Origin: an uncultured Candidatus Cloacimonadota bacterium
GTDB taxonomy: Bacteria > Cloacimonadota > Cloacimonadia > Cloacimonadales > TCS61
Assembly: GCA_964419355.1 (NCBI GenBank)
Contig: CAYQOZ010000001.1
Location: forward strand, 1-54,546
Length of the DNA: 54,546 nucleotides
Direction of reading: 5' to 3'
Each line of letters begins with the position of its first letter. Position 1 is the first letter of the stretch. The notes under the pieces were generated by a model. That model made no database searches, had not been told where the DNA came from, and saw only the letters and a list, made by a program, of their open reading frames with translations. Shown piece after piece: positions 1 through 54,546 of the stretch. The position numbers and the translations under genes are program-made.

Positions 1-2
1 TA

Positions 3-1766
3 TTTAATTTTAAAATAAATGATACTGACCAATTTGTAGAGGGAGATAAAGCTGCCTATTTTGATTTCAAATTAGAAAAAATAGATCAAAATGGCGAAGT
101 AATCCCTGAAGAAGACGGTGGCTATCCTGAACCACCAGATGGTGACTGGTGGACAACAAAAGGACAGTCAGATATTCATAATTATTTTACTTGTCTTGAT
201 GATGAAGATGGAACAAGATTGGCACTTCTTTTGAATTCAGCAACTGAACATGATTCGACACGCTTGATTTCAAAAGCAATTGATTTAGCTGGAATTGAAT
301 CTGATGAAGCAATAACAACATTTTTTGTAAAAGAAGGATTTTATCCGGGTACTTTAATTTATAGCGGACTCTTGCAACCAGGACATAGTGAAAGTAATGA
401 CATTTTGGCACTCGGTCATAATCACTTTACGGTTTACAACACTATGAATCAAGTAATTCCAAGTGTATCTACTCCTGAAGGTGAGCATTTTTCCACACAT
501 CTTTGGGTAGATAAAGATAGAAATTTCACCTGCCTTTACAGCACTGATTTGAAGATTTATATGCATTGGGGTTATTATGGTGAATACGAACAAAGTAGCC
601 CTAATTTGGTAAAAAAATCTTTTATCTTCGATGAAGAGACGAGTGTAAACTATTTTACTGAAATAAAATATTTTGATCTCCGCTTGGATGGAGAACCATT
701 TCATTATGCTCCACTTCCTGCAAACGAATATAATTATTTAGATGAAGATACCGGCAAAGAGTGGCTTCGAGTTCCCGCAAGCAAAGATATTTCTCAAGAA
801 GTCTTATTAACAGGATTGAACCCCGGCACACATAGATTTGAAGTTCGTGCAGTAGATTTGCAAAATATTGCTGACGAAACACCTTCAAATATGATTTTCA
901 AAGTAATTCAACCAATTACTGCAGATGAAAAAGAGGGTATTTTGGTATTAGATGATGCAAGAGCACATTCAACATATTCTCCTGAAGAGTATGTTGATTC
1001 GCTCTATTCAACAGATTACTATTTCCAAAATTATAGCGGAACAGTAGATGCATTCGATAGAATTTATTCTAACGCTACTGTCTGGAATGGTATTTCCGTG
1101 CCAAACAGAGAGCATGTTTTTTCTCCAACTGATCTTCAAAATTATAAAACAGTTATCTATTTTTCAGATAGACCAACAGATGCGAGCAACTTCGAAAAAG
1201 AATACAATCCGTTATATTTGTATCTTCGCGGTGGCGGAAACCTAATTTTTAGTGGTGCTGCAAATTTGAATAATGTAAACTCTGATTTAGCAAGAATACC
1301 ACTTCTCAGTAAATATTTTGGAATCCAAACCGAAAATGATGATGCGATTGTAGCTCATAATAACAGCTGGATAACTGGAGAAAGCGTTAAAAGATATTTT
1401 GTTGAAGCTGTAAATAATACTACAGGCAATAATGTCTCTATCTTAAATCCTCACTTCAATGGTTCCGTTGAATATAATCCACTTACGCAAGATACTACTC
1501 TTGCGATTGCACCAATTTCATACTTCAGCAATGACCTGCTTATGGACGAGGTTGAGACGCTTTACACATTTGGTTGTAAACCGTATGGTGATGGTAATCT
1601 CGATCCAACAGAAACCGAATATGATTTTTTAACAGAGCAGCCTGTAGCGATTAAGAAACAAACAGATGAAAGTAGATGTTATCTCTTCGGATTTCCACTT
1701 TCATATATGGATCCAGTTGATGTAGAAATGATGTTAATGCAAATTATAGATGAAATTGAAGAATAG
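3..1766 (+). CDS. Large secreted/surface protein, C-terminal part (5' end is upstream of the window)
   Basis: Frame 3 is open from nt 3 to TAG 1764-1766. The ORF-track start (TTG 219) is only the first start-like codon, so the gene begins upstream of the window. Contains an Ig-like segment (LLTGLNPGTHRFEVRAVDLQN...IFKV). No catalytic motif recognised. Confidence 0.6.
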   Translation, partial: FNFKINDTDQFVEGDKAAYFDFKLEKIDQNGEVIPEEDGGYPEPPDGDWWTTKGQSDIHNYFTCLDDEDGTRLALLLNSATEHDSTRLISKAIDLAGIESDEAITTFFVKEGFYPGTLIYSGLLQPGHSESNDILALGHNHFTVYNTMNQVIPSVSTPEGEHFSTHLWVDKDRNFTCLYSTDLKIYMHWGYYGEYEQSSPNLVKKSFIFDEETSVNYFTEIKYFDLRLDGEPFHYAPLPANEYNYLDEDTGKEWLRVPASKDISQEVLLTGLNPGTHRFEVRAVDLQNIADETPSNMIFKVIQPITADEKEGILVLDDARAHSTYSPEEYVDSLYSTDYYFQNYSGTVDAFDRIYSNATVWNGISVPNREHVFSPTDLQNYKTVIYFSDRPTDASNFEKEYNPLYLYLRGGGNLIFSGAANLNNVNSDLARIPLLSKYFGIQTENDDAIVAHNNSWITGESVKRYFVEAVNNTTGNNVSILNPHFNGSVEYNPLTQDTTLAIAPISYFSNDLLMDEVETLYTFGCKPYGDGNLDPTETEYDFLTEQPVAIKKQTDESRCYLFGFPLSYMDPVDVEMMLMQIIDEIEE

Positions 1767-1777
1767 GTGGAGGAATT

Positions 1778-4700
1778 ATGAAAAAATATTATAATAACCT
1801 AATTATTACCGTTTTAATGCTTTCATTACTGTTAATTTTTAGCTGTGAGGAAAAACAAGTTACAGATCCCGACTCAAATGATGATGTTGTAAATGTTGAT
1901 GATGTTGATATTCTTTTGATAGATTCGTGGGATAGATATGAGATAATTAATCCTGCAATGCAAAAGAAAAATAACTATAACGATAGAGAGCGAGATGTTT
2001 TTCTTGTAGAAGAATCTTTTCTCACTATTAGTAGCCATGAAATTATTTTTCAAGATACGACTTATTCTTCAAATTCGGAAGAATTAGAAAGCATTCATCT
2101 GACTGATAATCAAATGTTTGTTGTAACTACTTCGGGCGACACAATCTATCATTACGATTATTTCTACAATATAGATTCAAAGGCTTTGTGGTTGAGAGAA
2201 GAAATAAGTGCTGATAATTTTTTGGCTGTTGACCCAACTATAATAGATACAGTTTGGCAAGATACCATAAGTTATGAAATAAATACAAATGATTATTTAT
2301 TGTTATTTGTGCATACCCAAGGACCGGCTGTAGAGCTTCAAGAACCGGAGCAAAATGAGTCTATTCCTGAAGATGAGAATACAAATACAGATTTAAATAT
2401 AAATTTTAAATGGGTTAGCACGGGTGCAGATGAGTATCTTCTTCAGGTTAGAAAAGATGATAACTTCTCTAACTCAAGTGGATTCGTTGTTGATACACTT
2501 TTGACGAGCACAGTGTCAGAAGGCTCTCCCGTAAATTACACACATTCTGAAGATTTCGATAATTTCAACACCTATTTTTGGAAAGTGAAAGCAGATAATG
2601 CTGGTTGGAGTGAAACTTGGGATTTTGAAACGAAAGATATTGTCAATCTCGTAACTCCAAGTAATAATATGTCTGTCTGTAAAAAACCACTCCTAAAATG
2701 GAGCGAATTTGATGGAGCTGCAAATTACAGCATTCAAATAGATACTACGACTACATTTAGCGGAGATGTGTTGGAAATTGAAACAAACGAAACAGAATAT
2801 TCACTGGTAGATTATCTTGAAGATGAAAAAACATATTTTTGGAAAGTGTTGGCTGACAATGCTATAGATAGTGAACAAGAAGAATATTGGAGTGGTACTC
2901 GCCAATTTAAGATTGAAAAAAGCATTACCTTGACTACTCCAGAAAATAATGCTTTCCAAGTTGATATCCCGGTAGAATGTAAATGGGATTCACTCGATAA
3001 TGCTCAAACTTTTACAATTCAAATTTCGGAAAATGCACCATTATTAGATGATAATGAATTGGAATATTTTGAAGATATTTTGATTGAAGAAACTGTAACC
3101 GAAGCTTCTTTTATTGAATCTGACATACTAAATGCCAACGAGAGATATTATTGGCGCGTTCATAGTGATGTGGCTACAAAATGGTGTAGAGTGGATAGTT
3201 TTTTGACTAACAACAGCGTTTTGTTAACGAGTCCAGTAAATGCAGATTCAAATATGGGTGTAATTCTCAAGTATAATTGGCAAGATTTTGAAGATGCAGA
3301 TGAATACACCTTGCAAGTTGCAACTGATGATATTTTTAGTAACATTGTAATTGAAGAGATAACAACAAATTCAAATTGTATTCCAATTTATGAATTAAGT
3401 TCAGATTCACAATATTATTGGAAAGTCTTGGCAAATAATGCAAATGGTAATTGGAGTGAAGTTTGGTCTTTTAACACTACTTCTATTTCTAATAATGTTA
3501 TCTTGTCTGAACCGACTAATGATACTATAAATGTTGCTCAGTTACCAACTTTAAAGTGGAACAAAGAAAGTGCTAATTACTGCCATATTCAATTTTCGGA
3601 TACAGCATCTTTTGATAATTTAATTATTGATAAAATAGTAACAGATGATAGCTACACTTTGAAAGAAGAAGAAATTTTAACGCTGAACTCTACATATTAT
3701 TGGAGAGCTTGTAGTGATTTGGAAAGTTGGAGCGATACTTGGTCATTTACCACTACCACAGGGGTTCCTCTTGATTTAGAAGCAAGCGTCAATATTGAAA
3801 CACCAAATAAGATTGATTTAATTTGGAGCAGTAATTCTGGTGAGCATATTTCATATCATTTAGAGTATTCTTTAGATGAAGAAACTTGGGAGGAAATAGC
3901 AGAAATTGATGCTGATATAGTCGATTTAGAATATTCAGATTTAGGTAAAAATGTAAACACTACCTATTATTATCGCATTCGTTCTGAAAATCCAACAAGT
4001 TTTAGTGATTATTCAGAAATTGTTGAAATTATAACTCCTGATTTTGTTTTTGACCAGAATCCAATTTTGATTAATATTGGAAATGGTACTTTTGAAATGG
4101 GAAGCGTAGATGGTAATGAGGACGAAATGCCGGTGCGTGAAATAACCTTAACAAATTCTTTCCAAATTGCCGAAACAGAAATTACAAACGCTCAATATTG
4201 CGAATTGCTAAATTGGGCATTAGGTAAAGGCAAAATAAAAGGAATTTTGGATAATGATTTTAATTACACTTCCGATGCTATTCAGTTTGAAACGATTTTG
4301 GATTCCACAAATACAGATTATCAATTAAATTACCGAAGTGCCGAAGAGGCGTTTGATGTTGTAACCGAGATGGGTGATTACCCAATTGCGGCTGTAACTT
4401 GGTATGGTGCCGCTGCTTATTCAAATTGGTTAAGTGAAGTAACTACCAACTCAGAACTTTACACAATCTCCGCATCACCAATATGGGGATGCAACACTTA
4501 TGGAGAAACTGGCTATCGCCTTCCAACCGAAGCAGAATGGGAATTTGCTACAATTGGCGGAAATAATAGTAATAACTATCTTTATAGCGGAAGTAATGAT
4601 ATTGAAGATGTGGCGTGGTATATTATGAATTGTGATGAGATTCAGGCAGTCGCCACAAAAGATGAGAACGAACTCGGCATTCATGATATGAGTGGAAATT

Positions 4701-4927
4701 TGTGGGAATGGTGCAATGATTATTATGCTGAATACGATCCAAACAATACTGAAAATCCTGAAGTGACTATCGGTAGTTATCCATTCAAAAAGGTAATTCG
4801 TGGCGGTAGTTGGGAATTTAGTGAGGATTATCATCGAAACACAAATAGGTCTAGTTGCAAAGCAAACTTAGATTATGGTAAAGTGAATACCTGCATTGGT
4901 TTTAGAGTTGTGCTAATTGGTGAATAA
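1778..4927 (+). CDS. Surface lipoprotein with five tandem ~95-aa repeats, an FN3-like module and a C-terminal FGE/SUMF1-family domain
   Basis: Has a LIFSC lipobox and GGAGG at 1769-1773. The repeats end in Y[YF]W[KR]V...W..[TV]W.F.T. The FN3-like part reads IDLIWSS...YYYRIRSEN. FGE-type motifs are GYRLPTEAEWEFA, HDMSGNLWEWCNDYY and RGGSWEF. Confidence 0.85.
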   Translation: MKKYYNNLIITVLMLSLLLIFSCEEKQVTDPDSNDDVVNVDDVDILLIDSWDRYEIINPAMQKKNNYNDRERDVFLVEESFLTISSHEIIFQDTTYSSNSEELESIHLTDNQMFVVTTSGDTIYHYDYFYNIDSKALWLREEISADNFLAVDPTIIDTVWQDTISYEINTNDYLLLFVHTQGPAVELQEPEQNESIPEDENTNTDLNINFKWVSTGADEYLLQVRKDDNFSNSSGFVVDTLLTSTVSEGSPVNYTHSEDFDNFNTYFWKVKADNAGWSETWDFETKDIVNLVTPSNNMSVCKKPLLKWSEFDGAANYSIQIDTTTTFSGDVLEIETNETEYSLVDYLEDEKTYFWKVLADNAIDSEQEEYWSGTRQFKIEKSITLTTPENNAFQVDIPVECKWDSLDNAQTFTIQISENAPLLDDNELEYFEDILIEETVTEASFIESDILNANERYYWRVHSDVATKWCRVDSFLTNNSVLLTSPVNADSNMGVILKYNWQDFEDADEYTLQVATDDIFSNIVIEEITTNSNCIPIYELSSDSQYYWKVLANNANGNWSEVWSFNTTSISNNVILSEPTNDTINVAQLPTLKWNKESANYCHIQFSDTASFDNLIIDKIVTDDSYTLKEEEILTLNSTYYWRACSDLESWSDTWSFTTTTGVPLDLEASVNIETPNKIDLIWSSNSGEHISYHLEYSLDEETWEEIAEIDADIVDLEYSDLGKNVNTTYYYRIRSENPTSFSDYSEIVEIITPDFVFDQNPILINIGNGTFEMGSVDGNEDEMPVREITLTNSFQIAETEITNAQYCELLNWALGKGKIKGILDNDFNYTSDAIQFETILDSTNTDYQLNYRSAEEAFDVVTEMGDYPIAAVTWYGAAAYSNWLSEVTTNSELYTISASPIWGCNTYGETGYRLPTEAEWEFATIGGNNSNNYLYSGSNDIEDVAWYIMNCDEIQAVATKDENELGIHDMSGNLWEWCNDYYAEYDPNNTENPEVTIGSYPFKKVIRGGSWEFSEDYHRNTNRSSCKANLDYGKVNTCIGFRVVLIGE
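2398..3765 (+). repeat. Five divergent tandem coding repeats (~285 nt each) inside the lipoprotein gene
   Basis: Five repeat units each begin with a [FL]KW-type start: NFKWVS, LLKWSE, VECKWDS, LKYNWQD, TLKWNK. Each closes with one of YFWKVKADNAGWSETWDFET, YFWKVLADNA..WSGTRQFKIE, YYWRVHSDVATKWCRVDSFLT, YYWKVLANNANGNWSEVWSFNT or YYWRACSDLESWSDTWSFTT. Confidence 0.7.
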
Positions 4928-4952
4928 TCTGTGATTTTAAAACATAAAAAAA

Positions 4953-4981
4953 ACAGCACCTGATTTCGGGTGCTGTTTTTA
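4953..4981 (+). terminator. Rho-independent terminator
   Basis: The stem ACAGCACC pairs with GGTGCTGT around the loop TGATTTCG, and a T-run follows. It sits 26 nt after the stop codon. Confidence 0.75.
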
Positions 4982-4988
4982 AATAAAG

Positions 4989-5327
4989 ATGAAAAAATAT
5001 TATTATACTATTGGTGAAGTTAGTAATTTATTAGATATAAAACAATATGTTTTACGCTATTGGGAAAAAGAATTTTCGCAAGTTCATCCACAAAAAAGAT
5101 TTGGTCGTAACCGCAAATACAGCCCAGACGACATCGAAACTTTAAAAAAAATTAAACATATGCTGTATACTCAGAAATTCACAATTGCGGGTTGTAAAAA
5201 AAAATTAAGAGAGATGAAAAATGCACCAAATCAGATTGAGCTTGACTTTTCGGTAAGTAAGAAAGAGGTTAAAAAAAAACTTAAAGATGATTTATTGGAA
5301 GTAAAAAAAATACTTTTAAGCAAATAA
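4989..5327 (+). CDS. MerR-family transcriptional regulator (small, 112 aa)
   Basis: The N-terminal MerR-type HTH reads YTIGEVSNLLDIKQYVLRYWEKEF...RKYSPDDIETLKKIKHML. Confidence 0.8.
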   Translation: MKKYYYTIGEVSNLLDIKQYVLRYWEKEFSQVHPQKRFGRNRKYSPDDIETLKKIKHMLYTQKFTIAGCKKKLREMKNAPNQIELDFSVSKKEVKKKLKDDLLEVKKILLSK

Positions 5328-5330
5328 AAA

Positions 5331-5356
5331 AAGCCGACTTTGTCGGCTTTTTTTTA
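5331..5356. terminator. Bidirectional rho-independent terminator between convergent genes
   Basis: GCCGAC-TTT-GTCGGC hairpin with an A-run upstream and a T-run downstream. It lies between the stops at 5327 (+) and 5371 (-). Confidence 0.75.
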
Positions 5357-5370
5357 TGATAATTCCACAA

Positions 5371-5922
5371 TTATTTTTTATGAAAACCTTTACCTTTTCT
5401 GCCAAAACCAGATTTATGATTTTTCATAAAATCTTTCGCTTTTTCTTTCTGTTCAGCGGTTAAATTTTTCCACATTTTCATGCGAACATCAACGCGACTG
5501 TTCATCATCGCAAGTTTTTTATCCATAATTTTAGCGTTAACTTTTTTAATTAATGTAAAATTATGTTTCATCATTGCCTCACGTTTTTCGATTTGTAGAA
5601 TCTGAATATCGGCATGAATCTGAATATTAGCTTTTTCAACTTCAGCGCGAAGTTTTTTGCCTTGCACTACTTGCTCATCAGTAAGTTCCAAAAATTCTGC
5701 CATCATTTGCAACATGCCTTCGCCTTCGCCTTCGCCACAATCTGCCACAATAAATTGTTCACCTTTTTGCATTCGTGGATGTTCCATACCTTGATGACAA
5801 TCCTTCATCTTTTCGTGTTGGAATCCATCCATTTTACCTTTGCAAAAATTGTCACCAAAAGCTGAAAGCACCGCAATTGACAACATTGCCACGACTACTG
5901 TTAAAATGATTTTTTTCATCAT
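5371..5922 (-). CDS. Periplasmic Spy/CpxP/ZraP-like (LTXXQ) protein with a Cys/His/Met-rich N-terminal region
   Basis: Signal peptide MMKKIILTVVVAMLSIAVLSA. LTXXQ motifs ELTDEQ and NLTAEQ. Metal-ligand-rich stretch CKGKMDGFQHEKMKDCHQGMEHPRMQ. Confidence 0.7.
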   Translation of the reverse strand: MMKKIILTVVVAMLSIAVLSAFGDNFCKGKMDGFQHEKMKDCHQGMEHPRMQKGEQFIVADCGEGEGEGMLQMMAEFLELTDEQVVQGKKLRAEVEKANIQIHADIQILQIEKREAMMKHNFTLIKKVNAKIMDKKLAMMNSRVDVRMKMWKNLTAEQKEKAKDFMKNHKSGFGRKGKGFHKK

Positions 5923-5947
5923 TTCCTCCTTTTTATTTTATTGAAAT

Positions 5948-6244
5948 TTATTTCCAATGTCCGGGAATCCACGCCCAGCCACTATTGGCTTTTTTCCAAT
6001 GTCCTTCTTTCCAAATGCGATTTCTCTTTTTTCGCTCCCATCTACCTTGCACCCACACATATTTTTGTTTGCGTTTATTCCATTTCCAGTGCCCAGAAAC
6101 CCAAACAGCATTGTGCTTTGGTTTTTTCAACTTAATTTCTGCTTTTTTTGTCGGTGGAGCTTGTTGGATGTAAATGGTTCGAGTGGCACAACTGCTTCCA
6201 AACATGACGACAAATAACATCGTAACAAAATACATTCTTTTCAT
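5948..6244 (-). CDS. WXXGXW/YXWGXW-repeat lipoprotein
   Basis: Lipobox FGSSC. Repeats VWVSGHWKW, YVWVQGRWE, IWKEGHWK, WAWIPGHWK. ATGA start/stop overlap with the upstream gene at 6241-6244. Confidence 0.65.
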   Translation of the reverse strand: MKRMYFVTMLFVVMFGSSCATRTIYIQQAPPTKKAEIKLKKPKHNAVWVSGHWKWNKRKQKYVWVQGRWERKKRNRIWKEGHWKKANSGWAWIPGHWK

Positions 6245-6636
6245 TTTCTTCTCCTCATTTCCCTGTTTTTTCTCATTTTCAGAAATCTTTGCAACTCTTT
6301 TGGCTTCATCTCTTTTCTCATTTCTATGATATTTTTACCAAGTTCACGTTCCATTTCAGTTTGGCTATTCAGCATTTCATCTAATTTATTAAAAAGTTCT
6401 TCGTCCGAAATTTCTGGATTTACCACCATTTGCATAAAATTTTCTCTATTTTTGTGAAATCCCTTTCGGAGTGGATGCACTTTTTCTATTACTATTTGGT
6501 AAATAGATTTACATCCATCTGCAGTTTCGCAATTTATTTTTGACGCAACGAAGTGTAACCTTGCAATGGAAAAAAGGATAGCAATATTAAATGCTAACGA
6601 AATGATAAGCAAAATAAATAGTGCTTTTTTTGACAT
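6241..6636 (-). CDS. Membrane-anchored helical periplasmic protein (possibly CpxP-like)
   Basis: N-terminal TM segment ALFILLIISLAFNIAILFSIA followed by a charged helical C-terminus. TAATG overlap with the upstream gene at 6634-6638. Confidence 0.5.
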   Translation of the reverse strand: MSKKALFILLIISLAFNIAILFSIARLHFVASKINCETADGCKSIYQIVIEKVHPLRKGFHKNRENFMQMVVNPEISDEELFNKLDEMLNSQTEMERELGKNIIEMRKEMKPKELQRFLKMRKNREMRRRK

Positions 6637-6926
6637 TATTCTCCCTCCGCAAAATAGGAGTAAAGGCTTTCTTCTCCAATTTGAATATTTTCATTCTTTT
6701 GAGCAAAAGTAAGGTTACTCAAAAGAATACCGGAAAGGAAAGAAAAAATAATTGATGCCGCAATCGCAAAATCAATAAATCGATGAAACGGCTTGTAGCT
6801 TATGACAACATCCGTTTCAACTTCTGCCAAAATACGCTTATTCAGAAACTCTGAAACTTCTTCATTTTTGTACTTTGCCAAAAACTCATCGACAAATTCT
6901 GCTGTTTTTTTCTCAAATTCTTTCAT
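6636..6926 (-). CDS. Putative anti-sigma factor (single-pass membrane protein)
   Basis: Lies directly downstream of the ECF sigma gene. Has one TM (FIDFAIAASIIFSFLSGILLSNL). The call rests on position and topology only. Confidence 0.45.
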   Translation of the reverse strand: MKEFEKKTAEFVDEFLAKYKNEEVSEFLNKRILAEVETDVVISYKPFHRFIDFAIAASIIFSFLSGILLSNLTFAQKNENIQIGEESLYSYFAEGE

Positions 6927-6941
6927 TTTTTCCTCAATTTT

Positions 6942-7436
6942 TTAGACATTATTTTTCGCTTTATACTGCAAAATATTTTTTTTTAATTTTCGTTTTGCTC
7001 TTACTAAGCGGCTATCTACCGCTGAAACAGTGCATTTTAAAACTTTTGCAATTTCTTTGTAGCTCATTTTTTGGTAAAATTGCAATTCGATAATAAATGC
7101 ATCTTCTGGTGAAAGTTGTTGTAAACATTTTTTCACCATATCATTTTTTGACGAATTATCTTCCGCAATCTCTTCCGCTATATGATCTAAATTTGCTGTT
7201 TGCTCTTTTTTTTTTCGCACCTTAATTACATTTAAAGCTTTATGATAGGCGGTGGTAAACAAATATGAACGATATAATTTTGCATCCACATTTTCCATTT
7301 TATGATAAAAAGAAATGAATGTTTCTTGTAACACATCTTCCGCATCTTCACGATGTCGCAAAACCCTCAACAAATAGTTGAATATCTTCTTGTTTTCAAT
7401 TTTTAGTATCGTCCTAAATTCACTTTTTTTCATCAA
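6942..7436 (-). CDS. ECF (sigma-70 family group IV) RNA polymerase sigma factor
   Basis: Region 2 reads EDAEDVLQETFISFYHK. The region 4 HTH reads MSYKEIAKVLKCTVSAVDSRLVRAKRKLKK. Confidence 0.85.
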   Translation of the reverse strand: MMKKSEFRTILKIENKKIFNYLLRVLRHREDAEDVLQETFISFYHKMENVDAKLYRSYLFTTAYHKALNVIKVRKKKEQTANLDHIAEEIAEDNSSKNDMVKKCLQQLSPEDAFIIELQFYQKMSYKEIAKVLKCTVSAVDSRLVRAKRKLKKNILQYKAKNNV

Positions 7437-7579
7437 TTTTACCTTTTCTCACTTTGACAATGAAAACAAAAAATATCTGCACTATTTTTGTAAATCAATT
7501 TCTTTAAATAAAAATCCTTGCCAGATAAACAGATAGATTTTTTTTCGTATCAGAATAAGTATTATTAGGATGGTTTATT

Positions 7580-7771
7580 ATGTCGAAAGTTTGTGATATT
7601 TGTGGAAAAGGAGCACAAAGGGGAAATCATAGAAGTCACTCTTTGAACGCTACTAAAAGAAAATTTTATCCGAACCTTATAAAGATGAAAGCCGAGATTG
7701 ACGGTGAAGTTAAAAAAGTGAAGGTTTGTGCTTCTTGTCTAAAAGGCAATAAAGTAAGAAAAGTTCTTTAG
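7580..7771 (+). CDS. rpmB: 50S ribosomal protein L28 (Cys4 zinc-ribbon form)
   Basis: [33 protein letters not shown] matches the L28 signature. Has CxxC...CxxC. Confidence 0.9.
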
Positions 7772-7779
7772 TTTCAAGC

Positions 7780-7810
7780 AAGACCGAATTAATTTTCGGT
7801 CTTTTTTTGT
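7780..7810 (+). terminator. Rho-independent terminator after rpmB
   Basis: AAGACCGAA-TTAATT-TTCGGTCTT hairpin followed by TTTTTTGTTTT. Confidence 0.8.
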
Positions 7811-7842
7811 TTTAGCAATACAATTAATTTAAGGAGCGACAA

Positions 7843-8325
7843 ATGGAATTTATTATAGAAAAAATCACCGTGCCAGATGGCTGTAATTTGATATTCGGAA
7901 TGTCTCATTTTATCAAAACGGTAGAAGATCTTTATGAAGCAATGGTAAATTCTGTTCCCAAAATTAAATTTGGACTTGCTTTTAACGAAGCATCCGGACA
8001 TTGTTTGGTAAGAAAAGAAGGAACCGATAATGAATTGATGGAAATAGCTGTTGAAAATCAATTACGAATTGGAGCAGGACACACTTTCCTGATTGTAATG
8101 AAAGATGTGTTTCCGATTAATGTTCTTCCAGCTATAAAAAATTGTCGAGAAGTTGCTTCTGTTTTTTGTGCCACAGCAAATCCTGTGGAAATAATTATGG
8201 CAAAGACTGAGCAAGGAAGAGGAGTTCTTGGCGTTATCGATGGTTTTTCGCCAAAAGGAATTGAATTAGATACAGATATTACAGACCGTAAAAAATTGCT
8301 GCAAAATATTGGTTACAAAAGATAA
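7843..8325 (+). CDS. Adenosine-specific-kinase-family (PF04008-like) protein
   Basis: Size is 160 aa. Motifs FGMSHFIKTVEDLYEAM, FGLAFNEASG, GAGHTF, CATANPVEII, GRGVLGVIDG and a C-terminal IGYKR are as I remember for this family. Confidence 0.6.
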   Translation: MEFIIEKITVPDGCNLIFGMSHFIKTVEDLYEAMVNSVPKIKFGLAFNEASGHCLVRKEGTDNELMEIAVENQLRIGAGHTFLIVMKDVFPINVLPAIKNCREVASVFCATANPVEIIMAKTEQGRGVLGVIDGFSPKGIELDTDITDRKKLLQNIGYKR

Positions 8326-8359
8326 TGAAAATTTTTAGCTATTTGGAAAAAAGAGCGAA

Positions 8360-8722
8360 ATGATTGTAGAAATTAGTCGTGAACAAGCAGATGAAATGAT
8401 TGCAAGAATTTCAAAATTCATCGTGAATCGAAAGATGGCAGCTCCGGCTATAATAACAATCGAATCTCTTAGACCACTCAGCAGAATAGGAAGTCAATTA
8501 CTACATTTTTTAGCTCCTTTTGCGGAAATTATTTTTAATGCGGAAGAGTATCAAAAATTTGCAATTTTGCTAGAAGATCAGGAAAATATTAAAAAATTAG
8601 TTCAAAAAATTGATGAAATTGATTCAGAAATGTTCCAAAAAGAACGCAAACAAAAAAAACTTCTTAGAAAAAGAAGAAATAATAAAATTAAAAATTTCTT
8701 TAAGTTTAGAAAAAAAAAGTAG
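8360..8722 (+). CDS. Hypothetical protein with a Lys/Arg-rich tail
   Basis: 120-aa ORF ending 17 nt before the GlmL-like start. No recognisable domain. Confidence 0.5.
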   Translation: MIVEISREQADEMIARISKFIVNRKMAAPAIITIESLRPLSRIGSQLLHFLAPFAEIIFNAEEYQKFAILLEDQENIKKLVQKIDEIDSEMFQKERKQKKLLRKRRNNKIKNFFKFRKKK

Positions 8723-8738
8723 TGAGATGGAGGTAGAT

Positions 8739-10613
8739 ATGTCCAAACAACTTCAAAGAATTATCGCAACTGATTGTGGTAGCACAACAACAAAATCAAT
8801 TCTCATTGAATATGTAGATGGTGAATATCGCCAAACTGTTCGTGGTGAAGCTCCCACAACTGTGGAAAAACCTTTGAACGATGTTACGAAAGGTGTCGTA
8901 AATGCCGTAACCGAATTGGAAGAATTGGCTCGTTTGAAATATAACGATAAAAATATAAAATTTATCAAAGATAATACTATCTGGCTTTCCGAAAAAGAGG
9001 GTGAAGGTGTGGACGCTTATGTTTCTACGAGCAGTGCTGGTGGTGGTTTGCAAATGATGGTTACCGGTGTGGTTGCCAAAATGACTGGTGAAAGTGCGGA
9101 ACGTGCTGCTCTCGGAGCTGGTGCAATTGTGATGGACCTTATTGCCAGCAATGATAAACGTGCAAACTATGAAAAAATCGAAAGGATTCGACAGCTGCGA
9201 CCTGATATGATTTTGATGGCTGGCGGTGTAGATGGCGGAACCACTAAACATGTGGCAGAAATGGCAGAACTTGTCGGTGCCGCCGACCCCAAACCAAGGC
9301 TTGGTTCCAGCTACAAACTTCCAATAATTTATGCAGGAAACAACAAAGCACAAAATATCATAAAAGATGTTTTAGAACAGAAAACAGACCTCATTATTAC
9401 AGATAATCTCAGACCAATTTTAGAAAAAGAAAACTTGGGACCTGCACGAGATAAAATTCACGACCTTTTCATGGAACATGTGATGGCACAAGCTCCTGGT
9501 TACAATAAATTGATGAGCTGGACAAAAGGACCAATTGACGACAAGCTACAAAGTATCCCAATTATGCCAACTCCGGCGGCGGTGGGAAATATTATGCAAA
9601 CAATTGCAAATGTGGAAGATATTGAAGTTTTGGGCGTGGATATCGGTGGCGCTACTACTGATATTTTTTCTGTATTTACAGAAGAGAAAATTTTCAATAG
9701 AACAGTAAGTGCAAATCTGGGAATGAGTTACAGTATTTCCAATGTATTAGCAACCGCTGGATTAAAAGAAATCTTACGCTGGGTTCCATTTGATATTGAT
9801 GAGTCCGCTCTTCAAAATATGATTAAAAATAAGATGATTCGCCCAACTACTATTCCGCAAAAATTGGAAGAGCTAATTTTGGAGCAAGCTATTGCCAAAG
9901 AAGCCCTAAAATACGCTTTTATCCAGCATAAAGAATTTGCGGTTGGCTTGAAAGGTGGACAAAGAAAAAAAGATATTTCGGAAGCATTTTCGCAGGACAC
10001 TTCGGGAGCCAGTATTGTGAATATGATGTCGCTCAATCTCTTGGTGGGAAGTGGTGGCGTTCTTTCACACGCCCCTCGCAGACATCAAGCGATGATGATG
10101 ATGATTGATGCATTTTTGCCAGAAGGAATTACACGACTTGCCGTTGATAGCATTTTTATGATGCCTCAACTTGGTGTGTTGGCAGAAATCAGCGAAAAAG
10201 CTGCGACAGAAGTTTTCGAAAAAGATTGTCTTATACATTTAGGAAGTTGCGTAGCTCCGGTTGGAAATATTAGAGCTGGAAAAATTGCACTTTCTGTAAA
10301 AATAGAACTTCCAAACGGAGAAATTTTCCAAGAAAAAATTCCTAAAGGCGAAGTAAGATTGATACCTTTAGGAGTCGATGAAAAAGCCAAAGCAACCTTA
10401 AAACCCGGAAAAGGCTTGGATCTTGGAGAAGGTAAAAATCAAGAAATTGTTACAGAAATTGGTGGTGGCGTGGTTGGAATTATTCTCGATACGCGTGGCA
10501 GACAACCTTTTGAACTGCCTACAGAAACTTCCGAACGCATTCCTCTTCTAAAAAAATGGATTGAAGAATTTATGGCTTATCCAAAAATCATTACCCAGTC
10601 AGGAGGTAAATAA
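8739..10613 (+). CDS. GlmL/MutL-like (EutA/reactivase-like) ASKHA-superfamily ATPase
   Basis: Start set at ATG 8739, preceded by GGAGG at 8729-8733. The ORF-track start at 8610 overlaps the previous gene. ASKHA motifs are ATDCGSTTTKS, GVDIGGATTDIFS and LLVGSGGVLSHAP. Confidence 0.75.
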   Translation: MSKQLQRIIATDCGSTTTKSILIEYVDGEYRQTVRGEAPTTVEKPLNDVTKGVVNAVTELEELARLKYNDKNIKFIKDNTIWLSEKEGEGVDAYVSTSSAGGGLQMMVTGVVAKMTGESAERAALGAGAIVMDLIASNDKRANYEKIERIRQLRPDMILMAGGVDGGTTKHVAEMAELVGAADPKPRLGSSYKLPIIYAGNNKAQNIIKDVLEQKTDLIITDNLRPILEKENLGPARDKIHDLFMEHVMAQAPGYNKLMSWTKGPIDDKLQSIPIMPTPAAVGNIMQTIANVEDIEVLGVDIGGATTDIFSVFTEEKIFNRTVSANLGMSYSISNVLATAGLKEILRWVPFDIDESALQNMIKNKMIRPTTIPQKLEELILEQAIAKEALKYAFIQHKEFAVGLKGGQRKKDISEAFSQDTSGASIVNMMSLNLLVGSGGVLSHAPRRHQAMMMMIDAFLPEGITRLAVDSIFMMPQLGVLAEISEKAATEVFEKDCLIHLGSCVAPVGNIRAGKIALSVKIELPNGEIFQEKIPKGEVRLIPLGVDEKAKATLKPGKGLDLGEGKNQEIVTEIGGGVVGIILDTRGRQPFELPTETSERIPLLKKWIEEFMAYPKIITQSGGK

Positions 10614-11737
10614 TGGCACAAGCATATTCCCCCGGTCTTAAATGCACCGATAATATAATTCTTAAAAAAGAGAGAATCCTTCCGCTAAAAGGAAGAGTAA
10701 TTGTGAAAAAAGGCGATAAAGTAAAAGCAGAAGATGTAGTTGCAGAGACTCGTCTTCCTGGTAAAGTCATTCCTTTTAATCTCGCAAATAAACTTGGCGT
10801 AACGCCAAATTTGGTTCATCAATATCTCAAAGTAAAAAAGGGTGATGAAATTAAAAAAGGACAATTAATTGCACAGACAAACGGATTTTTTGGCTTTTTT
10901 AAGACCTCTGTAAAATCTCCAATTGAAGGTGAGATTGAAAATATTTCCAAAATAACAGGACAGATGTTATTGCGCGAACCACGCATTCCAATTCAGGTGA
11001 AAGCTTTTATTGATGGCATTGTAGTTGAGGTGGTTGAAGAAGAAGGCGTAGTTATAGAAAATAAATCTGCATACATTCAAGGAATTTTTGGCATTAGCGG
11101 AGAGCGTTCAGGAGAGATAAAAATTTTGGTTTCTGCTCCGAATGAGGTAATTGATGTCGCTAAAATAGATGATTCTTGTAAAGACAAAATCATTGTTTGT
11201 GGTGCTCTTATCTCTTACAACGCAATCAAGCAGGCTCAAAAGGTTGGAGTTACGGGTATTATTTCTGGTGGTATTGACGATCGTGATCTCAAAAAATTAC
11301 TTGGTTACAATATTGGCGTTGCCATTACTGGTCATGAAAAAATTGGTTTAACTCTTGTTATTACAGAAGGTTTTGGCGAAATCAAGATGGCAGCAAAAAG
11401 CTTTGAATTGCTAAAAAGATTTGAGGGAGAAAAAGCATCAATTCACGGCATTACTCAAATTAGGGCTGGTGTGATGAGACCTGAAATTATTATCCCTCGA
11501 GAATTTGATGAGAAAGAACTTGTTGCTCCCGAAGATAAAATGGCTACTTTGGAAATCGGAACTACAATTCGTGTGATTCGCCAACCGAATTTTGGATTAA
11601 TCGGAAAAGTTACTGGTTTGCCAGAAAAATTGACAAAAGTAGAGAGTGAGACGATGGTTCGCATTTTAGATGCTGAATTAGAAAATGGTGAGAAAGTTAC
11701 TATTCCAAGGGCAAATGTAGAAGTTATCGAACATTAA
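10613..11737 (+). CDS. Uncharacterised partner protein with N-terminal barrel-sandwich (lipoyl/biotinyl-like) hairpins
   Basis: TAATG overlap with the upstream stop, and AGGAGG at 10601-10606. Motifs KKGDKVKAEDVVAET and VKKGDEIKKGQLIAQT. The C-terminal alpha/beta-like region reads VGVTGIISGGIDD...VITEGFG. Confidence 0.7.
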   Translation: MAQAYSPGLKCTDNIILKKERILPLKGRVIVKKGDKVKAEDVVAETRLPGKVIPFNLANKLGVTPNLVHQYLKVKKGDEIKKGQLIAQTNGFFGFFKTSVKSPIEGEIENISKITGQMLLREPRIPIQVKAFIDGIVVEVVEEEGVVIENKSAYIQGIFGISGERSGEIKILVSAPNEVIDVAKIDDSCKDKIIVCGALISYNAIKQAQKVGVTGIISGGIDDRDLKKLLGYNIGVAITGHEKIGLTLVITEGFGEIKMAAKSFELLKRFEGEKASIHGITQIRAGVMRPEIIIPREFDEKELVAPEDKMATLEIGTTIRVIRQPNFGLIGKVTGLPEKLTKVESETMVRILDAELENGEKVTIPRANVEVIEH

Positions 11738-11821
11738 TTATTTTTGATTGTAAATCATTGCCTTTTCTTGACAGCATAGAAAGATAGAACATTCGTAATA
11801 TATCAAACTTGAGGAGTGAAG

Positions 11822-12754
11822 ATGGTAAGTAAAGCTCAAAAGTTCAGGTTAGGAATCTTTATTGTCGTTACATCGCTGTTGTTAATTAGTTTTCTTATGC
11901 TAATTGCTGGAAAAAAAATCATGGAAAAACGCGATAATTATTCCATAAAATATGAAAATATCTCGGTAACTGGTCTCCAAATTGGTGGTCCTGTAAAATA
12001 TCATGGAATCCAAATTGGGAGAATAGATGAAATAAATATTGATTCAGAAAATGTGGCAAATGTCATTGTTTTAATCAGTATAAAAGAAGGCACTCCTTTA
12101 AAAGAAGACATCGAGGCAACATTGGTTCCAATCGGCATTACGGGACTTCTCCAAATAGAAATTACAGGCGGAACCAATGAAACGAAATTATTAAAACCCA
12201 ACTCTTTTATTCCACCTGGAGCTTCTATGCTAGGTAATATAACCGGAAAAGCAGAAGTCATTGCAGAAAAATTGGAGATTTTATTGAACAATTTTACGCA
12301 ACTTACTAATGAAGCAAATCGGAAAAAACTTAACAACATTCTCACAAATACAGATATAATTGTAGATGATAACAAAAATTCTATCAATATTATTGCAGAT
12401 AATTTTGCTGAAACTTCTATCGAATTAGCAACACTTACAAAATCTGCCCAAAAAAGTGTTCAAAGCATAAATGAAATAATAGACAGCGGACACATTAAAA
12501 ATATCCTAATAAATTTAGACGAAACATCTTCCGAAATTGCTGATTTAGAGTTGAAAGAATTGTTGAATAACACAAATAAAACTATAGCCGAATTAGAAAG
12601 AACCGTTACAGAGATTGGTGCAACCCATCTTCGTAGCAGACAAGATATTCTCGATATTGTCGAAAGTTTGAAAGAAACGGTTGAATACTTGAATGACTTT
12701 TCTCGTCAAATTTACGAAGACCCCTCATTATTATTACGCACAAAACGAAAATAA
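11822..12754 (+). CDS. mlaD: MlaD-family (MCE domain) protein with long coiled-coil C-terminus
   Basis: ATG 11822 follows GAGGAG at 11811-11816. N-terminal TM. The MCE core reads ISVTGLQIGGPVKYHGIQIGRIDEINID. Confidence 0.8.
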   Translation: MVSKAQKFRLGIFIVVTSLLLISFLMLIAGKKIMEKRDNYSIKYENISVTGLQIGGPVKYHGIQIGRIDEINIDSENVANVIVLISIKEGTPLKEDIEATLVPIGITGLLQIEITGGTNETKLLKPNSFIPPGASMLGNITGKAEVIAEKLEILLNNFTQLTNEANRKKLNNILTNTDIIVDDNKNSINIIADNFAETSIELATLTKSAQKSVQSINEIIDSGHIKNILINLDETSSEIADLELKELLNNTNKTIAELERTVTEIGATHLRSRQDILDIVESLKETVEYLNDFSRQIYEDPSLLLRTKRK

Positions 12755-12764
12755 AGGTGAAAAA

Positions 12765-14801
12765 ATGAAAATCTTAAAATTTGTAATCATCTCAATTTTA
12801 TTAAGTTTAATGCTTGGATGTATAACCACTGAATTGCTCACCAGAAATTATTATGTATTAGAATATTTTAAACACACTGAAAAAAATGAGTTAAAACAAA
12901 CTGAACCTTATGAAGCATCAGTTTATGTTATGGATGCAGAAATTCCAAAATCATATAAAAGAAAACAGCTTGTAGTTCGCCATTTTGGACCACGCATAAC
13001 ATATAGTGATTATGAACTTTGGGGCGTTGACCTTTCCAAAAGTATTCCGGATTTAGTAGCTTCAAGGTTAAGTAGCTACAACATTTTTAGTAAAACGCAA
13101 AGAGAATTTTGGAACACAAGACCAGAATTTGAGATAATGATTTACATTAATAGTTTAGAATTGAATAAGTCTGCTTCTATTTATCAAGCACGCTTAAATA
13201 TCTCTTTTATCCTTAAAGAAACTGGTAATGAAACCCATCTTGTAAAATATTCTGTAAATGATGAAAGAGCGTTGCTCGCAAAAGATTTAGATACTTATGT
13301 GCAAACAATTAATGAGATGATTTTAGAACAATCTGACAATTTTATTCGCAAAATATTAGTGTTTCAAAACAAGCTTAACATAATTAAAGAAACCGAACTC
13401 GATGGAAACAAAGACTCTTCTATTATTGCTTTTGAAGAAGAACAAACATTTAGTGGAAAAGGATTATTGCTTCTACCCGCGTTATCTGGAACTGATAATG
13501 AACCGTATTACATAATTAAGGATCAAAAAGGCAACGAGAAAAATGTAAAACCTGGTGAAGAAGTTCCGCTAAAAGAAGGAAACTATAAAATATCTTACGG
13601 TTCTGGAAATGAAAAGCAAAGAATGAAAAAAGAAAAAGTAGAGATAAGACCAAGATATAAAACTATTATAGAACCAAATTGGGGTTGCCTCATTATTGAT
13701 ATCATTGACGAAAATCGAAATTTTGCCAAAGTGAGATATGAAATTTTTAATTTGAAAAATGGAGAGAGTTTTGGAAGTGAATTCCCGGCAGAAGAAGAAG
13801 TGGGCGAGCAAGATGAAATTTGGATGTTGGAACCCGGATTATACAAAATAACCGTAAATAACGAACCCTTCAATGCTTACCGTGATTTTACAACTGTAAA
13901 AGTGGAAAAAGGTAAATTGCGAGACCTTACCATCGTGATGGATATCGATGATGATGGAAATCCTACAAATCTAATTGGAAGCGGTATTTTAGGTGATAGC
14001 TTTCTTGAAGTAACTTCGCAAAAAATAAATATTAGCAGTGCCATTCACGGAAATTTTAATTTTAACAGCGACAATGAAAATACTGAAAATCAAGAGTATT
14101 CGTTAGCTTTAAATGGGCAGTTGGATAATCGTTTGATTTACAAGAATGGTGCATTCAATTACACATTGAAACATCTAATGGAAATTGGCGTTACAAAAGA
14201 ATATGATGATGATTTTCATTTAGCGACAGATGATTTTGATTTAAAAAATACAGGAATATATTATTTTCTGGAAAATCTTGGATTTTATGGAAGATTTGAT
14301 TTAAATACTCATCTTTTTGATAAAAAAGAAGCAGGCTCTGATACAACGGAAATTGTAGTTGAGCCGAGTCTCTTCCCACTAAAATTAAAAGAGGGTTTTG
14401 GTATTAATTACCGTATTCTAAAATCATCAAAAGCAAACTTAAATATTCGAAGTGGTTTGGGTTTTAGGCAAGACTTTAATAATGATGTCCTCGAATTGAT
14501 AGATTACGATAACAATTCCTATAAATACGAAAATAAATCGAATACAGTAGAAAAAGGTATTGAATTTTCCGCAATTGGAAATTTTAAATTGCCTTTTAAT
14601 CTATCATATTCGACGAATATAGATGTGCTTTTTCCTTTTCAAAAAGATGAAAATTCGACTTATGAATGGGAAAATATTTTTAATCTAAAATTATTCAAAT
14701 ACATTTCATTAGATTATAAACTCAAATTGGAAAACAAAGTTGATAATGATATTATCACAAAACACAGCTTATTCCTGCGCCTTACTTATTTTCTAAAATA
14801 A
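12765..14801 (+). CDS. Lipoprotein: PqiC/YmbA-like ABC-auxiliary domain + beta-sandwich + putative C-terminal beta-barrel
   Basis: ATG 12765 gives MKILKFVIISILLSLMLGC, a lipobox. The N-terminal part resembles DUF330/PqiC (YYVLEY..., YELWGVDLSKSIPDLVASRLS). The C-terminal ~270 aa shows an alternating amphipathic pattern and ends LFLRLTYFLK. Confidence 0.6.
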   Translation: MKILKFVIISILLSLMLGCITTELLTRNYYVLEYFKHTEKNELKQTEPYEASVYVMDAEIPKSYKRKQLVVRHFGPRITYSDYELWGVDLSKSIPDLVASRLSSYNIFSKTQREFWNTRPEFEIMIYINSLELNKSASIYQARLNISFILKETGNETHLVKYSVNDERALLAKDLDTYVQTINEMILEQSDNFIRKILVFQNKLNIIKETELDGNKDSSIIAFEEEQTFSGKGLLLLPALSGTDNEPYYIIKDQKGNEKNVKPGEEVPLKEGNYKISYGSGNEKQRMKKEKVEIRPRYKTIIEPNWGCLIIDIIDENRNFAKVRYEIFNLKNGESFGSEFPAEEEVGEQDEIWMLEPGLYKITVNNEPFNAYRDFTTVKVEKGKLRDLTIVMDIDDDGNPTNLIGSGILGDSFLEVTSQKINISSAIHGNFNFNSDNENTENQEYSLALNGQLDNRLIYKNGAFNYTLKHLMEIGVTKEYDDDFHLATDDFDLKNTGIYYFLENLGFYGRFDLNTHLFDKKEAGSDTTEIVVEPSLFPLKLKEGFGINYRILKSSKANLNIRSGLGFRQDFNNDVLELIDYDNNSYKYENKSNTVEKGIEFSAIGNFKLPFNLSYSTNIDVLFPFQKDENSTYEWENIFNLKLFKYISLDYKLKLENKVDNDIITKHSLFLRLTYFLK

Positions 14802-14802
14802 A

Positions 14803-15864
14803 ATGAAATACGAAAGAGAAACTCTTTTTTTGGAAGGTGAATTAACGCAAAAAACCGTTAATTCACTTTTGATAAAATTTGAGAAACTCTCTTTTGACAA
14901 AATAGACGCGATTGATTTCGGAAAAGTTACAAAAACTGATAGTGCCGGCATTGCATTTATAGATACTTTGCTGATAAACAACAACTCTCCAAAATTAGTA
15001 AACCTAAATAACAATATTGAAAAATCTTTCAAAACTTTCTCTTCAATTGGAATCAAGGCAATGCCCAAATCGAAAAAAGATAATTTTTTTATTCAAACCG
15101 GGGCACAATTATTTGATTTTTTACTGGTTACTAAATCGGCAATTTTTCTAGTTTCGGATATTTTTTATTGGTCATTTGTGGGATTATTCAATAAAAAAGG
15201 ACAAAGAAAAGATTCCGTGATTCATCAAAGTTTGTTTATTGGAGTAGATGCGTTGGGGATTATCGCTTTACTTTCTTTTATTTTGGGATTGATTCTTGCC
15301 TTGCAATCAGCCGCTCAATTAAGACAATTTGGGGCAAATATTTTTGTGGCTGACTTAATGGCTGTCTCGATGGTAACTGAAATGGGACCTTTTTTGACAG
15401 CGATTATTATTGCCGGAAGAAGTGGTTCCTCGATTGCCTCCGAAATTGCTACAATGAAAGTAACCGAAGAATTAGATGCTCTTAAAATAATGGCTATAAA
15501 TCCAGTGCGATATGTTGTCGTTCCCAAATTCCACGCAATGACCCTTTGCATGCCACTTTTGGTAATAGTATCAGCTTTAATCGGGATTTTTGGGGGTTTA
15601 ATTATTGCCGTTACCTATCTCGATCTTTCTGCTGTGGCTTATATAAATCGCATTTTTGAAGTTGTGAAATTTCGTGATACCATTATTGGGTTAGGAAAAA
15701 GTTTTTTCTTTGCTTGGGCAATCGTCATTATCGGAAGTTATTATGGATTCAATGCGGAAGGCGGAGCAGAAGGTGTGGGAAAAGTTACAACTAAAGCGGT
15801 CGTTTCTTCTATCTTTTGGGTAATAATTTTGGACGCAATAAATAGCATGGTATTTTACTTCTAA
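14803..15864 (+). CDS. mlaE: MlaE-family ABC permease with fused N-terminal STAS (MlaB-like) domain
   Basis: STAS-like region: LFLEGELT...IDFGKVTKTDSAGIAFIDTL. MlaE core: ALQSAAQLRQFGANIFVADLMAVSMVTEMGPFLTAIIIAGRSGSSIASEIATMKVTEELDAL. Confidence 0.85.
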   Translation: MKYERETLFLEGELTQKTVNSLLIKFEKLSFDKIDAIDFGKVTKTDSAGIAFIDTLLINNNSPKLVNLNNNIEKSFKTFSSIGIKAMPKSKKDNFFIQTGAQLFDFLLVTKSAIFLVSDIFYWSFVGLFNKKGQRKDSVIHQSLFIGVDALGIIALLSFILGLILALQSAAQLRQFGANIFVADLMAVSMVTEMGPFLTAIIIAGRSGSSIASEIATMKVTEELDALKIMAINPVRYVVVPKFHAMTLCMPLLVIVSALIGIFGGLIIAVTYLDLSAVAYINRIFEVVKFRDTIIGLGKSFFFAWAIVIIGSYYGFNAEGGAEGVGKVTTKAVVSSIFWVIILDAINSMVFYF

Positions 15865-15865
15865 T

Positions 15866-16609
15866 ATGAAAAAGCCAATAATTTCCGTCAAAAACTTGGT
15901 TGCTAAATATGGAGAGAATACTATTTTGGAAAATATATTTATCGATATTTTCCCTGAAGAAATTACTGTAATTTTGGGCGGAAGCGGTTGCGGAAAAACA
16001 ACATTGGTAAAAAATATTATCCGCCTTTATGAACCTTTTTCCGGCAAAGTGAAAATATTTGGAAAAGATGTAACCAAAATGGATGAAGCAGAATTTGAGG
16101 ATATTTTGCAAAATATTGGAATGCTCTTCCAAAATGGAGCTTTGCTAAACTCGATGAATGTTTTCGATAATGTTGCAATTCCCTTGGAACAACACACAAA
16201 TCTACCTCGAGAAATAATCGAAAAAATAATTCGAGTAAAATTGAAATTAGTAAACTTGGTAAACGCCGAAAATTTACAGCCTTCCGAACTTTCTGGTGGA
16301 ATGAAAAAAAGAGCCGCTCTTGCTCGTGCAATTGCCCTTGATCCCAAAATTCTCTTTTGCGATGAACCATCTGCAGGATTAGACCCCGTTACGAGTGCAT
16401 CTTTAGATGAGCTCATTTTAAATTTAAAAAACCTTCTCAAAATGACCATCATTATTGTAACCCACGAATTATCTAGCATTCATCGAATTGCAGACAGAAT
16501 TATTTTTCTGGATGATGGAAAAGTCCTTTTCAGCGGCACGCTTAAAGAAGCAAAATCATCTAATATTTCAGAGATAAAACACTTTTTTGATGCTGGAAGT
16601 TTTGATTAA
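15866..16609 (+). CDS. mlaF: MlaF-type ABC transporter ATP-binding protein
   Basis: Walker A GGSGCGKTT, signature LSGGMKKRAALARA, Walker B ILFCDEPSAGLD. Confidence 0.9.
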   Translation: MKKPIISVKNLVAKYGENTILENIFIDIFPEEITVILGGSGCGKTTLVKNIIRLYEPFSGKVKIFGKDVTKMDEAEFEDILQNIGMLFQNGALLNSMNVFDNVAIPLEQHTNLPREIIEKIIRVKLKLVNLVNAENLQPSELSGGMKKRAALARAIALDPKILFCDEPSAGLDPVTSASLDELILNLKNLLKMTIIIVTHELSSIHRIADRIIFLDDGKVLFSGTLKEAKSSNISEIKHFFDAGSFD

Positions 16610-16630
16610 CAAATTAGTCAATTCGTAATT

Positions 16631-17203
16631 TTATTTACCGTAAATTTTAATCACATCTTTTTCTATTGAGGTTGGAATCATGCCGGAAATACTTTCGTTA
16701 TTTTTTAATTTATCTCTAATTTCAGACGATGAAATATCAATTGGTTTTATTTTGATAAATTTTAGTTTTGAATAAAATGAAAGTTTTTTGAGCTCTTGTA
16801 AATCTGTTCTGGGACGGTCTAAAACCACCATTTGAGTTTCTTCGGGAATTTTTTTATATTCGTGCCAGCTTGTTAAGTTCTTTGCATTATCAGAGCCAAT
16901 AATAAAATAAAATTTGTCGGCAGGATGTTTTTTTTTCAGTCGTCTGATTAAATTAATTGTGTAGCTGAAATTATTTTTGGTAAGATCTTCCTTTGAAAGC
17001 TTGAAATGTGGATATTTCGACAATAGTTTCTGCAATAATTTTATTCTTTGATTGATGGAAGCTACACTTTTTTTTTGAGGATGATTACCTGACGGCAAAA
17101 ACCAAACTTCATCCAAATTTAATTCATTAAAAACAATTTCAGCAATGGCAATATGCCCGTTATGAACAGGGTCAAACGAGCCACCCAATAATCCGATTTT
17201 CAT
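16631..17203 (-). CDS. nadD: Nicotinate-nucleotide adenylyltransferase
   Basis: GLLGGSFDPVHNGHIAIAE (H/TxGH motif) and a size of 190 aa. Confidence 0.85.
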   Translation of the reverse strand: MKIGLLGGSFDPVHNGHIAIAEIVFNELNLDEVWFLPSGNHPQKKSVASINQRIKLLQKLLSKYPHFKLSKEDLTKNNFSYTINLIRRLKKKHPADKFYFIIGSDNAKNLTSWHEYKKIPEETQMVVLDRPRTDLQELKKLSFYSKLKFIKIKPIDISSSEIRDKLKNNESISGMIPTSIEKDVIKIYGK

Positions 17204-17206
17204 ATT

Positions 17207-17932
17207 TTATTTTGAAATGTCTGTTAATTTTTCTGCTTCTTTGCTATCTGGGTATTTATTAATTAACTTTGCCGTAAATTCTGCCACCTTTTTAAGATTT
17301 TCCCTTTTTTGGAATATTTTGATAGAATAGTAGAGAGATAATTTGTCTATTTCGTTGATATTTCCCAACTCAATAATTTCATCAAAATATATTAACGCCG
17401 CACTATAATCATACATTTTGAAATAAACATAACCATTATTATACTTTTTTTCTAGTAAAGAATAATGACATTTTTGAATGTATTCAAAAGCCTCTTTTTT
17501 CTTTTCATCGAATGGAAATTTCTCAATAAAAATTTCAAAAGAGATGATTGCTTTTTTGGTTTCTTCTTGAGTGTAATTTGACGGAAGTGATTCTTCAAAA
17601 TAACAAACGGCTGTCTGAAAAAAAGCTTTATTTACATTTTCATAATCAGGAAATAGCCGAATTACCTCTTCATATTCAAATCTTGCTTCCATAAATTTAT
17701 TCAAATGAAAATAGCAATCAGCTAATTTTATTTGTGCTTCTGCCGTGTAAATTGAGTTTCGTTCAAATACAACATCTGTATAAAATGGGATGGCTTTGTT
17801 GTGTTTTCCTTTTTGGAAATACTTATCTCCAATCTCCATTTTTCTTTCAACCGACATATCTTTGGTTAGCTTATTTGCGTTGCAGCCAAATAACAATATG
17901 CTCAACGTGATGAGGTAAAATAAATTTTTCAA
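17207..17932 (-). CDS. bamD: BamD/YfiO-like TPR outer-membrane lipoprotein
   Basis: Start reassigned to TTG 17932, which follows AGAGGAG. This gives (M)KNLFYLITLSILLFGC, a lipobox. The longer ORF-track form overlaps the upstream gene. The body is TPR-like repeats. Confidence 0.6.
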   Translation of the reverse strand: MKNLFYLITLSILLFGCNANKLTKDMSVERKMEIGDKYFQKGKHNKAIPFYTDVVFERNSIYTAEAQIKLADCYFHLNKFMEARFEYEEVIRLFPDYENVNKAFFQTAVCYFEESLPSNYTQEETKKAIISFEIFIEKFPFDEKKKEAFEYIQKCHYSLLEKKYNNGYVYFKMYDYSAALIYFDEIIELGNINEIDKLSLYYSIKIFQKRENLKKVAEFTAKLINKYPDSKEAEKLTDISK

Positions 17933-17945
17933 AATAACTCCTCTT

Positions 17946-19364
17946 TTATGCTTTCTCAAAAAAAGCTTTATATGCTTTGTAGGAAGAATAGATGTCCGCC
18001 TTGCTGGTAAGTTCATAAAGCGAATGCATTCCCAAAACACCGGGACCGCAATCAATAACTTCTGCTCCATGTTCTGCCATAAATTTTGCAATTGTGCCAC
18101 CACCGCCTTCATCCACTTTTCCCAAAGCGCCAGTTTGCCAGTTTACTTTTTCTTCATTAAATATGGAAATTATTTTGGAATTAAATTCAGCGTTAGCATC
18201 GTTTGAACCACCCTTTCCGCCGGCTCCGGTATATTTTGTAACACTCACGCCAAAACCAAGATGAACCGCATTCTCTTTTTCATGAACTTCTGGGTAATTC
18301 GGATTAATTGCGGCATTTACATCTGCAGATAATATTTGACTCTTTATCAAAGTTTTTCGCAATGTATCGCTATCATAATTTTCACCGTTATATTTTAGGA
18401 GGTCAGCAATAAAATCAATAATAAAAATTGATTTTGCACCAGTATTACCATCACTTCCAATTTCCTCTTTATCAGCCAAATAAACGATTGCTGTTTTTTC
18501 CAGATTTTTTGTGGCAAAAATAGCTTCCGCTGAAGTGTAAGCACAAATTCGGTCATCTTGTCCATAACCCATCAACAAGCTTTTATCAAGTCCAACATCG
18601 CGTGCTTTTCCGGCTGGGACAAGTTGTAATTCAGCACTCAAAAAATCTTCTTCCACAATGCCATATTTTTCGTTCAACAAAACAAGTGCATTCAATTTTA
18701 CGGCATCTTTAATTTCTTCATTTTCTTTATCTAAGTATGGAATTGAGTTGAGAACAAGATTCATTTTTCCTGCATCAACTGCTTCTCCAATTTTTTTGCT
18801 GTATTGAGTTTTTCTCGCCAAATGTGGAAGTAAATCTGGCATAACAAAAACAGGTTCATCTTCATTTTCACCAATACTCACCTTCACGATTTCTCCATTA
18901 TTTTTTACAAATACACCGTGAATTGCTAACGGAGTAGAGACCCATTGATATTTTTTTATGCCACCGTAATAATGAGTTTTCATCATGCCAAGATTTGTGG
19001 TTGCGTCTTCGTCGAGGGGATTTTGTTTCAGGTCAATTCGCGGCGCATCGATGTGAGAAACAATTAGATTTACGCCATCAGAAATAGGTTTTTTACCGAT
19101 AAATGCAATAGCCGCATTTTTCTTCTTGGAAGTTTTGAATACTTTTTTAGAATCTTTTTTTTCTTCGATATTCGTGAATCCTTTTTCTTTTAATTTTTTT
19201 TCCATAAATTCGATTGATTCGCGTTCTGTTTTAGCCTCATTTAGAAATTTTTTGTATCCTTCACAAAAGGAAAATGCTTGTTTTTGTTCTTTTTTGTTTG
19301 TTTCTTTCCAAAAACTTTTTCTGTTGTAAGAAAGCTTGTTTTTTAGTTCTTTTACTTTGCTCAT
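17946..19364 (-). CDS. M18-family aminopeptidase
   Basis: SHIDAPRIDLKQNPL, GYGQDDRICAYTS, EEIGSDGNTGA and a size of 472 aa. Confidence 0.8.
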   Translation of the reverse strand: MSKVKELKNKLSYNRKSFWKETNKKEQKQAFSFCEGYKKFLNEAKTERESIEFMEKKLKEKGFTNIEEKKDSKKVFKTSKKKNAAIAFIGKKPISDGVNLIVSHIDAPRIDLKQNPLDEDATTNLGMMKTHYYGGIKKYQWVSTPLAIHGVFVKNNGEIVKVSIGENEDEPVFVMPDLLPHLARKTQYSKKIGEAVDAGKMNLVLNSIPYLDKENEEIKDAVKLNALVLLNEKYGIVEEDFLSAELQLVPAGKARDVGLDKSLLMGYGQDDRICAYTSAEAIFATKNLEKTAIVYLADKEEIGSDGNTGAKSIFIIDFIADLLKYNGENYDSDTLRKTLIKSQILSADVNAAINPNYPEVHEKENAVHLGFGVSVTKYTGAGGKGGSNDANAEFNSKIISIFNEEKVNWQTGALGKVDEGGGGTIAKFMAEHGAEVIDCGPGVLGMHSLYELTSKADIYSSYKAYKAFFEKA

Positions 19365-19381
19365 TATTACTCCTAATTCCT

Positions 19382-19852
19382 TTATTTTATATCAATTATA
19401 ACAAATTCTCGATCACCAATTGGTGCTTTCACAATGTAGTGATCTCCAATCTTTTTTCCTATCATCGCTTTCCCAATTGGCGATAAGATAGAAGTTCTTT
19501 TGTAATTATTATTAGATTCAAAAACCTCATCTATTCCAACCAAATAGATATTTTTTTTTTCTTGCGAAGATAGCTCTTCTACGGTTACTTTTGCACCGAA
19601 ACGAACCGCATCTTTTGGAATTTTTTCAGTATCCAAAACCTGCAATTTTTCAATCCTGCTTTTTATATGATTATACTCATTTTCCAGATATCGTTGTCTT
19701 TCACGAGCCGCATGATATTCTGCATTCTCGCTTAAGTCGCCCATTTCTCTTGCCGTTACCACCTGTTTAATAATTGATGGTCGCTCTTTTACGAGTTGTT
19801 GCATCTTTTTTTTAAGGTATTGCATACCCTCTTTTGTTATATAATTTGCCAT
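19382..19852 (-). CDS. greA: Transcription elongation factor GreA
   Basis: REMGDLSENAEYHAARERQ coiled-coil motif, and a size of 156 aa. Confidence 0.9.
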   Translation of the reverse strand: MANYITKEGMQYLKKKMQQLVKERPSIIKQVVTAREMGDLSENAEYHAARERQRYLENEYNHIKSRIEKLQVLDTEKIPKDAVRFGAKVTVEELSSQEKKNIYLVGIDEVFESNNNYKRTSILSPIGKAMIGKKIGDHYIVKAPIGDREFVIIDIK

Positions 19853-19862
19853 TTTTTGAGCT

Positions 19863-20672
19863 CTATTTTTTCTTTCTATTTAGAATTTTTTGACCATGTT
19901 TACCAATTTTTTTCAGTTTGATATTTCCGCTACGCACCCAATTATCCACAATTGTTTGCATCGTTTCAGAATAACACTCAATCGCTCCGCAAAGAATATC
20001 TGCAAAAATTGGATTTCGAGTAAATTGGTAATGTTCATAAACTTTGTGATAGAAGTCTGAATCCACTTTGTATATTTTTTTAAGGAAATGAACATTCAGC
20101 TTAACTATTTGTGGGGTAGCATACAACCATAAATTTTCTAATTTACCAAATAAGTCCTTAATCAATTCTGGGTTTGATTTAATCAATTTTTTCAGAACAT
20201 TATCTAAACTTTCTGTTAGAATTTCATTATTTATTTTAAGCCAATTCACGACTAAATCGAGATATTTTTCAGGATCTTTTTTTAATAGTGGATAAATAGC
20301 CTTATCCACAATAATGTGGCTAGCTTTATGATCATCGGTATGCGTTAAAATATTTTCCAAATATGGGATAAAAATATCTGGATATGTTTTTGTCGAACGA
20401 GCAATTACATAAGCAAAAATTATCCTGCCATTTTCTCCTTTTTTTTCAAAAAGATAATTAAAAAAATCGAAATATTTTTCCGCATTTTTATGAATTTTAG
20501 AAGCTAATGTCTTTCCAACTAATGTTATAATTGCATGTGGAACATGTCCATCAATTCTTTCGGGATAAGCGTTGTAGATAATTTCGATATCATAATCTCC
20601 GCGAGGTAACTTCTTCTCATAGAAATCTGTAGTATCTTTTTTTATTCTCATTTTCCAATCTAATGATATCAT
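19863..20672 (-). CDS. Hypothetical helical-repeat protein (possibly AlkD/HEAT-like)
   Basis: 269-aa ORF in an operon-like position. Only a vague resemblance to DNA-alkylation-repair/HEAT-like proteins. Confidence 0.45.
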   Translation of the reverse strand: MISLDWKMRIKKDTTDFYEKKLPRGDYDIEIIYNAYPERIDGHVPHAIITLVGKTLASKIHKNAEKYFDFFNYLFEKKGENGRIIFAYVIARSTKTYPDIFIPYLENILTHTDDHKASHIIVDKAIYPLLKKDPEKYLDLVVNWLKINNEILTESLDNVLKKLIKSNPELIKDLFGKLENLWLYATPQIVKLNVHFLKKIYKVDSDFYHKVYEHYQFTRNPIFADILCGAIECYSETMQTIVDNWVRSGNIKLKKIGKHGQKILNRKKK

Positions 20673-20702
20673 TTTAAACTCCTTTTTTTATAGAAAATAA
20701 TT

Positions 20703-23700
20703 CTAATTTATTATTACAAATTTACCTTTTTTTACCTTATTTTCCACTTTGATTATGTAAAAATATATTCCAGATGAAACTTGTTTTCCGGCATTGTTTT
20801 TGCAATTCCAAAAAAAATTAAATTTAGAGTCATAATATGGTCCAAATTTACTATTAAACACCAATTCTCCCGCTAAATTATATAAACAAATTTCTCCCAC
20901 TACACCCAAAGGTATATTTGCAAAATTTACTTTACGCATCGTGCTTTTGCTTAAATCAAGTGGATTTGGGTAGACGACAAGATTGTTTAAATTCATATTT
21001 GTCAAGCTGAAATAACATTTGTTTCCACTATTTGATATTAAATTACCGACTATATCTTCTATGTTTTCAATCCAAAGAAAATAAGATTGACTAGTATATT
21101 TCATATTTTCTTGCAATTTTATCTCTATAGAAATAGAATCAGAATTGAAATATTGGATACTTTCTATTCCGTTGAGCTGGTCAATCTCGGGTAGCACTAA
21201 ATTAAAATTATTGATATCTGTTGCTTGAATATTGTTTAATGCCTCAGAAAACTTTAGAACAACCGTATGAAGATTAGACACATAGGTGTCAATTATTTCT
21301 GGCGGTTCCGTATCTTCTTGATAATCAAATGAAACCGAAGAGTTGGAGATAGGAACACCTGAAGTTCCGGTAATATTAGAAAAATAGATTGTGTAGTTGT
21401 CGATATTTTCAAATTGGGTTGAGAATTTTAGAATCACTGCCGTATTTTCTTCAACTATATTCACGGAAAGTGGATAGCTCATATTTGGGTCCAAAAAATA
21501 ATTAGAGATATTAAATGCATTTGACGCAACAGGTTGGTCAAATTTTATTTTTAAATCATATTGTGAAATCATTTTAAGATATTCAATATTGGGGGCGGGA
21601 AGCGGGATAGCAGATTTCCAAATTGTCGGACGACTTTCTTCTGGATCACAAGAATAATTCATCGCTGTAATTCTGTAGAAAATTGTATCCGCCGTGATAA
21701 GCTCTCTATCTACAAATAATAAACTATCTGAAGTTCCCACAAATTCGGTATCATCTCCTTTTTTTTTATAGATATTTACTTCATCGAAATCACCAGAATT
21801 CCAATTCAGTTTAACAGATATGGAATCGATAGGAGTTGCACTAAAATATTGCGGTGTAGGTGGTCCACTAAATTCTTCTCCGACCTTAATTAGTGCACTC
21901 TTGAACTCTCCAAAATCATCAACATTAGTAACGATGAATGAATCACACGCGGCGATAACATTAATTGCATTTTGGGAACTCTCTCCTTTCCAAATGGGAA
22001 TATATTCTCCATTTACATAGTCAATGATATAGATATTAGGTGAAACGGACAAAATAATTTCTTGGTCTTCGTCGCCATCCAAGTCAGCACTGGCAATAGA
22101 GTTGTGGTCTTCTACCTCACTAAAACTGATGTAGCCCGTTGAAATATATTCATTATTATTTCCATTATTGCTAAAAAACTCAAAGAAAGAGAAAGATTTG
22201 TTGGGATTTGCGAAATCGGTGGTGTAGCCGCCAGCACAAAAATCGTCATTCCCATCTCCAGTAAAATCTTCTACGAGTAAAAAATATGGATTTGAAACTG
22301 GCAATCTTTTGAGCCAGACCAATTCACATTCGTTGCTAAATTTTTCGAATATCATCACATCGCCATCGCTATCTGCGGTGAGTATATCTTGGAATGGATC
22401 ACCATCAAGATTGCCACAAGCAACTTTATTCACAAATGTCTGCACTCCCGAGGTAGAACTACAATTAAAAATTCTACCGGTTATGTTAAACTCGCTCTCA
22501 TCACGTTCCAAAAGTTCTACGATTCTGTGAATGTATCCATCTTCGTCGATAATGTTTTTAACAATGGCAATGTCTTCTATTCCGTCCCCGTTGTGATCAA
22601 TAAAATTTCCACCATAAGCATTATCTGTTTGGTAAATAACCTCATTTGGGTAGTTTTCAGAAGTAGTTTCGTAAATAACCAGACTGTCTATTGCAGAATT
22701 AATTCCCATTATTTCCATACCCTCTTCATTGGTGTTGCCAAGGTCGTGCGGCCAAATGTTAAAGCCAAAATCATGAACTTCCTCTAATTCGTTGTTATCA
22801 TTGATTTCAATGGATATTAGTGGATGGTTTTCTTCATTTTCAAGATTAAATGCAATAATTTCATTTTTGCCATTATTGTTAAAATCGTAAGTCCTGCGCA
22901 TTGAAGTTAAAGGATAACTTAAGTTCGTTTGGTTAAAAGAATTAACATCAATTGGTTCGTAATCTGGCGTAAAAGAATATGCATCATTTACGTAAGTTTC
23001 TAATCCACAAATATTTGTTGCTTTGATATTAATTGAACCTCCACAAAAATTATTTGGAATTTGACAAACTTGAACAGAATCTGCCACATTTGTTACTAAT
23101 TCATAATTATTTGAAGGCGGAATATTCAGCTCTACATGCACCTTTTCATTAAAAACAGCTTGCAAATAATATTCTGGAATTTCAGATTTATATCTTTTCA
23201 TAATGGCCGCATATTCTCCCCTGAATTCAGGCGGAGATTGATCAATATGAACTGTAATGCACGAACTATAATGTTGATTGCTGTGAGTAACCGCTTCTAC
23301 TTTTATTTGATATGTCCCAGAATTAAGATAGTCATTTATCTCAAAGTGTGCTAATATTCCATCTTCTACCGGTTCATAATAATATGAGTTTTCCCCCACA
23401 TCCTGCCAATCTTCGGAAGTTGGCATCGGGACGGAAGTATATTTCACAGAGTATCTCCACAAATTTTGAGCCGTGACCGTTCCAATAATATCAAAACTAT
23501 CATTATAGCCGGAATTATCTAAAGGTGAAGTAATTTCCACAATTGAAGAGATATTATTAGTTAGTAATTCATAAGTATTTAAAAGTCCATATCCATAAGT
23601 GTTGTCAAATCCAGCATCTCCTAAATCTGTGCAAGATGTGAGCAATCTATTACGAGCTTCCTCAAAATTGAGATTGGGTTCAACCGAAAGCAACAAACCA

Positions 23701-24857
23701 AGGCTGGCAGCCACAAAAGGACCAGACATAGATGTGCCAGATAATTGATAATATAAATTTTCCGAGTCCGGCTTATAGGTGCTCAAAATTTGACTTCCCG
23801 GTGCCACTATATCCAATTGTGGACCATAGCTAGAAAATGAAGAAAGAGTTAAATCGTTATCAATCGAACCAACAGCAATGGTACAAGTCAATCTGGCAGG
23901 ATAAGTTACAAGATGTTCCGATGAACTACCTTCATTTCCAGCAGAGGCAATAATGATTGTCCCTTTTTGGTAAGCATAATTACAGGCATCAGCGATAATG
24001 GGTGAATAATTAATATCTCCCCAGCTCAAATTTATGACATCCGCTCCCATATCTGCGGCATAAATCACACCGGAAGCGGCGTCATCGTCTTGAAGATAAC
24101 CAAATCCATCGACTGTTTTAAATCCTGCCCGAATAACCATAATCTTGTTATTCCACGTAATTCCTGCAATTCCTGCATTGTTATTTGTGTCGGCAGCAAT
24201 AATACCAGAAACATGAGTTCCGTGACTTATCTCGTCAGTTGGATCGTTATCTTGTTCCAAATAATCTCCTACTCCAATATTGTAAAGTTCGGGAGCATCA
24301 ACAAAATCCCAACCACGCCAATCATCTATATAACCATTATTATCGTTGTCAATTCCGTCATCGGGAATTTCGTTTTCATTAATGTAGATATTGGTCTGCA
24401 AATCTGGATGATCAAAATAGATTCCAGAATCGATTACACCAATTACAATATTAGGATTTCCGGTTGTGTAATTCCAAGCTTGCGGAATATTGCAATTTTC
24501 AAATTCAGTAAGTTGATTATAATATTCTGGGTCGTTTGGGGCAATGTAAAAGCTGTTTAGATAGTTTGGTTGAAAATATTCAATGCCAACAAATTTTAAC
24601 GATTTAATATTTTCCCAATCAAAATCTTTATTCAAATTTGCGATGAAATACTTGTTATCATTCTTTTTTAAAATGGGTTTTATATTTTTCACTTCTTTTT
24701 CTGTTAGAAACGAATCAAATTTTTCAAGTCCAATTTTTCCTCTTGCTATTTCTTGAGGAGCTAAGGTTTTGAAAATCAATTGTTTAGGAACATACTCCAA
24801 ACCAGTTAATAATGACGGAATAATTATTAACAAAAGAACGTATTTTATGCTTTTCAT
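20703..24857 (-). CDS. S8 subtilisin-like serine protease with FG-GAP/VCBS repeats, FN3/Ig-like modules and a T9SS C-terminal sorting domain
   Basis: Catalytic triad motifs VIGVIDSGIYFDHPDL, HGTHVSGIIAA, SGTSMSGPFVAA. FG-GAP-type repeats DHNGDGIEDIAI, GNLDGDPFQDIL, FTGDGNDDFCAG, ADLDGDEDQEII. The CTD reads VVYPNPL...GIYFYIIKVENKVKKGKFVIIN. Confidence 0.85.
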   Translation of the reverse strand: MKSIKYVLLLIIIPSLLTGLEYVPKQLIFKTLAPQEIARGKIGLEKFDSFLTEKEVKNIKPILKKNDNKYFIANLNKDFDWENIKSLKFVGIEYFQPNYLNSFYIAPNDPEYYNQLTEFENCNIPQAWNYTTGNPNIVIGVIDSGIYFDHPDLQTNIYINENEIPDDGIDNDNNGYIDDWRGWDFVDAPELYNIGVGDYLEQDNDPTDEISHGTHVSGIIAADTNNNAGIAGITWNNKIMVIRAGFKTVDGFGYLQDDDAASGVIYAADMGADVINLSWGDINYSPIIADACNYAYQKGTIIIASAGNEGSSSEHLVTYPARLTCTIAVGSIDNDLTLSSFSSYGPQLDIVAPGSQILSTYKPDSENLYYQLSGTSMSGPFVAASLGLLLSVEPNLNFEEARNRLLTSCTDLGDAGFDNTYGYGLLNTYELLTNNISSIVEITSPLDNSGYNDSFDIIGTVTAQNLWRYSVKYTSVPMPTSEDWQDVGENSYYYEPVEDGILAHFEINDYLNSGTYQIKVEAVTHSNQHYSSCITVHIDQSPPEFRGEYAAIMKRYKSEIPEYYLQAVFNEKVHVELNIPPSNNYELVTNVADSVQVCQIPNNFCGGSINIKATNICGLETYVNDAYSFTPDYEPIDVNSFNQTNLSYPLTSMRRTYDFNNNGKNEIIAFNLENEENHPLISIEINDNNELEEVHDFGFNIWPHDLGNTNEEGMEIMGINSAIDSLVIYETTSENYPNEVIYQTDNAYGGNFIDHNGDGIEDIAIVKNIIDEDGYIHRIVELLERDESEFNITGRIFNCSSTSGVQTFVNKVACGNLDGDPFQDILTADSDGDVMIFEKFSNECELVWLKRLPVSNPYFLLVEDFTGDGNDDFCAGGYTTDFANPNKSFSFFEFFSNNGNNNEYISTGYISFSEVEDHNSIASADLDGDEDQEIILSVSPNIYIIDYVNGEYIPIWKGESSQNAINVIAACDSFIVTNVDDFGEFKSALIKVGEEFSGPPTPQYFSATPIDSISVKLNWNSGDFDEVNIYKKKGDDTEFVGTSDSLLFVDRELITADTIFYRITAMNYSCDPEESRPTIWKSAIPLPAPNIEYLKMISQYDLKIKFDQPVASNAFNISNYFLDPNMSYPLSVNIVEENTAVILKFSTQFENIDNYTIYFSNITGTSGVPISNSSVSFDYQEDTEPPEIIDTYVSNLHTVVLKFSEALNNIQATDINNFNLVLPEIDQLNGIESIQYFNSDSISIEIKLQENMKYTSQSYFLWIENIEDIVGNLISNSGNKCYFSLTNMNLNNLVVYPNPLDLSKSTMRKVNFANIPLGVVGEICLYNLAGELVFNSKFGPYYDSKFNFFWNCKNNAGKQVSSGIYFYIIKVENKVKKGKFVIIN

Positions 24858-24868
24858 AAAAACATTAT

Positions 24869-25768
24869 TTACCTAAATTTGTAGGAAAGCTCAAAAATAT
24901 GAGCATCTTCAATCTCGTATTTTAGGGGAATAAATGCATAGTTAAAAGAAATTTTTTGCATTTCAATTCCAAATCCAACAGTTAAATCCTCGGCATCATA
25001 ATTAAATTTATTCCCAACTTTGAGGCTGAATATTTTATAAAAAAGCATCTTCAAACCAACTGCAGCTTGCAATTCATTGTTATCAAAATTTTTTGTAAAT
25101 TTTGTTTCTGATAAAATATCGAAAGAATCGGTGTAAAATTTATGGTTAATTCCGATTTCAGTTGAAATTGGAATTTGAGTCGTCTTTTTATTCATTTTGG
25201 AAGTTTGCCCTAAATTTTTTATCGTAGCCGAAAACATTGTTCCTTTCAAGGGCAGACGACGAGTATAACCAAAATCAAGAGTATAACCAAAGTTAGATGA
25301 ATCTGCAATTTTTTCATATAAACCATTTAGAGTGATGCCAGCATAGTTGTCCGGAGTAAATCGATAACCATAATTTGCAGAAAGCACCAAATCTAACGGA
25401 TGATATTCTCCATTTAAAAGCCCAGTGTCATCACGATATTCCAACTTGCCATAATCTAAATAACGATAGGAATAGGAAATTGATTTTTTACCATTTGACT
25501 TTGAATACGCACCACAATAAAGTGATGTATCAAAAATCCAAAGATTTTGAGAAATAGAGATAATTTCCTGCTGTTTGTAAACGCTTGCAGTAGGGTTTTG
25601 CAAAAATCCATAAGCATTGTTTGTGTGAAAAGCTCCCGTTCCTGCCAGTGCTGCTGCGTCTGCTCCGTAACTTAATTTTAGCATTTGAAATCCCGCTTTA
25701 CCGCTGGTTTCTGCAGAAAGTATAAAAGCTGAATTTATCAGCAAAAGAATTAGAATTATTTTTTTCAT
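24869..25768 (-). CDS. PorV/PorQ-like T9SS-associated outer-membrane beta-barrel
   Basis: Start set at ATG 25768, preceded by AAGGAG at 25771-25780. Signal peptide MKKIILILLLINSAFILSA. N-terminal GKAGFQMLKLSYGADAAALAGTGA resembles PorV. C-terminus is YKFR. Confidence 0.6.
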   Translation of the reverse strand: MKKIILILLLINSAFILSAETSGKAGFQMLKLSYGADAAALAGTGAFHTNNAYGFLQNPTASVYKQQEIISISQNLWIFDTSLYCGAYSKSNGKKSISYSYRYLDYGKLEYRDDTGLLNGEYHPLDLVLSANYGYRFTPDNYAGITLNGLYEKIADSSNFGYTLDFGYTRRLPLKGTMFSATIKNLGQTSKMNKKTTQIPISTEIGINHKFYTDSFDILSETKFTKNFDNNELQAAVGLKMLFYKIFSLKVGNKFNYDAEDLTVGFGIEMQKISFNYAFIPLKYEIEDAHIFELSYKFR

Positions 25769-25850
25769 TTTTTGCTCCTTATTTCGATAGTAAGTTTCAA
25801 TTTTCCCGAATATTAAAATAATCTTTTCTATATTTTCCAAAATACATAAA

Positions 25851-25879
25851 TACCCCCTTATCATGATGACAAGAGGGTA
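25851..25879 (-). terminator. Probable rho-independent terminator after the small Zn-ribbon gene
   Basis: On the minus strand, TACCCTCTT...AAGGGGGTA (one mismatch) is followed by TTTATGTATTTT. Confidence 0.45.
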
Positions 25880-25906
25880 AACATAAAACTCGTTGTAAAG
25901 ATTAAA

Positions 25907-26113
25907 TTATATTTTGCCTGTTAAAATATCTTTCTCATTACATTTACAAATGCTAACGAATTCATATTTAGGCATCCAGCTATCATTTTTAGATTTTCGT
26001 GCTCTAACTAGCTTCATTTTTTTCACCTCGCTATCACACTTTGGACAAATCACTTTACCTTCTGAGCTTGCTTCGTGTGCAAGTTTTGCACCGAACGATC
26101 TTGTTTTTGCCAT
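25907..26113 (-). CDS. Small basic zinc-ribbon protein (68 aa)
   Basis: CPKC...CKC cysteine pairs and a basic N-terminus MAKTRSFGAKLAHE. Tightly linked downstream of efp with a 26-nt gap. Confidence 0.5.
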   Translation of the reverse strand: MAKTRSFGAKLAHEASSEGKVICPKCDSEVKKMKLVRARKSKNDSWMPKYEFVSICKCNEKDILTGKI

Positions 26114-26139
26114 TCTGCACTCCTTCTTATTTTAAATTA

Positions 26140-26700
26140 TTAAACTCTTTCTATGTATTCACCTTTTCTGGTGTCAATCTTAATTTTATCGCCAATTTCC
26201 ACAAAGAATGGAACGGTAATATCCAATCCTCTAACGGTTTTAGCATTTTTTCCACTAACTGAAGCAGAATTACCTTTCACGTTTGGCTCACATTCTGCTA
26301 TTTCTTGAATTACCGTAATTGGAAGTTCAATTCCCAAAATATTTCCATCTGGATCTGTTTTCATGGCTATTTCCATGTTCTCCACAAGATACTTATCCAA
26401 ATCACCAACTACATCTTTGGCAACGGATTTTTGTTCATATGTTTTTGTATCCATAAAAACATAGAAAGTTCCATCGAAATATAGATATTCTTTCTTTTGT
26501 TTTTCGACGCGAATTTCTTCCAATTTTTCACTGGTGCGGAAAGTATTATCAATAACTCTTCCGGTTTCTACATTCTTAAGTTTGGTGCGCACAAAAGCTG
26601 CACCTTTGCCTGGCTTTACATGCTGAAATTCTACAATCTCGTAAAGACCGTGCTTAAACTTTATTATCAAACCATTTCTTATGTTTGAAGTAGTTATCAT
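26140..26700 (-). CDS. efp: Translation elongation factor P
   Basis: NGLIIKFKHGLYEIVEFQHVKPGKGAAFVRTKLKN, and a size of 186 aa. Confidence 0.92.
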   Translation of the reverse strand: MITTSNIRNGLIIKFKHGLYEIVEFQHVKPGKGAAFVRTKLKNVETGRVIDNTFRTSEKLEEIRVEKQKKEYLYFDGTFYVFMDTKTYEQKSVAKDVVGDLDKYLVENMEIAMKTDPDGNILGIELPITVIQEIAECEPNVKGNSASVSGKNAKTVRGLDITVPFFVEIGDKIKIDTRKGEYIERV

Positions 26701-26857
26701 AATCTCTCCTTAAATCTTTATCCCAATATCAATTACTGATATCGGAATGCTAAAAATAATTAAGTGGATTATCTGGCAAGAAAAAATTGCGAACGAGTAT
26801 AAATTGAAATGGGTAAATATTTTTTTTAGATCAATGCTTTGTGAGCGTTTTCATATA

Positions 26858-27913
26858 TCAAAGTAGTAATTTTTTGCCATTTTTTGTCAGCTTTTCTACG
26901 ATTTTTTTCACATCTTCGCTACGATTTTGGGCAATTATCAAAAGTGCATCTTCACTTTCAATTACAATGAGGTTATCTACTCCAATAAGTGAAACAAATT
27001 TCTTTGAATTCACGTAATTATTATTACTATCAAGAATTTCGCACTCTTGGTTTATTACATTTTCATTTTTATCTTTTGGAGAAATATCATAAAGAGCTTT
27101 CCAGCTTCCAACATCGTTCCAGCCATAATCTACCGGAATTACAATTCGTTTTTCGGCTTGTTCCATTATACCAACATCAACTGGTATCCTGGGCATTTTT
27201 CTATACTGTTGAGAAATATCTGCGGTAATTCCTTCATCGTCCCATTTTTGAGAAATTCCATTCAAAACATTGATTATTTTGGGAAGGTAATCCCGATACG
27301 CTTTTAGAATCGTTTCAATTTTCCACATAAACATACCGCTATTCCAAAAAAAGTTACCTGCTTCGATAAATTTCTGTGCTGTTTTTAAATCTGGTTTTTC
27401 CTTAAATTGTTTCACCTTGAATGCATTGTAACTGACTTTTGTTCCTGCTTCAATGTATCCATAACCGGTTGCTGGGTAATTTGGTTTAATTCCGAAAGTA
27501 ACCAAGTTGTTTTCATTTGCAGAATCTTCACCAATTTGCAAAGAGTTCAGGAACTCGTTTTGATTGGCTATCAAGTGGTCTGCCGGCAAAACTATCATTC
27601 TCTCCGATTCGTCATATTTACGAGCAAGATAATACGCACTTAGCGCAATGCAGGGGGCAGTATTCATGCCAAATGGTTCAATAATTATATTTTCTCGAGG
27701 AAGTTTTGGTAGATGTTTTTTGGTAAGCTCAACTTGGGATTTAGCCGTAACAATGAAAATATCTTCCATTTTTATTTTAGGGAGTAGTCTCTCAACGGTC
27801 ATTTGGAGCATTGATTGTTTCGAAACGATATTTAAAAATTGTTTTGGATGTGATTTTCTGCTTAATGGCCAAAATCGTGTTCCGATGCCACCTGCCATAA
27901 TTAATGCTATCAT
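26858..27913 (-). CDS. Mannose-1-phosphate guanylyltransferase-type nucleotidyltransferase
   Basis: The N-terminal motif reads IMAGGIGTRFWPLSRKSHPKQFL. Size is 351 aa, with no PMI cupin domain. Confidence 0.82.
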   Translation of the reverse strand: MIALIMAGGIGTRFWPLSRKSHPKQFLNIVSKQSMLQMTVERLLPKIKMEDIFIVTAKSQVELTKKHLPKLPRENIIIEPFGMNTAPCIALSAYYLARKYDESERMIVLPADHLIANQNEFLNSLQIGEDSANENNLVTFGIKPNYPATGYGYIEAGTKVSYNAFKVKQFKEKPDLKTAQKFIEAGNFFWNSGMFMWKIETILKAYRDYLPKIINVLNGISQKWDDEGITADISQQYRKMPRIPVDVGIMEQAEKRIVIPVDYGWNDVGSWKALYDISPKDKNENVINQECEILDSNNNYVNSKKFVSLIGVDNLIVIESEDALLIIAQNRSEDVKKIVEKLTKNGKKLLL

Positions 27914-28542
27914 TTTATTGCTTCCTTTTTTATTTCATTTCTTGTGTCGATAATATTTACATCATCCGGCAAAGCCAGTTTAAAAATATTTTCTGGCAAA
28001 TTGTGATTAATTTTTTCTGATGCAAAAGAGTAATGCACACTATTTGTGTCGGCATCAATTATTGAAAAATCTACAATTAGATAATTTTCCAAATTAATGA
28101 AAATTTGCTCAGATTCTGGTGTTACCAATTTGATTTCAAGTTTGCTTTTGTTGCTGTCTATCAGCGTCTTTTGAGAAATATTCCAATATTTTGATATGAA
28201 ATTAATCGGTCTAATATCGCTTTCTGCATTATTGGAAATTACTGCCTGATTGGAAGTCGGGTTAAAGATGGTTACAAAATCGTGATCAATTAACAGAAGC
28301 TGTTCATTTGGTTTTTTATATTGCAACAATAAATGATTCTCGTCATAATAGATATTTCCATTTGATTGCATAGAAACATCAAGCTCTTTCCAATAATTTT
28401 TTTGCGAAAAATTTGCTTCATAAGTAACTATTTTTGAGTAAGTTATTAAAATATCGGAGTAGATATTTTCTAAGTTTTGAGCATAAATATTAGAGAATAA
28501 TATCAATGATAAAAAAATTAAACTAGTTTTGATATAAACCAT
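27910..28542 (-). CDS. LolA-like outer-membrane lipoprotein carrier protein
   Basis: Has a signal peptide and sits in the ftsK-lolA position. TYEANFSQKNYWKELD...GNIYYDENHLLLQY fits LolA-like proteins. ATGA overlap with the next gene. Confidence 0.6.
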   Translation of the reverse strand: MVYIKTSLIFLSLILFSNIYAQNLENIYSDILITYSKIVTYEANFSQKNYWKELDVSMQSNGNIYYDENHLLLQYKKPNEQLLLIDHDFVTIFNPTSNQAVISNNAESDIRPINFISKYWNISQKTLIDSNKSKLEIKLVTPESEQIFINLENYLIVDFSIIDADTNSVHYSFASEKINHNLPENIFKLALPDDVNIIDTRNEIKKEAIK

Positions 28543-30751
28543 ATTTTTTCAAATCCTCCTCGGTTGCCAAAACTTCTCTCGATTTACTGCCGACATGCGG
28601 TCCGACAATTCCAGCTTGCTCTAACATATCTATTAATCTACCGGCTCGGGCGTATCCAATTTTGAAATGTCTTTGCAACATTGAAACCGCAGCAGAACCG
28701 GCTATAACTGTTGCAAGAGCGGCTTCTGGAAAAAGTTCATCATCATAATCTAAATTGGAAATCATAGGAAGCTCCTCTTTGATAATGGTAATTTCATCTT
28801 CCGGTTTTGGTTGCATTTTGAGATATTTCACAACTTCGTGAACTTCTTCTGGGTCAATAAATGCACCATGAATCCTAACTGCATTTCCAGTTCCGGGTGC
28901 AATAAATAGACTGTCGCCCAATCCCAAAAGACTCTCGGCTCCATTTGAATCGATAATAACTCGAGAGTCAATCTTTGTGGAAACCTTAAATGCAATTCTG
29001 GATGGAAAATTTGCTTTGATAATTCCAGTAATAACCTTGATGGATGGTCGTTGCGTAGCAAGAATTAAGTGAATTCCAATCGCTCGAGCCATTTGTGCAA
29101 GTCGAGTAATTGGTCTCTCTACATCTTTGCCGATGGTCATCATCAAATCTGCTAGCTCATCCACGATAATAATGATAAATGGCAATGGTTTGTCTTCAAT
29201 TTGCTCTTCTTCTGCTTTCCCTTTATTTTTTTCAATTATTTTTTTGATTTTTTTATTATAGGTTTTCAGATTTTTTACCTTGTATTCTTGCAACAATTCA
29301 TAGCGTTTTTCCATTTCGTTAACCGCCCATTCCAAAGCTGTAAGAGCATTTTCTGGGTCGGTAACAACTTCTTGAATTAAGTGCGGAATCCCCTCATATC
29401 CGGAAAGCTCTATTCTCTTTGGATCAATTAAAATAAAGCGAGTTTCTTGCGGAGTTGTGCGGAATAAAATGCTATTGATAATCGTATTCACACACACACT
29501 TTTTCCAGATCCGGTGGCACCAGCAATCAATAAGTGTGGCATTTTGCCAAGATCTGCCACCATTGGTTTTCCAGAAATATCTTTTCCTAAACCGATTGCT
29601 AATTTACTGCCCATTTTTTGCATCTCTTCTGATTGCAAAATTTCTTTTAGGTAAATTGTATCGCGTTTTACATTTGGAATTTCGATACCAACCAACCCCC
29701 TTCCCGGAATAGGTGCTTGAACTCGAATGCTTTTTGCTTTAATTGCTAAAGCAAGATCATCAGCTAATGTATGGAATTTATTAACCTTAACTCCCGGAGA
29801 AGGTTCTATCTCGTATTGGGTAATAATTGGTCCGATATTTACATTTTTAACTTCTGCTTCCACGCCAAATTCTGCCAATTTATCAATCAATATTTTGCTA
29901 GTATTTTTTATATTTTCCTCGATTTTTACCCTATCCTCTTTTGTAGCTTTTTTGGAAATAAGGTAATGCTCAATATTTGGTATTTTATATTCCGGACGAG
30001 GATTATTTGAAATTTCAGATTTATCCTGCGTAAAATTTTTCTTTATTACTGGCTTTGGAGGAATCTCGTTTTTTTTCTTTTCGCTCTGGGATGTATGGTC
30101 TGTTATTTTGAGAGATTTTTTTCTCTTTTTAGCTGGCTTTTTTCTCAAATTTTTAATGAATTTAATTATTGTTTTTGTTAAATTTGAAAATTTTTGGTAT
30201 GATTTAATTAGAAAAATTTTAACTGTTTCCAATTCAAATATTAAAACTAAACAAGATAAAATTATCACAAATGAGATGATGACTGTTCCTGTTGTATTAA
30301 ATATACCTGTGAAAAAATCAAACACAATTTGTGGTAGAAAACCTTTATGCAACACGGCATCTGGCCTTACAAATAGCAACAAAAGATTGATGAAAAAGGC
30401 AAAAATAATAAAAAATGTCGTTTTTTGAATTGGATGTTTTTCCGACTTAAAAAAAAGAGCAAAAAAGCCCATTAAAAGTGTTCCAATTAAAAGCGAGAGA
30501 CTAAAAAATTTCCCGAAAATTACGATTAACCAAAAACCGAAAAACACTCCAAAAGGCCCAATTGGGTTGTTCAGGTCAGGAAATTCTAATTTAAGAATTT
30601 GAATAAAACTTAGCTTTGCTTCTTGGATAGTATCGTAATCGTGGCGAACGCTGTTTACATCTACTGAAATTGAAACAATAAATAATATCGAAATCAGAAA
30701 TATGCTTATTCCTCCCAATATTGACCAAAAACTTTTCTTCTCATTTTTCAT
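28523..30751 (-). CDS. ftsK: DNA translocase FtsK/SpoIIIE
   Basis: Start set at ATG 30751, preceded by GGAGG at 30756-30760. N-terminal TM helices. Walker A AGATGSGKSV, Walker B IIIIVDELADLM. C-terminal winged-helix gamma domain LQRHFKIGYARAGRLID. Confidence 0.9.
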   Translation of the reverse strand: MKNEKKSFWSILGGISIFLISILFIVSISVDVNSVRHDYDTIQEAKLSFIQILKLEFPDLNNPIGPFGVFFGFWLIVIFGKFFSLSLLIGTLLMGFFALFFKSEKHPIQKTTFFIIFAFFINLLLLFVRPDAVLHKGFLPQIVFDFFTGIFNTTGTVIISFVIILSCLVLIFELETVKIFLIKSYQKFSNLTKTIIKFIKNLRKKPAKKRKKSLKITDHTSQSEKKKNEIPPKPVIKKNFTQDKSEISNNPRPEYKIPNIEHYLISKKATKEDRVKIEENIKNTSKILIDKLAEFGVEAEVKNVNIGPIITQYEIEPSPGVKVNKFHTLADDLALAIKAKSIRVQAPIPGRGLVGIEIPNVKRDTIYLKEILQSEEMQKMGSKLAIGLGKDISGKPMVADLGKMPHLLIAGATGSGKSVCVNTIINSILFRTTPQETRFILIDPKRIELSGYEGIPHLIQEVVTDPENALTALEWAVNEMEKRYELLQEYKVKNLKTYNKKIKKIIEKNKGKAEEEQIEDKPLPFIIIIVDELADLMMTIGKDVERPITRLAQMARAIGIHLILATQRPSIKVITGIIKANFPSRIAFKVSTKIDSRVIIDSNGAESLLGLGDSLFIAPGTGNAVRIHGAFIDPEEVHEVVKYLKMQPKPEDEITIIKEELPMISNLDYDDELFPEAALATVIAGSAAVSMLQRHFKIGYARAGRLIDMLEQAGIVGPHVGSKSREVLATEEDLKKYGLYQN

Positions 30752-30761
30752 ATTACCTCCA

Positions 30762-31835
30762 TTAAACACTAAATCTGATACCGAGAATATCGCCATCTTG
30801 CACAATATATTTTTTTCCTTCCAGTCGGAATAGTCCTTTTTCACGCAGTTTTTTTTCGTTTCCGCAATCAATTAAATTTTCGAAGGAAAAGCATTCTGCC
30901 CGAATAAAACCACGTGCCAAATCAGAATGTATTTTACCTGCAGCCTCTACCGCATCACTTCCTTTCACAATTGTCCAGGCCCGAACCTCGTCCTTCCCAA
31001 CTGTAAAGAAACTTATGTTTTGCAGAAGCTCGTAAGAAAGCTTGGTAAGTCGATCTCTGGCAGATTGTTGAATATTGATATCCTTCATAAAATCTTGTGC
31101 ATCTTCGGTAGAAAGCGAATTTAATTCCATTTCAAAATTGCCCGCGAACTCAATCACTTTATATTTTTTGCCGATTTCTGTTAGAAGTTGCTCATTATTT
31201 CCAAAATTATTTTCGTCTGAATTGACAATAATTAGAAAAGGTTTTTGAGTGATAAATTGAAATCCTTTTATCGCTTTTTTTTCCTGCTCAGAAAGTTTAA
31301 TTTCAGAAATTGGAATCTCTTCATTTAGTTTTTTTATAATTAGTTCAATTACTACTTTTTCAAGATTCAAAGCTTGCTCTTTTATACCACGCTTCATGCT
31401 CAATTCAATGTTTGCAAGTCGTTTTTCGGCAATAATCAGGTCAGAAATTATCAATTCAGGAATTATCATATTAATGTCTGACAGCGGGTTTGGATCACCA
31501 AGAGTTTCCGAAATCACATTGTTATCAAAATTGCGAACAACCAAAGCAATAGCATCTGTCGTTTTTGCCAAAGCGACTAAATTTGCAGAGAGAGATTCAT
31601 TTTTGTTTCCAGAAAGTCCAGCAAAATCAATGTATTCAATGTTGGCATAAACAATTTTTTGGGGCTGATACATTTCGGCAAGCTTGGTGATTCTTTCATC
31701 CAGCACCTCTGCCATTCCCAAATTTGGTTCTGCTTTTTCCAAAGAATATGGAGTTATTTCAGCATCCAAACCCGTAAGTGCATTAAATATTGTTGTTTTT
31801 CCAGAGTTTTTTAATCCTAAAATTCCTAATTTCAT
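30762..31835 (-). CDS. ychF: Redox-regulated (Obg-like) ATPase YchF
   Basis: G1 motif GLKNSGKTTIFNALTG. C-terminal TGS-like region YIVQDGDILGIRFSV. Confidence 0.9.
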   Translation of the reverse strand: MKLGILGLKNSGKTTIFNALTGLDAEITPYSLEKAEPNLGMAEVLDERITKLAEMYQPQKIVYANIEYIDFAGLSGNKNESLSANLVALAKTTDAIALVVRNFDNNVISETLGDPNPLSDINMIIPELIISDLIIAEKRLANIELSMKRGIKEQALNLEKVVIELIIKKLNEEIPISEIKLSEQEKKAIKGFQFITQKPFLIIVNSDENNFGNNEQLLTEIGKKYKVIEFAGNFEMELNSLSTEDAQDFMKDINIQQSARDRLTKLSYELLQNISFFTVGKDEVRAWTIVKGSDAVEAAGKIHSDLARGFIRAECFSFENLIDCGNEKKLREKGLFRLEGKKYIVQDGDILGIRFSV

Positions 31836-32560
31836 AATTTTCCTTTGCGAGTATAATTTTTCAATGATGCAATCTCATTTGGTTTTAGAGTTCGCCACAT
31901 TCCCACCGGCAAATCATCCAGTTTCACAGAACCAATCTGCAAGCGTTTTAACGCCAAAACCTCTGAGCCTACAATTTTAATCATGCGTCTGATTTGTCTT
32001 TTTCTGCCTTCGTAAATCGTGATTTTTATCGTGGTTTTATTATCTTTTTTGTTTTGAACAAAGACTGTTGCTGGAAGTGTTTTTTTCCCATCTATAACAA
32101 CGCCTTTGCGTAGTTTTTCAAGCTGATGATTAGAGAGCATTCCTTTGATTAAAACTTTATAAAGTTTTGGCAATTTATAGCGTGGATGAATTATTCGATT
32201 GGCAAAATCGCCATCGCTTGTGAATAACAATAAACCCTCAGATTGATAATCTAACCTACCGATTGAAAAAAAATGACAGTCCAAATCTGGAAGTAAGTCG
32301 AACACAATTCTGCGATCAAAATCATCGTTTGCGGTAACTAAATACTTTTTCGGCTTGTTTAACATTATGTATATATTTTGCTTGCTTGGGCTGATTTTTT
32401 TGCCATCAAATTTGACTACATTCTTTTCTGTATCAACTTGATAACTCAGATTGGTAATAATTTCACCATCTATTACAATTCTTTTGTCTTTAATCAATTT
32501 TTCAACTTTTCGACGAGAACCTAAATTGCATAGAGTTAGGTATTTATTTATTCTAATCAT
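31832..32560 (-). CDS. rluB: RsuA/RluB-family pseudouridine synthase
   Basis: S4 domain RINKYLTLCNLGSRRKVEKLI and catalytic motif GRLDYQSEGLLLFTSDG. Confidence 0.85.
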   Translation of the reverse strand: MIRINKYLTLCNLGSRRKVEKLIKDKRIVIDGEIITNLSYQVDTEKNVVKFDGKKISPSKQNIYIMLNKPKKYLVTANDDFDRRIVFDLLPDLDCHFFSIGRLDYQSEGLLLFTSDGDFANRIIHPRYKLPKLYKVLIKGMLSNHQLEKLRKGVVIDGKKTLPATVFVQNKKDNKTTIKITIYEGRKRQIRRMIKIVGSEVLALKRLQIGSVKLDDLPVGMWRTLKPNEIASLKNYTRKGKL

Positions 32561-32565
32561 CTATT

Positions 32566-33054
32566 TCACCACTGCTCCAAGCTTTCATTAATTATTTTCA
32601 GAAATAGTTTGGAAATTATCTCATTTTGGGCTTCTTCTTCAGAATTAAATCCACTATTTTCATCCGTTTGCGAATAATTTTCTGAAAGAGAAAGGGAATT
32701 ATTTTGCCAAATAATTTCGTTATTAATCAAATCCATTAAGGTTACTTTGAACAATATTCGCACTTGATATTCGTCGACATTACTAACTCCATATTCGCGA
32801 ATTTTATGAGAATAATCAAGAATATTTCCAGAGAGCATACTATTTGGATTCAGATTTGCAAGTTTTAATCTTCCATCATCTTGAAATTTATCCATCAACT
32901 GACGCAAAACATTTTCTTCAAATTGATATTGAGTCGTTTCATTATCGAACGACTCTATTTTTATTGTCTTTAAATGAGGAAAACCGCTTGTATAAACGGA
33001 ATAGCTACATCCAAATAAACACAAAATAACGAGTAAAAATATTATCTTTTTCAT
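32566..33054 (-). CDS. LptE-like lipoprotein
   Basis: ATG 33054 gives MKKIIFLLVILCLFGC. The ORF-track TTG at 33066 is an alternative start. KTIKIESFDNETTQYQFEENVLRQL resembles LptE. This is a weak call. Confidence 0.45.
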   Translation of the reverse strand: MKKIIFLLVILCLFGCSYSVYTSGFPHLKTIKIESFDNETTQYQFEENVLRQLMDKFQDDGRLKLANLNPNSMLSGNILDYSHKIREYGVSNVDEYQVRILFKVTLMDLINNEIIWQNNSLSLSENYSQTDENSGFNSEEEAQNEIISKLFLKIINESLEQW

Positions 33055-33156
33055 GCATTTTAACAATTAAATTTTAGCTGAGATGTCAAGAAAATAGTAG
33101 TATATCTTGACATAAAATGGTTGTTTTTACGATGGAAGAAAAATAAGAGGTGAAAA

Positions 33157-33822
33157 ATGGTAAAAGAATATCTAACAATTAGAGAAACTGCGAATCAGTT
33201 AAGGTTGACGGATTCAGTCGTTAAAGAGATGCTTAAATCGCGGATATTTGAGGTTAAAAATAGTAGTGGCTCTCAAAAAATTAAAAAAACCCAAGTAGAT
33301 GAATGGCTGGCAAACTTAAACGAAAGAGAAATTGAGCAACTTGCTTTAAATAGATTGGTCTGTAAATTTTCAGATTATTTTGATTCCAAATATATTTTAT
33401 TAGATTTTCAAGCAGAAAATCGTTATGAAGCAATTGGAGAGATGGCTAAATTTGCAAAAAACTTGAAAATCGTTAAAGACCACAGATGGTTATATAATGT
33501 CGTAGTTGCCAGAGAAGAGTTGGTTTCAACAGCAATCGGAAATGGCGTTGCTTTGCTGCATTCTAGACATTTTCATCCTTCAAAAGTGAATAAACCATCA
33601 ATCCTTGTTGGTAAATCTATCAAGCCAATTGAATTTGATTCAATAGACAATCAACCCGTTAATCTATTTTTTATGTTACTCTTACATAATGATGCCCAAC
33701 ATTTGTTTTCTTTATCATATATTTCTAAATTGTTAATGAATCCTGAAATTACCGATGGGTTAAAAAAAGCTAAATATAAAAAAGATGTTCTTAATTTGGT
33801 TACAAAGAAAATATTGAATTAA
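33157..33822 (+). CDS. Helix-turn-helix + PTS EIIA type-2 (PtsN-like) domain fusion protein
   Basis: N-terminal excisionase/MerR-like HTH YLTIRETANQLRLTDSVVKEML. EIIA-2 core reads VSTAIGNGVALLHSRH, with the His conserved. Confidence 0.7.
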   Translation: MVKEYLTIRETANQLRLTDSVVKEMLKSRIFEVKNSSGSQKIKKTQVDEWLANLNEREIEQLALNRLVCKFSDYFDSKYILLDFQAENRYEAIGEMAKFAKNLKIVKDHRWLYNVVVAREELVSTAIGNGVALLHSRHFHPSKVNKPSILVGKSIKPIEFDSIDNQPVNLFFMLLLHNDAQHLFSLSYISKLLMNPEITDGLKKAKYKKDVLNLVTKKILN

Positions 33823-33831
33823 TCTATTTTA

Positions 33832-33847
33832 TGTTTCACGTGAAACA
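33832..33847. promoter_or_regulatory. parS: parS centromere-like site (perfect palindrome TGTTTCACGTGAAACA)
   Basis: 16/16 match to the Spo0J/ParB parS consensus TGTTNCACGTGAAACA. It sits in a 22-nt perfect palindrome (33829-33850) between convergent genes. parB is present at 44020-44868. Confidence 0.85.
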
Positions 33848-33850
33848 TAA

Positions 33851-35083
33851 TTATTTTTGATAATATCTTTTCATCCAGCGTAAAGTTTTATCGTATCTAC
33901 TGCCTGAATTCCAAAGAATATAACCATCTGCTTTTGTGTCTTCTATCGCCTTGATTTGTGAAATTAGATATTCATAGTCATAATTCACTTTCCAACTAAA
34001 TGCCTGAATATATGGAATAATTTTGCATTTTTTTTCAGTGTGGCTTTGAGAAAGATGCGTAGCTTTATACATAATGTGATAAGATTCATTGCGAACATTT
34101 TCCCTATACCCAAAATCATCATTGAAGTGTGATGAATATATCATCGGGTGTATTGCGTCCAAATATCTTGTCATTCGAGTAATATTTTGTCCCGTTGATT
34201 TCATATCAGAAGCCCTTTGCCAAGCCACAATTGCAAAAATATCTGCTGTAAGTTTTACATTTTGTTTTTCGCAAATCAATTTTGCCTGTTTAACAAAATC
34301 AACGATAATATCTTCTTTTTCTCTGCCGATGTATGTGCTATCTTTCTTAGATTTAATAATATCTTCTTTTTGAAAATCGAAAATTGCTTTTGAAATTTTT
34401 CCTTGAGTAGGAAACCTAATGTAATCTAATTGTATTTCATCAACTCCTTGAGTTGCAATTTTTGAAATTATTTTTAATAATTCTTTCTGAACTTTTTTAT
34501 CAGAAGAATCAAGCCAAGAAGGCCCCCTTTTTTTGCTCTCAACCCACGCCGATTTGTTTGCCAAAGATGGCCTAATTAGAGAATCTGCATTAGCCCAAAT
34601 CTGGTCGTGAAACATAACTACTCGAGCAACTGCCTTCATATCTCTCTTGTGAAGCGCCTTAACTGTTTTGGAAATATTAATTATCGGTTCTACTTTTTTG
34701 CGACTGAGAGAGTCATTTTGCGGCATTGAAAAGAAAATATTGCCATTCATGTTTTTTAAATCAAAAATTATTGTATTTATTCCAGCAGCTTCTGCACTAT
34801 CCAATACAGAATGAAATTTCTTTGATGCAACGGTGTATGCCGTTAAATATAATCCTTTTGTAAAATCAAATCCTATTGGTTGATTAATCTCATTTGACTC
34901 ATTTTTAATTTCCGTTTTGGATGAAATTATTTTTTTGGAAGTATCAATTTTAGTTTTATTAATGTTTGGTGAAGATTTACCTATTTCTTGCTCAATTTGT
35001 TTTTTTTCAACACAAGCAGTTAACAATAAAAAAAATAATAGAAACAAAAATGATGTTTTATTCATAAATTTGAAAAACCTCAA
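33851..35083 (-). CDS. Putative glycoside-hydrolase-like TIM-barrel lipoprotein (DUF4015/GHL family)
   Basis: Lipobox LLLTAC. Motifs GLYLTAYTVAS...AGINTIIFDLKN and GVDEIQLDYIRFP. Confidence 0.7.
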   Translation of the reverse strand: MRFFKFMNKTSFLFLLFFLLLTACVEKKQIEQEIGKSSPNINKTKIDTSKKIISSKTEIKNESNEINQPIGFDFTKGLYLTAYTVASKKFHSVLDSAEAAGINTIIFDLKNMNGNIFFSMPQNDSLSRKKVEPIINISKTVKALHKRDMKAVARVVMFHDQIWANADSLIRPSLANKSAWVESKKRGPSWLDSSDKKVQKELLKIISKIATQGVDEIQLDYIRFPTQGKISKAIFDFQKEDIIKSKKDSTYIGREKEDIIVDFVKQAKLICEKQNVKLTADIFAIVAWQRASDMKSTGQNITRMTRYLDAIHPMIYSSHFNDDFGYRENVRNESYHIMYKATHLSQSHTEKKCKIIPYIQAFSWKVNYDYEYLISQIKAIEDTKADGYILWNSGSRYDKTLRWMKRYYQK

Positions 35084-35097
35084 GGTTCTCCTGAAAA

Positions 35098-35490
35098 CTA
35101 TTTAATATCCAATCTCACCAAAGCTCGTTTTAGGGCAAATTCTGCTCTACGAAAATTAATATTTTTTTCATTGCTTTTAAGACGTTTTTCTGCTCTCAAT
35201 TTTGCACTTTTTGCACGAGCTTTATCAATTTCAGATTCTTTTTCAATAACCTCAGTTACAATTGTTATTTGATTATTTTCTACTGTTACAAATCCATCGT
35301 GAATTGCGTATTTATCCACTTTTTCACCCTTGTAAAGTAACAAAATTCCTGTTCGTATTTTAGTTACAAATGGAGTGTGGTTTTTAGAAATTCCAAAATC
35401 ACCATCTATTCCAGGAATAATTATGTGGTCGAATTCTCCTTTGATTTTTGTTTTTATTGGCTGAATTACTTCCAATTTTATTTTTGCCAT
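35098..35490 (-). CDS. atpC: F1 ATP synthase epsilon subunit
   Basis: Position is after atpD. IIPGIDGDFGISKNHTPFVT motif, and a size of 130 aa. Confidence 0.88.
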   Translation of the reverse strand: MAKIKLEVIQPIKTKIKGEFDHIIIPGIDGDFGISKNHTPFVTKIRTGILLLYKGEKVDKYAIHDGFVTVENNQITIVTEVIEKESEIDKARAKSAKLRAEKRLKSNEKNINFRRAEFALKRALVRLDIK

Positions 35491-35496
35491 TTTGAA

Positions 35497-36903
<1,407 letters not shown>

Positions 36904-36921
36904 CTATTTTTTTTATTAATT

Positions 36922-37776
36922 TTATTGTTTAATAGCTTCAGCCCCAGAAGCTATCTCAATTATTTCTGTTGTAATCGCCGCTTGTCGTGCTCGATTGTAT
37001 TTAAGCGTAAGCTCGTCAATCAAATCGGCTGCATTTTCGGTGGCAGATTCCATCGCCGTCATGCGTGCACCTTGTTCAGCAGCAGAAGATTCCAACATAA
37101 TTCTCCAAATTTCCACATTAATATATTTTCTTCCCATCTCTTCGATAATCGTATTTTCATCTGGTTCATAAATATAATCCAGTTGGGAAATTTCTTCAGT
37201 ATTAGGTGAAGTGATGGGCAAAAGCTGTTTAGCAACAATGTCTTGCTGAAGAGCAGACTTAAATTCATTATAAATTACATCGATTTTTCTATAATTTTGA
37301 TTTAGAAAAAGATTGATAATTTGATTAGATACATCTTTTGAAATGGAAAAATTCATCTCATTAAATAAACCCAAATATGGTTCAGCAAGCTTATTTGAGC
37401 GTTTTTTTAAATAATCAAATCCTTTTTTTCCAAGACAGATTACATTTGCTTGCGGATTTTTTTTAATATAAATAATTGCTTTTTTGATGATTTGCGAGTT
37501 AAAGCCGCCACAAAGTCCGCGATCTGAGGTTACCACAATAACGGCGGATTTTTTCACATTTTCACGTTCATTCAAAAGAGGATGCGAATTTACTGTATTC
37601 TTTAATTTTATCGAGCGAAGCATCTGGTTAATGTGGTCGGCATACGGGCGAGCTTGCACAATTCTTTCTTGTGCTTTTCGCAAGTTTGCCGCCGCCACCA
37701 TTTTCATTGCATTCGTTATTTGCTTGGTGCTTTTGATGCTCGCAATTCTCGTTTTAATTTCTTTAATGTTTGCCAT
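36922..37776 (-). CDS. atpG: F1 ATP synthase gamma subunit
   Basis: N-terminus IKTRIASIKSTKQITNAMKMVAAA. C-terminus LTLKYNRARQAAITTEIIEI. Confidence 0.93.
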   Translation of the reverse strand: MANIKEIKTRIASIKSTKQITNAMKMVAAANLRKAQERIVQARPYADHINQMLRSIKLKNTVNSHPLLNERENVKKSAVIVVTSDRGLCGGFNSQIIKKAIIYIKKNPQANVICLGKKGFDYLKKRSNKLAEPYLGLFNEMNFSISKDVSNQIINLFLNQNYRKIDVIYNEFKSALQQDIVAKQLLPITSPNTEEISQLDYIYEPDENTIIEEMGRKYINVEIWRIMLESSAAEQGARMTAMESATENAADLIDELTLKYNRARQAAITTEIIEIASGAEAIKQ

Positions 37777-37803
37777 TAAATCCTCTAAATTACTTCTCCA
37801 AAA

Positions 37804-39303
37804 TTAAAGTTTTTCCATAACTTTCTTACAGATATTTTCCATCTCTTTTTTGATTTTATCAGTGATTTTTTCCTCAATTAATTTAGTCGCAAAGTCTTTA
37901 TATTGAGAATCTAACGTCGAGAACAGCTCTTCTTCCACTTTCTGAATATCCTTATTTTCCACTTTGTCCAAATAGCCTTCATTCGCCATAAAAATAATCA
38001 TAATCTGTTTTGCAACGGGAAGCGGTTCATATTGACCTTGTTTCAAAATTTCAATTAATCTCTCTCCGCGACGGAGTTGAGCCTGAGTTGCTTCGTCAAG
38101 ATCGGAACCAAATTTGGAAAATGCTTCCAACTCGGCATATTGAGCAAGTGCTAATCGAAGCTGACCAGTTACGCCTTTCATCGCTTTAATTTGAGCGCTT
38201 CCACCCACTCGCGAAACAGAAAGACCAGCATTAATGGCGGGTCGAATTCCAGAGTAAAATAGCCTAGAACTTAAATAAATTTGCCCATCTGTGATTGAAA
38301 TCACATTTGTGGGAATATAGGCAGTAATGTCGTCCGCTTGTGTCTCAATAATTGGAAGTGCTGTTAATGAACCTCCACCCTCTTCCTTGCTAAGTTTGGA
38401 AGCTCTTTCCAGAAGTCTTGAATGTAGATAAAAAACATCACCTGGATAAGCTTCGCGACCAGGAGGTCTTCTGAGAAGTAATGACAATTCGCGATAAGCA
38501 ACTGCTTGCTTGGAAAGATCATCATAAATAATAAGAGCGTGTTGACCTTTATCGCGGAAATATTCCCCAATTGTACAACCAGAAAACGGAGCCAAATATT
38601 GTAACGAAGCAGATTCGGAAGCAGAAGCAGAAACAACGATAGAATAATCCATTGCTTGATGTTCTTCTAAAACTTTCACTATTTTTGCAATCGATGATTT
38701 TTTTTGCCCAATTGCAACATAAACGCAAATCACATCAGTATCTTTTTGATTAATAATTGTATCTATTGCGATTGCTGTTTTTCCAGTTTGACGGTCGCCA
38801 ATAATAAGTTCACGCTGTCCTCGTCCAATCGGAATCATTGAATCAATTGCTTTAATTCCCGTTTGAAGTGGTTCTTTTACAGGTTGCCTTTGGATAATGC
38901 CAAGAGCTTTTCTTTCTACTGGTTCTTGTCTTTCAGCGACAATTTCGCCTTTTCCGTCAATTGGTTGACCTAATGCATTTACCACTCGCCCCAACATTTT
39001 TTCACCTACTGGAACCTGTAAAATTCGTTTGGTTCTTTTGGCAATATCACCTTCTTTAATTTTATGCGATTCTCCAAAAATAATGCAACCTACATTATCT
39101 TCTTCCAAATTAAGGGCCATTCCTACAACGCCACCCGGAAACTCTATCATCTCACCAGCCATTATGTTGTCCATTCCGTAAATACGGGCAATTCCGTCAC
39201 CTACCTGCACAACTTTTCCGGTTTCTGCTACATCAATTTCAAATTTGAAATTGCTTATTTTTTCTTTTAAGATCGAACTTATTTCATCCGGTTGAATTCT
39301 CAT
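37804..39303 (-). CDS. atpA: F1 ATP synthase alpha subunit
   Basis: Walker [16 protein letters not shown], plus [33 protein letters not shown]. Confidence 0.95.
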
Positions 39304-39310
39304 ATTAACC

Positions 39311-39847
39311 TCATTTTATGAAATTTTGTTTAAATTTTTCTAAGTTATTTTTCACCGAGCCGTCAATCTGCATAGATTCGGTCTCCGCTATAAATCCACC
39401 AATTATTTCAGGTTTTATTTTAATGTCCAAAATTACCTCTTTTTTTAATATCTTTTTAATTTGGGATTTAATGTTTTCAATGGTTTCCCCAGATTGCTGA
39501 TGAGCTACTTTCAAAATAACTTTTGTTGTGTTGGAAGCATCTAAAATTAAGTGCTCCAAGTCGTTGATTATAATTAAAATAATGGAAAATTTGTGCCGTT
39601 CTATTAAAAGGTCAAACAGATTTTTCCAAATATCTTTATTCTGAAGTTCTGCCGCGATTGAATCTGCAAAAGCAATTTTTTTATCTATCGAAATTAAATA
39701 AGAATCAGTCTCTTTTGATAGACTTTTATTTTCATTAAATAGAGACCTAATTGCAACAATATCTTGAAGATAGGAGTTGTAATCATTGTTTTTAATGCTT
39801 TTAAAAACAGCCAAAGAGTAACGGCGAGCAATCAAAATATTTTTCAC
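39311..39847 (-). CDS. atpH: ATP synthase delta (OSCP) subunit
   Basis: Lies between atpF and atpA. Size is 178 aa. C-terminus reads [22 protein letters not shown]. Confidence 0.8.
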
Positions 39848-40326
39848 TTTTTGCCCCGTTCTGCAATAATTCCTTTTATTAATTCTTTATCTTTATCGTC
39901 ATTAATTTTATCGCTGAGAAATTTTCCAGATAAATCTGAAACCATATTTGCCAACTCACTTTCCAATTTTTGCAAAGTTTTTACTTTCTCGTGTTCCAGT
40001 TGGGCTTCGGTATCTTTCAAAATTCTTTTTTCCTTATTTTTTGCTTCTTTTAGAATTTCGGTCGCTTTACTTTCCGCATCACGACGAGAATTTTGCTTCA
40101 TTTTTCTAATTTCTTCAGTCGATGCTTTTAGTTCTTTCCCGCGTTTAGAAACCAGCTTTTCTGCATCTTCGCGTGATTTTTTTGCACCGTCCATGTCGGC
40201 AACAATCGTTTGTTTTCGTTCTTCTAAAAACTTTTTGATTGGTTTGTAGAGAATTTTATTCAATACTGCCATTAGTACAATAAAATTTAAAATAACAATA
40301 ATTAAAGTATAATCTATACTTATCAT
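39844..40326 (-). CDS. atpF: ATP synthase Fo b subunit
   Basis: Single N-terminal TM followed by a long charged helix. Canonical operon position. Confidence 0.82.
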   Translation of the reverse strand: MISIDYTLIIVILNFIVLMAVLNKILYKPIKKFLEERKQTIVADMDGAKKSREDAEKLVSKRGKELKASTEEIRKMKQNSRRDAESKATEILKEAKNKEKRILKDTEAQLEHEKVKTLQKLESELANMVSDLSGKFLSDKINDDKDKELIKGIIAERGKK

Positions 40327-40388
40327 CTATAACTCCGATTTTCTTTTCAAGCAAGCTACTTGTTTAATTCAATAATCCCAAAAATTCT

Positions 40389-40634
40389 TTAGGTCGAAAA
40401 TATCAAAAGCAACGCAATAACAAGCGAATAGATACCTGTAGATTCCGATACCGCCTGCCCAACAAGCATTGTCCTGGTTATTAAACTGGCATTTTCAGGT
40501 GAACGTGCAATTCCTTCACAAGCCTTTCCAGCCACAAAACCCTCACCAACTCCGGGTCCAAGTGCACCCATTCCCATACATAATCCAGCGCCTAAAAGTG
40601 CTGATGCTTTTACGATTCCATCTGCTAATTCCAT
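40389..40634 (-). CDS. atpE: ATP synthase Fo c subunit (single hairpin, Na+-type motif)
   Basis: [12 protein letters not shown]...ARSPEN...[23 protein letters not shown] is near-identical to the Ilyobacter/Fusobacterium Na+ c-subunit signature. E31 is GAG at 40542-40544 and E64 is GAA at 40443-40445. Confidence 0.92.
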
Positions 40635-40663
40635 TTTTCCTCCGTTTATTTCTTTATGTTTTT

Positions 40664-41419
40664 TTACACTGCAAAAATTAATAAGAATGCTACTACTAAA
40701 GAATAGATAGCTGTTGATTCTGAAACTGCGGCTCCGAGAAACATTGTTCTCATTAGTTTGCCTTTTTCGTTTGGAAATCTGCCTATCATATCATTCGCTT
40801 TTCCAGCTACAAAGCCAATGCCTGTTCCGGGTCCAATTGTTCCAAAACCAATGGAAAAGCCTGCTCCGATAAAAGCGAGAGATTTAATTAAAATTCTGCC
40901 GAGAGAAATATCTACAGGTTGATCTGGTGTAGAATATAATAAAAGAAGTGATACTACAAGTGCAAAAATCGCTGAAGTTTGTGCCAGCGCTTGTCCGATT
41001 AACATATTGCCCATAATAGCATTTCCGTGCTTTGGCATTCTTGCAACCGATTTACAAGCTTCTCCACCAGAATATCCGGCACCCAAGGAAGGACCGAGAG
41101 ACCCAATTCCCATTGCAATTCCTGCAGATAAAAGTGCTGCTGCTTTGAACCAACCTCCTTCTGCTGTGTCGAATCCGCCGTAAATGAGTAGCATCGAAAT
41201 TACTAATGCAAAAATCCCGGCTGTCTGTGCAGCTGCTTGTCCGATGAGCATTGTTCTAAACATTTGGTCGTTCGATTCAGGTTGTTTCATAATCCCCAGA
41301 GATCCTTCGCCGGCAATTATTCCCGATCCAATTCCAGTCGTTATTGCTCCCATTCCAACACAAAGTCCTGCACCTAAATAGGATGCGACGCGAATATATT
41401 CTACTGATAAAATCATCAT
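40664..41419 (-). CDS. Triplicated Fo c-subunit (three fused hairpins, six predicted TM helices, one carboxylate)
   Basis: Start set at ATG 41419, one nt after the atpB stop, with GGAG upstream. Three c-like hairpins have loops KQP, RMP and RFP. The helix-2 ion-site residue is Q65, Q147 and E234. Confidence 0.85.
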
Positions 41420-41420
41420 T

Positions 41421-42347
41421 TTACTCCGAAATTTCCACGCCAATATAAGTCAATGCAAGCATTGTAAATACAAAGGCTTGAATAGTTCCTACAAACATTC
41501 CAAAAAATAGGTTTAATCCAACCGGGAAAATTATAAATTTGACGAGTGATGAAACCACTAAAATTATAATTGCTCCACCTAAAATATTACCGAAAAGTCG
41601 GAAAGAAATGGATACGACCTTGGAAAGTTCACCAATTATATCAAGCAGGAAAAGTGGATTTTTTACTGGATTTACATATTGCTGTAAATGCCCCCAAAGT
41701 CCTTTCACGCGAATTGCAGTGGAATGAACGACCACAACAGCGACGATACCTAATCCAAGTGGAACATTTAAATTTCTGGTTGGTTCCATAAAACCGGGAA
41801 TCGGAATCATTCCTATCATGTTACATGCCCAAATAAAAATGAAAAGCGTAACAATGTATGGGGTAAAATGGACTTTTTCTTTTCCCAATGTTTCGCATAC
41901 AAAATCTTCCAAACCTGTATAGACTAATTCGAAAATAATTTGTGGTTGCGATGGTTTTTTGAATAGATTTTTTCTTATTAAGAAAGCTAAAAATAACAAT
42001 ATTAAATCCACAATTAACAACATTCTAATTAATTGGAAAGCTCCTAAAGCCGTGCTGTCTCCGGCTATCGTAAATATTTTAAAAAATTTGTATATTTTAT
42101 TGCTTCTATAAATTTTGATTTCATCTTTTTTCAGATTTTTCTGTTTTATATATTCATCTGGTTGAAATTCTTCGGTGATTTTTTCCTGCAAATCAAAGTG
42201 GCTTTTCACATTATGAAAGACAAATTTTCCATCATCGAAACCGATTTTTAATTGTTTACTAAAATTACCTGATATAACTACAAAAGCAATTTCAATAACC
42301 ATTACAATTAAAAAAATCTTTAATAATGGATTTTTCTTCTTTACCAC
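41421..42347 (-). CDS. atpB: ATP synthase Fo a subunit
   Basis: Conserved Arg motif SISFRLFGNILGG. Multi-TM. Operon position. Confidence 0.9.
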   Translation of the reverse strand: MVKKKNPLLKIFLIVMVIEIAFVVISGNFSKQLKIGFDDGKFVFHNVKSHFDLQEKITEEFQPDEYIKQKNLKKDEIKIYRSNKIYKFFKIFTIAGDSTALGAFQLIRMLLIVDLILLFLAFLIRKNLFKKPSQPQIIFELVYTGLEDFVCETLGKEKVHFTPYIVTLFIFIWACNMIGMIPIPGFMEPTRNLNVPLGLGIVAVVVVHSTAIRVKGLWGHLQQYVNPVKNPLFLLDIIGELSKVVSISFRLFGNILGGAIIILVVSSLVKFIIFPVGLNLFFGMFVGTIQAFVFTMLALTYIGVEISE

Positions 42348-42348
42348 T

Positions 42349-42729
42349 TTATCCCCTAAAATATTTACTTTTTTTTATATTTTTATAAGCTTCATATAAA
42401 TAAACTATAATCTGAATAGAGAGCAACCCCAACCCAAAAAAAATTATCTCTAATTCAATAAAAAACAACAGTAACAGAGAATAAACAGCCAAAGCTCCCG
42501 TTCTTAAAAAAGACCCTTTAACTGCTACTAATTTGGTTTTGGTTGCCCGAAACTGTAAACTTTTTCTAATATTTTTTGCCAGCCACAAAAAATTAATAAC
42601 ACTTGCAAACGAACCTAATATAAAACTTAGAGCTACTTTCCAAAACCACGGCAAACTCAAGATTACAGCTATGTTTGTCAAGATAATAATAGTAATAATT
42701 TTTTTAATATATTTAGGATTATCTATCAT
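42349..42729 (-). CDS. atpI: ATP synthase protein I
   Basis: 126-aa four-TM protein immediately upstream of atpB. Confidence 0.65.
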   Translation of the reverse strand: MIDNPKYIKKIITIIILTNIAVILSLPWFWKVALSFILGSFASVINFLWLAKNIRKSLQFRATKTKLVAVKGSFLRTGALAVYSLLLLFFIELEIIFFGLGLLSIQIIVYLYEAYKNIKKSKYFRG

Positions 42730-42753
42730 TATAAAATTCTCCGTTATCCGTGG

Positions 42754-42984
42754 CTATTTAGTCTTTTCATAAAATTTTTTTAGTAATCTGTAGCTTGAAA
42801 ATAATCCTAAAATAACACCCAATAAAATGCCAACCAATAATAAAATTCCATTTGTTTGGAATTTTTTATCCAAAAATAAAAATATAAAAAAGATGATTAG
42901 TATAGAACCAATCATCGTTGAGCCAAGCTGTGAAATCAAGCTGATATTTAATAACAATTCTTTATTTAATTTTTGTTTCAACAT
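42754..42984 (-). CDS. AtpZ/AtpR-like small membrane protein
   Basis: 76 aa, two TM helices, first gene of the atp cluster. Confidence 0.55.
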   Translation of the reverse strand: MLKQKLNKELLLNISLISQLGSTMIGSILIIFFIFLFLDKKFQTNGILLLVGILLGVILGLFSSYRLLKKFYEKTK

Positions 42985-43354
42985 TTGTTTTTTCCGCTTG
43001 TAAAATATTTTTTTGTTTTTCTTTCATTGTGCTGGAACCATTAAAGATTGCACCTGAATGGATTTTGAAAATTTTTGCAGTGATGTCTCCAGAAACATTG
43101 GATGTTTCATCAAGCTCTATTGCTTCTTCCACGCTTAAATTGCCAACAACTTTACCAGAAACTAAACATTCTTCTGCTTTAATATTTGCTTTAATTATTG
43201 CCGATTTGCCAATAGTTACAAAACCGTTGGATTCTATTGTGCTACCTTCTATTTCTCCATCAATGCGTATTCCGCCCATAATTTCCATTGAACCATTTAT
43301 AATAGTTCCTTTTCCGATAATTGTAGAGAGTTCAATTTTTCTGTTTCTTGCCAT
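42962..43354 (-). CDS. Bactofilin (polymer-forming cytoskeletal protein)
   Basis: Beta-helix repeat pattern IIGKGTIINGSMEIMGGIRIDGEIEGSTIESNGFVTIGKSAIIKANIKAEECLVSGKVVGNL. Confidence 0.85.
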   Translation of the reverse strand: MARNRKIELSTIIGKGTIINGSMEIMGGIRIDGEIEGSTIESNGFVTIGKSAIIKANIKAEECLVSGKVVGNLSVEEAIELDETSNVSGDITAKIFKIHSGAIFNGSSTMKEKQKNILQAEKTNVETKIK

Positions 43355-43364
43355 TTTTTCTCCG

Positions 43365-44027
43365 TTATTTAAATACTTTCTCCGGATTTATATTTTTGCC
43401 ATCAACTAAAATTTCAAAATGCAGATGTGGGGCGGAACTATTGCCAGAATTTCCCACGTTTGCAATAATCTCACCCTTATTCACAAATGCATTTTCTTCC
43501 ACAAAAATTTGTGCAAGATGTGCATAAACTGTGGCATATTTATTTAGGTGATCGATTATTAATATATTTCCAAAATATTCGTCAGTATATTTTGCAACTA
43601 CCTTTCCACTTCCAGCTGCAATTACAGCACCACCGTGCGGAGACGCAAAATCTAATCCAGTATGTAATTGAGTGAAATGTTGACTAATAGAATATTCTTC
43701 TTTGATAGGAATATTATCGGGAATAAATTCTGATAAATTACGTTTTTCCCAATTTGAATTTTTAATTTTTTCCAAACTAATATTATTTTTAATTGAATCT
43801 TTTACTTCCAAATTTTCTAAGTAATTTTTCAAAATATCCCTAATTTCTTTTGGGTTAGTGTCTATCTCGTTTTTCACTAAATTAGAAAGTTGTTCGTTTT
43901 TTTTCAGAGAAATATTAAGTTCATTTTGTTTCTGTAAAATAGTTTTTTTTAGATTAATAATTTGGTTTATTAAAATCAACAAAACAACGAATATAACAAC
44001 AATTAACAATATATTTTTTTTAATCAT
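43365..44027 (-). CDS. M23 (LytM-domain) peptidase with N-terminal TM and coiled coil
   Basis: HTGLDFASPHGGAVIAAGSGKVV and GNSGNSSAPHLHFEI. Confidence 0.85.
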   Translation of the reverse strand: MIKKNILLIVVIFVVLLILINQIINLKKTILQKQNELNISLKKNEQLSNLVKNEIDTNPKEIRDILKNYLENLEVKDSIKNNISLEKIKNSNWEKRNLSEFIPDNIPIKEEYSISQHFTQLHTGLDFASPHGGAVIAAGSGKVVAKYTDEYFGNILIIDHLNKYATVYAHLAQIFVEENAFVNKGEIIANVGNSGNSSAPHLHFEILVDGKNINPEKVFK

Positions 44028-44868
44028 TTTTTCCTTTTAATATATAAAAAAGTTTCAAAAATTTCTCTTCAGAATCATAATACAAACTTATTTTTCCATT
44101 AGATTTTTTACCAGTTATTGATGTTTTGATTTTCAAATAGTTCGACAATTGCTTTTCATAATCGCTAAAATCTATTTTTTCTACTTGTTTTTGTTTAGCA
44201 ATATAACCAATTTTTTTTATTTGTTTTGCAGCTTGTTCTGTTTTACGTACAGAAAGTTTTTTTTCGATAATAAATTCAGCAAATTTGTGATGCAATGATT
44301 TATCAATTTGAAGGATAGCCCTTGCATGTCCAGTAGTTAAAATTTTATCTAAAATTAATTGTTGAATTTCATCATCCAAATTTAAAAGCCTAATCAAGTT
44401 TGAAACTGTTGCTCTGTCTTTTCCAACTATTTTTGCTATTTGAATGTGAGTTAGTTCAAAATCTTTATTTAATTGCTGATATGCTTTTGCTTCTTCCATT
44501 GAATTCAAATCTTCTCGTTGCACATTTTCAATAATTGCAAGTTGCAGTTGCTGTTTAGGAGATACGCTACGAATAATTACAGGAATATTTTCAAAACCAG
44601 CAATTTTAGAGGCTTCTAACCTTCTTTCTCCAGCAATCAATTCATATTGAGTTTCATTTTTTTTGGTTACAATAATTGGCTGAATTATGCCACTTTCTCT
44701 TAATGAATTAGAAAGCTCCTGAAGTTTTTGTGGATCAATTTTTTTTCGAGGCTGATATTTATTTGGAATAATTTGATCTATTTTTACGGTTGTAATTCCG
44801 GTAGTTTTATCAGTAGATTCCACACCAGAATTAATTAATGCACTCAAACCTCTGCCTAATTTATTCAT
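44020..44868 (-). CDS. parB: Chromosome partitioning protein ParB/Spo0J
   Basis: GRGLSALI, IQPIIV, ELIAGERRLEASK, and the HTH IAKIVGKDRATVSNLIRLL. Confidence 0.92.
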   Translation of the reverse strand: MNKLGRGLSALINSGVESTDKTTGITTVKIDQIIPNKYQPRKKIDPQKLQELSNSLRESGIIQPIIVTKKNETQYELIAGERRLEASKIAGFENIPVIIRSVSPKQQLQLAIIENVQREDLNSMEEAKAYQQLNKDFELTHIQIAKIVGKDRATVSNLIRLLNLDDEIQQLILDKILTTGHARAILQIDKSLHHKFAEFIIEKKLSVRKTEQAAKQIKKIGYIAKQKQVEKIDFSDYEKQLSNYLKIKTSITGKKSNGKISLYYDSEEKFLKLFYILKGKND

Positions 44869-45620
44869 CTTATCATCACTTCCTTTGCTAAATTCAAATA
44901 ATTTTTTGCTCCACGAGATTTAATGTCATAATGAAATATAGATTTTCCAAAACTAGGAGCTTCACTTAATTTTACGCTTCTGTGAATAATTGTATTAAAA
45001 ACTTGTTCTTGAAAATATCTTCTTACCTCTTTAGCAACCTGTTGCGAAAGATTCAATCTTCTATCATATAAAGTTAACACAATTCCTAAAATATTTAACT
45101 CTTTATTTAGATTTTTTTTTATTAATCGAATTGTATTAATTAGCTGGCTTACTCCTTCTAATGCATAATATTCACATTGAATTGGAATAATTATATCACT
45201 ACAAGCTGAAAGTGCATTTACCGTAAGAAGTCCAAGAGACGGCGGACAATCAATTAGAATATATTCGTAATTATCCTGCACTTTTTTAATTATTTTTTTT
45301 AATTTATATTCACGAGAATATTCTTTTACTAACTCAATTTCAGCTCCACTTAATTCCATATTGGAAGGTAAAATATCCAACTTTTCTAAAACAGGAGATT
45401 GCTTAATTACATCTTTTATTGATTTTTTTTCAATCAACGCTTCATAAACATTAGGATTTTTTTTTTCTACACCAGTTCCACTAGATGCATTTCCTTGAGG
45501 ATCAAAATCTATGAGTAATGTTTTTTTTTCAAAAATAGCTAAAGCTGATGCCAAATTTATAGCAGTAGTAGTTTTTCCAACTCCACCTTTTTGATTAACT
45601 ATTGCAATTATTTTACTCAT
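44865..45620 (-). CDS. parA: Chromosome partitioning ATPase ParA/Soj
   Basis: Deviant Walker A IVNQKGGVGKTTTAINLA. 4-nt overlap with parB. Confidence 0.93.
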   Translation of the reverse strand: MSKIIAIVNQKGGVGKTTTAINLASALAIFEKKTLLIDFDPQGNASSGTGVEKKNPNVYEALIEKKSIKDVIKQSPVLEKLDILPSNMELSGAEIELVKEYSREYKLKKIIKKVQDNYEYILIDCPPSLGLLTVNALSACSDIIIPIQCEYYALEGVSQLINTIRLIKKNLNKELNILGIVLTLYDRRLNLSQQVAKEVRRYFQEQVFNTIIHRSVKLSEAPSFGKSIFHYDIKSRGAKNYLNLAKEVMIR

Positions 45621-45627
45621 AAAATTC

Positions 45628-46242
45628 CTATTTTTTTATCTGAATTATTTTTCTAATTCCTAATTCTGGATGACTTATATTGAATATTTTAACTTTTTCA
45701 AATTGCTCAATATCATCCATTTTTTTACTTTTATAAAGAATAATTTTTCCATTATTTTTTAACAATTTCAACATTCTTTTCTTAAATATTGGTAATATTT
45801 TTACAGAACGACAAACTATTAAATCGAAGGAATTAAACCATTTTTCATCCATTTCTTCGAGTCGTGAAACAATCGTGAAACACGCTTTTAAGTCAAGTTT
45901 TTTAATGATATTTTTTACAGCAATCATTTTTTTTTGTCGTGAATCCAATAGATAAATTTCTGAGGAAGGAAATAATATTTTTAGAGGAATTCCAGGTAAT
46001 CCTCCACCAGTTCCAAAATCAAGAATTTTTTTGTTTGAAAAATCAATGTGCAAAATTGGTAAAATGGAATCAAAATAATGCCGAATCCAATATTCTTCCT
46101 TTTTGGTTTTGCGGGAAATTAAGTTTACTTTACTGTTTTCTTCCCACAAAAATTGATGAAATTTATCAAATTTAATAATTATTTTTTCACTCTTTTTGGG
46201 AAAATTTTCTATAACAAATTTTTTAAATATTTTTTTATTCAT
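45628..46242 (-). CDS. rsmG: 16S rRNA (guanine527-N7)-methyltransferase RsmG (GidB)
   Basis: SAM motif ILDFGTGGGLPGIPLKILFP. Position next to parA. Confidence 0.88.
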   Translation of the reverse strand: MNKKIFKKFVIENFPKKSEKIIIKFDKFHQFLWEENSKVNLISRKTKKEEYWIRHYFDSILPILHIDFSNKKILDFGTGGGLPGIPLKILFPSSEIYLLDSRQKKMIAVKNIIKKLDLKACFTIVSRLEEMDEKWFNSFDLIVCRSVKILPIFKKRMLKLLKNNGKIILYKSKKMDDIEQFEKVKIFNISHPELGIRKIIQIKK

Positions 46243-46341
46243 ATATTACAAACATATTTTTGTAGTTTTAATGTCAAGAGCTTCAAATTTTTTAAATATT
46301 TTTCAGTCTCTTAAAAAAACATTTTTTTATAGGTTACAAAA

Positions 46342-46367
46342 ATAATAATAGTAATTACTATTATTAT
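46342..46367. repeat. 26-nt perfect A/T-rich palindrome
   Basis: ATAATAATAGTAA|TTACTATTATTAT, checked base by base. It lies in the intergenic region between the lipoprotein stop and the rsmG start. Confidence 0.8.
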
Positions 46368-46396
46368 ATCTACTATAACAATTTTAAATTCTTTCA

Positions 46397-46422
46397 ATGA
46401 TTAAATATTAGTATTTAATCAT
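46397..46422. repeat. 11-bp inverted repeat with 4-nt loop
   Basis: ATGATTAAATA-TTAG-TATTTAATCAT. Confidence 0.75.
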
Positions 46423-46518
46423 ATAACAATTTTGTAAAACAAGATTATATAATTGTATTTCATTAAAAACAGATAAGTTAGTTAATTATTTTATTATATA
46501 ATTTATTATTAAAAAAGT

Positions 46519-47763
46519 TTAATTATCCAAATATGGTGGAGTAAAAATTATTTCAATTTTAGTTTCGTCAATATCAAATTCTTCATGAATAAAATTATTA
46601 TTTTCAGATACTGATTTCAAAATAATTCCGTTATTTTCATATTCTCCAGATGTAAATGCTTGAATTATTTTTGTAATATCAATTTTAAATTCATCGCTAT
46701 TTAAACTATCTGTTGAACTTATTATATATAAATCTTCAATATCTTCAGAATTAATTATTGGTGTTTCTGAATTTGTAGTATCAGGTATGTCGAGTGTTAC
46801 TAAAAATGGTTCAATACTTATTGATCCACTTAAAGGATATAAATTTTCATTTTTACTCGTTAAAATTAATTTGGCCTTATTAATGGTTAATTGCTGTATA
46901 AATGTTGTGGTATCAGTAATTAATTCAGAATATTCATTTGTAAATAGCGAATTATCAGTATTGAATTTCAAAAAGGATTTTATTGGTTGGATATTTGAAA
47001 TTTTAATTTCATCTGAATAAATAGAATAAATATCATCTGAGGAATAAATAAAAGTATCATGATTAAATTTTTCCTGATATGAAATTAATGTATCAGTTTC
47101 TGTTTCTTGTATATCAAAACATAATTTTGGAGCAAAATCATCAGAAAATTCAGTAGAATATAATTCTATAAAATTATTATCATTTTCTGAAATAATTGCT
47201 AATCCATAATTTGTGGAAGTAGTATCTGTAATCCAATTTTGTAAAATATTTTCAGGAAATTCAATAATTAATGAATCGTTTGTAATTTCATAATTTCCAA
47301 TATCATCTATAATTTCATAATCATCTTCAGAAAAAGGTATTTCATTATTCCATTTAGTTGAATCAGTTGGAGAAAAATAAGTAGCAGTTGTTTCAAACCA
47401 ATCTTGCGAAACTATTTTTGCTATTTTAAAAGTAGTTTCATCAATAATATCAAAATTATGTTGTGCTTTAATTTTAAAAGATAAATAAACATTATCTAAA
47501 GAATATATTGAATCTGGAAGAGAAGTTAATTTTAGCAGCGTGATTGCTTCATTATTTTCATAATTTCCAATCAATAAATTAGAACAGTTGCTGTTTCTAA
47601 TACTATCTTCGTAACTTATAAATGTTTCAAAAGAATCAAAACCAACAGCAAAGCTAATTGGTTCTGGATTTTCATTTTCTCCTGCACCAACAACATTAGT
47701 TTTTTGTGTACATCCAACTACAATAATTAATATTATTGTAAAAATAAATATTTGTTTAATCAT
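46519..47763 (-). CDS. Hypothetical lipoprotein
   Basis: ATG 47763, preceded by AAGGAAG, gives MIKQIFIFTIILIIVVGC. ATG 47787 is an alternative start. The protein is Asn/Asp/Ile-rich, with no domain recognised. Confidence 0.6.
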   Translation of the reverse strand: MIKQIFIFTIILIIVVGCTQKTNVVGAGENENPEPISFAVGFDSFETFISYEDSIRNSNCSNLLIGNYENNEAITLLKLTSLPDSIYSLDNVYLSFKIKAQHNFDIIDETTFKIAKIVSQDWFETTATYFSPTDSTKWNNEIPFSEDDYEIIDDIGNYEITNDSLIIEFPENILQNWITDTTSTNYGLAIISENDNNFIELYSTEFSDDFAPKLCFDIQETETDTLISYQEKFNHDTFIYSSDDIYSIYSDEIKISNIQPIKSFLKFNTDNSLFTNEYSELITDTTTFIQQLTINKAKLILTSKNENLYPLSGSISIEPFLVTLDIPDTTNSETPIINSEDIEDLYIISSTDSLNSDEFKIDITKIIQAFTSGEYENNGIILKSVSENNNFIHEEFDIDETKIEIIFTPPYLDN

Positions 47764-48037
47764 TTTTGACTTCCTTTTATAATTCATATTTTAATATTAT
47801 TTTTTTTATTAAATAAAAATTAGAAGAAGTAGTAGAGTTTGTGGATTTGGGCATAACTACTTTTTATTAATTCTAACTTTTTTATTTTCAATACATTATA
47901 TATTTATTCACACTGTTTACAAACTGTAAATATATTGTCCATAATTATCTATTTATTCACAATATTTATAAACATATTTTTATTATTTTAAATATCCACA
48001 GTTATACACATAATATATTGTGGATAAGTGTATAATT
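47764..48037. other. oriC: oriC segment downstream of dnaA: AT-rich tract, DnaA-trio-like array, DnaA-box cluster
   Basis: Near-pure A/T at 47786-47820. TAGAAGAAGTAGTAG at 47821-47835. Boxes: TGTGGATTT at 47840, TTATTCACA at 47904 and 47953, ATATCCACA at 47992, TTATACACA at 48002, and perfect TGTGGATAA at 48019-48027. Confidence 0.65.
48019..48027 (-). promoter_or_regulatory. Perfect DnaA box (TGTGGATAA)
   Basis: Exact reverse complement of TTATCCACA. Confidence 0.8.
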
Positions 48038-49372
48038 TTATTTTTTGATTTCATTTATTAATTTTTCTATCTGAATTCTAAAATTTTTATCATCTTTAAA
48101 GTGTTTTTCAATCGTCTTTTTTGCGTGCAAAACAGTTGTGTGATCTTTTCTTTTATAATAAAGCGCAACCTCTTTTAGCGATAATTGTGGAATTAATAAA
48201 TTAGAAAGATACATTCCAATTTGTCTAGGAAAAGCAACACTTTTTTTTCTGGTTTTGTGAAATATTTGTGTTTGAGTAATATTGTAAGCATCACAAACTT
48301 TTTTTGAAATTGTCTCTAAATTAACATCTTTAGTTTTATCGGAAATCATATCTGCAAGTATTTGACTTGCTAAATCAACAGTTATTTCGAGAGTATCTAT
48401 ATCATTGTAAGAAGCGTAAGCTAAAATTCTAATTAATGAACCTTCTAATGCACGCACATTGCTGTGGATATGTTCAGAAATAAAATTAATAACACCTTTT
48501 TTTAAATTAATATTTTCAAAATTTGCTTTCTTTTCTAAAATAGCAACGCGGGTTTCAAAATTTGGACTTTTAAGATCTACTAAAAGTCCCCACTCAAACC
48601 TTGTTACCAACCGCTTTTCTAAATCTGGAATATCTTTTGGTGGTCTATCACTTGTTAAAACAATCTGTTTTTTCTTCTCATAAAGTGAGTTAAAAGTATG
48701 AAAAAATTCTTCTTGAGTACCTTCTTTTTTGGAGAGAAAATGAATGTCGTCGATAAGTAATAAATCTATATTTCTAAATTTATTTCTAAACACTGGCATT
48801 TTATTGGAACGAATTGCATTAATCATCTCATTGGTAAATTCTTCAGTAGAGGTATAAAACACGCGTTTTTCTGGAAGTTCACTAACTACAAAATTTCCGA
48901 TAGCTTGCATTAAATGTGTTTTTCCCATTCCAGATTCACCATAAATAAAAAGTGGATTGTAATTTTCTCCAGGAGCTTCTGCAACAGCTAAAGATGCCGA
49001 ATGAGCAAAGGTATTATTTTTTCCAACTACAAATTCATTAAAATTGTAATTTTTATTTAATTTAGTGGGATGATTAACTTCTTTAATTTTATCTGCAGTT
49101 TCAACTATCATTTTTTTTTGTGGATTGAAGCAAGTAAAATATATTTTTTGTTTAGAATTATAAAGATTAAAAAATATTTCAGAAACCATTTCGCTATAAT
49201 TTTTATTTAAATAATCTGCAATAAATTGAGTTGGAACTTTTATAGTTAGTTCGTTATTTTTCATAGTTAAGACAGTTGTTTCTCTGAACCAAGTATTATA
49301 ACCTTGCTCACTAATATTTTCTTGCAAAGTATGTAATATCCCTTCCCAATATTCAGAATTATCGATCATTTC
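48038..49372 (-). CDS. dnaA: Chromosomal replication initiator DnaA
   Basis: Walker A GESGMGKTHLMQAIGN, plus LLIDDIHFL, and the domain IV motif RKKSVAFPRQIGMYLS. Preferred start is ATG 49372, preceded by GAGGT, giving MIDNSEYWEGIL. The ORF-track GTG at 49399 lies inside a DnaA box. Confidence 0.92.
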   Translation of the reverse strand, partial: EMIDNSEYWEGILHTLQENISEQGYNTWFRETTVLTMKNNELTIKVPTQFIADYLNKNYSEMVSEIFFNLYNSKQKIYFTCFNPQKKMIVETADKIKEVNHPTKLNKNYNFNEFVVGKNNTFAHSASLAVAEAPGENYNPLFIYGESGMGKTHLMQAIGNFVVSELPEKRVFYTSTEEFTNEMINAIRSNKMPVFRNKFRNIDLLLIDDIHFLSKKEGTQEEFFHTFNSLYEKKKQIVLTSDRPPKDIPDLEKRLVTRFEWGLLVDLKSPNFETRVAILEKKANFENINLKKGVINFISEHIHSNVRALEGSLIRILAYASYNDIDTLEITVDLASQILADMISDKTKDVNLETISKKVCDAYNITQTQIFHKTRKKSVAFPRQIGMYLSNLLIPQLSLKEVALYYKRKDHTTVLHAKKTIEKHFKDDKNFRIQIEKLINEIKK

Positions 49373-49785
49373 TACCTCGTAATTAGATAACTTATTCACA
49401 AGTTATACACATTCTTAAACTATCTACTTCTTATTCTATTCTTTAATCAACTAAACATTACATAACTTATTGAAAGTAAATAACATACATATTTATTTAG
49501 TGCGAATATATAGCCAAGTTGAAAAGATGAGGTTTTTGTGTCAAGTGTATAAAAAACCCAAAAAAAGAATAAAAACAAGAAGGAATTTGGCAATTCATTA
49601 CACTGTAAATAAATATAAAATATAATAAAAATTTGAGTTATCCACAAAATATTAATTAACTTACTACAGAACAAACAACTATTGTTTTTTTGTGCATAAG
49701 TTTTTATTGTGTAAAAAAGTTTGACAAGGTTAGTCCCTTAAAAGCTATTGCTCTATCTTATTTGTTAGGAGGAATAGAGGCAATA
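49373..49785. other. oriC: oriC segment upstream of dnaA: DnaA boxes, trio-like array, AT-rich region; strand-bias switch point
   Basis: Boxes: TTATTCACA at 49392-49400, TTATACACA at 49403-49411, perfect TTATCCACA at 49638-49646, TGTGCATAA at 49691-49699. The minus strand reads GAATAGAATAAGAAGTAG at 49424-49441. Between 16631 and dnaA all genes but one (33157-33822) are on the minus strand, and genes to the right are on the plus strand. Confidence 0.65.
49638..49646 (+). promoter_or_regulatory. Perfect DnaA box (TTATCCACA)
   Basis: Exact consensus 9-mer. Confidence 0.8.
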
Positions 49786-50979
49786 ATGAAATTTGAAAAA
49801 GAAATGAAGTTAATAAAAAAAGGTGTTGAGGAAATTGTTTCCGAAAAAGAACTTTTTAAAAAATTGGAGAAATCAATAGAGAAGAAAAAGTCGCTTCGAA
49901 TTAAATATGGGATAGATCCAACAGGTTATGATGTACACATCGGACATTTAGTGCCGATTCGAAAAATGCGTGAATTCCAAGATTTAGGGCATACTGGTGT
50001 AATCATTATTGGTGATTTTACTGCTCAAATTGGTGATCCAACCGGAAAAGATGAATCGCGTCCTCCGCTCACTAAAGAAGAAATCCATAAAAATGCAGAA
50101 AAATATATGGAACAACTTTATACTGTTCTTGATAAAGATAAAACAGAAGTTCGCTGGCAGACAGAGTGGTTCGGTGATATGAAAATGTCAGATGTTTTAA
50201 AGCTGATGGGAAAATTTACTTTGGCACAATTTATGGCACATGATACTTTCCGTAAACGCTATGAAAATGGGCTTCCGCTCGGTATGCACGAATTAATGTA
50301 TCCCATTTTACAGGCTTACGATTCGGTGGCTGTAAACGCAGATATTGAGCTCGGTGCAACGGAACAAAAGTTTAATATTTTGGCAGGGCGAGATATGCAG
50401 AAATATTTTGATCAACCGCAACAAGTTGCAATTCTTTCTCCAATTTTAATGGGAACCTGCGGAAAAGAAAAAATGAGCAAATCGCTCAATAATTATATTG
50501 CAGTATTCGATTCTCCCAAAGATAAATATGGGAAAACAATGTCAATTCCAGATGAAATGATTATTAATTATTTCAATTATGCCACAAAAGTAGAGCCAGA
50601 AGAGATTGAAAAAATTGCTTTTCAATTAAAAAATAATGAGATAAATCCAAAAATTATAAAACAGCGTTTAGCTCGTGAAATTGTAAAAATGTATCACGGC
50701 GAAGAAGCTTCATTAAAAGCAGAAGAGGAGTTTAATCTTATCTTCAAAAAGAAAGATATTCCAGATAATATTCCAGAATTTTCACTTGTGGAACCTATTA
50801 AAATTTTAGATATTTTGGTGCAAAGTAAAATTTGTGCAAGTGGCGGTGAAGCTCGCAGAATGGTGAAACAAAATGCGGTAAGTATAAATGGAGAAAAAGT
50901 GAAAGATATTTTTGCAGAAGTATCTGATGAATGTGTAATAAAAGTTGGAAAAAGACGTTTTTTGAAGGTAATAAAATAA
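49786..50979 (+). CDS. tyrS: Tyrosine--tRNA ligase
   Basis: ATG 49786 follows GGAGGAATAGAGG. HIGH motif DVHIGHL, KMSKS motif EKMSKSL, and a C-terminal S4 domain. Confidence 0.92.
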   Translation: MKFEKEMKLIKKGVEEIVSEKELFKKLEKSIEKKKSLRIKYGIDPTGYDVHIGHLVPIRKMREFQDLGHTGVIIIGDFTAQIGDPTGKDESRPPLTKEEIHKNAEKYMEQLYTVLDKDKTEVRWQTEWFGDMKMSDVLKLMGKFTLAQFMAHDTFRKRYENGLPLGMHELMYPILQAYDSVAVNADIELGATEQKFNILAGRDMQKYFDQPQQVAILSPILMGTCGKEKMSKSLNNYIAVFDSPKDKYGKTMSIPDEMIINYFNYATKVEPEEIEKIAFQLKNNEINPKIIKQRLAREIVKMYHGEEASLKAEEEFNLIFKKKDIPDNIPEFSLVEPIKILDILVQSKICASGGEARRMVKQNAVSINGEKVKDIFAEVSDECVIKVGKRRFLKVIK

Positions 50980-51623
50980 TGGATTTTATTACAAGGTTAA
51001 TTTTCCAAATTCCAGTTTTATTGATATCGCTAACAATTCACGAATTTAGTCACGGTTACGCGGCGTATTTATTAGGTGATGATACAGCAAAACGAGCTGG
51101 ACGACTTACACTAAACCCAATTTCACACATCGATCCGTTCGGACTTTTAATGTTGTTTGTTGCTCATATTGGCTGGGCAAAACCGGTTCCTGTAAATCCA
51201 TATAATTTTTATAATCAAAAGAGAGATATGGCAATTACTGCCGCTGCTGGACCTGCTGCTAACTTTATTACGGCAATGATTTTAGCTTTTGTATTTAATA
51301 AAATGAAGATGAGTATAGATCCATATTCTGCCAACATTTTTTCACAATACTTAATAGGAATGGTTTACTATGGCATTTTGATAAATCTTGCACTGGGTAT
51401 TTTTAATTTATTACCAATACCACCGATGGATGGCAGTAAAATTTTAGGCGGGTTTTTATCTGATGAAGCGTATTATAAATTTACAGCACAAGAACGAAAG
51501 GGTGCCCAAATTTTGATGATTATTTTTTCTGTTTCATTTGTTTTTAAATTGAATATTATTGGTAGAATTGTCATTCCACCGTTAAATTTCTTAATGAATT
51601 TATTGGTCGGAAGTGGATTGTAA
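50979..51623 (+). CDS. Site-2 protease family (M50) membrane metalloprotease
   Basis: TAATG overlap with the tyrS stop. HEFSHG (HExxH) lies in the first TM region. NLLPIPPMDGSKIL motif. Confidence 0.8.
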   Translation: MDFITRLIFQIPVLLISLTIHEFSHGYAAYLLGDDTAKRAGRLTLNPISHIDPFGLLMLFVAHIGWAKPVPVNPYNFYNQKRDMAITAAAGPAANFITAMILAFVFNKMKMSIDPYSANIFSQYLIGMVYYGILINLALGIFNLLPIPPMDGSKILGGFLSDEAYYKFTAQERKGAQILMIIFSVSFVFKLNIIGRIVIPPLNFLMNLLVGSGL

Positions 51624-51655
51624 AAAAATATTTAAAAAAAATAGGAGATAGATTT

Positions 51656-53080
51656 ATGAAAATAGTAGACGTAAAAAAAATAATTAAGGAAAATGAAATT
51701 CGCACAATCGATTTGAAGTATTCTGATTTAATGGGAAATTGGTATCACATCTCTTTTCCAGCCAGAAAAGTAGAATATGTTATTGAAAATGGAATTCCTT
51801 TTGATGGTTCCAGTATTCCCGGAATGAAATCTGTGGAAGCTGGAGATATGATACTTTTACCAGATATTTCAACAGCAATAATAGATCCATTTACCTATCA
51901 TCCAACTTTGCGAATGCTTTCCTACATTTGTGATGCAGATACCAGAATTGGTGTTAAAAAAGACCCGCGAAGTTTAGCAAAACGAGCTCAAAAATTTTTA
52001 GAAAGTACGGGGATTGCAGACGAATCTTTTTGGATACCAGAATTTGAATTTTACCTTTTCAATGAAGCTATAATTAATAATGGAAAATTTGCAGCTGGCT
52101 ATAAATTTACTTCAGCAGAAAACAAAAATGATCTTCCAGGTGGATATAAAGATGTAGATGGAACAGCTGTTGCCAACAGAAAAGGCTATCACATTGATGT
52201 TCCTTTTGATAAATATGCGGATGTGCGTGAAGAGATGGTACAACTTATTGAAGATATTGGTTGTCCCATTCGCTATCATCATCACGAAGTTGGACTATCT
52301 TCTCAGCAGGAAATAGAAACAGAACTTGTCGAATTTAGTTTAATTACCGATAAAATGATGTATATAAAAGATATCATTCATAATTGTGCTTTAGAAAACG
52401 AACTTACTGCAACTTTTATGCCAAAACCAATTTATGATGAAGCGGGAAGTGGAATGCATTTTCACATTCAGCTTAGAAAAGATGGTGAAAACATTTTCTA
52501 TAAAAAAGGAAATTATGCAGATTTGAGTGATGAAGCACTCTATTTTATTGGTGGAATTTTGAAGCACGGACGTTCCTTAACTGCTTTTACAAATCCCAGC
52601 ACAAATTCGTTTAAACGCTTACTTCCCGGTTTTGAAGCTCCGGTAAATCTCTTTTTTGGTTTAGCAAATCGTAGTGCTGCAATTAGAATTCCTAAATATG
52701 CTACTAGTAAAGAGATGAAGCGAATTGAATTTAGGACAGGCGATGGAACTTGCAATTACTATTTGGCAATGAGTGCACTTTTAATGGCTGGTTTAGACGG
52801 AATTAAAAATAAAATTATGCCAACTCCTGAAAATGGCTATGGACCTTTTGACGACAATGTTTTTGCTTGGAACAAAGAAAAATTATCGAAATTGCACGCC
52901 ATTCCAATAAACCTAAAAGAGGCATTACAAGCGTTGGAAGATGATTATCAATATTTACTTGCGGGAGATGTGTTCAATAAAGAACTCATTGAAAGTTGGA
53001 TAAATGAGAAGAAGAAAGAAGTGGTTGCGGTGAACAATAGACCGCACCCATTCGAGATGAATCTTTATTACAATCTGTAA
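51656..53080 (+). CDS. glnA: Glutamine synthetase type I (474 aa, with beta-type-like insertion)
   Basis: FDGSSIPG, IPEFEFYLF, YHHHEVG, GSGMHFHIQL, NSFKRLLPGFEAP, RIEFRTGD. Confidence 0.88.
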   Translation: MKIVDVKKIIKENEIRTIDLKYSDLMGNWYHISFPARKVEYVIENGIPFDGSSIPGMKSVEAGDMILLPDISTAIIDPFTYHPTLRMLSYICDADTRIGVKKDPRSLAKRAQKFLESTGIADESFWIPEFEFYLFNEAIINNGKFAAGYKFTSAENKNDLPGGYKDVDGTAVANRKGYHIDVPFDKYADVREEMVQLIEDIGCPIRYHHHEVGLSSQQEIETELVEFSLITDKMMYIKDIIHNCALENELTATFMPKPIYDEAGSGMHFHIQLRKDGENIFYKKGNYADLSDEALYFIGGILKHGRSLTAFTNPSTNSFKRLLPGFEAPVNLFFGLANRSAAIRIPKYATSKEMKRIEFRTGDGTCNYYLAMSALLMAGLDGIKNKIMPTPENGYGPFDDNVFAWNKEKLSKLHAIPINLKEALQALEDDYQYLLAGDVFNKELIESWINEKKKEVVAVNNRPHPFEMNLYYNL

Positions 53081-53098
53081 AAGTAATTAGGAGAGAAA

Positions 53099-54430
53099 AT
53101 GAGAGACAAAGATATTATGAAACAAATGGAAAAGGATAAAATAGAATTTGTCCAATTACAATTTTCCGATTTGTATGGAATCGTGAAGAGTTTAACAATA
53201 CCATTTCCTCAAATAGAAAATGCTTTTACAAACGGAATTTGGTTTGATGGTTCTTCTATCGAAGGTTTTGCTAGAGTTTGTGAAAGCGATATGTATCTTG
53301 CTCCCGATATTTCCACCTATAATGTGATACCTTGGCTAAATTCTGAACACGGAAATACGGCTCGTTTCATTTGTGATATTTACACACCGGACGGTAAGCC
53401 TTTTGAGGGTGATCCCATGTTTATTTTAAAGAAAGTCTTGTTAAGAGCAAAAAAACTTGGTTTAGAATTCAATACTGGACCAGAAATGGAGTTTTTTTTA
53501 CTTAAATCGAAGGATACACTTACTCCACTTCCAAACGATAAAGCGAGTTATTTTGATTTGATTACCGATGAGGCTTATGAAGTGCGTCGCGATATGTCGG
53601 TTGCTTTAAAACAATTTGGGATTGAGATAGAAACTGCCCATCACGAGGTTGCTGTCGGTCAGCACGAAATTTCTTTTAAATATGGGAACGCACTCAATAC
53701 AGCAGATAATGCAATGACTTTGCGTTTTGTGGTGAAAGCGATTGCCCAAAAACACGGACTTTATGCCACTTTTATGCCCAAACCGATGGCTAATGAAAAC
53801 GGTTCAGGAATGCACGTTCATCAAAGTTTATATAATATTAAAACAGGAGAAAATGCCTTTTTCTGTGCGGATGATGATTATCAACTTTCCTCCATTGCTT
53901 ATAATTTTATTGCTGGTCAATTGAAGCATGTGAAGGCCATGTCTTCAATTTTATCGCCGACGGTAAATTCCTATAAAAGGTTGGTTTCCGGCTACGAAGC
54001 ACCGGTTTATATTTGTTGGGGAAGAACTAATAGATCAGCCCTTATCCGCGTTCCATCTGCATTTAAAAACAATCCAAATTCCACGCGAGTCGAGATTCGC
54101 AATCCAGATCCGAGCTGCAATATCTATCTTGCTTATGCTGTTATGTTGAGCGCTGGTTTAGAAGGAATTGAAAAAAATCTTGCTGTCCCTAAACCGCTTG
54201 AAGAAGATGTTTATCTCTTCGAAAATAAGAAGATTGCCGAGATGAAAATTGCTACTCTTCCACAAAATTTGGGACGAGCAATTTCTGAAATAAAAAAAAA
54301 TGAAATGATTAAAAAAACGCTTGGTGAACACACGTTTTACAAATTTATTGAAGCTAAAGAAAAAGAATGGAGTGAATATAGTTTGCAAGTTTCTAAATGG
54401 GAATTGGATAAATATTTGGAAATTTTTTAA
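53099..54430 (+). CDS. glnA: Glutamine synthetase type I (443 aa, alpha-type-like)
   Basis: FDGSSIEGF, GPEMEFFLL, AHHEVAVGQHEI, GSGMHVHQSL, NSYKRLVSGYEAP, RVEIRNPD. Confidence 0.9.
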   Translation: MRDKDIMKQMEKDKIEFVQLQFSDLYGIVKSLTIPFPQIENAFTNGIWFDGSSIEGFARVCESDMYLAPDISTYNVIPWLNSEHGNTARFICDIYTPDGKPFEGDPMFILKKVLLRAKKLGLEFNTGPEMEFFLLKSKDTLTPLPNDKASYFDLITDEAYEVRRDMSVALKQFGIEIETAHHEVAVGQHEISFKYGNALNTADNAMTLRFVVKAIAQKHGLYATFMPKPMANENGSGMHVHQSLYNIKTGENAFFCADDDYQLSSIAYNFIAGQLKHVKAMSSILSPTVNSYKRLVSGYEAPVYICWGRTNRSALIRVPSAFKNNPNSTRVEIRNPDPSCNIYLAYAVMLSAGLEGIEKNLAVPKPLEEDVYLFENKKIAEMKIATLPQNLGRAISEIKKNEMIKKTLGEHTFYKFIEAKEKEWSEYSLQVSKWELDKYLEIF

Positions 54431-54493
54431 CAAAGATTGACCAATATTTTGAAAATAGTATAAAATAAAAAAATAATTTGTTTTGGAGGATAA

Positions 54494-54546
54494 ATGTCGA
54501 TAGCAGAAAAAATTATAGAGCTTAAACAAAAAAAAGAAAAAGCTCG
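54494..54546 (+). CDS. 5' end of an ORF running off the window (N-terminus faintly NadA-like)
   Basis: GGAGGA at 54485-54490 followed by ATG 54494. MSIAEKIIELKQKKEKA resembles quinolinate synthase N-termini, but only 17 codons are visible. Confidence 0.3.
   Translation, partial: MSIAEKIIELKQKKEKA

What the first reader, a model, noticed from the sequence alone, without database searches (positions are those of the whole stretch)
40664..41419. Triplicated F-type c subunit: three fused hairpins with only one ion-binding glutamate
One uninterrupted 251-codon ORF lies between atpB and the normal atpE and encodes three consecutive c-subunit hairpins. Each has a Gly-rich helix 1 ([30 protein letters not shown]), a polar loop (KQP, RMP, RFP) and a helix 2.

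The helix-2 ion-binding position differs between hairpins:
- Hairpin 1 has Gln ([12 protein letters not shown] at 41225-41227).
- Hairpin 2 has Gln ([12 protein letters not shown] at 40979-40981).
- Hairpin 3 has Glu within the full Na+ motif ([12 protein letters not shown] at 40718-40720).

Known precedents are the duplicated c1 of Acetobacterium woodii, which has one site per two hairpins and forms a hybrid ring with the 8-kDa c2/c3. Triplicated or multiplied proteolipids occur in some archaeal A-type enzymes.

I am not aware of a described bacterial F-type c subunit with three hairpins and two silenced sites. The operon order (atpI-B-c3x-E-F-H-A-G-D-C) mirrors that of A. woodii. A mixed ring would have fewer ion sites per hairpin, which alters the ion/ATP ratio.
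Basis: partly seen in the sequence, partly recalled or inferred. Interest (0 to 1): 0.75.

Follow-up and report, generated by a model that had tools for sequence, protein, structure and literature searches.

The report
Three-hairpin ATP synthase rotor subunit
The ATP synthase operon of an uncultured Cloacimonadota bacterium encodes a conserved rotor protein made of three fused c subunits, two of which have lost the ion-carrying glutamate, so the rotor probably carries fewer sodium ions per turn than its size suggests; I found no published description of this, and it extends the one known bacterial "hybrid rotor".

Summary
Window 40664-41419 (-) is one 251-codon ORF with three PF00137 hairpins. 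It lies between atpB and a normal 81-aa atpE in a complete F1Fo operon. The ion-site residues are Gln65, Gln147 and Glu234.

It is not an artefact:
- The identical protein occurs on four metagenome contigs.
- 22 Cloacimonadota species genomes have the same c3x-plus-monomer gene pair.
- dN/dS is about 0.05-0.08 for every hairpin.
- AlphaFold gives six helices at pLDDT 94.

It belongs to a larger family that I did not find described. Members have 3, 4 or 5 hairpins and 0-3 carboxylates. They occur in Cloacimonadota and Desulfobacterota, including cultured Desulfococcus multivorans, and in each of the 26 loci inspected a one-hairpin c gene with a two-carboxylate Na+ motif follows.

Its Ser-Thr-Tyr most likely complete the neighbouring monomer's site, so Glu234 sits in a degraded site.

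Most likely function: a mostly silent spacer in a mixed c-ring that lowers the Na+/ATP ratio. Ring composition is untested.

Verdict: a new variant of the Acetobacterium woodii-type hybrid rotor, which arose independently of it. Interest 0.72.

The parts
40664..41419 (-). c3x: 251-aa (25.6 kDa) triple-hairpin F-type c subunit. The stop codon is at 40664-40666.
   Evidence: ORF. Three PF00137 stretches, E = 6e-43. AlphaFold2 model with pLDDT 94.4 shows six long helices. The 100% identical P0001 is on 4 contigs.
41162..41419 (-). Hairpin 1 (residues 1-86). Ser32 stands in place of the helix-1 ligand and Gln65 (CAG 41225-41227) in place of the carboxylate, within the motif AAQTA..F. This hairpin is silent.
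   Evidence: Q at this position in 21 of 22 species loci. dN/dS 0.061.
40910..41161 (-). Hairpin 2 (residues 87-170). It has Ala114 and Gln147 (CAA 40979-40981), within the motif LAQTS..F. This hairpin is silent. Gln147 is nearly invariant across the family.
   Evidence: dN/dS 0.053. The second hairpin is Q in almost all multi-hairpin relatives.
40667..40909 (-). Hairpin 3 (residues 171-251). It has Ile201 (ATT 40817-40819) and Glu234 (GAA 40718-40720), followed by Ser235, Thr236 and Tyr239. It keeps a carboxylate but has no helix-1 ligand. Its Ser/Thr/Tyr face is inferred to complete the site of the next subunit.
   Evidence: It is 55% identical to the monomer c, the closest of the three hairpins. 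dN/dS 0.079.
40389..40634 (-). Single-hairpin c subunit (81 aa, 8.0 kDa) carrying Glu32, Glu65, Ser66, Thr67 and Tyr70. This is the two-carboxylate Na+ motif of Fusobacterium nucleatum. The gene has a strong Shine-Dalgarno sequence (GGAGG).
   Evidence: PF00137, 4.9e-18. Alignment to 3zk1_A and 1yce_A. Motif description in PMC3692424. Present after c3x in all 22 informative loci.
41421..42347 (-). atpB, the a subunit (308 aa). It has the essential Arg in RLFGN (Arg250) and an N-terminal extension of about 80 aa.
   Evidence: PF00119, 1e-42. Motif.
42349..42729 (-). atpI (126 aa), the c-ring assembly factor family.
   Evidence: PF03899, 1.2e-08.
42754..42984 (-). ATPase gene1 / AtpZ-like small membrane protein (76 aa).
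   Evidence: PF09527, 6.9e-12.
39844..40326 (-). atpF, the b subunit (160 aa).
   Evidence: PF00430, 4.1e-20.
39311..39847 (-). atpH, the delta subunit (178 aa). Its presence marks a canonical F-type operon rather than an N-ATPase operon.
   Evidence: PF00213, 2.2e-29.
35098..39303 (-). F1 genes: alpha (37804-39303), gamma (36922-37776), beta (35497-36894) and epsilon (35098-35490).
   Evidence: Pfam PF00006, PF00231, PF02823 and PF00401.

Best explanation
c3x is a genuine rotor (c-ring) subunit of a Na+-coupled F1Fo ATP synthase. It co-assembles with the single-hairpin c encoded immediately downstream into a heteromeric ring and occupies three adjacent hairpin positions.

**Site by site**
- Hairpins 1 and 2 carry Gln instead of the carboxylate and have no helix-1 ligand. 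They bind no coupling ion.
- Hairpin 3 keeps Glu234, but the site is degraded. Position 32 is Ile201. The partner face comes from hairpin 2, which offers Thr148 but has Phe152 where Tyr70 would be.
- Ser235/Thr236/Tyr239 of hairpin 3 complete the full two-carboxylate Na+ site of the monomer that follows it in the ring.

**Consequence.** Each c3x removes two sites, or functionally three, without shrinking the ring. For an assumed 11-hairpin ring:

| c3x per ring | monomers | sites | Na+/ATP |
|---|---|---|---|
| 0 | 11 | 11 | 3.67 |
| 1 | 8 | 8-9 | 2.67-3.0 |
| 2 | 5 | 5-7 | 1.67-2.33 |

A lower ratio makes each ATP cost fewer ions in synthesis. In hydrolysis it lets ATP build a steeper Na+ gradient.

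**Status of each step**
- Shown: the sequence anatomy, its conservation, the selection on it, the gene linkage and the fold.
- Inferred: co-assembly, Na+ as the coupling ion, the half-site assignment, ring size and copy number.
For: 1. **Three bona fide c hairpins in a complete F1Fo operon,** between a and c. The model has pLDDT 94.4 and short periplasmic linkers. The best solved match is the A. woodii hybrid-rotor subunit c1, 4bem_J.
2. **Conserved and selected.** The c3x-plus-monomer pair is present in 22 of 22 informative Cloacimonadota species loci with the same site pattern. dN/dS is 0.05-0.08 in silent and active hairpins alike.
3. **Some relatives have no carboxylate at all.** Relatives at 77-86% identity carry QQQ or GQQ, and for one of them (L027, QQQ) the locus was inspected and is the same syntenic operon, followed by a monomer c. 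Such proteins can only work if monomers supply the sites.
4. **Half-site pattern.** Na+ sites are built from residues 32 and 65 of one hairpin plus residues 63, 66 and Tyr70 of the adjacent one (PMC3692424). In E. hirae NtpK the Thr comes from hairpin 1 and Gln/Glu from hairpin 2, so the partner face comes from the preceding hairpin (PMC2359735). Across multi-hairpin proteins (each pair gives the 50% representatives, then the set):
   - Last hairpins keep Tyr70 with a carboxylate (53/55; 87/88) and without one (39/51; 29/30).
   - Last hairpins rarely keep E/Q32.
   - First hairpins that have a carboxylate keep E/Q32 (65/88; 52/63) and almost never have Tyr70 (1/88; 0/63).
   - Hairpin 1 of this c3x is dead, so the conserved Ser-Thr-Tyr of hairpin 3 only makes sense next to a monomer.
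5. **The monomer carries the Na+ motif.** It has the F. nucleatum Na+ motif E32/E65/S66/T67/Y70.
6. **Translation signals fit a minority component.** Monomer genes have strong SD sequences. The multi-hairpin genes have weak or no SD and start 1-9 nt after the atpB stop.
7. **Precedent.** The A. woodii ring has nine one-hairpin c and one two-hairpin c1, giving 10 sites in 11 hairpins, and the enzyme synthesises ATP (PMC9171764; PMC3604715).
Against: - There are no protein-level data for any member: no proof of expression, of presence in the ring, or of stoichiometry.
- In Bacillus PS3 single-chain c10, one E56Q abolished ATP synthesis (PMC8809890). Two or three consecutive ion-less hairpins might stall an F-type motor unless the a subunit or the Gln residues compensate.
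- Ring size (11) is only an analogy with I. tartaricus, F. nucleatum and A. woodii.
- Glu234 could still be a working site, for Na+ or H+. It is strictly kept in the 21 closest species.
- The half-site argument rests on sequence statistics from related, non-independent proteins. A direct neighbour-correlation test restricted to proteins with silenced hairpins was uninformative.
Confidence: 0.7

Rival explanations
1. c3x forms a homo-oligomeric ring on its own, for example four copies giving 12 hairpins and 4 Glu. This would be an alternative, very high-gear rotor that replaces the monomer ring under some conditions (isoform switching).
For: Archaeal A-type enzymes use rings made only of multi-hairpin c subunits (PMC9171764; PMC2359735). 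The window's c3x does keep one Glu per chain.
Against: - Close relatives have no carboxylate at all and, where the locus was inspected (L027), sit in the same operon. They could not form a working homomeric ring.
- Ser-Thr-Tyr of hairpin 3 is conserved although it would face the dead hairpin 1 of the next c3x.
- Both genes sit in one operon with no sign of separate regulation.
- 1.33 Na+/ATP is too low for ATP synthesis at normal driving forces (arithmetic; thermodynamic argument in PMC13053071).
Confidence: 0.07
2. c3x is not a working rotor element. It might act as an assembly nucleus or ring-size template that is later excluded. It might be a stator-side or unrelated membrane protein. It might be a decaying paralogue.
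For: Two of three catalytic residues are lost. No expression data exist. Assembly of c-rings is known to need helpers such as AtpI (PMC4154653).
Against: - dN/dS of 0.05-0.08 rules out decay.
- All three hairpins keep the Gly-rich packing motif and the polar loop with its conserved Pro, which are features of ring and F1 contact.
- AtpI and gene1 are already present for assembly.
- The end-specific half-site conservation is only expected for a protein that sits in the ring next to active hairpins.
- A. woodii c1, the nearest solved relative, is in the ring.
Confidence: 0.1
3. The enzyme, or at least the hairpin-3 site, is H+-coupled or of mixed specificity. Glu234 in its Ile/Phe-lined pocket would then carry H+ while the monomer sites carry Na+, or the whole ring would use H+.
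For: H+ sites are simpler and more hydrophobic than Na+ sites (PMC3692424). Hairpin 3 has Ile at position 32, and its partner face has Phe at position 70. From my own knowledge, E. coli has Ile28 at the position equivalent to Gln32.
Against: - The monomer has every residue of the F. nucleatum Na+ site.
- Cloacimonadota MAGs encode Rnf, and some also encode Nqr; the Ace Lake study predicted the F-type enzyme to be Na+-dependent (PMC8542988; PMC12590816).
- Selectivity cannot be read from sequence alone.
Confidence: 0.1
4. This is an assembly, frameshift or gene-calling artefact, and the region really holds three separate c genes.
For: None was found. It is only a prior possibility for metagenome-derived sequence.
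Against: - The same uninterrupted ORF is on 4 contigs.
- It is in 22 species-representative genomes.
- It is in about 100 clusters at 90% identity.
- It is in a complete genome of a cultured bacterium in the 4-hairpin form.
- The linkers contain no stop or start signals.
Confidence: 0.01

Closest known systems
Acetobacterium woodii F1Fo hybrid rotor, made of c1 (two hairpins, 18 kDa) plus c2/c3 (PDB 4BEM). The same arrangement occurs in Clostridium aceticum.
   Same: - It is a fused multi-hairpin c encoded directly after atpB and before a one-hairpin Na+-type c in an F-type operon.
- The silent hairpin carries Glu->Gln (the motif Q....QT).
- The last hairpin keeps Thr/Thr/Tyr while the first hairpin has Phe at position 70.
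- It is the best sequence and fold match.
   Different: - A. woodii c1 has two hairpins and one silent site. Here there are three hairpins and two adjacent silent sites.
- In c1 the first hairpin is active and keeps Gln32. Here the first is dead and only the last keeps a Glu, without the position-32 ligand.
- Origin is independent. Both c1 hairpins group with Firmicute and Fusobacteria monomers in 98.5% of bootstraps.
- The monomer here has the two-carboxylate motif (E32), not Q32.
Multi-hairpin c subunits next to a monomer c in Desulfobacterota. Examples are Desulfococcus multivorans CP015381.1 (323 aa, EQEE) and a Desulfobacteraceae MAG JAIPDS010000001.1 (404 aa, EQQQQ). They are annotated only as 'ATP synthase F0 subunit C'.
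   Same: - They share the Fo module gene1-atpI-a-cN-c-b.
- The second hairpin is Gln.
- The last hairpin keeps Ser-Thr-Tyr.
- The monomer c is 71-74% identical to the window's, and the a subunit is 49% identical.
- They are the next-best database hits after Cloacimonadota.
   Different: - They have four or five hairpins.
- The first hairpin is usually active (E32/E65).
- The Fo genes are separated from the F1 genes.
- The a subunit lacks the N-terminal extension.
- A common origin of the first hairpins has only 47% bootstrap support.
Archaeal A1Ao multi-hairpin proteolipids: Methanocaldococcus jannaschii (triplicated), Methanopyrus kandleri (13 hairpins) and Pyrococcus (V-type c).
   Same: Hairpins are fused into one chain and there are fewer ion sites than hairpins (PMC9171764; PMC2359735).
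   Different: - Those are A/V-type enzymes with homomeric rings. NCBIfam V-type K models score far below their cut-offs here (for example 66 vs 211 bits).
- From my own knowledge (Ruppert et al. 1999), M. jannaschii keeps two of its three carboxylates.
- The protein here sits in an F-type operon, has a monomer partner and keeps one carboxylate.
Fusobacterium nucleatum c11 ring with the two-carboxylate Na+ motif (PDB 3ZK1).
   Same: The window's monomer c has Glu32, Glu65, Ser66, Thr67 and Tyr70 in the same register, at 59% identity.
   Different: The F. nucleatum ring is homomeric with 11 identical sites. There is no multi-hairpin partner.
Engineered single-chain c-rings of Bacillus PS3 (Mitome et al.).
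   Same: The hairpins are covalently fused and the sites are selectively impaired. Impaired sites are least harmful when adjacent (PMC8809890). Adjacent silent sites are exactly what a fused silent block gives.
   Different: The construct is artificial and H+-coupled. A single E56Q abolished ATP synthesis there, whereas nature keeps 2-5 Gln hairpins here.

Membership tests
F-type ATP synthase subunit c (Pfam PF00137 / TIGR01260) | A helical-hairpin domain that matches the family model above its threshold | tested here: met
   PF00137 scores 145.4 bits against a cut-off of 24, in three stretches. TIGR01260 scores 106.9 against 43.95.
F-type ATP synthase subunit c (Pfam PF00137 / TIGR01260) | Encoded in an F1Fo operon between the a and b genes | tested here: met
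   The order is gene1-I-a-c3x-c-b-delta-alpha-gamma-beta-epsilon.
F-type ATP synthase subunit c (Pfam PF00137 / TIGR01260) | One hairpin of about 70-90 aa with a helix-2 carboxylate in every hairpin | tested here: not met
   The protein has three hairpins in 251 aa. A carboxylate is present only in hairpin 3. Gln65 and Gln147 stand in hairpins 1 and 2.
A. woodii-type c1 subunit of an F/V hybrid rotor | A multi-hairpin c in an F-type operon with at least one Glu->Gln silenced hairpin | tested here: met
A. woodii-type c1 subunit of an F/V hybrid rotor | A one-hairpin Na+-motif c gene lies immediately downstream | tested here: met
   Seen in the window and in 22 of 22 informative loci.
A. woodii-type c1 subunit of an F/V hybrid rotor | Exactly two hairpins with an active first and a silent second (Q..ET / Q..QT) | tested here: not met
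   There are three hairpins. The first and second are silent and the third has Glu.
A. woodii-type c1 subunit of an F/V hybrid rotor | Common descent with A. woodii c1 (the same duplication event) | tested here: not met
   In an NJ tree on 72 columns, both c1 hairpins form a clade with A. woodii c2, I. tartaricus and F. nucleatum in 98.5% of 200 bootstraps. This clade is separate from all hairpins of this family. The alignment is short, so the result is indicative only.
A. woodii-type c1 subunit of an F/V hybrid rotor | Physically co-assembled with monomers in one ring (9:1 in A. woodii) | not testable with these tools
   This needs purification with MS or cryo-EM. The only support here is indirect: the half-site conservation and the carboxylate-free relatives.
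Archaeal/V-type multi-hairpin proteolipid (subunit K/c) | Matches V/A-type K models and lies in an A1Ao/V1Vo operon | tested here: not met
   NCBIfam V-type K models score 66/211, 58/188 and 40/108 bits (score/cut-off), all far below threshold. The operon is F-type and includes OSCP/delta.
N-ATPase (alternate F1Fo) c subunit, TIGR03322 | Score above the model cut-off, and an N-type operon (atpDCQRBEFAG, with no delta) | tested here: not met
   The score is 130.2 against a cut-off of 130.85, and that only by summing three hairpins. The monomer scores 67.2. Delta is present and the gene order is canonical.
Two-carboxylate Na+-binding c subunit (F. nucleatum type), applied to the partner monomer | Glu32, Glu65, Ser66, Thr67 and Tyr70 in register | tested here: met
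   Alignment to 3zk1_A. Motif definition in PMC3692424. Actual Na+ binding was not tested.

The most novel reading that the evidence does not exclude
Cloacimonadota and Desulfobacterota may possess a modular family of 'spacer' rotor subunits, with 3-5 fused hairpins carrying 0-3 carboxylates. These would be inserted among Na+-binding monomers in F-type c-rings.

If so, these motors routinely rotate runs of 2-5 consecutive ion-less hairpins past the a subunit. They would work at Na+/ATP ratios at or below the lowest known for any F-type enzyme (2.7 or less).

The gear ratio would be retuned over short evolutionary distances by single Glu<->Gln codon changes. QQE, QQQ, EQE, EQQ and GQE all occur within one phylum.
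Probability: 0.5. Interest if true: 0.85.

Novelty: new variant of a known kind. Interest (0 to 1): 0.72.

Why it matters
The ion/ATP ratio of ATP synthase is normally set by ring size. The only characterised bacterial F-type exception is the A. woodii hybrid rotor, which has one silent site in eleven hairpins.

A conserved three-hairpin subunit with two or three silent sites implies that energy-limited anaerobes tune the gear ratio in much larger steps. So do its relatives with 4-5 hairpins and with no carboxylate at all.

It also implies that an F-type motor tolerates long ion-less arcs. This conflicts with the finding that one E->Q kills the Bacillus PS3 enzyme. It therefore bears directly on how the a subunit and c-ring ratchet works.

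The question is now testable. Desulfococcus multivorans is cultured and carries the 4-hairpin form. The A. woodii enzyme has already been produced from a plasmid in E. coli (PMC9171764).

It also matters for modelling ATP yields of fermenters and syntrophs in digesters and sediments. These operons are currently annotated simply as 'F-type ATP synthase'.

Tried and rejected
- **Assembly or frameshift artefact.** Rejected because of conservation.
- **N-ATPase or V/A-type membership.** Rejected on scores and operon content.
- **Orthology with A. woodii c1.** Rejected by the hairpin tree.
  - The same tree gives only weak support (47%) for a common origin of the first hairpins of the 3x, 4x and 5x proteins.
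  - It gives none (5-11%) for monophyly of the internal hairpins. The link between Cloacimonadota and Desulfobacterota therefore rests on synteny and on monomer and a-subunit identity.
- **Fisher test of 'carboxylate in hairpin k+1 vs Tyr70 in hairpin k'.** Significant over all proteins (OR 29) but driven by all-Glu proteins. It was uninformative among proteins with silenced hairpins. I replaced it with the positional tabulation and the E. hirae structure statement.
- **Naming the 50%-identity representative clusters.** Two cluster look-ups gave almost no taxonomy.
- **Unreadable papers.** Brandt & Mueller 2015 (the hybrid-rotor review) and Matthies et al. 2014 are not held. A prior mention there cannot be excluded.
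- **Model coordinates.** The tools do not expose them, so I could not measure distances around Glu234.
- **dS.** It is near saturation (median about 1.6, with many saturated pairs). The dN/dS values are therefore approximate. The low dN (about 0.1) is the robust part.
Full report
**1. The observation**

Window 40664-41419 on the minus strand is one uninterrupted ORF of 251 codons. Its ATG (41419) lies one base after the stop of the a-subunit gene. Pfam PF00137 (ATP-synt_C) matches it in three separate stretches (E = 6e-43). The 81-aa ORF just downstream (40389-40634) matches once.

Cut into three, the pieces align with each other and with the monomer without internal gaps.

| Residue | Codon | Coordinates |
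|---|---|---|
| Gln65 | CAG | 41225-41227 |
| Gln147 | CAA | 40979-40981 |
| Glu234 | GAA | 40718-40720 |

The surrounding genes form a complete canonical F1Fo operon. The order is gene1 (PF09527), atpI, a, c3x, c, b, delta, alpha, gamma, beta, epsilon. The a subunit has the essential Arg in RLFGN.

**2. It is real and under selection**

- The identical protein (P0001) is encoded on four JGI metagenome contigs of up to 76 kb, with the same neighbours.
- A scan of one genome per species found 23 loci, all Candidatus Cloacimonadota MAGs. The closest named genus is Ca. Tenebribacter from Ace Lake.
- In all 22 loci with enough sequence, a 250-251-aa three-hairpin gene is followed directly by an 81-91-aa one-hairpin c gene.
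- In 21 of them the site pattern is the window's. Hairpins 1, 2 and 3 read S|AAQTA..F, A|L[AS]QTS..F and I|VSEST..Y, and the monomer reads E|VSEST..Y.
- Pairwise dN/dS is 0.061, 0.053 and 0.079 for hairpins 1, 2 and 3. dS is near saturation, but dN is only about 0.1. The silent hairpins are constrained as strongly as the one with Glu.
- AlphaFold2 on a 61-sequence alignment gives pLDDT 94.4 and pTM 0.88. The model has six long helices joined by two short linkers, at residues 81-85 and 163-172.
- Foldseek against the PDB finds A. woodii c1 (4bem_J) first, then V-type proteolipids. No solved chain covers more than two of the three hairpins; query-normalised TM-score is at most 0.58.

**3. A wider family**

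Among the best 120 database hits (clusters at 90% identity), I read the residue at the carboxylate position of each hairpin:

| Hairpins | Pattern (count) | Source |
|---|---|---|
| 3 | QQE (37, the window's type), EQE (37), EQQ (11), GQE (6), QQQ (5), GQQ (5), EEE (1) | Cloacimonadota where named |
| 4 (322-325 aa) | EQEE, EQQE | Desulfococcus and metagenomes |
| 5 (399-408 aa) | EQQQQ, EQQQE, QQQQQ | Desulfobacteraceae, Desulfarculaceae |

- In the complete genome of cultured Desulfococcus multivorans (CP015381.1) the module is gene1-atpI-a-c4x-c-b'-b.
- A Desulfobacteraceae MAG has the same module with a five-hairpin gene.
- A Cloacimonadota MAG (L027) has the window's exact synteny, from gidB-parAB through the atp operon, but its c3x is QQQ with no carboxylate at all. 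A monomer follows it too.
- The window's monomer c is 71-74% identical to the Desulfobacterota monomers. It is 59% identical to F. nucleatum c and 53% to A. woodii c2. The a subunits are 49% identical.
- An exhaustive search of 1.84 billion 50%-identity representatives found 68 clusters at E < 1e-30, with 2, 3, 4, 5, 7, 8, 11 or 14 hairpins. The second hairpin is Gln in the great majority of those that have any silenced hairpin.

**4.

In Na+ c-rings each site lies between two hairpins. One hairpin supplies Gln/Glu32 and Glu65. The adjacent hairpin supplies the backbone O of residue 63 and Ser66. Tyr70 and Ser66 hydrogen-bond to Glu65, and Thr67 holds a water (PMC3692424).

In the two-hairpin E. 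hirae NtpK, the ligands are Thr64 from hairpin 1 and Gln110/Glu139 from hairpin 2 (PMC2359735). The Ser/Thr/Tyr face therefore comes from the preceding hairpin.

The window's hairpins read as follows:

| Hairpin | 32 | 63 | 65 | 66 | 67 | 70 |
|---|---|---|---|---|---|---|
| 1 | Ser | Ala | Gln | Thr | Ala | Phe |
| 2 | Ala | Leu | Gln | Thr | Ser | Phe |
| 3 | Ile | Val | Glu | Ser | Thr | Tyr |
| monomer | Glu | Val | Glu | Ser | Thr | Tyr |

So Glu234 has no helix-1 ligand. Its partner face, from hairpin 2, has Thr but lacks Tyr. Ser235/Thr236/Tyr239 of hairpin 3 would serve whatever follows c3x in the ring.

This reading is backed by a position-specific pattern over all multi-hairpin proteins that have at least one silent hairpin. 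Each pair of counts gives the 50% representatives first and the set second.

- Last hairpins keep Tyr70 with a carboxylate (53/55; 87/88) and without one (39/51; 29/30).
- Last hairpins seldom keep E/Q32.
- First hairpins with a carboxylate keep E/Q32 (65/88; 52/63) and almost never have Tyr70 (1/88; 0/63).
- Internal hairpins have lost both features.

A. woodii c1 fits the same rule. Its hairpin 1 has Q32/E65/F70 and its hairpin 2 has Q65/T66/T67/Y70. Complete sites are thus built across subunit boundaries, and the interior of the fused block decays.

Hairpin 1 of the window's c3x is dead. The strict conservation of Ser-Thr-Tyr in hairpin 3 therefore implies that its neighbour is a monomer c, which means a heteromeric ring. 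This is inference from sequence statistics, not a structural measurement.

**5. Most likely mechanism**

c3x is a rotor subunit that takes three adjacent places in a ring otherwise made of the two-carboxylate Na+-binding monomer. It contributes two certainly silent positions and one degraded site.

By analogy with the c11 rings of I. tartaricus and F. nucleatum and the 11-hairpin ring of A. woodii, I assume 11 hairpins. One c3x then gives 8 complete sites plus Glu234, or 2.67-3.0 Na+/ATP. Two give 1.67-2.33. A monomer-only c11 ring gives 3.67, and A. woodii has 3.3.

Weak, translationally coupled starts on the multi-hairpin genes contrast with strong Shine-Dalgarno sequences on the monomer genes. 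This fits c3x being the minority component.

The physiological sense is the one argued for V-type c subunits. A low ion/ATP ratio lets organisms with small ion budgets and low phosphorylation potentials still make ATP. In reverse, it lets ATP build a larger gradient (PMC9171764). Cloacimonadota are fermenters with Rnf, and some also have Nqr; the Ace Lake study predicted the F-type enzyme to be Na+-dependent (PMC8542988; PMC12590816). I cannot tell which direction dominates.

**6. What argues against this, and the rivals**

- There is no protein-level evidence.
- One E56Q abolishes ATP synthesis in single-chain c10 of Bacillus PS3. The same work shows that impaired sites are least harmful when adjacent (PMC8809890).
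- **Homomeric c3x ring.** This is unlikely because carboxylate-free relatives occupy the same locus, and because hairpin 3's partner face would be wasted.
- **Non-rotor or decaying protein.** This is unlikely given dN/dS, the conserved packing and loop motifs, and the end-specific half-site pattern.
- **H+ or mixed coupling at Glu234.** This stays open.
- **Artefact.** This is excluded.

**7. Comparison with what is known**

It works like the A. woodii/C. aceticum c1 subunit but is not a member of that lineage. Both c1 hairpins group with the A. woodii, I. tartaricus and F. nucleatum monomers in 98.5% of bootstraps. Cloacimonadota hairpins 1, 2 and 3 are each monophyletic, with 79%, 92% and 98% support.

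It differs from c1 in four ways:
- hairpin number (3 vs 2);
- number and adjacency of silent sites (2 vs 1);
- which end is active;
- the monomer's motif (E32 vs Q32).

It is not V/A-type and not an N-ATPase. Archaeal triplicated proteolipids (PMC2359735) are A-type and form homomeric rings.

Ten full-text searches and the Cloacimonadota and Desulfobacteraceae genome papers I read mention only an 'F-type ATP synthase'. A 2026 paper from the Mueller laboratory still describes F1Fo c subunits as single hairpins. I could not read the 2015 hybrid-rotor review or the 2014 structure paper, so an earlier listing cannot be ruled out.

**8. Verdict**

- Novelty: a new variant of a known kind.
- Interest: 0.72.
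- Reasons: a specialist would be surprised by two to five consecutive silent hairpins in an F-type rotor and by the evolutionary lability of the carboxylates. A cultured carrier makes the ion/ATP gearing question directly testable.

Noticed in passing
window 40389-40634 (-): The ordinary one-hairpin c has Glu at the helix-1 ligand position as well as Glu65/Ser66/Thr67/Tyr70. This is the two-carboxylate Na+ motif so far characterised in Fusobacterium nucleatum. It is conserved in all 22 Cloacimonadota loci and in the Desulfobacterota monomers.
   Followed up: yes
L027 8001-9030 (NPIE01000003.1, Cloacimonadota MAG): This locus has the same synteny as the window, but its c3x has Gln in all three hairpins and so no carboxylate at all. 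A normal monomer c follows it. QQQ and GQQ forms occur in 10 of the best 120 clusters.
   Followed up: yes
L025 9001-10295 (Desulfococcus multivorans CP015381.1); L026 6001-7503 (Desulfobacteraceae MAG): Four-hairpin (EQEE) and five-hairpin (EQQQQ) c genes each sit in a gene1-atpI-a-cN-c-b'-b module without F1 genes nearby. An earlier paper noted an 'ectopic duplicated Fo' in Desulfococcus oleovorans without mentioning hairpin number (PMC4154653).
   Followed up: partly
proteins P0174, P0165, P0210/P0282: These are single polypeptides in which every hairpin keeps Glu. One has 7 hairpins (524 aa, Candidatus Gracilibacteria RAL57769.1). One has 11 (968 aa, unnamed, 12 members, contigs up to 155 kb). 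One has 14 (1139-1147 aa, Promethearchaeota/Hodarchaeota MAGs). They may be whole or half c-rings in one chain, like the 13-hairpin protein of Methanopyrus kandleri.
   Followed up: no
window 41421-42347 (-): The a subunit is 308 aa. It carries an N-terminal extension of about 80 aa that includes a hydrophobic stretch. L027's a subunit is also long (296 aa), but the 224-aa a subunits next to the Desulfobacterota 4x and 5x genes are not.
   Followed up: no
window 41414-41430 and 40635-40650; L025, L026, L027 gene starts: Multi-hairpin c genes start 1-9 nt after the atpB stop, behind weak or absent Shine-Dalgarno sequences. The monomer c genes all have GGAGG-type sites. This suggests lower synthesis of the fused subunit.
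   Followed up: partly
about 22 proteins among P0181-P0269, e.g. P0186, P0199, P0206: This is a large separate group of four-hairpin proteins of about 320 aa, only 25-33% identical to c3x. Their pattern is E-Q-E-D, with Asp in the last hairpin. One is annotated 'ATP synthase F0 subunit C [bacterium]' (MBT4594869.1). Their taxonomy is unknown.
   Followed up: no
window 8610-11737 (+): A gene for a 667-aa PF13941 'MutL protein' family member is followed by a 374-aa protein with a weak match to the RnfC N-terminal barrel domain. This may be an amino-acid fermentation accessory pair. It is unrelated to the finding.
   Followed up: no
window 42962-46242 (-): The atp operon lies directly downstream of rsmG(gidB)-parA-parB-M23 peptidase-bactofilin. 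The same arrangement occurs in L027, so the operon sits in the conserved par/gid neighbourhood.
   Followed up: no
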